Assembly (NCBI GenBank): GCA_002811645.1
Contig: PDIP01000106.1
Span: 55,783-117,702, forward strand
Direction: 5' to 3'
DNA: 61,920 bases
From: Corallochytrium limacisporum Hawaii
Lineage: Eukaryota; Protista; Pluriformea
Positions 1-61,920 of this stretch are shown one piece after another; the stretch's first letter is position 1; each line of letters opens with the position of its first letter. The notes under the pieces were generated by a model that worked only from the letters and a program-made list of their open reading frames with translations, was not told the DNA's origin and ran no database searches. Made by a program: the position numbers and the translations under genes.

Positions 1-285
1 ATTCAAAGAAGGTTGCGACCCTATAAACCTAAATTCCTCCTTAACTTATGGGGCAGAGGTTGGTAGTGAGTAAGCGGGCAGAACCGGGTGGGGGGGGGGC
101 AAGGGAGCCGAGTAGCCCCGTGTTCAGTCGGTGTGGGTGGTGTGTGTGTGTGTGTGTGCGTGTGTGAGTGTGTACGGAAGGCCAGTCTCAGTCCTGGCCC
201 ACTGCACCGGCCCACTGCACCGGCACGGTTGGAACCACTGGGGCTGATGGACGAAAGGGAAGTGGAGGCCCCCCCCCCCCGGGGG

Positions 286-488
286 NNNNNNNNNNNNNNN
301 NNNNNNNNNNNNNNNNNNNNNNNNNNNNNNNNNNNNNNNNNNNNNNNNNNNNNNNNNNNNNNNNNNNNNNNNNNNNNNNNNNNNNNNNNNNNNNNNNNNN
401 NNNNNNNNNNNNNNNNNNNNNNNNNNNNNNNNNNNNNNNNNNNNNNNNNNNNNNNNNNNNNNNNNNNNNNNNNNNNNNNNNNNNNNNN
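286..488. other. Assembly gap (others at 13813-14006, 26814-26966, 30767-30831, 43537-43758)
   Basis: Runs of N, each flanked by G or C homopolymers. Confidence 0.99.
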
Positions 489-1127
489 GCCCCCCCCCCC
501 GGGGGGGGGGCTCTCTGGTAGTGGAGTGCAAGTGTTGTGGTTACTGCGACTTGGAAAAGACAGTGAAGCCGGGCGGGGTGGGAGAGGAGAGGGGGGGAGG
601 AGAGAAAAAGCGGGAGACAAGGCAGGACCTTTGGGGAGGGGGGGGGCTGGGGTCTGTTGTGCTCCCGGTGGGCCGCAAGCTCCACGTTTATTGTGCTCCA
701 TTTCCTGGGTTCTTGATGTGTGAGGTTGCGTTCTGGTTTGTCGCGGTGCAGAATTTCTAATTTCCTAGTTGATCAGTTGGCGTGGTGGTTTCTTTTTACC
801 GTGGGTCCAATTGTTTCGTTGTATACATAGTATGACCTGAGACAAGGACCAATCATTGATATATATTTAGCAAGAATAACATGAAAGGCTATTTTAGAAA
901 CGTGGGTCCCATAACGACTCGTCCGACACGTTTGAATCACGGTTTTCACGACAACCTGATAGTATTCAGGTTATAATTGCGATAGTACACCTTTTTGATT
1001 GGGATCTGGAGATTCATTTCACCTTGAAACCCTTTGTCTCACTTTCGTTGGGAACAATTGCATGAAAGAAGCCTATCGGGCTGGACTATATTTACTTCAC
1101 CACAAGGATCCGTATTTACACGAAAAT

Positions 1128-2057
1128 ATGGGACAAGTTCTTTCGGAACCGAAGACAGAAAAAACGACCTCTAGAGGCGAGGACAAACGTGTGCGGTATG
1201 CCACCTCTGCCATGCAGGGCTGGCGTCTGCAGATGGAAGACGCCCACGCCACCGTCCTTGAGCACAACGGAAACGAAGATGTAATGTTCTTCGGAGTTTA
1301 CGACGGACACGGTGGTGACAAGGTCGCAAAGTTTGCTGGTGAGCACCTGCACGAGGAAATGTTTGACAGTGAATATTTTAAGCGCAAGGAATACGAGGAA
1401 ATGATCAAGCAGGGCTTCCTTAAGCTTGATGAGGTTATGCGGAAGCTTCCCGACTTTTCTCGCGAGAATTCCGGGTCAACAGCCGTTGTCACTGTGATCA
1501 CTGATGATACCATTTATTGCGGTAATGCGGGAGATTCTCGTTGTGTCGCTAGCGTTAACGGTCAGGCTGTGCCCCTGAGTTATGATCACAAGCCAATGAA
1601 CCAGACTGAGTATCAGCGCATCTGCGCCGCTGGTGGCTTTGTCGAGTTTGGTCGGGTGAACGGAAATCTGGCTCTCAGCCGTGCCATTGGTGACTTTGAA
1701 TTCAAGAATAATCCGGCCGCTAAGCCCGAAGAACAGCAGGTCACTGCTTACCCGGACGTAATCCACAAGACCCTAGACAAGGACACGGAGTTCCTGGTCC
1801 TGGCCTGTGATGGCATTTGGGATGTCATGTCAAACCAAGAGGTGGTTGATTTTGTCCGTGAGCGCATTGCAAAGGACACCGACCTGGGACAGATTTGCGA
1901 GGAGATGATGGATTTCTGTCTCGCTCCTGAGTCCAAGTTGGGTGGCGTCGGTTGCGATAACATGACTGTCATTGTTGTTGCCTTCTTGCACGGTGGTGAG
2001 TGGCAGAATGTGGTCCAAACCTGCCAAAAGGAGGCTATCTCTGATGCCACCTCCTAA
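1128..2057 (+). CDS. Protein phosphatase 2C (Ptc2/Ptc3-like PPM family)
   Basis: Motifs SAMQGWR-MEDAH, GVYDGHGG, NAGDSR, DHKP, RVNGNLALSRAIGD, LACDGIWD, GCDNMT. Start placed at ATG 1128 (MGQVLSEP, the typical myristoylated N-terminus) rather than the ORF-track TTG at 999. Confidence 0.95.
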   Translation: MGQVLSEPKTEKTTSRGEDKRVRYATSAMQGWRLQMEDAHATVLEHNGNEDVMFFGVYDGHGGDKVAKFAGEHLHEEMFDSEYFKRKEYEEMIKQGFLKLDEVMRKLPDFSRENSGSTAVVTVITDDTIYCGNAGDSRCVASVNGQAVPLSYDHKPMNQTEYQRICAAGGFVEFGRVNGNLALSRAIGDFEFKNNPAAKPEEQQVTAYPDVIHKTLDKDTEFLVLACDGIWDVMSNQEVVDFVRERIAKDTDLGQICEEMMDFCLAPESKLGGVGCDNMTVIVVAFLHGGEWQNVVQTCQKEAISDATS

Positions 2058-3166
2058 ACCAGAGTCACGAAAAAAAAACAGTGCACAGCGTTTCATCAAA
2101 TTCAAGAGTGAGTATCATTCATTGTCGTATGCATTTCTTGTCCGGGAACAGTGATATAGCCGGCCGGGTCAGCATCATTTTCTGAAATCCACAAGCATCG
2201 TTTTTTAGCAAAGGCACACCTTGAGTGTAGTCGACTGGCAGTGATCATGAGGTTTGCAATTATTTTGCTTTCCGGTTGTGCAACCACTCAAGACAAGTGT
2301 TTTTGCTGTTGGATAAGCACGAGAAAGCATTGGAACCCTTGACGGGTTGCTCACTTTGGTGTTTGTTTCAAGAAGCCATCATTGCCCCCATGAATCGGAA
2401 GTAAAGACGAGCAAAGAAAGAGCCTCATGCACTGCGGCGGGTACTACTTGGGGGTAGGATCACCTCTAGCAACATCCTCATTGCACAAAAGCCCACACAA
2501 CAGCATTTCTTTATTCATGTACATAACATTCCATCATGTTCTTGCACAAACCAAATCGCCCCAACCTATAAAAGACCTTTCACAAAACGTCAATACCACA
2601 GAAATCTTCTTGAAAGCGTGTAATGATAACGAAGATGGTCATCGACTTGTCCTATTTTGCAGCACCACGATCATCAATCGTTCGCGGAGACGGCGGAGTG
2701 CCCTCTACCCATTTCATCATCCCCTCTGTCTCCCGCTTCCGATTTGCCTTCTTGCGCTCTCCACCCTCCATTGTTTTCGTGTCGATCCTGAAATCAGTCG
2801 GGTGCATCTTGCGGGGCGGGACCTTTCCGTTCTCTCTCTCTCTCTCTCCCCTCCCACTGCGCGATGTTCCAGTCTCTGGCTGGCTGTCGGGCTGCCGGTT
2901 CGGACGCTCCGGGGTCTCCATGTTGCTTTGCGTCCTTTGCGGTATCCCCATGGCTTATCGGCTATTTTAGGGGCTCAGTTGATTTGATTAGAGTTCCCGA
3001 GAATCATGTGTAATCTTGTGGGACAGAGATAATGAAGTTTAATGCTTAGGATCTACCAGATAAATACGTAGCGGCGAGAGCAAACAATGACGTTTGCCTG
3101 TGGGTAACACTCAGCGGCAAGATCGCAAACATTGTAGTAGTAGCCAAACCAAGGAGGAATTGCAAA

Positions 3167-4822
3167 ATGGCTGAGACGGTTGAATTGTATGTAGAAGCAT
3201 GGGAGGAACTGAAGGGTGCGCAACACCTTTACAAGGCGGGCTTGTCGATGGCTCGTCATACGTTCAAACGTAGGATTGACTTTATTAGACCTGTGGTGTG
3301 GAGAATCTTCTTCCTCGCAGACGGAGCAGCCACTTTGGAACACTTTCATGGAATCCTTGCTAGTCATCGGCAGGACTACCATCGGCAGAGGGACAATGCA
3401 TGGCGGACTCTGATAACACAAGAGCCTCCGGCGGACAAGGATATGGGAATGATCCCCGACGGGGTGGAAGCACTGGCGGCCGAGCCGAAGCGTCCGGCGC
3501 CCAACGACCCTCTTTTGGACAACCCTTTGTCCCAGGCAGACTCCAGTTCATGGCAGCACTACTTCAACGACCGACAGCTACGGGATACGATTGTCATGGA
3601 CGTAGAAAGGTCCTTCCCGGACTTGGCCGCTTTCCGTTCGGAGAGAGTGCAGAAGATGATGTTGTGCATTCTCTTTGTGTACTGCAAAGAGACCGAAAGG
3701 GCATATTACCAGGGCATGCACGACCTGTTGGCACCACTGATTGTGATTCTGGTGCTGAATACGGAGAAAATGGATAAGCTGGGCGATGATGATCTGACAC
3801 GCATCCTAGATCCAAACTTTGTGGAGGCAGACTGTTTTGCTGCGTTCGTGAAACTGATGGACATGATGTATGTCTTCTTCACCCACGCACACCATGAACC
3901 ACAGAAGGGAATGCTGGCCGATTCTGCTCCGGATGCCAAGGCGCCAGGTAAGGATCGCTTCGGGTCTGTCAAGAGTGCACTGTTGGAAAAGCTTGATCAG
4001 CTCTTCCACGAAGAACTGCGCAAGTTTGACGGTACCACCTACCGTCACCTGCGCTTGCTCGACATTGAGCCGCAGATATTTGGCTTGCGGTGGATTCGCC
4101 TGCTGTTTGGGCGCGAGTTCCACCTCGACCAATTGCTCCTACTGTGGGAATGGATTTTGAGCCCGGGGAGTGTTCAGTGGGCTGATGAGATCTTTCTTTC
4201 CATGATCATTTGCATCCGAGACGGGTTGCTGAGGTCAGACGCGAGCGGAGCCATGCAGTTGCTCATGCGGTATCCACAAGTTGACAGCGTGGAGCCAATA
4301 GCAAATCTTGCATACACTATCCGAATCCACCCCGCCCGTGTGGTCAAGTATCTGCAGCTGCAAGACTCAAAGCGTAAGACGGTCGCTGCGGGCGGCACAA
4401 CTGGCGGTCTGGGTGCGTCCCTGGCCGGCCTGAACATCAACACTGAGAAATTGGCGCAGTCAACACAATCGTTCTTTAACGCTGCGGGAGGGGCTGCACG
4501 CAACATCGGATCCATGATGCGACGGAACCTTAACTCCGCTCAGCAACAGCAGCAACAGCAGGGAGGAAATGTGTCTGTCCCCCCGGCTGGTGGAACCGCA
4601 GCTGGTGAAGCGGGGATGACAGATCCGCTGCTGAACCCTGAAAGCGAACAGGCCCAAGAAAAACCATCCAACCAGGTTACACAAAGGAGCACGGAGACTA
4701 GAATGCACAAGGCGGCAGTCATATCCATGATTGATGCCACGCTCTCAAGTGATGACTTTACGGATCCTGAGAAGATGCAGCATCTATTGGAGCAGATCAA
4801 GCGCTTGGTCCAAGAAATGTAG
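3167..4822 (+). CDS. TBC1D5: TBC-domain Rab GAP, TBC1D5-like
   Basis: RPVVWRIFF, DNPLSQ..WQHYFND..L..I..DVERSFP (R finger), YYQGMHDLLAP (Q finger), PQIFGLRWIRLLFGREF; 551 aa single ORF. Confidence 0.88.
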   Translation: MAETVELYVEAWEELKGAQHLYKAGLSMARHTFKRRIDFIRPVVWRIFFLADGAATLEHFHGILASHRQDYHRQRDNAWRTLITQEPPADKDMGMIPDGVEALAAEPKRPAPNDPLLDNPLSQADSSSWQHYFNDRQLRDTIVMDVERSFPDLAAFRSERVQKMMLCILFVYCKETERAYYQGMHDLLAPLIVILVLNTEKMDKLGDDDLTRILDPNFVEADCFAAFVKLMDMMYVFFTHAHHEPQKGMLADSAPDAKAPGKDRFGSVKSALLEKLDQLFHEELRKFDGTTYRHLRLLDIEPQIFGLRWIRLLFGREFHLDQLLLLWEWILSPGSVQWADEIFLSMIICIRDGLLRSDASGAMQLLMRYPQVDSVEPIANLAYTIRIHPARVVKYLQLQDSKRKTVAAGGTTGGLGASLAGLNINTEKLAQSTQSFFNAAGGAARNIGSMMRRNLNSAQQQQQQQGGNVSVPPAGGTAAGEAGMTDPLLNPESEQAQEKPSNQVTQRSTETRMHKAAVISMIDATLSSDDFTDPEKMQHLLEQIKRLVQEM

Positions 4823-4974
4823 ACGGCAGGATCATAACGGAAAAGAGGAAACGTAAACCTAGTAGTTGTCTTAGAAGGTTAAATGAGAGGAAAAATTTAA
4901 TATGCATATGCTGTTAAACATGCCATGAAAAAAGTTAATGGAGACAAGATAACTAAACACGTCGGTTAACGAAA

Positions 4975-5133
4975 TTAGTCGAACAGACCGAAGCCCATGT
5001 CGTCGTCCTCTTCCTCTTCCTCCTCCTCGGCAGCAGCGGCGCCACCAGCGTCACCACCAGCATCAGCAGCGGGAGCGGCAGCAGCAGCCTGCATGGCAGC
5101 GAGAGCCTCGGGGTTGTTAAGCAGATCCTTGAC
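4975..5133 (-). CDS. RPLP0: RPLP0 coding exon 2 (Ala-rich hinge and acidic tail)
   Basis: After acceptor ttttttaatccaCAG (ends 5134), reads VKDLLNNPEA...[17 protein letters not shown]. The phase-0 join gives 317 aa. Confidence 0.95.
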   Translation of the reverse strand, partial: VKDLLNNPEALAAMQAAAAAPAADAGGDAGGAAAAEEEEEEEDDDMGFGLFD

Positions 5134-5544
5134 CTGTGGATTAAAAAATAGTAAACATGGACAAACCAAGAAGGAATGGATCGTTAGTATGACAGTTCAC
5201 AAAATGGACATAAGATTCGCCGCGATTCCATGATGAAGAATACACTGTGGTAACACATGACAAGTCAACGACAAGTGACACCAGACCAAGGAGAAAGGTT
5301 ACCATAGGGAGAAGTTCTGTGACAAAGCCTCGGTAAAAAATTAGAGTGATAAGAGTTTGAATCTCATTGAGCAAAGCCTCGAAATAGAAGTGATCGTCCT
5401 TGGCTTCGTCATAAGATCGAACTTCGTCTCCTCCCAGTTTCTAACATCTTTCCCGTGTTGATATTCACTGTTGTTGCTAACCATCATCACTACTGCAATG
5501 TTCATCATCATCATAATCACAGTTGAAAACATAAGAGTACTTAC
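5134..5544 (-). other. Spliceosomal GT-AG intron (411 nt) in RPLP0 CDS
   Basis: GTAAGT donor, TACTAAC branch point at 5189-5183, no AG between branch point and CAG acceptor; splicing restores the P0 C-terminus. Confidence 0.93.
5325..5417 (-). ncRNA. Candidate intronic box C/D snoRNA with guide antisense to 18S rRNA
   Basis: Box C-like ATGACGA (5412-5406), C'-like ATGAGA, box D-like CCGA (5333-5330). One nt upstream of D is CACTCTAATTTTTT (5348-5335), complementary to the conserved 18S stretch AAAAAAUUAGAGUG (recalled sequence). Confidence 0.55.
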
Positions 5545-6339
5545 CTTGTCAGCAAGATCGAACGACAGCTCGGTGCCGATGGCAATCGCCAGGACGTTCT
5601 TGTATCCGTTGATGAGAACGTGGGGAATGGCGGGGAGAGTGGGGTAACCAATAGCCAGAGAGATGCAGGCAATGGTCGTGATAGAGGACTCGAAGGTCTT
5701 TATAAGATCCTCCTCGGTGATGTCGAGCACCTTGGGCAGGTAGACCTCACCGGCTTCGTAGACGAGGCAAGCCTTCAGACCGTAGGTGAAGGGCTTGATG
5801 TTCATCATCTGCAGGAGAGCAGCCTGGGAGGGGGTAACCTTCTCACCCTCGAGAATGAGCTTGACATCAGAGACGATTTCAATGGTACCACGGTTAATCT
5901 TGGTGGCGAGGTTGAGAGCCTGGAAGAAAGAGGTCTTGGAGGGATCCATACCAGTGTTACCGGCGGGGACATCGACATCACAGGGAGCGATGGCACCGGC
6001 ACGAGCAGGAGCACCGACAGTCTCGGCCTCAATGCGGTCACGGATGGACTTGATATCCGTTTCCTTAGTGAAGACCATACCGACATTGCCCTTGATGAAA
6101 GGCAACAGCTTCTCGATCAGCTCGTTCTTGGCAGCGTAGGCGCGAAGGGCCTTGCGGATCATGGTGTTCTTACCCATCAGAACCACAGCGGTACCGCGGA
6201 GAGCGATACGAATCTTCTGGAACTGATTAGAACCGACATTGTCAGCCTCGACCAAGAGAATGTTGGGGTACTCGTCCAACAGAGACTCAAGGCGGGCAAA
6301 GTATTCTTCCTTGCGAGCGGCAATCTCCCCCTTCGGCAT
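5545..6339 (-). CDS. RPLP0: 60S acidic ribosomal protein P0 (uL10), coding exon 1
   Basis: ADNVGSNQFQKIR, VVLMGKNTMIRKA, APARAGAIAP, KTSFFQAL. Homology stops at ...LADK, followed by GTAAGT donor at 5544. Confidence 0.97.
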
Positions 6340-6394
6340 CTTGAATGATAGTTGTTATCCCGTGCGAAAGGGCCGTTTCTACGATTTAAGAAAT

Positions 6395-6505
6395 CTGAAA
6401 AAAAAATGCAAATATAAAGGTGACCCGATGTTAATAATCCAGTTCAATAAACCCGAATACACAAACGTGCCCTCTATGTACCCGCTATATATTAGTAATA
6501 CTTAC
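6395..6505 (-). other. Probable 5'-UTR intron of RPLP0 (111 nt)
   Basis: GTAAGT donor at 6505, TATTAAC branch-like site 6436-6430, long T tract then CAG ending at 6395, AG-free between branch and acceptor. Confidence 0.7.
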
Positions 6506-7319
6506 CACCTAAGTAACGATGTTCAATAATTTTTGACTTTGGCTGTATCCTCTAGCGGTATTTCATGGATATAGTCCCTGATGTACCAGTCATAACAATT
6601 ATTGGATAGTCTGAATATAACTGTAATGGCGAAGCTCTGATACAAGACTCTTGCCAGGCGTCAATGCACCAAACACCGAGGCCTCCGATACGCTCTGCCA
6701 TAGTAAATGGCCCTAGTGCCTTCCGAGAGCTCCCGTGTGTTTGTGCCCCTCCGGTGGTTTTACTATGGAATGAAAGGGTCCCCTATACGTGTGACCATGG
6801 TGTATCAGTATATTTAGTATTACTTAAGAACGCATATACAAATTATGCAAAGCTCCTCAATACATTTACTATGAGCCACAACCACGTCACAGTACATTCA
6901 GTACACACTCTGGGGATCGGACCCTCAATCGGTTCAAAGTCTATACTGACCACGGGTCACATCTGACCCCCCACGAACGGGGGAAATTTCCCCTTCCGTC
7001 GGTGTGGTAGGGACTCTGCTGCTGAACAGAAAATTGTGTGTTTTTTGACTGTTTTGGGCCCCACTGCCGCGGGGGAGAGCCGGGTGTTGTGTGTGTTTTT
7101 GGGCTCCTGTACCTTGGCGCGAAAACTTCCAACCAGGAGAAGCCTCCCGGGAGCGGGGGTCTCAATCGAGGAGGCCCCCTTGGACGACCAGGGACACTGG
7201 GAGCGACGCAGCACTGTGAAACATAGTTATTTCAAACAGACAGTTAGAAACCTGCTTGTAAAGGAGCCATGATCCGCATTTTACGGTTCAATATATGGAA
7301 ATTCTAAACAACAGCAAGA

Positions 7320-9176
7320 ATGCCGGCCGTCGTGGAAAGTAGTAGAAGTGGAACCCAGCCGGATCTTCAAGGCCTGGAGATGAGTGAACTGCCCGTGGAA
7401 ATACAGTCAGCACCGGTCAATTCAACATTTTACCTCCGTGGATCAGATGCAACCGTTATTGGGTGTATTCCACAGACTCTACAAAATGCCAAGTGGAGAA
7501 AGATTCAGGCGAAATTGCTGGAGCTCAGCAAGAAGGTTGAGCGATCATATCGTGGAACAGCGTCCCGCGCGGTGCTTCTCAGTGGAGGAAATTTTCATGT
7601 CCCAAATGGACTATTTAACACAGCCAACGAATTGCAAATACAAAGCAAGGTGAAGCCTGCAGAACAGGTGGATATGGACCGAGACGAGGACGATGTGGAA
7701 CCAGTAGCAGCCACCTACCGCGAAGTCGATGCAAAAGAAAGGGACGACGATGACGATGAACGTCCAGATATTTCCAATTCATTTCCGTTGGCCATGAAGA
7801 AGATCCGTCATCAATCTGGTGTCAATCAAAAGCTTGAGACCCCAAGAGCACAAAAGAAGACAGCTGCAAAGCAACAAACGCCTGTGACAAACGAGGTCGA
7901 TCCCAGCAATACTCCGCCGGGTGTGCGGCGGAGCGGACGGAAGCGGAAGACAGTAGTCGATGACGAACAGCTCAAGAAGGCAGTGGAGAAAGAGGAAGAA
8001 GAGCCAGAAGAGGTGATGTCAGAGTACGAGGAAGACGATGAGTCCGGAGACGAAGGTGAAGAGGACAAGCAGGCGCCCAAACGTCGTGCCATAGCCGGCA
8101 TCAGCGACTTGGCCAGCCGAATGGAGGATAAGGAGCGTAACCAGCGGGCCAGGGAAGAGTTCTTTAAAGGTGGCATGGAGGCTGCTGTGATGCGGACTGC
8201 TGATCCTGAATTGAACCTTAAAATGAGCAAGGAACAAGTGGAGAGGCTCTTGGTCGACGTTCCTGACCGGCACCGTGAACATGTTAAAAATCTGACTTCC
8301 GTAACTGCAACCCAGTTCCCACGGTTAACCACCGCCCTGTGGGCTGGGTTCAACGTGCTTTTCTACGGACTGGGAAGCAAGCGAAATCTACTTCACGACT
8401 TTGCCCGCCGCTTCTATCACGGCAAGCATCGGATTACGGTAGTCAATGGCTTTTTTCCTGATATTTCGGTCGACAAGGTGCTGCAGGCCCTGGCTATTGA
8501 TCATTGCGGAGCCCCTTCACTGAGCCAGGCGCCGAACGCAGCAGCGGCAGCCAAACGCATCGGTGCCAAGCTGCAGGAGCTTGAGCGGCATGTGGTTCTA
8601 GTTGTCCACAACATCGAGGGTCAAGGACTGCGGAAACCTCATGCTCAGACCGCTCTGAGTATCCTTGCATCGTCCCCATTCGTCCATGTGATTGCATCGA
8701 TTGACCACGTTAATGGGCCTATGCTCTGGGACACCAGCTCGGCGTCTCGCTTCAACTGGGTCTGGCAACATGCGGCTACGTACCAACCATACACAGTGGA
8801 AACCTCCTTTGAGTCCACAATCACCATGAAAACAGACAACGTGACCATCAGCTCATTACGGTCCGTCGTGGATGCCGTCCCGGCCACGGGTAAGAAGATT
8901 ATTCGCTACCTCATTGCGCTCACTCTGGCAGCCTATAAGTCTGATGGCAAGTGTGACCGTGGTATCAGTCTGTCGCAGTGGCAACAACGTTGCCGTAAAG
9001 CCTTTGTGGCTGCAAAAGGCGAGGCCTTCATGAAGCAGATCCACGAGTTTGTGGACCATAGTGTCATCAAGGAGAGCACCGTCGATGGCGAGCGATACTA
9101 CACTTTCCCATTTGATCGGGAGCAGCTGGAGGAGGCCGAGCGGCAGGTTCTGGAGCTCATTCCGGGTATGAAGTAA
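7320..9176 (+). CDS. ORC2: Origin recognition complex subunit 2
   Basis: GFNVLFYGLGSKR.LL, VVNGFFP, LVVHNIEG..LR, IASIDHVN.P..WD, FNWVW.HA.TY.PY..E; disordered acidic/basic N-terminal half. Confidence 0.93.
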   Translation: MPAVVESSRSGTQPDLQGLEMSELPVEIQSAPVNSTFYLRGSDATVIGCIPQTLQNAKWRKIQAKLLELSKKVERSYRGTASRAVLLSGGNFHVPNGLFNTANELQIQSKVKPAEQVDMDRDEDDVEPVAATYREVDAKERDDDDDERPDISNSFPLAMKKIRHQSGVNQKLETPRAQKKTAAKQQTPVTNEVDPSNTPPGVRRSGRKRKTVVDDEQLKKAVEKEEEEPEEVMSEYEEDDESGDEGEEDKQAPKRRAIAGISDLASRMEDKERNQRAREEFFKGGMEAAVMRTADPELNLKMSKEQVERLLVDVPDRHREHVKNLTSVTATQFPRLTTALWAGFNVLFYGLGSKRNLLHDFARRFYHGKHRITVVNGFFPDISVDKVLQALAIDHCGAPSLSQAPNAAAAAKRIGAKLQELERHVVLVVHNIEGQGLRKPHAQTALSILASSPFVHVIASIDHVNGPMLWDTSSASRFNWVWQHAATYQPYTVETSFESTITMKTDNVTISSLRSVVDAVPATGKKIIRYLIALTLAAYKSDGKCDRGISLSQWQQRCRKAFVAAKGEAFMKQIHEFVDHSVIKESTVDGERYYTFPFDREQLEEAERQVLELIPGMK

Positions 9177-9293
9177 AACAAAACATAGTGCACAAATCCA
9201 TCATTCTGTCATGTGCGAGTTAATAGTGGCTTGGTCTAGTATTGCATTAAGATTTGATCGACTACATGTTCATAGGTGTCACAAAGCTTCAAG

Positions 9294-9986
9294 TTACTTG
9301 GCAGAGGCCAGGCGCTCTTCAACGTTCTTCCAGTTGACAATGTTCCAAATCTGCTTGAGGTAGTCTGGACGGACATTCTTGTACTGCAAGTAGTAGGCGT
9401 GCTCCCAGACGTCAATGCCGAGCAGCGGGACCAGACCGGTCAGGGGTTCGAGAGGGTCCTGGTTGGGCATCGGCTGGATCACCAGACTCTTGTTAGCCTT
9501 ATCGTAACCGAGCCATCCCCAACCGGAACCTTGAACGGCAGCGGTTGTGGCGTTGAACTTCTGCTGGAAGGCGTCAACGGAACCCCACTGGGCCTCGATC
9601 ATCTTCTTCAGTTCACCGTCGGCCAAATCACCACCTCCCTGGGACTGGGGGGCCAGATTGGTCCAAAAGATGGCGTGATTAATGTGACCACCACCGTTGA
9701 ACTTGAGGGCACTTTGGAGCTGGATCTGCTTATCGACGTCGCCCTTGTGTACGGCTTCCTCAAGCTGTTCCACAGCTGCATTGTAGTTAGTCACGTAGGT
9801 ATTGTGGTGCTTGGAGTGGTGCAGGAGCATGATCTCAGCATTGATGAACGGCTCTAGCTCACCGTAGTCGTAGGGAAGGTCAGGGAGAGTTGCCTTACCA
9901 CGGACGGCAGATGCGCTGGTAAAAGTGCGCATGGCGCGAGCAGCCACAGTGGACTGGCGCTGAGCAATGCGAAGGGCGCAGGACAT
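9294..9986 (-). CDS. SOD2: Mitochondrial Mn superoxide dismutase
   Basis: Arg/Ala-rich presequence, [41 protein letters not shown]. Confidence 0.97.
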
Positions 9987-10759
9987 ACTTTCTTACACTG
10001 TTTTGGTCCCGAGAGGAAAGTAACAACGTTCTGATCAACATCTGTTGCACTGACAGCAGTCCAGGACTGCCTTGCTTCAAATACCTACTGCTGTCGGTTT
10101 TCGTTCGGCCCTGGTGCGGCGCTTGTTTGGCACAACGACCGACCACCGGCACGGGGCAAGTCCCTACGCCCTCCTCCGCCCGGCTCTCACACCGCCGCTA
10201 GTCAGAAGAGGGGAGAGGGAGAGAGAGTCGACGGGGGCGAAAGAAAAGAAGAAAGGGGAAAAACAGTGGAGCGGCGCGAGCTGGTAGCCCACCCCGCCTT
10301 CCCTTCCCTCCCCTTCCGGCCAGGAATTCCTGAAACGCAAACACAGACCGGCCCCGGGAAGGCCTGGGTGCCTGGTACATTGGGGGCCGGTATTGTTTAT
10401 ACCCCGGGGGGGGGGGGAAAACGATCGCCTCTCCCGGGCAAGTTTCGTCATTTTATCTCTGAGCTACGGGTTCTTAGTTTTGTCACAGTGGGGTGAATCC
10501 AGGACGGTTGGCATGATCCTGACGGTTTCAGCTGTCATGATTATGGTGCCTGCACCTCATGTCAGCAAAGCGACGAATGTGTGGATGGTATGGTTTGGAT
10601 GTGCGATGCTGTTTTGTTTCTTTAATAATTTCAAACGAGTGTTGCGCGATCTTTGTCAGACTACAACTTGTAAGTGTTTTGAGAATGCAAACAGAAGGGA
10701 ATCCAACATGCAAACCCAGACTGTTATGTGGTTCGCCTGTAATCTTCCTCTGCTTTTCT

Positions 10760-12256
10760 TTAGTCATCCATGGCTATCCGACGGAATGTCAAGGAGACGC
10801 GTTGCTTCCGCCGCATGGGAATGCAGGGCCATTCGAGCGCCTTCTCGTCGCTTGATTGGGGGTTGGGAATGAGCAGATCCTGCCAGCGAGCGGCAATGCC
10901 GTGTTTCATCTGGGTACGGGCATGCCCATCCATTACAAGCAGGGATCGTCGGGGCAGTACAATGCTGAATGACTTCGAATAATCGCCCTGTGCCTTTGCC
11001 ATCTTGACAGCTGTAGCTGCAGCCTTCTTGGCAGCCTTCACTTCGTCATGCTCGTCACCGGACGTCAAATCATGTTCGGTGTCATCGGACGATGTGATGT
11101 GGTGCAAGTCATCCTCGTCATGGGCGTCATCGTCGCCGTCAATGCTCACGAAGTCCATCACAGTATCACTGCCTAAGCTCAGGGACAGGATTGGACCTTC
11201 GAAGGCGTCGACGGTGTCAAGGTGAGGCGCGATACCCTGCCCTGCCTCGTAAAGATTAGCAGTGGCCTGATCCCAACAAAACTGCTCGACCATATGGTTG
11301 ATATCCTTGACTTGGTCAATTACAACGTGGAAAAGCAAGGGCATCGGCGGTGCACCACCGCCACCCTGAGCTGCCCGCTGCACTTTACCGTACTCAAAGA
11401 CGGATCCAAAGTGCTGAACTTTGCGTCCCTTGAGCTCCTGCTTCCAGCCCGTTTCAATGAGCATTTCCAGAATCTCGCGCTCGACCATGGGTGTGATGGC
11501 GTCATGGATGAGGGTAAGTCCGGCAAATATCTGCACCTTCGGAGCTGGGCCCCGGCTGGGTGATCCGAGGCTGATTCCTGGCAAAGCCCGCAGAGCGAGA
11601 CGCTTGTGCGATTGATTGAATGAGGGAGGTAGTGGTGGCGGAGGTCCCAGCATCATGATGGCCTTATGCCATTCCGTGTTCGGGTCGTTCGGATCGCCCT
11701 CCGGAAGTTCAATCGTGGGCACAATGTGCTCAATACCTAGCTTCTGCAGACGGTCCCGACGGATAGACACAATGGCAATTGCATCGCCAGGGTATAGAAG
11801 CACATTGTTGAAGGTATCGTCTTGGCGCATACCAAAGGTATCCCGCAGCACGGTGGAGACCGCATCCTCCACTGGGTCCAGTCCCATCGCGGGGTCCAGC
11901 CCCTTCAGATTTCCCAGCCATCGGAATGGGAAAATCCATACGTGCACGTACTTTTTACCCTTCTTGGACACCCGTGTGCTAAATTCCGATTCCCACTTAT
12001 GACCGGGTGCGAACCGTGCAATAAAGTATGGTGCCTTTTTGGCAAGCTTCGTATCAATGTCTCCGAGCTTCTCTCCCACGGGAGTATCGCTTGTAACCGT
12101 ACTCTCGCTGGATGGTTCTGTGTGATCTTCGTCAGAAGAGTCTCCATTACGAACGAAGATTGTATCGTCTTCGTTGACCATCATGCCAGCACCCTTGGCC
12201 ACCGGTTTGGCAGCACTGGTCTGGTCCTCCGAAAGGATTGACTGTAGTGAACCCAT
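10760..12256 (-). CDS. AlkB-family 2OG-Fe(II) dioxygenase, ALKBH8-like dioxygenase domain without methyltransferase
   Basis: RKVQHFG..FEY, DQ.T.N.Y..GQGI.PHLD (HxD), LSLSLGS..VMDF, LPRRSLLVM.G.AR...KHGI, R..RVSLTFR. First ATG at 12256. Confidence 0.85.
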   Translation of the reverse strand: MGSLQSILSEDQTSAAKPVAKGAGMMVNEDDTIFVRNGDSSDEDHTEPSSESTVTSDTPVGEKLGDIDTKLAKKAPYFIARFAPGHKWESEFSTRVSKKGKKYVHVWIFPFRWLGNLKGLDPAMGLDPVEDAVSTVLRDTFGMRQDDTFNNVLLYPGDAIAIVSIRRDRLQKLGIEHIVPTIELPEGDPNDPNTEWHKAIMMLGPPPPLPPSFNQSHKRLALRALPGISLGSPSRGPAPKVQIFAGLTLIHDAITPMVEREILEMLIETGWKQELKGRKVQHFGSVFEYGKVQRAAQGGGGAPPMPLLFHVVIDQVKDINHMVEQFCWDQATANLYEAGQGIAPHLDTVDAFEGPILSLSLGSDTVMDFVSIDGDDDAHDEDDLHHITSSDDTEHDLTSGDEHDEVKAAKKAAATAVKMAKAQGDYSKSFSIVLPRRSLLVMDGHARTQMKHGIAARWQDLLIPNPQSSDEKALEWPCIPMRRKQRVSLTFRRIAMDD

Positions 12257-15200
12257 CAACTCTGCTGCAACTGCATTGCAAGGAACATATAATTCGTTAC
12301 CGCCCGTCTGTTTCCATTCGCAGTTTGTCGTTTGCTGTCGTCACATGAATTTTGATCAAGCACATCTACAGGCCTATGAGTTCCCTTTTCCCGTACGGTG
12401 TCAAATAGCTCACGAGTTGCGAAACCAACCAAGCCGGCGAATGCGTCCTCCAACCCTATGAATTTCGTCTGACTTGCTCAGTTTCAGTTCGCCCGTGATT
12501 CCTATATTCACGGCACAAAACCGAAAGTGGAGACCGGCTTATTGCAAGGCGGCACCACATTGCTGAACCATACCAAACCACAGCGAAAGCTATACTCGCG
12601 CTCCGCCGCGCGCCGTCCAGCCAACCGCGGCGGGTCGCTAGCGAACCCGCCAAAGCCACCGAACCCGGCCCGGGGAGCTGCAGGGAAGTTCGGTACGGGT
12701 CGTGACTGCCTGCTTTCTCTCTCCCCTCCCCCCCTCTCCAGAATTCCCGCTGAGTCATAGTCAAAACACCACCATTTCGGAGTTCGCCTGACCACTTTCG
12801 TTCTTGCACAGCTACCCTCCTGCTTCTCCCCCCCCCCCGGGGTCTCTCTCTCACTTTCTTTTTGGGTGCCCCACCACCGTTGCTCCGAGACCCGCGGGGG
12901 GAGGGGGGGGCCAGACGGAGAGAGAGAGAGAGAGCCCCCCTTGGTGCTCGGGGCGAGGGCAAGTACCCCTGCTCCCCAAGGCGTGATTTGGTATAGTTTC
13001 TTTCTTGCCCCTTAAAAGTTTTCCTTCCCTTTTTCTTTTTTGCTTGCTTTGCTGGCTGGCTGGGCCGGCCCCCCCCCCTTTCTCCTTCATTTTTTTCCCT
13101 TTGGGTTTCCTGGCTGTGGGTATATAAACTGGGCCCACCCACGACCTCCCTCCCCACCCCAAACGCACTCGAAAGATTAAAAGGCAAAATAAAAGAAAAA
13201 GGAAGGAAACCGCTGAGAGTGCAGGGCAGGGCAGGAAGGGGAGAGGGAGGAGGCCGGGACATTTGTTCACGAGCCGGAGCATCTGAGGAAAGGAAAGTAA
13301 GAAATTTTCACAAATTAACTAGGTACATTCACTGCGTAAATCCACGTAGTCAAGACCGGCTAGACGTATACAAAAGAGGGGAAGGGGGACAAACGAAAAA
13401 ACGGAAACGGAGAGAGTTTCTTTTGAAACCAAGTCATTTTCTGTTGGCTCTTTCGGTAGAAAACCTACCGCAGTCGCCGTCACCATTTCAGCGGAGAGAA
13501 TTGGGGGGGGGGGGCCGGGGGCGGTTTGCTACTTTTGAACAAGTCCTTCGTCGAGTGCTCCTCCTTCCTTGCTCTGCGGTCCACGGTTGGAACCTGGGAA
13601 AAGAAGGAAAGAGAGAGAGAGAGAGTGTGTGTGTGTGTGAACGCGCGCCCCCCCCCCCGGGGGGGACGATGGAGGCTAACGCGAGGATGAGATCAGGGGA
13701 ACGCAGCGTGTGTGTGGTGGTGGTCAGGCACAGGAAAATTAGAGCTGGGTCACGGTCACGCCTACTGCCCCCCCCCTTCCCCCCCCCCCCCCCGGGGGGC
13801 CAGCGGGAGACCNNNNNNNNNNNNNNNNNNNNNNNNNNNNNNNNNNNNNNNNNNNNNNNNNNNNNNNNNNNNNNNNNNNNNNNNNNNNNNNNNNNNNNNN
13901 NNNNNNNNNNNNNNNNNNNNNNNNNNNNNNNNNNNNNNNNNNNNNNNNNNNNNNNNNNNNNNNNNNNNNNNNNNNNNNNNNNNNNNNNNNNNNNNNNNNN
14001 NNNNNNCCCCCGGGGGGCCAGAGGGAGACCCTGCCTTCGCGCGCTCTCTCTCTCTCTCTGTTTCTCCGAAAGCGAGGCAAAGGAAGTGAGAAACAGCAAG
14101 AAAAAAAGGAAGGGACCGGGAACGGAGTCAGCCATTTTTTTTTCTTATTCCTTTTTCTTTTGCTGCTTGAAAGCCCCGGGAGGCCCTGAAGGATTTGGCA
14201 AGAATTTGGGGGTGGTTGCCTTGGGGGTTGGGGGGGGGGTGCGTGACGGGTAGCGTGACCGTTTGGAACGTTCTGTGTGGATCGAAACCCGCGGGCCCAA
14301 AGAGTGAGAGAGAGAGAGCGAGAGCTTGGAGACCCCCCCCGGCGAGGAGGTCCCGAAGAGCCACACCGCCGCTGGCGAGATCTCCCTCGGGAGTTTTTGG
14401 AACTCGTTGAGCAGAGTATACTGGAATTCAAAACTGATCTGTCATACTGTCCGGGAGTCAGCAAAGTAGTCAAGAATGGGGGACTGGAGAATATTTTGGG
14501 GTGCGGCGTGCCGGTGGGTGTATCGGACGGGATTGGAATTCGACCGTACGTGACCCCGTGCCTGTGGTCTGCGATTTGACATTTCAAAAGCTCTCAATGA
14601 AGGTCATCGTCATGCTCAGCATATGATACCAACATGACCTGGGCACTTTCTACTCACACTGGGCAGTGTGTATCCATGGGTGTGTGATGCCCTCAGCAAC
14701 TTGGAGCGTAGCAGTTGAGCTGGCCAGCAGGCGGATGGGCAATGGCCGACGGTGTGTGCAAAATCCCAAGAGCCGTGGACAAATGAATCGCGCCCCATCC
14801 GCCACCCTTCCTCTCTGTCTCCCGAGAAATGCAAGCGAGTTTTGGAACACACACCAAAAGGGGACAACATTTCATCGCAAATCACTTCGAATTTTTGTAC
14901 GCGCGCGAAGACAGGGCCCGCGTATTCAGGCAAGGGACGGACGAGTGGCTGAGCGCAGTGTGGTGTACTGGAGGGCATATCGTCAAGTTCGTCCCCTCGA
15001 GCGACACGCTGGCCCATGGCTTACGCTCTTATACGTATACACACAGTCCGTTATTCGAATATCTGTAAATCATGGTGGACAAACCCAGATTGTTGGGACA
15101 GAGTATGGGTACCGTGCCACCTGATTGTCCTGCTGATGATGCTCAAGGCACTCCCGTTTGCGTGTGTATAACGGATGGGATGTGCGCAGTTGCTATTAGC

Positions 15201-15467
15201 CCGAAGCAAAACCCCCGGTGGGGGAACAGTAAAACAATGGAGCTAATTTTTTTAAATAATGAATAATTACTTAAAAAATCGAAGACGAAAAGCACAGGGA
15301 ACGGCGGGCGGGTCTGCAGGCCCTCGTGTTGACCACCTTCTTGCTTCCCTCGTGTTGACCATCGGAAGAAAACAGGTAGAAGAAAGAGGTTTGTATGAGT
15401 CGACTATGTACCTTTGGTTTCATGGGTCTGTCTATCGAGTATGTATCCGGATACGTCAATAATAAAC

Positions 15468-16475
15468 ATGTCCGACGACGATCACGTTGAGGAGATTGAC
15501 CGCGGAGACACTCCGCCTGTGCCCTTACAGGAGACCGGCGACGAAGAGAATGCATCGGCTAGCGACCTCGTGGACTTGTTGGATCACCATAGGACCCTGA
15601 CCAGAAAGCGTCCCAAGTTTGGTACAAGGTACCTGAAGGATGAGAGCAAGATTTTTGAATGTAATGCCTGGGATCACGTAGAATGGACGGAAGAGCGTCT
15701 GGCTGAAATCAAGGAAAAGATTGCCAAGAACAGTGCCAACAAGGCTACGCCGGAGGAAGAGGAGGAATTGGAACGTCTGGCTGCAGAAAAGTGGAATGCA
15801 TTCTACTCGAAGCATGAACATCGCTTTTTCAAAGACCGGCACTGGCTCTTCACAGAATTCCCGGAGCTGGCAGACAAGGACAGCGCCCTCAAAGTCCTCG
15901 AAGTTGGGTGCGGTGCGGGAAACACGGTGTTTCCGTTACTGAAGGCCAACACCAATCCGAACCTCTTCGTGTACGCGTGTGACTACAGCTCAGAGGCAGT
16001 CAAGGTTGTTCGGACCTCAGACCATTATGAAGAAGCTCGTTGCTCGGCCTTTGTCGCAGACCTCAGCAAACCGGACATGATCGATGGGACTCCTTTGGAG
16101 CCGGAGTCCCTGGATATCATTGTCTGCATCTTTGTGGTCAGTGCACTACGTCCAGACACATTTGAGACAGCAGCCAGTAACCTGAGTAGGCTCTTGAAAC
16201 CAGGCGGTATCATTCTCTATCGCGACTACGGTCGCTACGATCTGACCCAGGTGCGGTTCAAGGAAGGCCGTTGCCTCGGCGAGAACTTCTACAAACGCGG
16301 AGATGACACACGGGTATATTTCTTCACCAAGGAAGAGGTCACTGAGCTGATGATGCACCACGGCCTGAACGAGGAGTATAGTCGCTATGACAAACGATTG
16401 CTGGTCAATCGGAGCAAGAAACTCACCATGTATCGCAATTGGATTCAGGCCAAGTACCGTAAGCCGGCACTCTGA
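15468..16475 (+). CDS. METTL2: tRNA m3C32 methyltransferase (METTL2/Trm140 family)
   Basis: FG.RYL, NAWDHVEW, FFKDRHWLFTEFPEL, LEVGCGAGNTVFP, RDYGRYDL.Q.RFK, NFY.RGD.TRVYFF, R.WIQAKY. Confidence 0.9.
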   Translation: MSDDDHVEEIDRGDTPPVPLQETGDEENASASDLVDLLDHHRTLTRKRPKFGTRYLKDESKIFECNAWDHVEWTEERLAEIKEKIAKNSANKATPEEEEELERLAAEKWNAFYSKHEHRFFKDRHWLFTEFPELADKDSALKVLEVGCGAGNTVFPLLKANTNPNLFVYACDYSSEAVKVVRTSDHYEEARCSAFVADLSKPDMIDGTPLEPESLDIIVCIFVVSALRPDTFETAASNLSRLLKPGGIILYRDYGRYDLTQVRFKEGRCLGENFYKRGDDTRVYFFTKEEVTELMMHHGLNEEYSRYDKRLLVNRSKKLTMYRNWIQAKYRKPAL

Positions 16476-17327
16476 AGCGCCACACTCATCACTCACCATC
16501 ATCATAATCATCCATTCATCGGTCCATCCATCATTGAACATCCATGAACATCATTCAACGTATTACCATCACCATTCCATAAACCCTGTACGGCCCATCA
16601 TCATGCAAACATGGCTGTATCTTTGTCTGGCCCCATTCCGGTAAGCCGTAGCGGGTGCCCAAGGTCACCCACCACTTCCGCCGGGTGTTTTTTGGAGTTT
16701 CTTAAACTGCCGTTCCATACTGAACCGCTCGGCACACCAGCGCACCCGATCGATAACAGTCCCGGCCCACCCCCTCTTTTTCAACCGCGCTGAATTTCCC
16801 GCTGGTAAATTTTCTTCCTCTTCCTGCGCCGAAAGGGAAGGAAGGAGGGGGGGGGGGAGGTTTTACGTTACGGCCCCGGGGGCTTTTTTTTCTTTTGTTT
16901 TGGCAGCTGACAAAACACAACACAGTCCCTCGCCGGTGGCCAGGGGTCCATAGTTTCAGTACGCTGCGCAGCCGGTGCGACAACAGACACGGGACCGTTC
17001 CAATTTTCGGGGCCACCCCCCTCCCGGGGGCCCCGGGAAGAGAGGGGAGGGGGGGGCGAAGGGGGGGGGGGAAGGGCACGCAGGTAGGGACGGTGTGAAA
17101 AGGGGGCTGGGATTGCTGACTGTTGCTACACTTCGGCTCCTCCATCATCAGAACATTGGAAGTTAGTTTGTCGCTAGGCTTTGCTTGCGCCACGCGTGTT
17201 AAAGACAGTGACATTCATTTCGTATTGCTTGGGCTATTTCCGAATAGTTTAGTTACTAAGAAGACTCAATAGTTTCTCAGTGCAAAGACGGATTTGCGAT
17301 CTATGTACAAACACATATCAAGCAGCA

Positions 17328-18284
17328 ATGGGAGAAAGCGGTGCCATCAATCCTGATGATTACTTCCAGGAGACCCCACCTCCAGCCAACTATGAGGTGA
17401 ACTCCTCGGCAATGACGGAATTTGTCAAATTCCACAAGGACAGGAAGCAGCGTGTGGTGCTCATCACGTCCGGGGGTACCACCGTGCCTTTGGAGACCAA
17501 CACGGTGCGCTTCCTGGACAACTTCAGCGCCGGTACCCGTGGGTCAGCTAGCGCAGAATACTTCCTGAGGGCTGGGTATGCCGTCATTTTCCTGCACCGC
17601 ACGCACAGTCTGGAACCGTACAGCCGGAACTACAGCCATACCAAGCGATGCTTCCTTGATTTCCTCACCGAGCGTAAAGAAAAGGATGCGGCAGGAAACC
17701 CCATCGTTGCCATTACACCGGAATTTTCGCACGAACTAGAGCGTGTGCTCATCGAATACAACCAAGCAAATTCCGAGAACCGTCTGCTGAAGATCTCCTT
17801 CACCACGGTCAACGATTATCTCTATCTGCTTAAGGCGGCTTCGGAAGCGATTGGCCAATTGGGACGGGACGGGTTGCTCTACCTTGCGGCTGCTGTCAGT
17901 GATTTCTACATCCCCTTCAATAGCATGGCTAAGCACAAGATCCAGAGCAGCGACGGACCGCTGGTGCTGAAAATGCAACAGGTGCCCAAAATGCTGAGCC
18001 CCTTGGTCAAGAAGTGGTGCACAGAGGCCCTGATTGTAAGCTTCAAGCTGGAAACTGACCCTTCCCTACTGGATCCAAAGGCAAAGGGAGCCCTGGCCAA
18101 GTACGGTCACAAGATTGTCATTAGCAATCTGTTGACGACGCGTAAAAAGGTAGTGTACTTTGTCACGGTCGATGACATTACGGAGGTCAAGCTCAGCGAC
18201 AGCGAACTGTCGGAAGGAGTTGAGATTGAGGACAAGATTATCAAACGCTTGAAGGAGGCCCACGATGCACACATTTCTGCATAA
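17328..18284 (+). CDS. PPCS: Phosphopantothenate-cysteine ligase
   Basis: VLITSGGTTVPLE.NTVRFLDNFSAGTRGSASAEYFL, YLAAAVSDFYIP, HKIQS, VSFKLETD. Confidence 0.95.
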   Translation: MGESGAINPDDYFQETPPPANYEVNSSAMTEFVKFHKDRKQRVVLITSGGTTVPLETNTVRFLDNFSAGTRGSASAEYFLRAGYAVIFLHRTHSLEPYSRNYSHTKRCFLDFLTERKEKDAAGNPIVAITPEFSHELERVLIEYNQANSENRLLKISFTTVNDYLYLLKAASEAIGQLGRDGLLYLAAAVSDFYIPFNSMAKHKIQSSDGPLVLKMQQVPKMLSPLVKKWCTEALIVSFKLETDPSLLDPKAKGALAKYGHKIVISNLLTTRKKVVYFVTVDDITEVKLSDSELSEGVEIEDKIIKRLKEAHDAHISA

Positions 18285-18788
18285 AGTTGTTTGGCAAACC
18301 ATTTTATGGACCTAATAAGAGAGAAGAACATGTCACATTTAAAACACGATTAACAATAACAAGCTTTGTATGCAAAAAGCAACGAGTTGGGTATGTTCAC
18401 GTTGGATATACTAGAGCGATGTCGAACTATATTGCAGCCTCACATCTCCCAATCATCTTTGCCACAGGTGACTCGAACGCTTAAACGCCCGCACATCGGG
18501 TATTCATCCGCTCGCTCTACTTAGCCGTTGTTCATGACATTTAGATGAGAGTTTGATGCTTCGCTTGGAATAGTGTCCGACACGTTGTACCCTGTACCCA
18601 AGACCGTGACCATGTGTCCACCCGCCATTAAAAGGTTTTATGATTTTCTTGAGGTATCCCGCAAGTATTATGCTTTTCCACATTATGTAAAGGAGTTATT
18701 CAACAATGCTGTGATAAGATAGGTATGTTAAAAGAATGGAGTGAGAATATGTGAAATGGTAAATCCCGATGCTTGTTTGACCAACAAC

Positions 18789-19118
18789 TTAGTCGAACAG
18801 ACCGAAGCCCATGTCGTCGTCCTCCTCCTCTTCTTCTTCTTCCTTCTTCTCCTCAGCGGCGGGGGCATCACCACCACCAGCAGCGCCACCGGCAGCAGCG
18901 GCACCACCAGCACCACCGGCGGGAACGGAAGCCAGCTTGGAGGTACCCTCAGCAATGATCTCGTCGATGTCCTTGCCGCTCAGCTCAGAGATAACGGAGT
19001 TCAGAGACTCGTCATCAACAGAGACACCCACAGATTCAAGGATCTTCTTCACAGCAGCGGCGTCGGGGCTCTCGTTGCCACCGAGCTGAGCCAGGAGGTA
19101 TGCAGCAATGTAACGCAT
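18789..19118 (-). CDS. RPLP2: 60S acidic ribosomal protein P2
   Basis: [32 protein letters not shown]-terminal [13 protein letters not shown]; 109 aa from ATG 19118. Confidence 0.97.
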
Positions 19119-19796
19119 GATTAATGACTGCCTAAGATTCCCGTTATTGAAAATATGACGTACTGACTTGTGCATGACACATCTGTGCTTAGATGGCTTG
19201 GTGACCATTTATACCACACTATGGTGTTTATATTATCACAATAATCATTATATTTGCAAAATAAATCAGGTTTCCGTTCAATGCAAACTGGTGAATAATG
19301 AAAGCGCCGCGTACAATGCGGCATAGGCTGTGGCCCTAAGCAACTCAGGAACTTGCCAGACACTTGCAAACTGGTTCCGAAGGGCCTCGGTCAGGAACTG
19401 GTAAGCCCCGCAGCATAGCAGCTGAGGTTCCAACGGTGTGGAGTCCTCCTGCTCCCTCGGTACTGAAATGCTGGCGAGAGCAATTGTCCTTAGTTTCAGT
19501 ACTTAAAATGCTGGTGCAACATCGGCTAACTTAATGTACCGAATATCAGGTCACTCTCCCCTCCCCTCCCTGTGAAGAAAGGTTGGTCTCAAATTTCATT
19601 ATGAAATTTCTCAAAATTCTTGGTGGCATAAAATTATGTGTGTGTCTCTGGTACAGGATTGTGTGTGTGTTTCGTGGTGGGGCTCAGGCAAAATTCCGGA
19701 TATGAAATATCGGCCCCATGCCATCGGCCCGGGCCTGCGAGTGCATGGTAAGATGACTATGCCCGTAACTTGATCCTCTACAGGGTGCCAAATTGT

Positions 19797-20522
19797 TCAC
19801 CGCAGGCTTTCCGTGGCAGCCACTTTCGCATCATTACTGGCCACCAATGACCGCATGGCCTCAATCCTGTGCCGTGGAGGGACGTGAGGCGAGACCGTAA
19901 ACGCCTGGCGACCGCTGTGATGCCGGTGCCTGGCTAACAATCGGCTTGCCCGAGTCCGCACCCGCTGTAGTCATGATTTGGTCCTGTACATCGCCACCAA
20001 TGTTTTTGTCGGTTTTGGCCCTCTGCGGAGGCTGCTTCTGCGGGGCTTGCTGTCGCGGACCGCGGGCACTCGACGGCCGAGCAGTGCGGGGTTGCGTTTC
20101 CGAAGAACCCGGAGCCATGACGGTTCTTTTCTGCGAATTGACTAGGGCAGCTTCCCAGTCCATTCCATCCGTGATAATTGCTGAGATTGCCTGCAGAAAC
20201 GGGTTCATGTATTCCACTTCGGTCCCTGCGACAATCTTGTTGGCCCTGACGTTCAGCGGGCTACCCAGGGTGATGTTGACGAGGTCAATGTATTTCTGAA
20301 GGAAGGCAATTTTATCTGATTTGTTTTCATATTGTTCGCATCCATCTCTGCTTCGGTCAACAGGCCCTGGCCGAAGCCCGTCGACCATTGTAATTCCATG
20401 AGCATGTCATGAATGTACCGAAACGGAGGTCTCCGCAACAACTTCTCTGTCAAGGGCGACTTGATGATTAGCTGTCCGAGCCGCTTTTGGGTCTCCAAGA
20501 TGGCAGTTACATCGACATCCAT
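19797..20522 (-). pseudogene. TRAF3IP1: Disrupted intraflagellar transport protein IFT54 (TRAF3IP1/MIP-T3)
   Basis: Frame 1: TQKRLGQLI.K.PLTEKLLRRPPFRYIHD..TGF..GL.T.AEM. A 1-nt loss in the A run at 20324-20327 moves to frame 2: KSDKIAFLQK.ID...KIVAG.E...N.FLQ, then RPSSAR. Frame 3 carries RIEAMRSLVASNDAKV, resembling the extreme IFT54 C-terminus; the intervening coiled coil is missing. Confidence 0.85.
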
Positions 20523-21489
20523 CGTGACTATGGATACGAGTTCGCAAGCCACAGCTTGTGGTAACTTTCTCACATGACTGCAGGAATCATTGCACTGTGC
20601 TCCGGCAGACTGCAGTTAGGCCACTCAATTCTGGTCGCTCCCACGCATAGGACAGCATGAGCGCTCCAACAACAAATCACGAACCTGAGAAGTACCTGTA
20701 CTCACCCGCGTCTAAAGGACACCAAAACACCGTCTCCGCAGGTGCGGTTTGCGGGCGCCATAGTCACACAGAACACGACCCCAAGTGTTCCCGTCCCTAC
20801 TTGCTCAGCCATCCCCTGGCGGGCGCCAAACGGGAACCCAACGGCGACCCACCGTGAAGAGGTCTCCAACAGGTTATTGTCCGCTTTTGATATACTTTCT
20901 TTTTTTAACTGACAAGTCCCTCCACAGTACCCCTACTGAGGGAACTGAAGACCAATTTTGATTCTTTTGATTTTATATATAATTTTAATCAGTATGCGAC
21001 AATAACAAATGGCCGTTTGATTTGGCCGCAGTGTGGAAGAGAAAGTATCGGCTCCGGGGTGGGTCTCAAAACCCCTTTCCCCCCCTTCCCAACGGGGGGG
21101 GTTGGGAGCTGGGCGTAGTTGGGTTCGCGCCAGTCCCGCGTTGATGAAAGCAGCAAGGCTCGAGGCAAGTAGTGAGATCTGAGGTCCTTTGTACTGGTAA
21201 AAACGTAGGAAGTAATGTATGTTATGTAATGCTTCGTTAATATGCTATGGGCATGCAAATGATGGGCATGCAGAAATCTCAATTGACAATTGGTTTGATA
21301 TCGGCTAGTAAACTAGTTGGCAAAGATGCAGTGCCGTGGAACTTGATCATCTTCACGGTACCTTTGCTCTCAATGAGGGGAGCTGTTGCGAGATGAGGTT
21401 CTCACTAGACACTCTAGCATCCTTCTGCCTGGGACTGCTGTGGGGATTGTTCTTTAAGTCCAGAGTGGTTAACATGTTGAGAATAAACC

Positions 21490-22596
21490 TTAGACAGACT
21501 TGATGTCTTTGACGCGACTAATCACTGCAGTCATGTCGTCCATCTTGCCTCCAGTCATACGGTGGCCATACATGCGGGCCTGCTTAGCAAACGGAGACAG
21601 ACGACGGTCATCCTGTGCGAAGATGATGGAGCGATTGACAAGCTCCTTGCTCATGTCCTCGCTAGACTCGAGGGCGGCGTCCGAGAGAGCCTCGACGACG
21701 TCGTCATCGTACATGTTGTCGAAGATACCATCGGTAGCAAGCACAACAACATCGTCGTTAACAAGGTCAAACTCATAAAGGTCAGCCTCGTCGGGATAGT
21801 TGATAATGGCACCGGGGCTCATGCTTTCAGGCATCACAGCCAGCTGGTATGGTACATTGAAAATATGCTGCTGCTCAGAGGTCCGCATGACGACATCATC
21901 GCCGCGCAGCACAAGAATGCCACTATCACCAAGGTTAGCACACTTGAGCACACCATTGGTCTTGTCGATAGCTGCGATGGTGGCAGTAGAGCTGCCAGCG
22001 GGAACATGGCCCTCCTTGACTAGAGTGGAGTAGGCCATGGACATAAGCTCCTGGGGGTCTCCAGAAGTATTCAGGTGAGCCAGGCGGTTGCAGTTGTTCA
22101 TGAGGTGGAAGGCAAACAAAGCAGGATCAACACCAACGTCGACCCAGCCACCAACTCCATCAGCAATGCCCATGTACAGAAAACGTTCTGTTTCGCGGTA
22201 AAAGAACGCGTCGTCGCCAGCGCACTTGCGTTCCATACCAATAAATTCTGTTTCTGAGCCAATGATGCTTTTCTTGCCTACACAGTATCCGGTTGTCTCA
22301 AAACTATAGCGAGTTTTCTTGTTTCCCATGATCTTTGCAATATCCTCGGGCTTGACTCCCTTGTATACGCTGTTTTGACTACTCATGTTGGGTTCGCAAG
22401 ATGCTGCTACTCCCTGTAGGGGATTGACAACTGTCTTGAAGTTCCGTGTTCCGGTCTGTTTGTTCATCTGTTGCTGTGCTGTGCTGAGTGACGCCAGCCA
22501 CTTGCTTACGAATGTCCGCTTCTGCACATAAGTGCTGGGACGGGATGCCACCCTGGGCACCACACCTACGCTTGACCGCAATACAGAAGCCAACAT
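21490..22596 (-). CDS. PPTC7: Mitochondrial PP2C-like phosphatase PTC7
   Basis: Presequence-like N-terminus; GDDAFF, GIADGVGGW...GVDPALFA..LM, GSSTA, ANLGDSG, EQQH.FN.PYQL, LATDGIFDN, GGKMDDMT. Confidence 0.92.
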   Translation of the reverse strand: MLASVLRSSVGVVPRVASRPSTYVQKRTFVSKWLASLSTAQQQMNKQTGTRNFKTVVNPLQGVAASCEPNMSSQNSVYKGVKPEDIAKIMGNKKTRYSFETTGYCVGKKSIIGSETEFIGMERKCAGDDAFFYRETERFLYMGIADGVGGWVDVGVDPALFAFHLMNNCNRLAHLNTSGDPQELMSMAYSTLVKEGHVPAGSSTATIAAIDKTNGVLKCANLGDSGILVLRGDDVVMRTSEQQHIFNVPYQLAVMPESMSPGAIINYPDEADLYEFDLVNDDVVVLATDGIFDNMYDDDVVEALSDAALESSEDMSKELVNRSIIFAQDDRRLSPFAKQARMYGHRMTGGKMDDMTAVISRVKDIKSV

Positions 22597-25500
22597 TTTT
22601 TTCGTTTATGTGTGTAGATATAACAGATTCGAAAAAGCCTAGCCTTGGCAAGACATAGTCGATCAAGTACCTATATAGTGAATTGTTATCTCCACAGGTC
22701 CGCATACTCTTTCTCACAGATGCCGTTATCAACTACAAGCTCTTCACACAGCACGCAATTAATTCGAGACGGACCCACATCATTCTTCCTACGGCAACCA
22801 GAATCAAAAATGGAAGGTGATTTCGGAGTCTACACTGCGGCCTCAGTACATTAATTTGCCTCCCTCTCCCCCTTGGTGGTTTCCTCAGCCTTCCCCCCTC
22901 CACACACTCACCCGCCTCTCCTTTCCCCCTCTCAGTTTGTGTGGCCTCCAACCAAACCGCCGACCCCAGGCGGGGTGGTAGGTAACTGTGGGGGCCCTGG
23001 TCTTCCCCCATCCCATTCGAATCTCCCAAATTAGAAATAGAGCGTGGCAGAAAGCGCAGTACATTCATTATAAGCACCCAACTGGCTGAGTCACTTGTTG
23101 GTACGCGGAGTGGGGGGTTGGGGGGGGGTTTGTGTGCCGGAGGGTACGACCCACCCCACTTTTCCGCACCCTCAAAACGTTCTGGCCCAACTCTAGGCGA
23201 AGATTCAGCTCAGGAACAGCGATACCTCATAGTCGCTGGTGCCACCCGCCACCGGCTCCGACGAGCTGGCAAAAAAAATCTTTGCGTTCAAATACTCAAT
23301 ATATCACAATACACCTGCTTGCGTACACGTATTTCCTGAGCCTGCATGATCCCATTTCGTGGAGCGCTAAAGGCTACCTGTGCTTGACCGGGGCAAGCCG
23401 TGGCTCTTCGTCTGAAACTAAAAATAATCCCGGAACATTGATGGTACTCAAAGGCATTTAGTATCCGTCGAGGTCAAAATTGCTTGACCCCTCTAATGCC
23501 CCCCAACCCCCCCCCCCCCGCGTATCGGAAGGGAGCTATAAAGAAGCCTGCAGGAACTCTCCTGACCTGGCCCCAAGGACTTTTTTACCCTTCGATGCTC
23601 CCATCGATGCTTCGAGAGTTCATTCTCGCTGCCGCCGATGCTGCATTCTTCTGTAGGCGGTGGACGCGCTCCATACTCTCGGAGTCGAGACAAGAGGTGA
23701 AGTCTACAAGCACTCCGCGGAGTTCTGACTCATTCGATATAGGTAGCGAGGACCGAGGCAGTGCGACTGAGTTGGTCGGATGAATGTCAGTTGGGGAAAG
23801 GAAGGTGTTGCCCGAGCAAATTGGCACTCTTGGATTCATATAGTGAATGGCTCTAGTGAGGAAGATTTTTTTTCTGTTTCGAGGCGAAAGAAGGACGAGC
23901 GACCAAAAAAAAAAAAAGAGACCCTCCAGAAGTCCCGGCCAATTTCAGCCACTCAGCGTTCAGTAATCATTCACTTCACTGCGCTGGAAAATCACCCTTT
24001 TGCCATACTGAAAGTATTGAAAGGAAGGTCGTCTTCGTCGGATGGGAAACCCACATACCCACATCTAAGTCTTTGTGCCTTGTCAAACTGTGCTTTCCGT
24101 CATCATCGGATCCTTTGGTGGTCAGAGTCATCGAAAATTTTCAATACAATGAATATAGAAACGTTGCAGAATCTCTAGCGAGAAGTCTGCTGGGTGTGTC
24201 GCAAGTTCGCACTGTTTCTTGAGTGCAAATCACAGAGGGTCAAGTGGGAGTGCTGGCGCTGATGCTGACACTGTTAAGTCAATTATCGATCCATTTCATC
24301 AATTATTCATTACTGGGCGTTGGGACACCACCATACCCCTCTGGCGAACAAACCTATCCCTTGATCAGTGTAGTCGGGCTAGAGAGTACTGCATACATGG
24401 ACCCTTCCTTTCAAGTATACGTATCCTATTACCAAAAAAAAAGTGAGGTGTTCGCCCCCGCAGACGTATCTTCATACAACCTGTAAGCAAAATTCAGTGC
24501 ATTCAGTATGAAATGGTCGGTCCTTGGGCGGCATTTACTGAAGAAGACACTACCGAGAGTTTCTCTCTGCTGCAAGGAAGGAGACAGTGGGGGGGGGCGA
24601 GTACGATGAAAAAGCCGTAGTATTCTGCTGGGATGTTTCCGTGCGTGTGGTATCAGCATTCGAGAAAGGCAGCACCTCATTCACAACGGTTTGGAAGAAA
24701 AGCGAAGCACAGCCCACAAGCTGTTCGATTCTTCCATGCATTTGAATTGTTCCGAAAATTAGGCAGTGGAGGAAGCAAGACACTTTGTTACTTGAGAGTT
24801 CAACAGCCCAAGCACACCACAGCCAAACCGCACACACCTCCTCCCTTCCTCTGCGGGTCATCATGGTAACTTCCCCTAGGGGAAGGGCCACCTACCCCTT
24901 GGGGAAAGTTTGACGGGATCTTGAAGGGTAGAAAATTTTACAGATGGAGGCTTAGGAACCCCCTACGAACAAAGCATTTCAGAGGTGCATGAGATTCAGG
25001 GTTAAACATACACCGCAGTGTGCGTGTGCTGACGGAAAAGCCTTCGCAAAATCTCTTCCTGTCCAGAGCACCACCCCGTCAATGTGGAGATCGATTCCTA
25101 CGTGTTTCCCGTACTTACGTTATTGAGATCGGGCACAGTCAACATTCTGAATCCTTGATCCACAGGGTATTGGATTACGTGCTCGCAAGTGTTGAGTGAG
25201 ACGTTCATTGGCCGCACATTGTGAAAGCATGCATTCACTACCGCGACAGTCACAGATGCGGCTTGAACCCAAAGGCAGTCCTCAGGTCCGATCCAAAGGG
25301 TCACGGCGGATGAGGTGATTGAGGTTTCCATTCCGTAGTGAATATACCGTATGGATGGCTACGACTGGGTAAAGTTGATTTCTAGTCCGAGCCCCATTCC
25401 CCCTCACCGCCATCTCCTATCATAATGAGGCACAATTTGCATCTCATCAGTGAATGCGGTAGTGTGGCTGATAATCTCGCACGATAGTGAGCATATAGGA

Positions 25501-27433
25501 TCTTATATAGAATGGCAAGACTGGAACGGTCTCTGCAATCATTTCTGGTACAATTGCGCAGTCGTACGCGCGGCGAAGGGGGACCCCCTGTGTTTGGGAC
25601 CGAGCCTAGGGAGCGGCCATGTACATTCACTATTGGATTCGTTAGCAACAATGGAATTTTGGAAGGGAGGGTTAAGGGGGATCGTGTGGGCTGGAAATTC
25701 GGTGCGCCCGGGGCGACAAACTGGCACGGAATGGAGTACATTCAGTATGTAGACTATGGAGATCGTTGACGTGTGGTCTCCTGGAGAACTGCAGGAGTGT
25801 TCCAGATGGAAGGGCTGCGATTCTCAAAACAATGCCAGCGTTGGAACAAAAGAAATTTCCTACCCTTCTTATTGTATTGGACAAAGTAACTGGTCCCCAT
25901 TCTCCATATATCAGAAGACTTGGGACACAGACGGTTTTCCAGAAAAGCTTCGAACAGTTGCCAGCCGGCCCAGTAGTGGATGCACCACACGGTTTGGCTG
26001 TGGATTTGCCTATATTGACTACTGGGTCTATAGTGAATGTACCCCCCGGCTAGAGCTTTTGACTCGTATGGGAGAGTGTGGCAATCAGGGCTTGGGCGCT
26101 TGACTATAAGGGGGCCGGTGAGACTTTGCGCTACCACGTAGTGGCCCATTTAGCCCCTGTTTAACTTAGTGAGTGATACCCAGGTGTCCTGCATCAGTGC
26201 GCAGCCAATCAGCATTAAGGTGTCATCCATCTAAAGTTTGAAGACTTCCCGCGTCTTCCCACGAAGATAATCGATTGTGAAGATGCTAAATAGTTTATGT
26301 TGATTTGAAATCATAAAATTGTGTTGTCTCCCGTATTTTTGTATACTTATAAATCACATATTTGAAACGGCACCTTGTCCGCTCCCATAGTGAATGTACT
26401 AAATTCACGGCTTCCATAGTAAACCCTTGGCCGCCAGCATCCCCCCCCGGGGGGGGGGCCTCCCCCCTGTTTTTGAACAGTCCCCGCGTGTTGGGTCTTT
26501 GCCCGTCGGTCCACCCTCTGAGTGCCCGCCCTGCCAAGGAGGGGAAGCCCGGGAGGGGAGGACGAGGGGGGGGGGATCACTTGCGTGGCTGGGAAGCCAC
26601 ACCGGCCCCGCGCAAGTGGTGGATTAAGAGAGTGTCGTCTGCCTCAGGCAAGACCAAGAGGGAGAGCCCTTCTTGACAGTGTGGGGAAGGGGGAGAGAGC
26701 GAGGGGGAATTTAGGGAGGGGGACCGGATACTGAAACTACGTACCGAGCACGGGTGTTTTCGCCAACACTGAGACTTTCGGCCCCTGCCCCTCCCGGGCC
26801 CCCCGGGGGGGGGNNNNNNNNNNNNNNNNNNNNNNNNNNNNNNNNNNNNNNNNNNNNNNNNNNNNNNNNNNNNNNNNNNNNNNNNNNNNNNNNNNNNNNN
26901 NNNNNNNNNNNNNNNNNNNNNNNNNNNNNNNNNNNNNNNNNNNNNNNNNNNNNNNNNNNNNNNNNNGGGGGGGGGGGACCGCTTCGCCCTGCCCTCGCTC
27001 TCCCAATGTGCGGGTCTCATGGGCGGCACAGCTGAAAACCAAGGGCCACACACGCACACGGACACTGGGGAAGATCGTTCAGCGTGTCATCTTCTGTCTT
27101 TGTTAATTCATGCCGTGGGCAATGGGCCATCGTCTCTCTGTACGTGTGGGCTCCTGAGTTTCTGTTCCGGGAAATGGCCTGTGGGCGAATCTGTCTTTGT
27201 TTGGTGGGTTCACGTGGTGGTATTTGATGTATGTATACTAATGCAAATACGGCTTATGCGAAGATATCCTTGTCAAATTCAAACATATTAGTCTTACAAG
27301 CATAACGGTAATTCGAGTTCTTCCTGCACAACGATGTAAAGAAGCTCATACGTTATATTAGTTGCAAATTACGAGAACTCAATCTTTTTGAAACAGGGGA
27401 ACCAAACAACTTCTCTCACGATTTACAGACGCA

Positions 27434-29677
27434 ATGTCGGACACCTTTGTGGCCGCGCAGTGCCACTTTAGTCCTTTTGATGAATCATCAGGTACGCAGT
27501 ACTGCGTTTTCCTTGGATCGGACGGAAGGGTACATGTTTGGGATGCCGTGCCGGGAACAAAAGGTCTGCTGGTGAATGTCGACCTCAGCGCGACAATGAA
27601 GGGCCGTGAGCCTGTGTCCTGCGGGTTTCTTGGGTGGGACTCGGAACCCTCAACCGGCAAGAAGAAATCCAAGGCATCGCAGCACAAAAAATTGGCAGTC
27701 ATTGGCTGCACCATGGGCGAATGCGTCGTGATTGAATTGGACTCGGGTAAGATCATGATGGAACAGCTGCTCTCGAACCTCACTAAGCCCATTGAGCATG
27801 TCAGCCCCGTCACCGGTGGCACAACCCCGCATGACTGCCTCACCCTGACCATGAATACCCTGTCTCGTTTGGACCCGATCAAAGGTGAATGTCAGGCAGA
27901 TCTGGTCGCCCTTGCTGCCAAGCGGGGCAAAGCTGGGGAAATAAAGGGACTGTTGTCTCTGACGGAGCACTTGCTTGTTGTTGCCCGGGGCCGAGCTCTT
28001 GAGGTCTGGACCGTGAATACTGCTGGGAAGGATGACACAGAGGCCACATTAAAGGCAAAGATAAACTCTGGTCACGGCGGAGACATCACTGGACTGACTG
28101 CTTTGGGAAAGAAAATGATTTTGTCTTGGGCGGAAGGCGACAATACGGCCATGGTGTGGACATTAGATATTGATGAAAGTGATAGTAGTGCCACTGCGCA
28201 GCATGCTGCCACCTTCACACTGCCCGTGCCCATTGTGGATTGTGCGTTCGTGAGCATGCCGTCAGCATCCAAACAGACGGTCCTCTGCGCTGCTCGGGGT
28301 GAGGACAACCGCATTTATTACACAGGCGACCTTACCGAGGCAATCGGCGACATCACCACTACCGACGTTACCACGCGGAAGCGTAAGACAGTGCCTTCGT
28401 TGGATATCAGGGGCCAGGTCCTGGTCGCACGCAAGGAGACTGCAGCAAAGGAATTGGGCAGCAGCAGGAAGCGCAAAGCCGGCCCTGTCAACAACAATGA
28501 TGGCAACCGTGGTTTCTCGGCGCCCTTTACCCTGCTTGGCATGGCTAATTCATCCGGAGATCGGCTCGTCTTGGCTCACGGTAGTGCGCTGAACCCGGCC
28601 TTTGAAACCTTTGACGTCGGCGTCAAGCTCCTGCTTGCATCTGCCAATGGAGAGATGGACGAGACACCGAATGGCGACGCGGAGAGCCATATCACTATTA
28701 TTGAGCGCACTGCAGCGGGCAATGTTCTCGGTAACGGCGGCGGCAGTGAGGGGATTCCGACAGGGAATGGAACTTTCGGCGGTGCGATCCGAGCCGAGGT
28801 CCTGGCTGTGGATGGTGTTAGCACCAAAGCCGCTGCCGAGGAACGCAGCAAACGTCAAAAGACATCTGTCGCCAAGGGCACCGGCGATGCTGCGGACAGT
28901 GGTCCCTCCCTCGCCGAGCAGCTCGCCGCTGTGTCTGGTAGCATCGGATCGGCCTCCAAAGCCGCTGCGTCATCTGCCATGGTCGCTGGAACCACCGCGG
29001 CTGGCCAGTCCATCACCATTCCTTCCACTGCGAGCGTCACACATCTCCTCGTCCAGGCACTTCACTCCGAGGATGCACGTCTTCTCGAGGAGATCCTGCA
29101 GGGTGCCACTGCTAGACAGATCAGTCCGACCGTGGCGAAACTGCCCGTGGCCTATGTTTTACCCCTGCTGCACCAATTGGGTGGACGGTTGGAACGCAAA
29201 CCGAACAGAGCGGCCGCCCTGCTTCCATGGCTCCGATCCCTGTTCCAGCACCATCTAAGCTATCTTATCACTGTGCCTGACCTGCAACTACACATTGCTC
29301 CCTTACAGCGTATCATTACTGCACGGCTGGGCCTGCTGCAGCCCCTAATGTCCCTAAGCGGGCGCCTTGATTTGCTTATCAGTCAAATGAACGCCGCTGC
29401 GGGCACTGGAGTCGATCCGCTCGAATATGGCGAAGACGAAGACCCGGATCGCATGCCTCCAATGATCTTCCACGATGTCTCCGACTCGGACGATGAGGAC
29501 GAGGACGAAGAGAGTGACGAGGACAACGACGAGGACCTCGCAGAGGACCGTGATGCCGTGGGTGCGTTGGCTGCTGCGGCAGATGAGGAGGACTACACAG
29601 AAGAATCCGATGGCATGGACGAGGACGGTGCTGGTGATGAAGAAGAGGAGGAAGAGGAGGATGTAGACGAGTACTGA
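27434..29677 (+). CDS. WDR43: WD-repeat SSU processome protein WDR43/Utp5
   Basis: Divergent N-terminal WD repeats; Utp12/Dip2 domain (LL.QALHS.D..LLE.IL, TV.KLP...V.PLL, WLR.L...H.SYL, L..L.GRLDLL); acidic tail. Confidence 0.85.
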   Translation: MSDTFVAAQCHFSPFDESSGTQYCVFLGSDGRVHVWDAVPGTKGLLVNVDLSATMKGREPVSCGFLGWDSEPSTGKKKSKASQHKKLAVIGCTMGECVVIELDSGKIMMEQLLSNLTKPIEHVSPVTGGTTPHDCLTLTMNTLSRLDPIKGECQADLVALAAKRGKAGEIKGLLSLTEHLLVVARGRALEVWTVNTAGKDDTEATLKAKINSGHGGDITGLTALGKKMILSWAEGDNTAMVWTLDIDESDSSATAQHAATFTLPVPIVDCAFVSMPSASKQTVLCAARGEDNRIYYTGDLTEAIGDITTTDVTTRKRKTVPSLDIRGQVLVARKETAAKELGSSRKRKAGPVNNNDGNRGFSAPFTLLGMANSSGDRLVLAHGSALNPAFETFDVGVKLLLASANGEMDETPNGDAESHITIIERTAAGNVLGNGGGSEGIPTGNGTFGGAIRAEVLAVDGVSTKAAAEERSKRQKTSVAKGTGDAADSGPSLAEQLAAVSGSIGSASKAAASSAMVAGTTAAGQSITIPSTASVTHLLVQALHSEDARLLEEILQGATARQISPTVAKLPVAYVLPLLHQLGGRLERKPNRAAALLPWLRSLFQHHLSYLITVPDLQLHIAPLQRIITARLGLLQPLMSLSGRLDLLISQMNAAAGTGVDPLEYGEDEDPDRMPPMIFHDVSDSDDEDEDEESDEDNDEDLAEDRDAVGALAAAADEEDYTEESDGMDEDGAGDEEEEEEEDVDEY

Positions 29678-29781
29678 ACCTCGCTTCCACCGAAGCATCA
29701 TAGACTTTGAATGCATGTCATAAAGCAGTTTTGTTACCATACGCCCATTGTATTCTTCAAGGTTTTGTAATGAGGGCATGT

Positions 29782-30407
29782 CTACTGTGCTGTGATGTCG
29801 TGTTCATAATACTCAGTGATGAACAGGTTGCAAAATCCGTCGAAGTCCAGAACCCCAGCTCCGTTCTGGTCGTACTTTGACATCAATCCTTCAACTCGGC
29901 CATAGTGTATCCAAGATCCCCCAGCGCAGAGGACAACTCCGACAGATTGACCGTGCCGCTGCGATCATCATCGTAAACGCGGAATGCGGCCTTGTGTGCC
30001 TCGGTCAACACACCCCGGGGCTTTGGTGGCTCCGTGGTTAGTGCGTACGCCAGATTGCCGGAAGCGTAAGGATGGACGCAGTGGAGCCACTCTACGAACG
30101 ACAGGTACCCATCACCGTTCGTATCCAAGTGCCGGAAGGCCAGACTAGTCAGGTTCTCGCTCATCATGAATCGTTCCGCGCTCTTCTCGAATTCCCTGAA
30201 CTCAACCATGCCGTCTGCGTTCTCGTCCACGATATCAAAGACAGGTTACGTTTCTTTGGATTTAGTTTTGCAGCATAAGACACCTTGTTATTCTCTAAAC
30301 GTTCGGCCCGCTGAAGGGCCTCCTTGACCTGTGGGTCGGTTTGTACCTCTGAGTCAAGGATTGGACCTGTACACCGTAGGCTCTCGGGCCGCCTGGGCTT
30401 TAGTCAT
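29782..30407 (-). pseudogene. Frameshifted four-EF-hand (calmodulin/centrin-like) calcium-binding gene
   Basis: EF loops DENADGMVEFREF, DTNGDGYLSFVEW, DDDRSGTVNLSEL in one frame. A fourth, LMSKYDQNGAGVLDFDGF, is in another frame after a 1-nt loss near 29890. The entry helix (KKRNL/VFDIV) is also split near 30243; the 5' end is uncertain. Confidence 0.75.
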
Positions 30408-31205
30408 GATGAGAATCGTTTAGTGTTGCTGATAAAGATGTTCACATTCTTCACAGAATACGTTCTTTCAACTCTTGTGGTCACCATCTTTCAAGAACCC
30501 TTATGACCGGTCCAAACGCAGTTTCCCCCCTTCCTCGTGCTACCAGCTCTCCATGGCACTCCGTTTCCCTCCCCCTCCCCTTTCTCCCTTCTGACTCGTC
30601 CTTCCGGAAAAAAAGGGGGCGGAGGCGCCATACTCGACGAGTCCCGTGAAAGGGCGGGTGGGCCTCAAACGGAAATATCAATATAATGTGATCAATATAA
30701 AACCTCACATCAATGTGGGGGGCCGAGCTCTGGGGAAGAGAAGGGGAAGTGCAGGAGCGGGGGGGGNNNNNNNNNNNNNNNNNNNNNNNNNNNNNNNNNN
30801 NNNNNNNNNNNNNNNNNNNNNNNNNNNNNNNGGGGGGGGGGGGGGGCCGGGGCTGTGAAGGGAGGGAGAAGGAGCGAGAGAGGGCGAGGGCGGGTGGATC
30901 TTTTGGGTGCGCCGCCGCGATGGGATGGATCAGGTATTGTGAATGGCGTTGCACATTGCATTCTTGCAACGATTTCAGTTGCACACTGGGATGATGATCG
31001 CTTCCTGATATTTCAAAAATTCATCTATATGATAGTTAAGAGGCACGTCATCCTTGCTGGCCGTCAAATTGGCAGGTTCAATGGTTCTGAGCAGAAAGCT
31101 TTAGTGAAAGGGACAGTCGCAACCGAACTGCACGTGTAGGTCCCTTGAAATCATGTAGTTGGCATATTGATGTCATATTCTTTGATGTGCAAATCCCATA
31201 GCACT

Positions 31206-32018
31206 ATGACGCAACAGACGACGCAAGAGTTGATCAGGGATCAGCAGCCGTACACAGCGTACTACTGCGAAGAGAACGCATTCCTGCTAGGTGAGCGCCT
31301 CTACAACGAAAACTACTTGAAACGCAGTTCGCAGGACGGAATCTCCACTCCTCCACCAGAGCTTGTGTGTATATCCAACGTCTCAAAGTCCGTTCTGCTC
31401 AGCTTTCAGCGGGCTGCGCAAAAACCAGAAGCCCATACCCAACAATACACCGTATGTTGGGACTACCACGTTGTGGTGGCGTATCGCGGAAGGATCTATG
31501 ATCTCGACACTATGCTTCCCTTTCCCATTCCAGCGGAGGACTATATCAGAGCGACCTTTATGCAATTCCCCAAGGTCCAGGCGAAGTATCGTCCAATCTT
31601 CCGCTGTCTGCCTTTCCCGGAGGTCGGGCGGCACTTTTACAGCGACCGCAGCCACATGTTGAACCGGCAGAGCGGAGAGTACCAGGAGTCACCACCGCCG
31701 TGGGATCCAATCATGCGTGCTCCTCCAAGTGCAAATGAAGCAGACCCCAATCTTAATGGCGAACCAGAATGCTGGGATTTGGCAAGCTGCATCGACATGA
31801 CATCGGTGGGCAATGAAAGTGCTGTCACCGGGAATCAAATCAACGGCAACAGTAAAGGCGATGGAGGCAACCAGGGCACTGAAGGAGCAGAGCCACCGGT
31901 GCATCACACCTTCGGTAAGATCGGGCGGCCTCCGAAGCACCTCCCAGAGCCGTTGAGTCTTGCAGTTTTTGCCGAGCGGCTAAAGGTGCAGATCCCAGAG
32001 ATCGAAGACTACACATAG
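31206..32018 (+). CDS. NTAQ1: N-terminal glutamine amidohydrolase (WDYHV1)
   Basis: YT.YYCEEN, WDYHVV, IYDLDT.LPFP, F.SDRSHM, PPPW. Start could also be ATG 31170 or 31185. Confidence 0.92.
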   Translation: MTQQTTQELIRDQQPYTAYYCEENAFLLGERLYNENYLKRSSQDGISTPPPELVCISNVSKSVLLSFQRAAQKPEAHTQQYTVCWDYHVVVAYRGRIYDLDTMLPFPIPAEDYIRATFMQFPKVQAKYRPIFRCLPFPEVGRHFYSDRSHMLNRQSGEYQESPPPWDPIMRAPPSANEADPNLNGEPECWDLASCIDMTSVGNESAVTGNQINGNSKGDGGNQGTEGAEPPVHHTFGKIGRPPKHLPEPLSLAVFAERLKVQIPEIEDYT

Positions 32019-32118
32019 ATCAGGAGGGTGACACAAATCGATCATATACAAATATTCACACAACATAACACTGTACTTTACGCATCGTGGTATATTCATT
32101 TGTTACATTAGGTTTGCG

Positions 32119-33819
32119 TCAGCGCGTATTACTCCTTACCCATGCGAGCAAGAACTTGAGGTCGACCAACATACACCGCAGTGCTCTGGTCCACTGCTCC
32201 AAATTTCCACCGTAGCGTCCGGGGAATTTAATGCTACAGTCTGAGACGTGCTCTCCATCGATTGGGTACGGTACTTCATAGCCGGTATGGCGAATCAACT
32301 GCTTAACGCAGTCCAAGAAGTATACCATGGCAGTGTCAAACTGTGACGTACCCTGGCTCAGACTCAGACTGTATCGGCGCACACTGTAGAGCGGGTACTG
32401 TGTCTTTGTCTTCAAGCGCTCAATCCGACTGAAGGACCCAAGAGGAATCAGGCGGTAGTGCTTAAAGGTGAAACCGAGCAAGTTGGCCATGCTATCCAGC
32501 AGAAGGACTACTTGACCCCACGCCGCATTGATCTCTTCCCAGCTCACGTCCTGTTCCTTTAAACGACCGAGACGCAGACCGTTGATGGTGCCGAATTTAG
32601 ACTCCGTACCAATGTGAAAGGTATCGTTGTATACATCAGTCTGTTTCAGTCGACTCAGCTCCTCACGTGCGTTACGAAGTGCGACGTCCACAGTGTCCAT
32701 GTCATTGAGCAGCCCAGATAGCCGCATTTGGAACTCCGAGTGTTCGCGCCAGTAGTCCTGCTCACGTACCATCAGTTCCTGCTCCTCTGTGTCGACGGCA
32801 CGCAATTGTTCTTCAAGATTCAAGTACTCGCCATCGAGCTCCGCTAGTTCGGACCGCAAAGTGGCCTGTTCCGCAAGCAAGCGGCTGAGTTCCTCTTCTT
32901 GTTCCTTCTCATGGAGGGCGGTCTGTGGTGTTGGCGTGCCGGAAGCGCCCTCCTCAGGGACAGCGCCCGTCGACGAGGCGGTGTCGTTCAGACCGACGGC
33001 GGTAGAATTGGCGTCTGCATCGACTGTTGTATCCAGACTGCTGTTGGCGTCTTGATCAACACTGCTCGTGAATCGGACCAGGCCGGGCCCTGCAGCTGCG
33101 GTGTGCGCACCTTTCCGACTCGCCTGCTCCTGCGTCGCGCCCATGCGGCTGAGCAGCGCTTCATAGGCTTTCTGTTCCTCCAGTACCATACGATGGCGGC
33201 TCTTGATCTCCTCCTGAACAAGCTTGATGCATTCAACACAGAGCGGATGGTCACAACCAGTAGCCCTGCTGGCCATATCAAGCACACCACCAGCAACCTG
33301 GACGCCATGGCTAAGTTGTCCTGTGGTTGATTGGCTGCGACTGCTGCTAACGACGTGACTGCTCACCTCCACACCCACACTGGCGTAGTTTCCCGAACTA
33401 AGGCCACCAGTACTGCTCACATTGTGAATTTTTGCTACATCGGCGCCGTTTGAGGCCTTCCTTTGTCGATTGGTAGCCTCTTGATCATGTCCGAGGTGGA
33501 TCAACCGATCGCTGCCCACGCTGGTAGCGGGACGGCCCACATTGTAACGGTAGAGCGGATCGTCTGTCTGCAGGGAAGTAAGCCTGCCCGATGCTGATTG
33601 CAACTGTTGTGCATGAGAACCCCACTTTTCGCGTGCCTCCCGGGCGACAAATTCTGCTAATTCCTTCCGAATGCCGGAAGCTTCGAGAGCCTTTTCGTCG
33701 GTGATTATATCTACAAGCTCCGTAGGCAGATCAAGACCTTTGTGGCATCGCTGGCAGTGAAACCGAAGCGGCAGCACCTGGTTCATACTGGTTGGCCTTT
33801 GTGATGACGTAGCTGCCAT
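32119..33819 (-). CDS. BECN1: Beclin-1 / Atg6 / Vps30
   Basis: F.CQRC, DHPLC.EC, coiled coil, L.RLK.T.VYNDTFHI, FGTINGLRLGRL, WEEINAAWGQ..LLL, FD.AMV.FLDC, EQWTRAL..ML..LK. Confidence 0.95.
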   Translation of the reverse strand: MAATSSQRPTSMNQVLPLRFHCQRCHKGLDLPTELVDIITDEKALEASGIRKELAEFVAREAREKWGSHAQQLQSASGRLTSLQTDDPLYRYNVGRPATSVGSDRLIHLGHDQEATNRQRKASNGADVAKIHNVSSTGGLSSGNYASVGVEVSSHVVSSSRSQSTTGQLSHGVQVAGGVLDMASRATGCDHPLCVECIKLVQEEIKSRHRMVLEEQKAYEALLSRMGATQEQASRKGAHTAAAGPGLVRFTSSVDQDANSSLDTTVDADANSTAVGLNDTASSTGAVPEEGASGTPTPQTALHEKEQEEELSRLLAEQATLRSELAELDGEYLNLEEQLRAVDTEEQELMVREQDYWREHSEFQMRLSGLLNDMDTVDVALRNAREELSRLKQTDVYNDTFHIGTESKFGTINGLRLGRLKEQDVSWEEINAAWGQVVLLLDSMANLLGFTFKHYRLIPLGSFSRIERLKTKTQYPLYSVRRYSLSLSQGTSQFDTAMVYFLDCVKQLIRHTGYEVPYPIDGEHVSDCSIKFPGRYGGNLEQWTRALRCMLVDLKFLLAWVRSNTR

Positions 33820-35912
33820 GACTGGTGTCTATTTTAATCTCAATGTGTTGGTTTTGCTACTTATAACCGACGAGAATTTGGACTGCTTCTACGCTTTCAT
33901 CTCTGCACCTCTATTTCTAAGAAAAGGTTTTCTTCTCCGATATTATGCTTTAGGCAAAATTGAACAAAAGATCTACAGCTTTTTTTTTAGGGAAACTCCT
34001 CAAATACCTCACGCAACTCTGTGGCGCATTCATATTCTGCGCCCAGCATCGTCTTCATTCGATCTCCACAATCACCTCCCGGCCGCCCTTCCCCGCCTCT
34101 TTCTCAGCCAGTGCCCACAACCTCCCCCTCCTGTACGGTCACCCCGGCTGAACGGAGGGATGGTCAAGGGCGTCGGGACTAAATTAGGCCCCAGCTATGG
34201 TGGAATTTGAGATCCCGTATATTTAAATGAAGAATATCTGGCAACTAGTTGGGGTGGGTGCTGCGAACATATTCATCGGTCCAAAGCATCTACGGTGGTA
34301 TCCACAGTCGCTCTTCCCAAACGTTCATCCTGGAGTTTGAAGGTTCTAGAGGCTTTCCACTTCCTCTATACCACACCTATAGCCAAGGCAAATAGGTGAC
34401 AACATCCATGAGCCCAAGCAGGACGGAAGCAACTGAGAAAACTATAGGATTGTCTCGCACAGGCGAGCCAGGCGAGGGAGAGCGCATTTGGTTTGTGGAA
34501 TATCTTCACCATGGAGCCAAATGTCGTCATCTTTGCCTATACTCGAGGATGCTTACTAAAAAAATCAAGATGCCGGTCCTTCTTATGGTTAAATAGTAAA
34601 ATGCAACTAGATTCGACAAGTTTGTACTCCGAGAGACCGAGAAGCCAACTACAGGTCGTTGTCTCACAGAGTATGCCCGCTCTGGGGCATCCAGTTCATG
34701 TCAAAACACCAAAACAGGTAGGAGTATGAAATGGTGACAGACCTACCGTGTCGTAGCACAATCTCTGCTACCCATCTTCATGGGTACCATGTCTGTGCTA
34801 CTCCTCCGTGAGAACGCGGGAAGGCAATTGCTACGCTCCATGTTGGGAACAAATTCCGATCTCTCTTTGTCATCTCAAAGATTGCAAATCCTGGTAACTT
34901 CTCAACCACATACTTGCATCAAGAAAGGTTCTGTCTGGTGTATAAACTGTAAATGTTTAACATGTTCCACTGGACCTCAGTATTCACTCAGAAGTCAGAC
35001 TGATACTGCGATACCTCCATATCGCACTCGGCTCAACATCGACAACCCTTAACTCGGCGAGCGGGTTTCTCCGACGCCACGGGGTCTCGTCGCTAGGGCA
35101 CCCCGCGACCGTGACCGTGAGATCCGGCGCTCACGCCTTCAAAAATTATCAATACATTTAGTACGAAAATACTTTAGTGAAAATTGGCAGGCAGGGGGAT
35201 CATGAAGGAAGCGGTCGTTGGACCCCGCCCCCTTTGTCTCTACGGCGGGTCCTACAGTATATTCAGTATAGAACGCAAAATCCGGTGCGGCCGGCACAGC
35301 GAACCTTGATTCCGCCTGTCCAGGGTCACAATGCAGGCAAGATGGGAACCCATTTACTCTGTATGTCCATACAACGAAAGGTTTCCATCATCCCGAGAGC
35401 GAACACTGCTGAGACCGCCAGTTTGCAGCAGCCAACACGCTACTCGAATGCACTGCACTAGTATGATGGCTAAAGTACGCTGAAAGCCCGCCAGTGAACA
35501 TACCAGGTGCGAGTTCTCCCCACTATATGGGGCGGCTACACGTCCACACCAAAACCAGATGGAACACGGACCACCCAAATGATCTCACTCGTCAGTTGGT
35601 AATACGAATATCCTATGAATTGAAGTAGCCTAGTCAAGCTTACAGGGCGTTGTACGGGATAGTCGGAAAACGAATCTAGTCTGTATACTTTCAATACGTG
35701 CATGAGTGAGTGGTATTTTAAGTCACTCAATGAAACAGACTACTTTCTACGTGTAACAGCGTCAACCACCATTGCATGCATCCATTTTTGTATACAATGT
35801 GAGTGCTCAATAGATTTGAGGAAAGGGAGCACGAGATCATGTGATAGGCTCGGCCTCTATGGTTGTGAATAGTTAACAACCTGAGTAGATCTACAATTTA
35901 CCCTCGGAGACT

Positions 35913-38168
35913 ATGGCCGGACGGGAAGAGCCAAGGCTTCTCGTCCCGGATGCTGGTGACGTCCCCTCCGAAAGCGATCAGTGTGATCAACGCAACCATG
36001 ACAACTTTTCACCTCAGGAGCATGTTGGCTCCCAAGGAGATATCAGACAGATCCGAACAAACCCTGCTACGCACTTGATGGCTCCAGGGCAGGGCACTAC
36101 CAAGACCAAATCTCTTGACGGAGAGACAGGAATCTTGGCGCAAAGTACGAATTCAATGACACGTGTTCATCCTCATGTCAATATGGGAGTCAGTGGTAAC
36201 AACGCATCCAAAAATAGGCCATTACAGACAAGATCGGAACAATTAACAGGCCAGCCCGAAAGTAGCCGGTTCAACATGGGCCTACAGGTTCACAGTAGGG
36301 ACGAGTTGGAGGAATACGACGACTCTCAATTTGTGGTCAGGGAACGAGTGCAGTGGTTCAATGGCAAGATCAGCTACACAGTGCCTATCCTGATCCCGGG
36401 ACACTGGGCTCTACTTTTCTGGGACGCGCTTATGTTTGTAGTCATGCTCTACGTTGCCTTCATCATCCCTTTCCGAGCTGCTACTTTCCATTCCAGCGAC
36501 GGCCCATGGTTCTGGGTTGACGTGTTCATCGATTTTATTTTCCTGATCGACATGATTCTGACATTTCACACAGCGTATTGGGATGCAGACCACCAGATGA
36601 TCACTGATCCGAAGATGATCGCGCGTCACTACCTTCGGACGTGGTTTTTGGTAGATCTGATTGCCCTCTTCCCCGTCTACCTGTTGGACGGCTCAAGCGT
36701 GACCAAGACGGCCCGTCTTACCCGCCTGAGTCGAATAGCCAAAATTTTCCGGGTTCTGCGCATCCTTAAACTGCTTAAGCTCTTCCACAACAATCGCTTT
36801 CATGGAGTGATGAACCATTCGAGCATGCGTGTGGGTGTCCGTCGGTTCCTTATGTTTATCTTTTGGACCATTCTGGCCCTACACCTGGCTGCGTGCCTGT
36901 GGATGTTCTTCCCGGGGTTGAATGACTACGATGAGGACACGTGGGTCTACCATGCCGGTTTTGTGGATCCGACTACTGGTAACGTTGATATTCCAGCCAT
37001 GTACATTGCCTCACTATACTGGGCGACCCAGACCATGACCACGGTTGGGTACGGTGACATCGAACCACAGAGCAGCGGCGAACGCGTCTTTGCAACACTG
37101 ATGATGCTGACGGGTGCCATGTTCTATGCCTTTGCCGTCTCAAATATTAGTTCCATTCTATCTAGTGTGGATGCCGAAGAGACACTGCATAAGCGCAAGA
37201 TGGACTCACTGAATGAGTATATGCGCGAAATACATTTGTCCAAAGAACTGCGGTTCCGCTTGCGCAATCACTTTCGACACTACCGCCCAAACAAGAGCCG
37301 AGTTGGTGCCGAACAGAAACAGGCCATCCTTAACGAAATGCCAAGTTCCCTACGATGGGAGGTGGCCAAGCACGTGTACTCAGAGAACTTCTTGGAAGGC
37401 AACGAATTTCTCAACAAGTTGCCCAAGGCAATGGCCGCAACACTGATTCTGAATTCGAAGCGCCTGGTTGTGGACAAGAGCCACTACATTATCACAGAGG
37501 GCGAAGTTCCGAACGACCTCTACCTGCTTAAGCGCGGAGACCTCAAGGTCAAGATTGCGGGCACCAAACAGATTGCCATCCTAAGCACCGGAGCACATGT
37601 AGGTGACAGTCTCTTTGTATACACTTCACAGCCTTTCTCCGTGATCGCACACTCGCAGTGTGAGCTCTATTTTGTCAACAAACGCACCCTTGCTGACATC
37701 ATGACGGACTATCCAACGCAGGCCATGGAAATCAAGCAACGTGCCCAGGACCATATATCCTGGATGATGAGAGAACTCAAGGTCAGTTTACCTGCTCTGT
37801 CACAGTATGGGCCTGCTGCCAAACGGCGTGTTAGCAAACCGGTTGGTGTTTCGGCAACCACCATTTTCGATGAGGAGGACGAGAGTGCTACAGACGGAGG
37901 CCATTCCGATTCTGGTGATGAGAGTCTCAAGGCTGATTCATGGGGGTCCAACAATTTGGCCACGGGCAGTCCGTCAAAGGAGCTGGTGCGCCTGTCCTTA
38001 GCATCGGATCTGAACGTGAAACCGCCCACTGCACCGGAAGAAGGGGCCTCTCTGCAATCCTTGCTCCGCCGCCATGCAGCTGCCCCGCAGGCCATAGCAG
38101 GCAACGAGCTTGTGCTGGCGGCCATTGCAGAACTGAAGGATGAGATATTGCGTATGAAGACAGGTTGA
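35913..38168 (+). CDS. 6TM K+ channel with C-linker and cyclic-nucleotide-binding (homology) domain, KCNH/HCN-like
   Basis: S1-S3 with DMILTFHTAY and IARHYLRTWFLVD; Arg/Lys-rich S4; pore SLYWATQTMTTVGYGDI; C-linker; CNBD-like IITEGE..NDLYLL.RG. Confidence 0.9.
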   Translation: MAGREEPRLLVPDAGDVPSESDQCDQRNHDNFSPQEHVGSQGDIRQIRTNPATHLMAPGQGTTKTKSLDGETGILAQSTNSMTRVHPHVNMGVSGNNASKNRPLQTRSEQLTGQPESSRFNMGLQVHSRDELEEYDDSQFVVRERVQWFNGKISYTVPILIPGHWALLFWDALMFVVMLYVAFIIPFRAATFHSSDGPWFWVDVFIDFIFLIDMILTFHTAYWDADHQMITDPKMIARHYLRTWFLVDLIALFPVYLLDGSSVTKTARLTRLSRIAKIFRVLRILKLLKLFHNNRFHGVMNHSSMRVGVRRFLMFIFWTILALHLAACLWMFFPGLNDYDEDTWVYHAGFVDPTTGNVDIPAMYIASLYWATQTMTTVGYGDIEPQSSGERVFATLMMLTGAMFYAFAVSNISSILSSVDAEETLHKRKMDSLNEYMREIHLSKELRFRLRNHFRHYRPNKSRVGAEQKQAILNEMPSSLRWEVAKHVYSENFLEGNEFLNKLPKAMAATLILNSKRLVVDKSHYIITEGEVPNDLYLLKRGDLKVKIAGTKQIAILSTGAHVGDSLFVYTSQPFSVIAHSQCELYFVNKRTLADIMTDYPTQAMEIKQRAQDHISWMMRELKVSLPALSQYGPAAKRRVSKPVGVSATTIFDEEDESATDGGHSDSGDESLKADSWGSNNLATGSPSKELVRLSLASDLNVKPPTAPEEGASLQSLLRRHAAAPQAIAGNELVLAAIAELKDEILRMKTG

Positions 38169-38294
38169 AGAGATGTACCGGAGAAGGGTATCGAAGATAC
38201 GTATGGAATCGTCCTTGACAAATCAAATAGACTACATAGAATAAGCATGCAGGAGTAACAGACCCTCGATTTTATTGTTAACAACCCGTATGTA

Positions 38295-38418
38295 GTCGAT
38301 CTGGAATTGTGCGGCGCCTGGCATCAAAAATCGCTTCTTGCGCTCCTCTTCCTGGCGACGACGATGCTCAATGGCCGCTCGTTCCCGTAGGTGCCGTGCG
38401 CGCTCCTCTACTGGACAT
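38295..38418 (-). pseudogene. RIB43A (RIBC) axonemal protein N-terminal remnant
   Basis: Manual translation gives LRERAAIEHRRRQEEERKKR, then after a 1-nt shift at about 38331 IFDARRRTI. This matches the RIB43A N-terminal pattern E.AAIE.RR..E.ER..RIF..R.R.IG. ATG at 38418 is out of frame and the rest of the gene is absent. Not in the ORF track. Confidence 0.65.
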
Positions 38419-39739
38419 TTTACCCAGAGGAGGGGAGGGGGAGGGGAAAGCCGCGAGTCATCTTGGCTAATAGTAAGTTAACCATGAAAAATTTGTGCAT
38501 CGAACGCACTTGTGAACCCCGAATCGCAGTTAGCCGAGGATAGACCATGCTCATAGAGCGATTATAGGCAAGTTTGTACCCTGGGGGAAATGTGTTGCGT
38601 ATACAATCCAATACTGGCTGATCCACCTACCGCACGCATGTGGACGGTGCCCGCCAGTACGGACCCCCAGTTCCCCTCAAGACCCTCCCTTTGCGAATCG
38701 TCTCCATGGAGAGACTCCCAATCCGTTAACAGGCAGATTCGGTATTTTTGAGAATACATTTTAACACCTCCGTCCTCTCCCTCTTCTCCTCTTTGAAACC
38801 CAAAACCCAACCAACCGCCTGTCCGCCGCCCCGTGGGGGCTACACGTCAGACCGGCAGGTATTGGTTCGAGGACATTTTTTCCCGTGCGGAGGGGGGATG
38901 GGAGGGCAGGGATATCGGGAGAACCGACCGAACAAGGATTTTTCGACAATTTAACAATCGCACGCACGCACACATCCCCTCTGAAACTCTGAAACCCGGG
39001 CCCCCCCCCCTCCCTCTCCTCCTCGTCCCCCGCTTTACAACATCGAAAATCAGAAACTCCGTCTGCGAGCGGGGCCCGTCCCTGTCCCCTTTTCTACCTG
39101 TTCCTTTGGGCGGCCGGGATGATTTGTCGTTCGGGGAAAAAATGTGAGGAAGAGTACGAAACGATTGCTGGACTGTGTGTGTGCCAAGGTCTGAAAGGAA
39201 AACCATCGAACCGGGGAAAAGACAGGGGCGAGTTATGAATCCTTAGAGTCCGTGGCAAGGGGGAGCAGCCAAGGGACCGACCGAGGTCGTAAGCCCCGCC
39301 GCCGAGCCAATCGTTCCCTGTCCATCAGTACAGGGGTACCCCCCCTCCCTCTCTCCTTGTTCCTTTCTTTGCCAATCGGCAAACAACGAAAGACCTTTTG
39401 ATACCGTGTTATGATAATTCCTGGTCGCAGCTTGAGGGGGGGGGGACACCGAATAAGGATGTGTACCCGCAAAGGAAAGATAAACTGCGGAAGAAACAGT
39501 GGAGAACGACGGGGAGAGAGGGAAGGGGGGAGGGGGTGCCTGGGGGGACGGCTCCCCTCACACTGAATCGGCGGGAGACCAACTCGCACTCTCCGACCCC
39601 CTCTTCCGCGAGGCAAAGGCAGGCGAGGGAGGGACCGGAGATGGTGTACCTGGCCCCTTAGCACCAACCGTGGTGGTATGCCCTTCGGTGCTTAATCTAT
39701 TGACATATCACACTCCTTGTTTGCTTTTCTTTGCGAGCG

Positions 39740-39865
39740 GTGAGTTTTCTCATATGCTTTGGTAGGCGCCCTCCATGGGCACTTGGGTGTCTCTACGGAT
39801 AGCAAAATTCTCAATGACGACTAACTGATCCATGTTTGGTGCCTCCGGGTACTTCATGTGTTCAG
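39740..39865 (+). other. Possible 5'-UTR intron upstream of TM9SF gene
   Basis: GTGAGT donor at 39740, GACTAAC at 39819-39825, first downstream AG is ttCAG at 39865. Confidence 0.45.
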
Positions 39866-40061
39866 TCCCACGGAGAACTTATAGCGTAAACTGGGATAGT
39901 TGGCAAGTACTACTGAACCTTCAAACCGGGTAGACGGATAAGCATCACCATGACATTGTCACAATCATAACAGTTCGTAGAACACCGACTATAAACTCTC
40001 TTTAGGTTTTATTTTGACAAAAACAAACATAGGGACAAAAGGAAAACAAACCCGCAATTTG

Positions 40062-42011
40062 ATGAAACCGATCAATATGCGTCCGGTACGGTCCACAAGT
40101 AGTGGATCTGCAACCACATGGCTAGTTCATTGTATTGCCCTACTACTGGCATTTGTCAGCTGTACGGAAGCGTTCATCATGATGCCAGGTGTGCGACCTC
40201 GTGAGTTTGACGATGGCCAGAAAGTAATTCTCCAGGCGGTGAAGATGACGAGCACGAAGACACAGCTGCCGTATGACTATTACTATTTAAACTTTTGCGA
40301 GCCGGAAAACCTGAAATATTCAAGCGAAAGCCTTGGAGAGGTGCTACTGGGTGACCGCATTGCCAACCTGCCTCATGAATTGGCCATGCGCAAGAACAAG
40401 GACTGTACTGTTCTCTGTCACAAAACACTTAGTGCAGATGATATCAAGGAATTTGCTAAGTTCATTGAAAATGAATACCGGGTTCACTGGATGACAGATT
40501 CACTGCCGGGAGCCATGCGATTTCGTAACGCGGAGGGCCGAGAAGTACTCTTCCGTGGTTTCCCGCTGGGAACTGTGAATGAAGCTGGGTTGATCATACT
40601 CTACAACCACGTAGATATCACCCTTAGGTACCACCCCCACATTAGCACCGATCGTAAGGGACAGGCTCACGCCCCGACCACGCGGTATCGCATTGTTGGC
40701 TTCGAAATTACGCCCTTGAGCATGGAAGAGAAGGCTCAAGCCGCCAACGATAACGAACCTTGCCTTCCTGGATCGGCCGCGCCATACATCATCAACCCCA
40801 ATGCTGACCGGGAACAAGAAATCACCTTCACGTACGCAATTAAATGGGAAATGGTCGACGCGACGTGGGCTGCTCGTTGGGATGCCTATCTGCTCAGCGG
40901 TGACCAAGGAGTGCACTGGTACTCTATCATAAACTCCATCCTGGTGGTGATCTTCCTCTCTGGGATTGTGGCGGTGATCATTGTGCGGACGCTGCGGAGG
41001 GACATTGCACGCTACAATGAAGAGGACGAGGACCTAGAGGATGCTATCGACGAGACTGGGTGGAAGCTCGTGCACGGTGATGTATTCCGTCCTCCTCGGC
41101 ATGCTGGTCTGCTCGTCGCTTCCGTGGGCGTGGGAATGCAGATTCTGGGCATGCTGCTTGGTGTCCTGGTGCTGAGCGCCCTCGGTATGCTTAGTCCGGC
41201 CTCTAATAATGGCCAGATCAGTTTAGCTCTGGTCCTATTCGGGTTCATGGGTGTATTCTCGGGTTACCATGCCGCCCGCTTCTATAAGACTATGAAGGGC
41301 AAGGAATGGCACCGCACTGCTTTGCTCACAGGCACACTGTACCCTGCCATTGCCATTGGTATGTATCTCATGGTCGACTTTGTATTGCTGAGCAAACAAA
41401 GTAGCGGTGCCGTCCCGTTTTCTTCTTTCGTTGTCATCTTGCTGTCCTGGCTTGGACTGAGTCTACCGCTCGTATATGCCGGCTTCTACTTTGGCTATCG
41501 TAAGAAGGCCATCGAGGCACCTGTCCGAACCAATCAGATCCCCCGTCAAGTACCTGAACAACCTCTGTACCTGCGGCCCATTCCTTCGATGATGCTAGCT
41601 GGCATCTTCCCATTTGGTGCCGTCTTCATTGAACTGTTCTTTGTCATGTCCAGTTTATGGCAGGGCACGTTCTATTACCTATTCGGATTTCTGTTTATTG
41701 TGTTTGTCATTCTGATTGTGACATGTGCAGAGATCACCATTGTAATGGTCTACTTCCACCTCTGTGCCGAGGATTACCACTGGTGGTGGCCCAGTTTCAT
41801 GACTAGTGGTTCGCTGGCTGTGTACGTGTTACTGTACGCCATAGTCTATTACGTCACGCGCCTAGATATCGATACGATGGCCAGTACCATCCTGTACTTT
41901 GGCTACACCTTGATCATGGTATCTACCTTCTGGTTCATGACTGGAGCAGTTGGGTTCTTGGCCACATTTTGGTTCGTAAGGCGAATCTACGGTGCTGTTA
42001 AGGTGGACTAA
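40062..42011 (+). CDS. Transmembrane 9 superfamily (nonaspanin/EMP70), TM9SF4/2-like
   Basis: Signal peptide, KMTSTKTQLPYDYY, ESLGEVL.GDRI, HWYSIINS, ETGWKLVHGDVFRPP, PVRTNQIPRQVP, C-terminal KVD. Confidence 0.93.
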   Translation: MKPINMRPVRSTSSGSATTWLVHCIALLLAFVSCTEAFIMMPGVRPREFDDGQKVILQAVKMTSTKTQLPYDYYYLNFCEPENLKYSSESLGEVLLGDRIANLPHELAMRKNKDCTVLCHKTLSADDIKEFAKFIENEYRVHWMTDSLPGAMRFRNAEGREVLFRGFPLGTVNEAGLIILYNHVDITLRYHPHISTDRKGQAHAPTTRYRIVGFEITPLSMEEKAQAANDNEPCLPGSAAPYIINPNADREQEITFTYAIKWEMVDATWAARWDAYLLSGDQGVHWYSIINSILVVIFLSGIVAVIIVRTLRRDIARYNEEDEDLEDAIDETGWKLVHGDVFRPPRHAGLLVASVGVGMQILGMLLGVLVLSALGMLSPASNNGQISLALVLFGFMGVFSGYHAARFYKTMKGKEWHRTALLTGTLYPAIAIGMYLMVDFVLLSKQSSGAVPFSSFVVILLSWLGLSLPLVYAGFYFGYRKKAIEAPVRTNQIPRQVPEQPLYLRPIPSMMLAGIFPFGAVFIELFFVMSSLWQGTFYYLFGFLFIVFVILIVTCAEITIVMVYFHLCAEDYHWWWPSFMTSGSLAVYVLLYAIVYYVTRLDIDTMASTILYFGYTLIMVSTFWFMTGAVGFLATFWFVRRIYGAVKVD

Positions 42012-42255
42012 GGCTGGCTCATAGTGGCCTATGAGTACCGTACAAAGAAAGCGAAAAAGACACATAAGGAATATAAAGTAAGCGGCATACCAACGTTGTA
42101 CGCACAGCAATATTTTTAGGATCATATGGTCAATGTCAAGAAGAAGGCTGATGTACTATATGCAGTTCAAAAGTGGAAAGACCGCAAGCACCGACACTTA
42201 AGGTCAAACAAAACGAAATCGTATGGAAGGTTTCATGGCCATGGCGGAAGGTTGA

Positions 42256-42909
42256 TCAGCTCGTTATTTTTATGAACCCATCCTCCACTTCTTCAGTCTC
42301 AAAGTCCTTGATGGCCCCCTCATCTGGGGTTGCGGCGGCTTCGTTACCCAACCCATCTTCTTCTTGTTCCGCGTCACTGTCCTTGGCCTTGGCTGGCTTT
42401 TGCTGTGAGTGAGATCCCTTGGCAGGCCTGCGCATCTTGCTACAACGCTTCTTCTTCGTCTTCGGGTCCTCTACCAACCCCATGGCTATCGCACTGGCGT
42501 GCGCGATTCCGGCTACAATACCAATCGGTAGTGTCAGTCCTACAAAAGCCATGAACACGGGAACCATCCACATACCTGTGAATGCGGAGGCAGGGAACGT
42601 GACGGCGGCTACGCCTGCGTAGACCTTCCAATTATGCTGAGAGTGTGGTGATGATCCTACAGAATCACTGGCAAAGGCACACATTAGCGCCGTATTCATA
42701 GCTCCCATAGCCACAGGCAGTGCGATAGCGGCGGGATAGAAAAGATAGCCCATGCCGGCAGCGTACCAGGGTAACCAACTTCCGTAAACTGCCTGGGTAG
42801 GCCATTGGCACAGGTGCACCCAGGCGCTGAAGGCATTCCAGATGCCTCCTACTGACATAGTTGCGTCAATGAGGGTTCCGAAGATGAGTGCGTTGGTCTG
42901 CTTGCTCAC
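42256..42909 (-). CDS. Hypothetical multi-pass membrane protein
   Basis: 217-codon ORF with several hydrophobic segments followed by a basic then acidic tail; start uncertain (GTG 42909 or ATG 42858); no family recognised. Confidence 0.5.
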   Translation of the reverse strand: MSKQTNALIFGTLIDATMSVGGIWNAFSAWVHLCQWPTQAVYGSWLPWYAAGMGYLFYPAAIALPVAMGAMNTALMCAFASDSVGSSPHSQHNWKVYAGVAAVTFPASAFTGMWMVPVFMAFVGLTLPIGIVAGIAHASAIAMGLVEDPKTKKKRCSKMRRPAKGSHSQQKPAKAKDSDAEQEEDGLGNEAAATPDEGAIKDFETEEVEDGFIKITS

Positions 42910-45900
42910 TCGTTTTCGTAAGGAACTGTGATAGATGGGTGGTATCAGTGGGGTCCTTGTTACCTCCTACACACAGTTCACCACAGAACTGACGTATTGG
43001 TTTGTTTCAAGGAAGAGAGTCGATCGTATAACCAACCAAGGTCGCAGTCTCGTTTCCTTGACCCATCCGTGTCGTTCCCATCGGCGATGTGCTCTGTGAG
43101 AGGTCTCAGCTCATGATACGATCTGTAGCGTTCAGTTTTGTTTGAATAGCTGTAGGTGAATCCTTAATAAAAGTCAAAGCGAATACTCTCTGTGGCCTAC
43201 TCGCTGCGATTCATGAAGGCTCCCCCAAAACCTGTTCCGGGCTCGACAACGGTGTAAGGGGGGGTCAGCGCATTCTTGCCAAAGTATCAGACGCCGGCAG
43301 CAATGGTAGGTGGGTGGGTGCTGCCGGCAGATGGTGCCCCGGGAAGAACGATATTTTCAAGCGCGAAATGACCAATGAAGAAATCAGAGTATCACTATTT
43401 ACATTTCTCTACGGTACCCCCACTAAATTGCGAGTTTTGAGAACCTCCCGGGAGACACAAGCGCCCGAAAGTTCCTTTGGTCAGCGGGAGACGTGGCGCT
43501 AAGAGAAGGCCCCGGGGGGGGGGGGGGGGGGGGGCCNNNNNNNNNNNNNNNNNNNNNNNNNNNNNNNNNNNNNNNNNNNNNNNNNNNNNNNNNNNNNNNN
43601 NNNNNNNNNNNNNNNNNNNNNNNNNNNNNNNNNNNNNNNNNNNNNNNNNNNNNNNNNNNNNNNNNNNNNNNNNNNNNNNNNNNNNNNNNNNNNNNNNNNN
43701 NNNNNNNNNNNNNNNNNNNNNNNNNNNNNNNNNNNNNNNNNNNNNNNNNNNNNNNNNNGGGGGGGGGGTAGGTTCTTCAGCTTCGTTGCCATTGAGTCCA
43801 GTTCAAAGCGCTTTTCGCAGTGCGAATAGGTGATTTCGATGCTTCATCAATATTAAAGGTAGGACCATGGCAATGGTGGGAGTTCAGAGTATGCCCCATG
43901 CTCTGGCAACATGTACGAAAGTTCAGGGTCACATCATTGACACATCATCACCTTCTATCTACGGTTAAGCACTTAATAGCCACTATGCTACTAGCAGCTC
44001 TTCTTCTGGATGGCGGGCTGGAAAATGATTAAGAGTGGGAGTCACCAGGAGGTCTGATCCATAACCGAGCCAGTCGGACATCTCCGTGTGGCCGTGCGTG
44101 TCCACAGTATGTGTTTGGACACACACACACACACACATCCGCGCGGGAGCACAGCCAGGATCGCCACTGGCGTCCGGCCCTGAGAGACGGCGCGGTTGCC
44201 CTTTCTGGGACCGGTCAGAGAAGCGCACAGCGCGCAGGCTGGGCTATCTTTTCCGGGCAGCGCCAGGGACCCGCACTTCGCTCCCGCTCCCGAGCGGGCG
44301 CAAAAAAAGAAAAAAAAAACAAGAAAACTCTTAAAAACGTAAGGCCCCCCCTGGGGGGGGGTTGTCCTAACGCACTCTTCCCAGAGAGCGAGAGGGAGAT
44401 AGAAGAGAGGGGTGGGCTGGGCATTCAGAGCACAGATCCTGAGGTGTCCCGTGTCCTCCGTTATCATTCCGGGGCTGAGTCGGTTAGCGGTGGTAATAAG
44501 CTCGGCCGATACCTTCTGTGCATCGATAGGGGCCCCACCTTACAACTCATTCTCTCCTCTCGCTCCCCCCGCGGGGGGGGGGGGCGGGAGGCCTCCCTTC
44601 CTTTACTCTTCAGGCGGCAGTTGTTCCTGAATACTTAGGGGCGGGGGATTTTCTATCTCTGTTTTGTCGGCTCGATTGCTTCCCGTATATCCCACCGCCG
44701 CCCGTAGCAGCAAAGTACCCCTTGGTATTTTTAACCTTTGTGTGAGTGAGACCGGCCCGCTCCAAGCGTTCGGGGTTCGTGTGCGCGCGGGGTCTGGCTG
44801 TTCCACCTTTTCGTTTTGCCTTGCGCAGATTTTGATATACTCAGAGGCCTGCGGGCACGAAGAGAACCACGAAGGTTCTCCAGGCGTCGCCAACTCATCG
44901 TGGTGGATGTACCTCGGGTGGCAGAAAAATATTAGAGTGCACGGGGTGGGAGGGCCCCTTTAGCCAAATCCAGCTGCTTCAGTATTCCGAGGGAAATTCC
45001 AGCGGTGGCCATATACCCAAACTGCCACTTCGTCATCGTCGCAGTCCCAGATCGGGTAGGATCCCAGCACAGCGAGTCTGTGGCCGCCTTGTGCGTGTGC
45101 TCTGGTGGTAGCACTGACAAACTTGGCCGCCACTCTGATCTTAGCGGTCAAAGTAAAGTGTCCGATACCCCCCCCTCCCCCCCACAGCACCGAATGTGTC
45201 CCTCGGTGGGTATTAAGTGGGCAGCATTGGAATTGGTCTTTGCCGAAACGGTTTCCCCAATACTTCCACCTCAGGGTTGTGTTCCTGTCCATGACTTGGG
45301 TCAACAATAACAAAATGGCGGGTGGTGGGCGACCCTCCCCCACGTCCCATTCCATTCCAGTCTCCCCAATCTGGTCTACGGATTTGGCACGGTGGGAGAC
45401 AACCGACTGAAACGGCACCACCACAGAAAATTGACTAAATCTTGATAGCGCTCTGGCACCTGCTGATATGAGGTGATTCTTATCCGTAACAGATTCGGCT
45501 ACCGCTAACGGCTTCGCTAGCCAGGGCTTATTGGTTCCAATCGCGCCGCATTCACCCTTGTGGGACTCCGCTCGGGGCCGGGCGGTGAAGACTACACTGT
45601 TTCGAACCGGAATGCGGCAGTACGGTATGGCCCCCCTTGGTACATTTAGTATTTGTCTGCGGTGCCCCCCCCCAAGAGACTAATGGACTCCAGCTGCAAG
45701 CTTTGTCCTTCCCCGACTGGGGAAGGAGGCCGTCTATTTAACCCCGGTGGTGGCGGTGTGTTATGTGGATCCCCATTTTCATTTGGTTTTTTTTGCTAGT
45801 AAGTGTGGAGCGACAGGGCCTCGTTGATGACCTTGGCCTGTGCAAACATGTAATCAAACACTGGATTCTGGTTCACACCGCGTTCCTCATCGAGGCGTGG

Positions 45901-47397
45901 CCCCCAGAAGGACAGACAAGACAAACGAGGCTTGGTCTGGGCCAAAACCATCACAACTGGTTAGGTGCGATATGTCCATTTTAGCGACATCCCCGCAAGG
46001 AATTGATCCCGGCGTGTGCCAGATATGTTGATATCTGCAGCACACCGCCACTTCCGTTCGCGCCATTGCTGTGAGCAATTTAAGAACGGCTTTTGTGTGT
46101 GCCGCGCCGCCTTTGCACGCAAGGTCGAGCTCAAGCGGTTTACTGAAATATAGTAACTACCCGGTGTGGAATGCGATGCACCCAATTAATTTCGCGTCCA
46201 TTGATGTCGCTTTTCTGTGTAATATCCAAATCGATCTGGTTCCATCGGTCTAGATGCGAAGCTGCCGTGAAGCTTTGAGCACAGCATCTTCATCAACAAC
46301 CCAAAATAATTGGCCCCACAGCACCTCGACATGGTACGAGGATGCTTTGTTGCTCTCGTTGCATGAATGAATTGAAGGGAATAATTCGGTGGTTGCCCTT
46401 CCAGTCGTATTCAAGTGGCAATGATCGTGCCCCACAAACAACGGAGAAAGATACGCTTAAGCTACATACTTGCCGGGGTGCGCGTCACGCAACAAAGGGT
46501 AAAGTCAGGCCATTCGAGCGTCTCACAACTTTGTTGTGGTCTGTTGCCGTAGCTATATATTCGCTGCTGCAGTGGCACCGCTGAAATGTACCAAAATTTT
46601 ATTTGAAGCTATGGTGGTCGTTTTGAAGAACGAAGAACGGCAGGCCACCAACGTAGAGAACAAAAGGTGATTGCGGGCGAGAGAATAGAAGAAGCCCAGC
46701 CGCCAGCACACGCAAAATAGCCTAAGCCAGTCAATACATTCATCATGCAAGTTTTGTAATGGTACTCCTTTTTTCGGCACAGAGGATTTGTCGTCAATCT
46801 TGCACTGGGTGCGCCGAACATTGGAAGGCAAACCACACCTCGTCCTGACCGCACAACCTGCCGCGTCGGAGTTCGTTCACAACGTATCCACTGTGATTCC
46901 CCTCCCTCCAATGGAGGAAGTTTTGAAGGGTTGGCTGGCATGGTTTGGTGTGGGTGGATCGGAGTGTAAGGAGTAAGAAGGGAGAAGAAAAGCGGGGAGG
47001 CGGCTACCCAGGATGGGGTCAGCGTCGTTGCAAAGCTACCATCCACTAATTTGGTGGTGTTGCGGACCCGGTTTCTGTTCATCTAGGGTCTGTGAATTCT
47101 TCCACGTAGTTCAGAGTGTCTCTTTTTTATTTGCCCGCTCCATTCCGGCGAAATATTGTGCATCTACCGGAATATGAATGAAAGTGCAGGTTCTCTCAAC
47201 CACCCTCCGCCTTCACCCTTTGCCCAACATAGGAAGGCTTCAGGCAAATGACTCAGGTTCATGGAAATATTCGCATAGCTTGGTCAGCTGCTCGCACGCA
47301 CGTCGCGGTGGTACTGCCCTTCGAACAGTACGCGGTCGAACGGGGGGTGGGAGAGCCGTACTTTGCTCTGGTGAGCCCCTCTCGGAGATCTGCATCA

Positions 47398-47697
47398 GAG
47401 TGGTTCGAGTACACAGTGTTCTTGTGTAAGGCAGGGAACACATACCTTGTGCCCGTGTACATCACAGTGGTTCGAGCGCGCAGTTTTCTTTTGCCAGGCA
47501 GAGTGGACAAAAGAACTTACGATCCGGTCGCAGTGGTTCGAGCGCACAGGTTTCTTGTGCCAGGCAGAGACGACAAGAACTTACCGTCTCGTCGCAGTGG
47601 TTCGAGCGCACAGGTTTCTTGTGCCAGGCAGAGACGACAAGAACTTACCGTCTCGTCGCAGTGGTTCGAGCGCACAGTTTTCTTGTGCCAGGTAGAG
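47398..47697. repeat. Tandem array of five 64-67 nt units
   Basis: Core AGTGGTTCGAGCGCACAG(G/T)TTTCTTGTGCCAGGCAGAG begins at 47399, 47466, 47532, 47596 and 47660; units 3 and 4 are identical. Confidence 0.92.
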
Positions 47698-49508
47698 CGG
47701 AGTTGATGACCCATTCACACACTACCCTGTTGGGAAGCGGTGTGCACCAGTGGCGGCAGCCCCGCGATGGTGAGAGCTCCCATGCTCCCATCATCCGCCA
47801 GCGAAAGCAAGAGATTTGTGCAGCGCCATATTCGCACGAACCATGAGCTGCTGGAAGATCAAAAATTTTCTACATAGGGATCTGGAAAGTACCGTCGGCG
47901 GCTAAATACTAGATATATGAGCCTATCGATGCAAAGCGGTGGATATGCGTCTGCTGAATGTGTACTGCGTAGGCGGATGTGCGATCCTTGACTACGCTCC
48001 TTTCCGGTACCGCACTGCTGGCATATCTGTTCTTAGTGGCTTTTTTTTCAGGGGCAGGAGAGGTGTTGCTGGCGTGCTTCACAACAAATCATCTCGCGGA
48101 TGCAAAAAGTGCCCGTCGAATTCAAAACTCGAAATTCTTTTGCTCTGCGAAAGAGGCTTCAGACGTCCCAGTGTTTCATCATCGGTTTCGCCCCAAAACG
48201 AACGAAAATTAAAGTCCGTCTGGGCTAAACCGTTCGGTCAATGTTCGTCACGATATTTTGGCACACCTACCCTCGGCTGTATTCCCGTCTTGATGTCCAT
48301 TGCCGGCTGAGCACACACACACACACACACACCCGTGACAAGGCAAAAGGAAGCTCCGACGGAATATTTAAAAAAGGTACTATAAAGGAACATATATTGA
48401 ACAGGACAATGCGATCCTTGGTTCCCTTCTCCCCTCTCCACCATTCCCCTCACGCCCCGCTGCTTGGAGAGAAAGAAAAAAAAATGAAGAACGGGACGGT
48501 ATTGGGAGAAGGGAAGGGGAGGGGAGGGGGGGGAGGGAGAAAAAGAGAGAACCTTAGCGGGAAGGGTAAAAAAGAGTGAAACACATTGACCGGGGGAGAA
48601 GGGGGGAGGGCCCGCGGGGGAGAGAGAGAAGGGGAGAGGAGGAGGGGGGGGGGATTTAACAGTGTTTCACCATTTTTACGCCTTTCTTTTTGGTTTGTTC
48701 CCAATTTCTTCTTTTTTTTTTGACCACCGGAGTTTTCACCACCCGTGCCTGTTTCATATCTCTTCTCTTGTGGCCCTTCGGCCGCTAAATACGGACAGGT
48801 GGTTTGACGGTGGTGCCTGTGCCGTTACCCGCTGGTGTGTCATTTTTTGTCTTTCTTTGGCTTCACGGAGACATACAGGGAAGCGCCACCCTCTCTATCA
48901 CGGGGGAGGATCAGCTGGTGACACACACACACGAACGATTATGCGCCGCACCACCAATTCTGTGCGCCTATGCAAGAGGAAAACAAGTGGTTGAAATCGC
49001 TCCTCGACTTAGTGCTTCGGTGTCATGCGCCTGGACCCTTTCTCCGGTGTTGGCGCGTCAGCTTTCTCCTCTTAATTCTACTTTGTTCTCTTAACCGATC
49101 CATTTCGCCCGGGTTCTTTCGTTGGCCTTTCTGACGTTTCTTCTTAGTTTCTTGAATCCTTTGCATTCATTCAAGACAGGTATATCGGGCGTCACGTTGC
49201 CAATACTACTCATGGTGTTATTATCCCTCTTCTAAAACATTGGCGGACTGCAAGACATTGCTGTCTCTCGCACATTAGTTGCCGGAACAATGAGTGAATG
49301 AACAACACGGAAGTGTTGAAAGGGACTTTGAGCGCATCTCATGTGTAACAAAAGTTTTAAATTTTTCGTCGGCAACGAGTGACTTCAAAACTTTAGATCC
49401 CAAGGAGAGAAAACCGAAGACACTCGACACTAGTTTTCGGCCACCTAACTCTTGGAGAAAGTAGGAATCCTCTACGTACAAGCAAGAACACAGACACCTA
49501 CCAAAACA

Positions 49509-51440
49509 ATGGCAGCAGGCACCGAAGGCAGCGCGCATATCCAAGATGCGCAAAGCTTCTTGTTCCCACAAGCGTCACGGGAACGGGTTGAGCTCCTGCC
49601 CCACATTCCCCAGAACGGGTGCCACGTCCTCGTGGTTGAGGACAACATGATTATGCAAAAGGTGTTGATCAAATGGCTAAAGAATTTGGGAATTCGCACT
49701 TCCCAAGCTTTCGATGGTATGCAGGCTGTAGTGATGAGTCAGAAGGAAGTCTACGACCTAATCCTCATGGACATTTCCTTGCCCAATATGGACGGCGTGC
49801 GGGCCAGCAAAGCCATTCGGCATGACAGTCAGAATGTCAACACACCAATTATTGGTTTCAGTGCCTACGCCACTGCGGATGATATTCGGGAGGCGGAGGT
49901 TAATGATTTCCTGACCAAACCCATCAGTATCTCTGACCTGATTCGAACCATCAACAAATGGTACAAGTCTAACTCTACGAACAGTTTCCTTATGGAGCGG
50001 GACATTCACCGATTTACCAATAATCAGCCAGCAGATGCACCCCATTTTCTATTCGATAACAGCATCCTGGAAGCCCTCGCGGACAATCGGTCTGGTGCCC
50101 AACCCACCCGTACCACTGCACTTGTGGTCGAAGACAATAGCGTGACACAGAGGGTGATTTCCACGTTCCTGAAGAAAATGGACGTGGACGTGTTGCAGTG
50201 TTTCAATGGTAACGAAGCTGTGGAAGCATGCCAAGAGAAGCGTTTCGACATGATTTGGATGGACATGAGCATGCCCGTCATGAACGGTATCACTGCAACA
50301 CATATTATTCGCAACACAGACAATTTGAACCGGCAGACACCCATTATCGCCTTCTCGTCGTACGGTAGCCGTGAAGAGTACAGTGCCCTCGGTCTTTCTG
50401 ACTATCTGCAGAAGCCCTTCACTAAGGATGATCTGGCAGAAATGGTCAAAAAGTGGCGCCCATTCCCAGGCAACAGTCCTAATTCCGGCGCTGATCTGAA
50501 AGGAGGCGCAAATGGAAGTTTGGAGGCTGTTGCCGGTGGTCTCGGTGCCGGTGCAGGCAACGACCCGTCCGGCCCTTTGGCTGGTGGCGCCCCATTGGCA
50601 GGGGCAAACGACGTGGGACGAGGGGTCAAGACCGAGCAACAAGTCAATCTCATCCTCGACAATCTGTCCAACAGTCCTACGGCTGGAGGTGGCAGTGGCA
50701 CGAGGGGATCATCGGCCAGTGGCGCGAGTGGTGCCGGCAATTTGATGGGACTTGGTGGAGGTGGCAATGCATTCGGTAGCACGCGGGACACTCTGGGCAG
50801 CTCGGGCAGTGGTCCTGGAGCCTTTGACTTTATGGGCATGCCCACCGGTGCTGGCGTACCAAACAGTCAAAAGATAAACGGCAGTGGTCCCGGAGGCATT
50901 GGTGGTCCCGGCGCGGCGGACTTCATGAGCGCAAAGAAGGTCAAAACTAACGAATCTGGTCAGTCCATGCCCCCCGGTGCGGTGGGAGCCGATATGCCTG
51001 GCTTGGGTGGGCGCCAGAAGACGGTCTTCGAAGAGCGCAGAGACAAGGGAGAAATGATTCGCATGTCCCATAATTCGAAGGAGCGCATGCGCCGCAAAGA
51101 AATTGTGGACGCAGTTCATTGGTTCCGTAACGTTATTCCCGGCGGACACGACAAGATGGACAAGGCCAGTGTGCTCAAGATTGCGGTGGAGTACTACCGC
51201 GTGCTTGAACTAACCCTTGGTGAGGAGCGCCTGAATGAGATTCGGCAGCAATTTGTCAACTGTCCGGTTGATGGGGTACATCCCTTGATGCCGGACGGAC
51301 CGGTCGGGGAGGTTATGTCCCCCGGACTGCAGCAGTACTGCGTCCGCATGGGCATGAATCCGGAGACTGTACAGCAGGAGACCATGCGTCGACAACGCGA
51401 GGCCATGAACCAAAATCAATCTAAAGAATCGGGAAACTGA
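49509..51440 (+). CDS. Tandem response-regulator receiver (REC-REC) plus bHLH transcription factor
   Basis: REC1 about 49623-49961 (VLVVEDN, ILMDISLP.MDG, GFSA, FLTKP); REC2 about 50115-50456 (LVVEDN, IWMDMSMPVMNG, AFSS, YLQKP); Gly-rich linker; bHLH about 51060-51209 (HNSKERMRR.EI...FR.VIP...KMDKASVL..AVEY). Confidence 0.9.
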   Translation: MAAGTEGSAHIQDAQSFLFPQASRERVELLPHIPQNGCHVLVVEDNMIMQKVLIKWLKNLGIRTSQAFDGMQAVVMSQKEVYDLILMDISLPNMDGVRASKAIRHDSQNVNTPIIGFSAYATADDIREAEVNDFLTKPISISDLIRTINKWYKSNSTNSFLMERDIHRFTNNQPADAPHFLFDNSILEALADNRSGAQPTRTTALVVEDNSVTQRVISTFLKKMDVDVLQCFNGNEAVEACQEKRFDMIWMDMSMPVMNGITATHIIRNTDNLNRQTPIIAFSSYGSREEYSALGLSDYLQKPFTKDDLAEMVKKWRPFPGNSPNSGADLKGGANGSLEAVAGGLGAGAGNDPSGPLAGGAPLAGANDVGRGVKTEQQVNLILDNLSNSPTAGGGSGTRGSSASGASGAGNLMGLGGGGNAFGSTRDTLGSSGSGPGAFDFMGMPTGAGVPNSQKINGSGPGGIGGPGAADFMSAKKVKTNESGQSMPPGAVGADMPGLGGRQKTVFEERRDKGEMIRMSHNSKERMRRKEIVDAVHWFRNVIPGGHDKMDKASVLKIAVEYYRVLELTLGEERLNEIRQQFVNCPVDGVHPLMPDGPVGEVMSPGLQQYCVRMGMNPETVQQETMRRQREAMNQNQSKESGN

Positions 51441-52596
51441 ATGCCAATGCAGTCGCTAAAGAAGCGGGTTTTGGAACTTACGAAGAACAGCACAGGACCC
51501 CTATTCCCTTAGGACCGAACCACAAACCCTCATACGCTTCTCTATCTATTGCTGCAAGGCACACGAGCAGAATACAAAAATTTCATTTGCAACATCATAT
51601 CCTTCTGTCTTTTGTCATCTGCGCTTGTGATTTTAGATACTGGGTTCAAGCCAGAAAGCTTGCGCATCGAAGCATGCCACTCTGTCTGACCTTCCAGTCT
51701 TATTTACACACACACTCTCTCTCTCTCTCCCTCTCTCCGTGCCCTCCCCACTACGGCACTCGACCACTTTTCCGTCCGTTGATTCCCGCCCCCCGCTGGT
51801 TGGTTGCCTGCTGAGAGTCAGGACCTATACCGGCACAACGAGGGCAGCAAAAAGTTTGACTGTTTGTTCAGTACGAACAGGCGAGGTGGAGCGGTGCCGT
51901 TGGTGGACGGCAGAATGGCGGGTCAGTGCGTGATGAACCGACACCTGCGGTTGGTGTGAGTGGTGTTGCACGGGGAAGGCCGAAAGCCAAGAAAAAGGGG
52001 GGGAAAGGAAGGGGAATGCCGAGGTCTCATCCTGCAAAAGGGTCACAGAATGGGGCTCCTGTTTGCCTCTTCGCCAGCAATAAGAGTTTCGAGGACTCTA
52101 CTTACCTTACCACTTGCCTTTGGAACACACTTTCTGGTTTGATATGGTACTAGTTACACACTACATCAGAACATGGACTCATGTGTTATTTTGGGATTGA
52201 TACAGAATTGAGTTCGGATGGGAGAACAAGGACGAGATCGGCACTTGCCAACCAGCGAGATCGTACTACTCGGTTCTATTTGAAGGTGGGAACGTAGTAA
52301 AGAAAGAGGGAATTACGGAGGGGAAAATCTATTCCTTACAAAATTTTGAACGATGGGAAACCAGTTCAATAGATTTGAAGGTCTGCCCGAAGGGCACCAC
52401 CGAAGTTTGGACCCGATCGAGCATTTTAAGGTTCGCGTTACCATGCACAAAGTGGCAGCACGATCTGTATCGAAACTGCTGGCAGACGCAACCGGAAATC
52501 CAAAGAGCTTACACAATGCAACATTTTCTAGGTTTTTCCTATGGGTGTATCAGGTATCCTTTACATATCTTCTTAGTTCGTAGCGACCCAAGGTTA

Positions 52597-54564
52597 TCAG
52601 TCCTGGAATTGCAGAACCTGGCCTTGTGTCCTGAGCAGCTCATTCCAGACCTTCTGCATGGCCATAGGCAGGATCTTATGCCATTCATGGTCTACCCTCT
52701 CGGGCATGAGACCATATTCGTATTCTCCGTGGGTCCAATTAGTCGACGAAGTCGGTGACAACTTACGGAATGTTGTATAACCTGGAACATGCTCAAGAAG
52801 TGATTCTGCCGGATCTTCAGGCCGCGACGAGAACGCCGATGATTTCTTCCTTGTCACCTTCCTACTATATCCCACCAGCACAGGTACATAGGTCTGCTTA
52901 ATGTGCGAGAAGCGATGTGACACGGGGGTCAGCAATGTTGATGATTTCGGTAGAGACTTGAGGCCGGGCGGTAACGCTTTGCTGTCTTTTTGGTCGGCAA
53001 TTTCCTGCAGGAAGCGTACCATGTGCCCTTGCATTGCTTTGTCTCCCCCATCGTCGTCTTCCGCAGCGGTCACGAGCGGGAACTCCCAGAGTCCGTGCAA
53101 CAGTCCACCGGTTTTCTTCTTGCTACCAGGCTCGTGTGGTGCCCGTGCGCGTCGCATCAGCACCCGACCATCCCTATTCACAAGAATAAAGGCGTAGTGT
53201 CTCTGTTCGATGGGGGGTTTAGCCTTCCTCTTCCGAGGATAGACTTCTACGGTCGGTGTAAAGAAGGTGCTGGTGTCAACGAACCTTGGGTTGATCTGTA
53301 GGGGCTCCTCCTCGGAGTGTTTCTCCCTTTTCCGCGTTCGCCTTTTGTCCTTTGTGTTCTTTTGAGTGTTGGACTGCTCAGGACCCTGTTGCCATTGCAC
53401 ATCCGCCAAGACTTCCAAGGGCAGACACAGATCGCACTCTTCGATGTCTTCTTGTTCTCCTTTTACGGTGCCCATGCAACCTTTGCCTCGACCATTTGTG
53501 AACAGCGCACTGAACCGATTCTGTTTGAATTCCACCGTCTCAGCATTTGCCAGGCAGGACTCACGGACCGGACACTGTCCACACTTTGCATTTTGAGGCG
53601 TGCACACAGTAGCCCCCAGTTCCATAAGCGCTTGGTTAAAATCTCCGACTCGGTCGTCGTCCTCTCGACCCAACCCGACTACGAGCGCCCGTGCTTGTGC
53701 CCAGATAAAGTCAAGAGTGGGTTTTGTAGCAGTGTCTGCACCAATCGCACGCTGCCGGCACACGACGCGGATGACGTTGCCATCAACAATCGGCACCGCA
53801 CGCCCAAAGCCAATACTTGCGATGGCACCAGCAGTATAGGCACCAACGCCTGGTAGATGTCGTTGAAGTTCCTCAGCAGTACTCGGTAGAAACCCCCTCA
53901 ATTCCTCAGATTCATATACTACATACCGCGCGCCTTTATGCAGATTGCGGGCGCGGGAGTAGTAACCCAAGCCCGCCCAGTTCTTTAGTACTGTGTCCAA
54001 ATCAGCATCTGCCAGGGCCTTGAGTGTGGGAAAGGCAGCCATCCAACGTTTAAAATAGCCCACAACGGTCACGACCTGAGTTTGCTGGAGCATGATCTCA
54101 GAAACCCAGATCTCATACGCGCGCTGTTGTACAGCTGGCTGGCGGTCGTAGTCACGCGTAGTCCAGATCTTCTTAGGCACGTCGGTGCGCCAAGGGAGAG
54201 TACGCCTGACCTTGAGATACCATGCCAACAGATTTTCCTGAAAATCAGGTACTTCATCATTGTGAAAAACGTGCAAGGTACGACCGAGTATGGCTTTGTT
54301 CCGGTGACTCAATTTGGGGCGATGTCGGGATACAGGTGGCTTGTGATAGTCGACACCACCGCTGGTAGGCTCTTCTTTGACAGTGATTTCCTTCTTAAGG
54401 TTCCTCCGCTTAGGTTTTTGTACAGGTTCCTCTAGGGTGTGGGCATCTTCGTCGTCGTCGATGTCGAAGTGGTCACTATATGAAACTGGTTTAGTCATTC
54501 GGAGTCTCTTGGACCGTCGTTCGGTCATTGGGGGTTCTCCGCAAGTATCCTGCAGACCAGGCAT
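52597..54564 (-). CDS. MUTYH: A/G-specific adenine DNA glycosylase
   Basis: LL.WY...RR.LPWR, WVSEIMLQQTQV, WAGLGYYSRARNL, HhH LPGVG.YTAGAIASI, VDGNV.RV, 4Fe-4S C-x6-C-x2-C-x5-C, DIEECDLC, GLWEFP, HRFSH. Start is ATG 54564 or nearby. Confidence 0.95.
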   Translation of the reverse strand: MPGLQDTCGEPPMTERRSKRLRMTKPVSYSDHFDIDDDEDAHTLEEPVQKPKRRNLKKEITVKEEPTSGGVDYHKPPVSRHRPKLSHRNKAILGRTLHVFHNDEVPDFQENLLAWYLKVRRTLPWRTDVPKKIWTTRDYDRQPAVQQRAYEIWVSEIMLQQTQVVTVVGYFKRWMAAFPTLKALADADLDTVLKNWAGLGYYSRARNLHKGARYVVYESEELRGFLPSTAEELQRHLPGVGAYTAGAIASIGFGRAVPIVDGNVIRVVCRQRAIGADTATKPTLDFIWAQARALVVGLGREDDDRVGDFNQALMELGATVCTPQNAKCGQCPVRESCLANAETVEFKQNRFSALFTNGRGKGCMGTVKGEQEDIEECDLCLPLEVLADVQWQQGPEQSNTQKNTKDKRRTRKREKHSEEEPLQINPRFVDTSTFFTPTVEVYPRKRKAKPPIEQRHYAFILVNRDGRVLMRRARAPHEPGSKKKTGGLLHGLWEFPLVTAAEDDDGGDKAMQGHMVRFLQEIADQKDSKALPPGLKSLPKSSTLLTPVSHRFSHIKQTYVPVLVGYSRKVTRKKSSAFSSRPEDPAESLLEHVPGYTTFRKLSPTSSTNWTHGEYEYGLMPERVDHEWHKILPMAMQKVWNELLRTQGQVLQFQD

Positions 54565-55289
54565 ACCTACAGCGGTGCAAAGTCCACGCTTGAATTCAAG
54601 AATTCTCCTCCCATTAAGAATGTGGGGCAAACGACCGATGCTTATGCACATGCACATGCAAGAAATCGACTAAGGAAAGCACCAGGCTCCGCCTTCCCAA
54701 TGTTTGCACGAGCGGCGCTCACAATTCTCATCTCATCCCTTACGTGCCTAGAGTGTATTCGTACAGATTTAAAGTACTTTAGCCAACCCGGCGCCAAAGA
54801 CCATCCACGGCGACGGAGCTCCCACTCCCTTCAAACTCAGCGTCCCGATCGGCTTAGGTCACTGTCATCTTCGATTTCGCCCAGTTCGCGCCAAAGTGTA
54901 AAGGGGCCCACGGTCCGTAGACCCGCACCCTCCTCCTTGAAGGCCCTCCTTGCAATGCACCCCCTCCTGGTTGAGTTTCGTCTGAACCTGCGTCTCACCA
55001 CCGGGGTCCCGGTAGGGCAAACCTCGTACGAGTCCTGAAGACTGACCAGAGCAAGAGCACTCGTAAAGCTATGACATTCGCGACAGGCACAATCATGTAA
55101 GGTACGTCTATCTAGTGCAAGCGTAAGTCTGGCTGCACAGCAATCAGTACGCAACTTTCCTTATGGTGTGGCTGGACGAAGAACGAAAAGGAAAAACAAA
55201 TGCAGGTATGGTCGAAGGGAACATGCGTAGCGGTGCAGAGTAAGTGAGTAACATTACCTTAGCGCATATAGTTATATAGTTGGCAAACC

Positions 55290-56858
55290 ATGCCATTAGT
55301 TGGTGCAAGTGTGGGTCCTGAGATAGGGATGAATGCCCTCGTCAAGGTAACGCTTCCTGCTGGCTGGGAAACGGTAGACGCGTTGTTACGTCATCCGTCT
55401 TGTGAGGATGAGTACTACGCTTTCGGCAATGACCTTGTCTTTGTACACTGTCCAAATCTGAAGAGAGAGCATACGAATAATTTTTATTCTGATAATTCAG
55501 TAGTTACGTGGCACGTTGATGATTTCATTTATCAGGTGAGTGCTGACGACGAGCATGTTGCAATTGACGGGATCAGTGAGTACGACGACCTAGCAATGGA
55601 TCTCAATGATGAAACCGAAGAGCAACACCCCGAATGGAAGGCTTACTCTACGACTGCAAGGCGACAGGCAGAGACAGACACGCATGCAGATGATGAGACG
55701 AAATCGGCTAGTGTAAAAAAGCAAAAGATCATTGACGGAAGACACCTTGACATGATTGATCAGAACAACACCAACAAGGACGGATGGTTCCATTGGGACG
55801 CGGACGGTACAGGGGTGCATGTGTACGTCATGGACACGGGCATCAATTTCAGTCATGAAGCCTTTCGCGAGCGCCAGGGAACTGTGAATTGGGACGGTGT
55901 CATGGACGGTCGGGGCGCGTCCGGCTTAGATTGTGGGGTCCACGGATCCAACGTCGCATCAATTGCTGTTGGTGGCGACGTGCGCGTACGAGAAACGGAA
56001 AAAGATGGCGACAACAAGCATGGTTTCGGCAGCAACACTGGCATTACCAACGAGACTCCCACCTTTCCCTACGGCTTGGGTGTAGCCCGGGGTGCCATCG
56101 TGCACAGTGTTCGTGCAATCGGTTGTACCGGCCGCACGAATCACTCGGTCTTCGCCAAGGCCATCAGCTGGATCCTGCACAACGTTGAACACCCGGCGGT
56201 AGTAGTGGCATCTCTCGGAGCGCCGAACAACCCGGTCATGACGGAGGGCACAAAGGCACTGTTGGAGGCGAATGTGCACGTTGTGGCCGCAGCCGGCAAT
56301 AACCAAACCGACGCCTGCACCTGGACTCCTGGCCATGTCGATGGCGTGATCGCCGTTGGTGCTACAGGCACATCATACAACAAACTCGGCTTCAGCAATA
56401 GTGGCAAGTGCGTGACCATTTGGGCTCCGAGCGCGGCTGTGCTGGGTGCCGATGTGGTTGATGAGACATCCCTTTCACATCGCACGGGTACATCACAGGC
56501 CTGTCCGCTAGTGGCTGGTGCTGTGGCGCAGTACCTGCAGGTCTTCCCGGACGCCACACCAGCGCAGATCCGAGATGCACTGATACGAGACAGTCAGAAG
56601 GGCATCGTCCGAGATCTACCCGACGATGGTAGTCCCAACCGATTCCTTTACATCGACCGCTCTACCGACCCGAAAGTGAATCCGCTGCGAGCAGTAGATG
56701 AAGTACCGCCAATCGTAGCTACTCCCTCCCCGTACGCGAAGAACCACGTCAGTCTCAGGGCGTTACTGATCACTTTGGTGGTCGTGGTGGCAGTGGTTGG
56801 TGCTTCCTTCACAATCTACCGCGGCTATTCTGATAGCACGTACGCATCTATTAGTTAA
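55290..56858 (+). CDS. S8A subtilisin (proteinase K/PCSK9-like) with C-terminal transmembrane helix
   Basis: Catalytic VYVMDTG, CGVHGSNVA, AAAGN, GTSQACP; hydrophobic LLITLVVVVAVVGASFTIY near the C-terminus. Confidence 0.88.
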   Translation: MPLVGASVGPEIGMNALVKVTLPAGWETVDALLRHPSCEDEYYAFGNDLVFVHCPNLKREHTNNFYSDNSVVTWHVDDFIYQVSADDEHVAIDGISEYDDLAMDLNDETEEQHPEWKAYSTTARRQAETDTHADDETKSASVKKQKIIDGRHLDMIDQNNTNKDGWFHWDADGTGVHVYVMDTGINFSHEAFRERQGTVNWDGVMDGRGASGLDCGVHGSNVASIAVGGDVRVRETEKDGDNKHGFGSNTGITNETPTFPYGLGVARGAIVHSVRAIGCTGRTNHSVFAKAISWILHNVEHPAVVVASLGAPNNPVMTEGTKALLEANVHVVAAAGNNQTDACTWTPGHVDGVIAVGATGTSYNKLGFSNSGKCVTIWAPSAAVLGADVVDETSLSHRTGTSQACPLVAGAVAQYLQVFPDATPAQIRDALIRDSQKGIVRDLPDDGSPNRFLYIDRSTDPKVNPLRAVDEVPPIVATPSPYAKNHVSLRALLITLVVVVAVVGASFTIYRGYSDSTYASIS

Positions 56859-57016
56859 ATCAGACCATAGACATGGACTGATCTGTATTGTAAGCAAGTT
56901 TTAGTAGAAGAATACTTGATTGTGTCTTGTATTCCATGTATTGAGATGCTGTGTAGTCATACACAATGTTCATAGAGAACTGATACAAAAAACATGCCTT
57001 CTACACCACAAGAAAC

Positions 57017-57505
57017 TTAAGACTCCATGGCCACTTCCCGCATGATGCGGTTGGCAGGTTCCAGCACCTTAACTACTTCATCACAAAGCTCCAATAGTAC
57101 TCCAATGTTCGCGTGCCGTCCCGCAATAAAGGTGACCACAAAGTCTGGGGCAACTCTCTGCACAATTGCCTGTCCCTTGCGGTGAAAACTTACACTTGCC
57201 TTACACCGACCACCGCTCTGTGAAGGAAACAGCTTCGCCGCCTGTTCTACTCCGGTGCTGTAAACGTTCAGAAAAGTTCCAAGCGACGTCGGTTGGCGCA
57301 ATTCATCCCTGAACACGGCACCCTGCTCCAGAGCAGCAGTCACGAGAACCCCATCTCTGTCGCTTATAAAAACTGCTTCAATGAATACATAGCGGTCGAT
57401 CAGCCGGCTAAGATACTGTTCAAGAGGAAACTGTTGCGGTTGTGGCGGCTGCGGTCCAGGTGGATTGGCCTGGTGTCCGCCTTGTCCTCGTCCAGGAGAG
57501 ACCAT
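57017..57505 (-). CDS. LAMTOR3: Ragulator subunit LAMTOR3 (MP1)
   Basis: L..YL..L, AVFISDRDGV, FL..Y....EQA.KL, VVTFIA...AN.G.LL.L. Confidence 0.85.
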   Translation of the reverse strand: MVSPGRGQGGHQANPPGPQPPQPQQFPLEQYLSRLIDRYVFIEAVFISDRDGVLVTAALEQGAVFRDELRQPTSLGTFLNVYSTGVEQAAKLFPSQSGGRCKASVSFHRKGQAIVQRVAPDFVVTFIAGRHANIGVLLELCDEVVKVLEPANRIMREVAMES

Positions 57506-57955
57506 TCTGTTGGTTGTATGTGCGTTCGTGGGATTTCTATCTGAACTCTTCTAAGCTTTGCATCAACTACATGTATGCAATATTGAAATTAGATGTCAGA
57601 TGTCAAGAATTGTGTTGCTTCAATTTCCAGGAGTCTAAAATACGTCAAAGTGTAAAGGAGCCTCGTTCGCAACGTTTGTTGATTTTGTATAGCTCTTCGG
57701 TCTGACCTGTTTTCACTCCCCGTGACGAATAGCCACCAGCTTGACCGTAATAATGGACTTGCATTGCGGGGAGCCTACATATCAACAAACTTGCGAAAGT
57801 GCTGTACATTTAGTACTGCCTTAATATTCAGAACATTTACTATGGTATTTTGGGAGTCTATTTTCCCTCTTGTTTTCTCAGAATCAGTTGCTAGCCCGGG
57901 CAAGATTTTGACGCCCTTCAGCGATCTCTACTGACCAAGTAAGTCAAAACATGCT

Positions 57956-58513
57956 TCACTTCAATACAGTGTATTTGACTTCGACCATGCCATGGTCACC
58001 CTGCTTGACCATCTCAGTTTGCAACTTGATACGGCATTCAATACTATCGAACAGACTCACACCACCACCTAAGACAATGGGTACGATGGCCAGCTTCATC
58101 TCATCGACACACCCGCTCTCGAAAGCTTGGCGCACCAGTGCGGCGCCGTCCAGATAGATCCCTTTGTCTCCTGCAGTCTTGCTTACTTCAGCAAACATGG
58201 CCTTGAAATCGTCACCGGCAATCGCTCTCACTGTAGGTCTAGTTTCCTGCGGGAGATCACGGTGAGTGGTTACAAAGATAGGAAGGTCTCCATAAGCCCA
58301 CATTTCTGGCCCGAATCCACTGACCACATCGAAAGTCTTTCTACCCATCATCATTGCCCCGCATTGTGAGAGGAACTTCTCAAACTCTGATGGCCCCGTG
58401 TCCTTCGGATCGTCTTTTGTTGAGTCCGGGCCGGGCAGCCAGGACAGATCATCATCGGGGCCTGCAACGAAACCATCTAGGCTCATGGCCAGATAGACCA
58501 AACCTTTTGCCAT
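57956..58513 (-). CDS. DHFR-like / RibD C-terminal family reductase, bacterial type
   Basis: YLAMSLDGFVAGPDDDLSWL, MMGRKTFD, W.Y...P.FV.THR, IYLDG.ALV, VDE....IVP..LGGG..LF. Confidence 0.85.
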   Translation of the reverse strand: MAKGLVYLAMSLDGFVAGPDDDLSWLPGPDSTKDDPKDTGPSEFEKFLSQCGAMMMGRKTFDVVSGFGPEMWAYGDLPIFVTTHRDLPQETRPTVRAIAGDDFKAMFAEVSKTAGDKGIYLDGAALVRQAFESGCVDEMKLAIVPIVLGGGVSLFDSIECRIKLQTEMVKQGDHGMVEVKYTVLK

Positions 58514-59328
58514 CGCTGAACAGTTCGGAACCCAATTATAGTATGACAAACAAGTGTTGTCCAAAAAATGAAATTCAGCGACGCCTCAGTGCTCTACAAG
58601 GTTCTATTGTTCACTTTGGGTGGTTCAAATGGCTTTAGTTATCGGACAGGGGAGAGTGTGCGCAAAGTACAAGGGGCTTATCTATCAATCAAGTACACAA
58701 GCCAGCGAACAAGGAACTGCGAGGGGACGACCATCTGAAAATCGGACATCACCGGACCAAAATAGTCACCAAACTGGCTACTCCTAAACTAGTTTCCTGA
58801 TTTTCCTCTCCTGCCGCTTGCACCCTTCCTGACACCACTCGGCTTGCGGTCCTCAGGAAAAACGTTGATGCGCAGAAAGCAGATATTTTGCTTTCGTACT
58901 TGTTGCCCGTTATCACTGTCTGCGTTGGGTCTCGAATTGGAAGGTTTTCGGCAGGAATCAAAATTCTCCTACGTAAAATTGCTCCGAGACCGCCTGTTCC
59001 GTATAATCGGCCCGTTTACGACGCGATGACCCACTAGTTGCGTGGTAAAGGTTGGATGGTGAGGTGGCGATTGAGTGGGTGCGGGGGAGTGGTTCTTAGG
59101 TATGGCTGAGAAAAAAATAGCACAAAGGGGAACACAATAGCAACGACACCAAAAGGTTACGTAACAAACAGTGGCGGCGTAGGACTTTCGGTACGTCAAT
59201 TGTAAGCCCTGTTTACCGTTGTAAATATTTGATTGAAGCTATTTGTGTGGCCTTCCAGATCCTGTGAAAAGACCTTACACCCCCCGACATCCAGACTGGT
59301 GACTAGCAGAAGATATTGATACAGCACT

Positions 59329-60372
59329 ATGTCCAATGGACTGGGAAGAGCAGTACGGGCCTCGGTGGCGACTAGCCGAGTGTCCCGCAGAGCCTTCACT
59401 AGTGAAACTATGGTGAAGCCCCAACCTAGTCAATTCAAGGAAAGCTTGGCAAGTCGGAAGGATGAGGCTTACCAAAACATCCCCTGGACCGCCTTCTACG
59501 CAAGCTACCTTAAGGCCCCGGAAGACCCGTTCGTCAGGTGCCTCTTCAATCCGGAAGACCTGCACAATGAAATCTTCAACAATCTGTGCGGTGGGCATTA
59601 CCACGCCTGGCCCATGTACCGGGTACATTTTTATGACCGAATCATGAAGCAGAGTGTTTCCGGGCGGCTTGGTCACCACAGCGGTAAGGGCTACCGGCCA
59701 GTCACGCAAATGGTCACCCTGGGAGCTGGCTTGGACACCCGATCTGTTCGTACTCCAACCGTCCCCGGCCGCCGGGGCGAACCAGTGGCTCTGCGATTCT
59801 ACGAGACGGACTGTGAGAACCTCCTGAACTATAAACAGCTTTGCTTCCAACATGAAGGCTACAGCACGGACCGCCTGGTCTGCGTGCCTGGCAACTATGT
59901 AACTGAGTTTGACAAGATATTTGCAAGGTTTGAAGAACAGGGCCTGAAGCGGGATCAACCGACTATGGTAACCTGGGAGGGCAACATTATGTACAATCCC
60001 CACAATGATGTACTGAAGACGGTGGTCAATGTCTGTGATTTCTTCCGCGACACTGCCCTGTACTTTGCCTACGACTCTTTGCCGTCTGCAATGATAGCGG
60101 ACCCAAGTGGCACCTGGCGAGAAGAAGTAGGGTTGGCTCATGTCATGGAAAAGATTACAGAGATGGGATGTCCATTTGTAAATGGTCTCGATGATCACCA
60201 CAAGGAGGTTGTGGAACCGGTCAACAAGATGCTCGAAGAGGCTGGAATTCCCGGAACGATAGCGTTGATATCAGACGAGTCGTGCATGACATATGCAGAC
60301 CCTGTGCACCATCCCGATGTAAACGATGATGCCCACAAGTACCGCATGGTCAACATAATCTACGATTTATGA
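59329..60372 (+). CDS. LCM-family class I SAM-dependent methyltransferase with mitochondrial-like presequence
   Basis: R..FYD, QMVTLGAGLDTR, FYETD..LL.YK, VPGNY, PT.V.WEG..MY; N-terminus Arg/Ser/Ala-rich and free of acidic residues. Confidence 0.8.
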   Translation: MSNGLGRAVRASVATSRVSRRAFTSETMVKPQPSQFKESLASRKDEAYQNIPWTAFYASYLKAPEDPFVRCLFNPEDLHNEIFNNLCGGHYHAWPMYRVHFYDRIMKQSVSGRLGHHSGKGYRPVTQMVTLGAGLDTRSVRTPTVPGRRGEPVALRFYETDCENLLNYKQLCFQHEGYSTDRLVCVPGNYVTEFDKIFARFEEQGLKRDQPTMVTWEGNIMYNPHNDVLKTVVNVCDFFRDTALYFAYDSLPSAMIADPSGTWREEVGLAHVMEKITEMGCPFVNGLDDHHKEVVEPVNKMLEEAGIPGTIALISDESCMTYADPVHHPDVNDDAHKYRMVNIIYDL

Positions 60373-60573
60373 AGATATCTGTGTTAGGGGTTTGCTAAGA
60401 GCGAAATTTGATTAATAATGAATTCACGACAAGAAAGCCTTAGTCTATTCTGGTGTTCACAATGATCCACAATGTTCGCATACGCAGCGGGCCGGCCTGT
60501 AGATGGACTGCGTCTTGTCAATATATATTTGCTGTCGATCATTATCATCTGATCACAATGCAAGTCCTCTCCA

Positions 60574-61542
60574 TTAATTCCGATTTCCAAACAGTGCCAA
60601 AATGTACAAAAATAGGTTGATAATGTCAACGTACAGATTCAGTGCCGCGAGGATGTACTCTTCGGGGCTAATGGCCATCTTATGCTTACCTCCCAGCATG
60701 AGCTGTGTATCATAGACCAAAAAGATTGTGAACAAAAGAGCACCCAGTGCCGCATACACAACGTTCACCACATCATTCCGGAAGAAAATCGCAAAGATAC
60801 CGAATCCAAGTAGCACCAACAGAGCAACCAACAGGTATCCACCTTTGTCTGTGATGTCATACTTGGTCTGGAAAGCGAATATAGTTACACCTATCGTCAC
60901 AATGGCAGTGACACCGACAGCATATAGGACCGCAGATACATCATAGAACGTAGTGATGGTGCCCACCAGGTAGGCCATGCATAGGGTGTAGGCTCCGAGC
61001 ATGATGTAGTTCCATGGGGTCTGGCGCCGCAACTTCTCCACGCACACCATGGCAATCAGCAGGACAAAGGTCAGACCGTAGGCAACCCACAACAGAGCAG
61101 GATTGTCTTGTACAAACTCTTGCACACCATCAATGCTCACAAAGATGGCGACAGTGCCGAACGTTACCAAAAGTTGCAAGCTGAGAATGGCATATACCTT
61201 ACGAATGAATCCGGCCCTAATCTTCCTGTCGGCAAACTCGGCCAGTCCCTTCCAATCAGGATCCATGTCTGTTCCTGCTGGATATCCACCATGTTCAGCA
61301 CCTACTGAAGCCTCATATGTAGGTAAGTGGTCACCAGAGCCGGCTAAATTTGCGTCATAACCTGGGTGTTCATGATACTGTCCCTGGTACTGTCCCTGGT
61401 AGGCCTGAGCAGGATACTGCTGATCAGCATAGCTCTGGGGAGGATACTGCTGACCAGCGCCATAATTAGGTTGATATGCTGAATGTGTGAAGGCAGATTG
61501 GGCACTTAGACCCTGCTGAAAAGTCGGTGGTGGTGCAGACAT
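60574..61542 (-). CDS. TMBIM / Lifeguard family (GRINA/FAIM2-like) membrane protein
   Basis: Pro/Tyr/Gln-rich N-terminus, IR.GFIRKVY.IL..QL, RR..PWN, FAFQTKYD, LVYDTQL..GG.H, SPEEYI.AALNLY.DI. Confidence 0.93.
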   Translation of the reverse strand: MSAPPPTFQQGLSAQSAFTHSAYQPNYGAGQQYPPQSYADQQYPAQAYQGQYQGQYHEHPGYDANLAGSGDHLPTYEASVGAEHGGYPAGTDMDPDWKGLAEFADRKIRAGFIRKVYAILSLQLLVTFGTVAIFVSIDGVQEFVQDNPALLWVAYGLTFVLLIAMVCVEKLRRQTPWNYIMLGAYTLCMAYLVGTITTFYDVSAVLYAVGVTAIVTIGVTIFAFQTKYDITDKGGYLLVALLVLLGFGIFAIFFRNDVVNVVYAALGALLFTIFLVYDTQLMLGGKHKMAISPEEYILAALNLYVDIINLFLYILALFGNRN

Positions 61543-61920
61543 TCTTCCTGTCTTCGCGAAGCCAATCACAGTGATAGTATCTCTTTGCGTCAGGTTCTAT
61601 TGTACATATTCACGACGGTGGTGTTTCAGATTACGAAGTGACTGCTGTCAGATACCAGACGTGCTGAATTGATAACACTATGATGATCACATTCATACGT
61701 TGCATTAAAACACAGAGACGGCAGGTACGGGGCCATGGCCAGCCAACGCAGCGGAACCCGCCTCTGCGCCGGACCCCACAAACTGGTCTGGCAAACCGGA
61801 AATCGGCGAATACACCGTAGTACTGTAACGGGCGCTTCCTACTGCCTCATACCACCCTCTGTCTGGGAATATTGTATCAAATCTACTCATTTTGATTTAG
61901 CTCTGCCGTCGCTTGGGAGA

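Follow-up and report, generated by a model that had tools for sequence, protein, structure and literature searches.

The window analysed here, a stretch of 61,920 nucleotides from Corallochytrium limacisporum Hawaii, carries on its forward strand a gene (P0001, 49509..51440) whose product joins two receiver domains of the response-regulator type to a basic helix-loop-helix (bHLH) domain. The coding sequence is a single stop-free open reading frame of 643 amino acids, with its ATG at 49509 and its stop codon at 51438-51440, and it lies within an intron-less, transcript-sized unit on the same strand (49244..51570) made up of a 5' leader of about 265 nt, the coding sequence and a 3' trailer of about 90-130 nt. 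A contig from run X1 corresponds to 49244-51532 with 0 differences from the window, and one from run X2 to 49244-51570 (the RNA label of both runs is a guess); they come from two strains and different studies, and both cover the gene without joints. These contigs give no coverage at 48000-49243 and 51571-52325, and the depth of the contig bearing the gene is unlike that of the contig for the adjoining gene. Only 2 substitutions separate the coding sequences of the two strains (49985 and 50528), both of them synonymous, and an in-frame stretch of 18 nt inside the linker (50884..50901, forward strand) is absent from the X2 contig. An identical protein is already contained in the EukProt collection, and the flanking genes belong to typical eukaryotic protein families (e.g., EMP70). 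The initial annotation had left room for a chimeric assembly; since single contigs without joints were recovered in two strains, the gene model is not chimeric. The gene is thus genuine, intron-less and, with the guessed RNA label of the runs in mind, expressed.

Receiver domains and bHLH domain

Response_reg (PF00072) matches the protein twice (whole-protein E 1.3e-45; 154.5 bits vs. a Pfam cut-off of 30.2) and HLH (PF00010) matches residues 518-562 (E 4.9e-8; 33.1 bits vs. a cut-off of 20.7). Both scores are far above chance, no other Pfam domain appears at E up to 1, and the REC-REC-bHLH architecture previously read by eye, its bHLH included, is recovered by the profiles. The first receiver (REC1) spans residues 38-152 (49620..49964) and the second (REC2) residues 202-317 (50112..50459), both on the forward strand. 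In the AF2 model the two receivers display the (beta-alpha)5 pattern with pLDDT >90 (about 90-97 in REC1), and the helix-loop-helix reaches 82-91. The top Foldseek match, over residues ~36-320, is the tandem receiver of PleD (E 7e-16), and solved single receivers, Sln1 among them, are also matched (TM 0.8-0.9). The long Gly-rich linker described earlier is indeed present (50469..51059, forward strand; about residues 321-519); it is rich in Gly, Ser, Ala and Pro, predicted to be disordered (pLDDT <50, with values of 30-38), and varies from 59 to 188 aa in length across family members. Behind the bHLH, a C-terminal tail with two predicted helices (residues 605-613 and 618-641; pLDDT 48-76) occupies 51321..51431 on the forward strand, and is missing from homologues in the family alignment.

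Alignments bear out the acidic pocket, acceptor Asp, Ser switch and Lys-Pro pair that had been proposed for each receiver: E44-D45, D88, S118 and K137-P138 in REC1, and E208-D209, D252, S283 and K302-P303 in REC2. From these residues, both receivers of the Corallochytrium protein are predicted to be phosphorylatable. The acceptor codons had also been placed correctly, at 49770 and 50262: on the forward strand, the predicted phospho-acceptor of REC1, D88, is encoded at 49770..49772 and kept in 14/14 members having this receiver, and that of REC2, D252, is encoded at 50262..50264 and, like K302 and P303, is invariant in the 16 family members aligned. The whole set of (E/D)D, D, S/T and K-P is found in the REC2 of 15/16 members, and the Amoebidium member has a degenerate REC2. 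A canonical REC1 is present in the Corallochytrium protein, in Chromosphaera, in one metagenomic relative and in Amoebidium; in all the choanoflagellate members, REC1 is devoid of the second acidic residue and of the Met-Pro loop. Every member retains at least one canonical receiver, and in none have both pockets been lost. The initial annotation had suggested that the two receivers might integrate two kinase inputs, an idea weakened by the decay of REC1 in choanoflagellates and of REC2 in Amoebidium; by analogy with PleD, one phospho-acceptor together with an adaptor receiver would fit these organisms better. As both receivers are intact here and decay is reciprocal elsewhere, the Corallochytrium copy is the best suited for dissecting receiver roles. 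Stable transfection has been reported for Corallochytrium.

These same losses, which show that single receivers can decay, lend some weight to an alternative in which the domains would be pseudo-receivers, like those of plant PRRs, that are never phosphorylated and constitutively mediate dimerisation or partner binding, with the bHLH being regulated otherwise. Nonetheless, all five catalytic positions are intact in both Corallochytrium receivers, the invariance of D252, K302 and P303 extends to the whole alignment with no double pocket loss in any member, and this conservation pattern is the one expected from selection for phosphorylation. We consider such an explanation distinctly unlikely.

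The bHLH domain (51060..51257, forward strand) comprises a basic region with H521, E525 and R529, a helix 1 (residues 523-542), a loop and a helix 2 (residues 552-583). The basic region, R-M-S-H-N-S-K-E-R-M-R-R, aligns with the DNA-contacting residues of Max (HNALERKRR), and the His5/Glu9/Arg13 signature assigned to it by eye has thus been borne out; H521, E525 and R529 are invariant in 16/16 members, and so are K524 and R528. By these residues, the basic region looks to be of the CACGTG-binding type (group B-like), CACGTG being the putative DNA motif. The signature and the HLH are shared with group B/bHLH-Zip and bHLH-PAS factors (Max, USF, MITF/TFE, SREBP, Pho4, Cbf1, ARNT/BMAL1/CLOCK, MYC2). 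When the family profile was compared with solved structures, MYC2, Max, MITF, SREBP, BMAL1/ARNT and USF were the best matches (E 3e-11 to 1e-8; up to 1e-7 over the wider group above), and neither SOHLH nor TCFL5 was among them; the resemblance to these two types suggested by eye is unsupported. The bHLH-PAS proteins likewise have a signalling domain fused to their bHLH; here, however, the signalling domains are N-terminal receivers, Pfam detects no PAS domain in the protein, and the C-terminal tail is short and unconserved. The earlier remark that the domain lacks a clear zipper holds only in part: helix 2 extends over 32 residues in the AF2 model and carries a conserved L...L/D..F tail motif in the alignment, and because of this predicted length a short zipper-like extension may exist.

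Within the genome, HLH matches number 26, and just 1 of them is accompanied by a receiver. The REC-REC-bHLH gene scores 100 bits against the family profile and the other bHLH genes score at most 45 bits; as far as such comparisons go, the protein is not orthologous to any single one of the bHLH families named above. On the other hand, CACGTG occurs neither inside the gene nor in its vicinity and is rarer than expected across the window (6 observed vs. 16.7 expected). Neither autoregulation nor any target is suggested by this, and the candidate of E-box autoregulation was dropped for this reason.

Distribution and age of the family

The architecture had initially been taken as lineage-specific, which is wrong, as it defines an old holozoan family. 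At least 15 other members were found among choanoflagellates, ichthyosporeans, and metagenome and transcriptome sequences; besides Corallochytrium, the named hosts are at least 8 choanoflagellates and two ichthyosporeans, Chromosphaera and Amoebidium (the sequence labelled Nk52 is Chromosphaera perkinsii by its EukProt label), and the architecture is found in complete transcripts of these choanoflagellates and ichthyosporeans. The profile search covered the best 150 matches, with at least 196 bits, a level below which single-receiver members would fall, and among these matches nothing pointed to the family outside Holozoa. One member, from Monosiga brevicollis (XP_001748279.1; UniProt A9V6B9), has been public for years as an uncharacterised “Response regulatory domain-containing protein”; it contains REC2 and the bHLH, its start shows the C-terminal end of REC1, its gene model is apparently N-terminally truncated, and its identity to the Corallochytrium protein is ~27%. 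Three further searches carry little information: the family alignment found nothing new in a word-indexed database where known choanoflagellate members were missing too, residues 505-600 alone retrieved only the query from a word-indexed protein database, on an E-value scale too harsh for a 50-aa domain, and a feature search of the ESM Atlas gave generic bacterial receiver clusters only.

In the tree, the REC1 sequences group apart from the REC2 sequences, as two clades (SH-aLRT 87 and 84) nested in a larger one (96), and the species split is repeated in both; by this topology, the receiver duplication is older than the split of these lineages. A direct wiring of His-Asp signalling to a bHLH factor probably predates the origin of animals. 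In the same tree, REC2 groups with the receiver of a Rim15-like kinase encoded by this genome, a kinship that favours pseudo-receivers and counts against the phosphorylation mechanism proposed below.

The nearest receiver matches outside the family are bacterial multi-receiver hybrid kinases, with 3-5 receivers each. A bacterial origin of the receivers was considered and rejected: the bacterial matches score high because each of these proteins contains several receivers (e.g., 4 in a Flammeovirga protein), and the tree places the family receivers in a clade of their own, together with a receiver from the host genome. These matches would also be the main support for an artefact, that is, a joining of unrelated receiver and bHLH genes by mis-assembly, by bacterial contamination or in a chimeric gene model. 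Besides the inflated bacterial scores and the separate clade, such an artefact is contradicted by the single stop-free reading frame and the joint-free contigs of two strains, by the same architecture in the choanoflagellate and ichthyosporean transcripts, by the typically eukaryotic flanking genes and by the HLH domain, with matches in 0/14 bacterial and archaeal control genomes; the artefact is effectively refuted. In agreement with the earlier statement that no characterised REC+bHLH protein is known, a literature search (mostly outside subscription journals) found no description of one. REC-REC-bHLH is a genuine and so far undescribed variant among response-regulator transcription factors.

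Phosphorelay partners and related systems

The 24.1 Mb genome contains 10 open reading frames with HisKA and HATPase_c (hybrid histidine kinases), at least 8 of them with a receiver of their own, and their sensors include PAS, GAF, CHASE, ETR1_N and other types (kinase domains were read from 3.2-kb loci, beyond which some N-termini extend). There are 2 HPt proteins, encoded by 123-aa and 255-aa reading frames, and few other receiver proteins for kinases and HPt proteins to feed. REC-REC-bHLH is the sole receiver protein of the genome with a DNA-binding domain detected; no Skn7-type protein was seen, the HSF matches and the REC matches of the genome being located on different contigs. The histidine kinases and the HPt to which the initial annotation had pointed are thus in place, and the phosphorelay parts list is complete. 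This inventory, with so few other receivers to be served, also speaks against pseudo-receivers.

A complex of REC2 with the 123-aa HPt protein was modelled with an ipSAE of 0.66, the best of 3 controls giving 0.00; this level is reached by 51/78 solved complexes and by 2/108 mismatched pairs. Three runs share at least 97% of the contacts, and the HPt partner has a pLDDT of 90. The modelled interface on REC2 comprises residues 208-213, 252, 254, 256, 284 and 302-303, with His59 of the HPt protein contacting D209 and N210 and facing the D252 pocket. The placement of the HPt protein at the REC2 active site is a further argument against pseudo-receivers. Because similar complexes such as Ypd1-Sln1 have already been solved, the model indicates likeness to them, possibly through predictor memory, and not specificity; it does not discriminate between the two receivers as the one served by the HPt protein.

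Known transcription-factor outputs of eukaryotic response regulators are HSF (fungal Skn7), Myb/GARP (plant type-B ARRs) and CCT (plant PRRs) domains. Type-B ARRs likewise combine an N-terminal receiver with a C-terminal DNA-binding domain and are served by hybrid kinases via HPt proteins, and the Corallochytrium genome also has plant-like sensors, in CHASE-type and ETR1_N-type hybrid kinases. They differ in output (Myb/GARP instead of bHLH), in receiver number (one instead of two) and in lineage (plants instead of Holozoa), and Pfam finds no Myb/GARP domain after the receivers at E up to 1. Skn7 is also an opisthokont response-regulator transcription factor, phosphorylated via the HPt protein Ypd1; in contrast, its HSF domain is N-terminal to a single receiver, and no HSF domain is found by Pfam in the REC-REC-bHLH protein.

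The tandem-receiver stem is shared with the bacterial REC-REC-GGDEF protein PleD, with an identity of only ~20%. PleD has one phosphorylated receiver and one adaptor receiver, and is activated by dimerisation. This one-acceptor/one-adaptor pattern parallels the choanoflagellate and Amoebidium members, with one canonical and one degenerate receiver. On the other hand, the output of PleD is a diguanylate cyclase, while here a bHLH follows a long disordered linker and both receivers are canonical; the relation may thus be one of mechanism only, the output being bHLH and not GGDEF.

Proposed mechanism and significance

We propose that the protein acts in the nucleus as a response-regulator transcription factor within a His-Asp phosphorelay, in which phosphorylation would drive the pairing of the bHLH, and give this reading a probability of roughly 0.6. 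Phosphate from hybrid histidine kinases would reach Asp252 of REC2 by way of an HPt protein and, in the Corallochytrium protein, probably Asp88 of REC1 as well. Phosphorylation would then rearrange or dimerise the tandem-receiver stem, as in PleD, and the tethered bHLH domains would pair and bind CACGTG-type E-boxes. A bHLH requires a dimer for DNA binding, and dimerisation of the stem would control it for this reason. The phosphotransfer, the Asp used, the action via dimerisation and the DNA motif are all conjectural steps, and dimerisation is proposed by analogy alone, since the disordered linker of 59-188 aa offers no obvious rigid coupling between receivers and bHLH.

The phosphorylation could also be real and act differently, relieving an inhibitory contact or governing the entry of the protein into the nucleus, its stability or its recruitment of co-activators, as has been proposed for type-B ARRs and Skn7, with dimerisation not being the switch. 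The long disordered linker would suit a tethered inhibitor, a regulated degron or an NLS better than a rigid coupling, and bHLH domains usually dimerise unaided; against this stands PleD, the closest structural match, which switches by dimerisation. We regard this as somewhat unlikely, and as a variant of the preferred explanation rather than its opposite, so that their probabilities overlap.

The phosphorelay reading can be extended in time. With a little less than an even chance, REC-REC-bHLH would be the ancestral transcription-factor output of the holozoan phosphorelay, and the only one detected in the Corallochytrium genome, present in the ancestor of choanoflagellates, ichthyosporeans and corallochytreans, acting through phosphorylation-driven pairing, and would have disappeared, along with the histidine kinases, on the stem leading to animals. 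Cell-type regulation in animals relies centrally on the bHLH family. Animals have no two-component signalling (PMC6324907).

A bHLH-output response regulator joins the HSF, Myb/GARP and CCT outputs, with no earlier description found in the literature searched, and it gives the histidine kinases of Holozoa, which have been little studied and in this genome include ethylene-receptor-like and CHASE-type sensors, a concrete and testable readout. A natural bHLH in which Asp phosphorylation may act as the switch for dimerisation would also be of interest to signalling research and synthetic biology. Conserved in the unicellular lineages nearest to animals, the fusion represents a pre-animal regulatory link that was later discarded. 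If the ancestral reading is true, environmental two-component sensing would have been directly coupled to bHLH regulation just before animals arose, and this coupling would be testable in a transfectable relative of animals.

Gene model, domains and conserved residues

The REC-REC-bHLH protein is encoded by one ORF of 643 codons (49509-51440, + strand), whose first in-frame ATG is at 49509. Pfam matches Response_reg twice in its product (whole-protein E 1.3e-45, 154.5 bits, cut-off 30.2) and HLH at residues 518-562 (E 4.9e-8, 33.1 bits, cut-off 20.7); the NCBIfam matches come through the two receivers only. The initial annotation had described two receivers with acidic pair, phospho-acceptor Asp, Ser switch and Lys-Pro, and all of these were found in alignments: E44-D45, D88, S118 and K137-P138 in REC1, and E208-D209, D252, S283 and K302-P303 in REC2, the acceptor codons having been rightly placed at 49770 (D88) and 50262 (D252). 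The two receivers share 39% identity. The His5/Glu9/Arg13 basic region is likewise borne out, as H521, E525 and R529 align with the DNA-contacting residues of Max.

The gene is covered by one contig in each of two public runs (different samples and studies, one organism), extending over 49244-51532 with zero differences from the window in the first run, and over 49244-51570 in the second. Both contigs are free of joints and differ in depth from that of the next gene, and the stretches 48000-49243 and 51571-52325 are covered by no contig of either run, which fits untranscribed intergenic DNA. This pattern is as expected for transcript assemblies, the RNA label of the runs being presumed. Furthermore, EukProt already contains a protein identical to the window translation, and an artefactual joining of the receivers to the bHLH is effectively ruled out. 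The gene's neighbours code for EMP70, an HhH-GPD glycosylase and a subtilase; no ORF of at least 250 aa among those listed lies between the EMP70 gene (40014-42011) and the REC-REC-bHLH gene.

In a second strain the CDS differs at only two sites, both synonymous, and lacks 18 nt in frame within the Gly-rich linker (50884-50901, a six-codon length polymorphism between the two strains). This points to purifying selection on the folded domains, with the linker less constrained. In that strain's run, the contig of the neighbouring gene has 7 substitutions in some 240 nt (52615-52850); the second strain is thus noticeably diverged.

A family shared with choanoflagellates and ichthyosporeans

A profile search of 1.84 billion representative proteins (best 150 matches listed, at least 196 bits) retrieved further proteins spanning both receivers and the bHLH, an architecture upheld by Pfam. 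They occur in choanoflagellates (Salpingoeca urceolata, S. infusionum, Choanoflagellata sp. UC4, Acanthoeca spectabilis, Acanthoecidae sp. 10tr, Didymoeca costata, Mylnosiga fluctuans, and Monosiga brevicollis, XP_001748279.1 / A9V6B9, whose model is apparently truncated N-terminally), in the ichthyosporeans Chromosphaera perkinsii (“Nk52”) and Amoebidium parasiticum, and in several metagenome and transcriptome sequences. The fusion is therefore not lineage-specific, contrary to the earlier proposal. No animal or fungal protein stands among the named matches of these best 150, below which single-receiver relatives could score, and filastereans are likewise absent among the best 150 matches listed.

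In the alignment of 16 family sequences, D252, K302 and P303 of REC2 and H521, K524, E525, R528 and R529 of the bHLH are invariant, and an L...L/D..F motif directly after canonical helix 2 is common to the family. The invariant REC2 pocket makes it less likely that the family's receivers are pseudo-receivers. In a receiver tree (91 domains, 120 alignment columns, moderate support), all family receivers form one clade with the receiver of a Rim15-like kinase (SH-aLRT 96), within which REC1 (87) and REC2 plus the Rim15-like receiver (84) separate. The latter receiver, inside or beside the REC2 clade, may have a common origin with REC2. Both clades divide into choanoflagellates (98 and 97) versus ichthyosporeans plus the window protein, so the tandem duplication is older than these lineages. 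In REC1, the second acidic residue and the Met-Pro loop are gone from every choanoflagellate member, while REC2 is intact in these; in Amoebidium it is REC2 that is degenerate, with REC1 kept. Both receivers persist in the window organism, Chromosphaera and one metagenomic relative, and no member has lost both pockets. Judged from their residues, the receiver pockets of the family decay reciprocally between lineages.

The family bHLH profile matches plant MYC2, Max, MITF, SREBP-1a, BMAL1/ARNT, USF, CLOCK, TFEB, Cbf1 and Pho4 (E 3e-11 to 4e-5), all of which bind E-boxes and belong to groups B and C, with no orthologue prominent among them. The affinity to SOHLH/TCFL5 suggested earlier finds no support among these matches. 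In its own genome the profile gives 100 bits to the window gene versus at most 45 to each other bHLH, marking the family as a distinct bHLH lineage. The window itself contains six CACGTG sites, all within 27.2-37.4 kb, against 16.7 expected from dinucleotide-preserving shuffles (6 or more in 99 of 100).

Phosphorelay components and predicted structure

Six-frame searches over the assembly (24,109,830 bases, 286 contigs) yielded 10 ORFs combining HisKA and HATPase_c, at least 8 of them with a receiver of their own, and with sensor domains of PAS, GAF, ETR1_N (ethylene-receptor-like), CHASE, PilJ and bacterial type in their partly read N-termini. Hybrid kinases with ETR1_N (G000:C229:44148-47339, E 2.6e-24) and CHASE (G000:C229:1585-4791, E 2.2e-15) share a contig, placing sensors of plant-hormone-receptor type in an animal relative. 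The HPt proteins are two in number (123 and 255 aa), both bearing a His-containing motif.

Other receiver proteins are few, two of them short or weak. A stand-alone receiver of 237 aa (locus L059:3296-4009, G000:C7:51295-52008; Response_reg E 4.2e-25) could serve as a second output of the phosphorelay or as a phosphate sink; its gene lies about 54 kb upstream of the window gene on the same contig. The Rim15-like protein (979 aa, L057:1311-4250, G000:C176:437810-440749) joins Pkinase to a C-terminal receiver with a canonical pocket (AEDN...MDIMMP...AFTT...KPF). A GAF-PAS protein of 1036 aa (L058:3567-6680, contig G000:C279), with a weak C-terminal receiver match (22.9 bits, below cut-off) and no HisKA match, is perhaps a kinase that is atypical or has degenerated. 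The nine HSF matches are on contigs separate from the receiver-bearing ones, so no Skn7-type protein is seen in the genome, and only one of its 26 HLH matches, the window gene, carries a receiver. Thus, this gene encodes the genome's only receiver protein with a detected DNA-binding domain.

An AlphaFold2 model built on the 16-sequence alignment predicts two (beta-alpha)5 domains (pLDDT >90), a disordered Gly/Ser-rich linker (residues 321-519) and a helix-loop-helix whose first helix covers 523-542 and whose second, a long one, covers 552-583. Foldseek ranks the PleD tandem receiver first (E 7e-16), and TM values of 0.8-0.9 are reached with single receivers (Candida Sln1, the Sln1-R1 chain of the Ypd1 complex). 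For REC2 (residues 198-322) and the 123-aa HPt, complex prediction with three controls gave a score of 0.66 (best control 0.00), which clears a threshold that 51 of 78 solved complexes attained, as did 2 of 108 mismatched pairs. Contact agreement between the three runs was 97% or higher, the partner's pLDDT was 90, and modelled HPt His59 is placed against D209, the D252 pocket and helix alpha-1 in canonical geometry. As similar complexes are already solved, the model speaks for compatibility, not specificity.

Proposed mode of action and place among response regulators

In the best-supported reading, phosphate would flow from a hybrid kinase through HPt to REC2, with REC1 probably a further recipient in the window organism, and the relay would end in altered bHLH activity. 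On the model of PleD and OmpR/NarL-type regulators, we favour a phosphorylation-induced dimerisation of the receiver stem, which would join two tethered bHLH domains, with their predicted DNA binding, on a palindromic E-box. Equally allowed is that phosphorylation relieves an inhibition, or sets localisation or stability, as the long flexible linker permits. Other lineages pair one canonical with one degenerate receiver, which would suit a division into phospho-acceptor and adaptor.

Histidine kinases number 1 in Monosiga and 11 in Capsaspora, with none in animals, and reviews leave their outputs untreated (PMC6324907). A full-text search, with most subscription journals outside its coverage, brought up no account of a protein that joins a receiver to a bHLH. 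Family members already stand in public databases, entered as uncharacterised proteins, and hence make no new category; with a prior mention possible, REC-REC-bHLH proteins are an undescribed form of response-regulator transcription factors.
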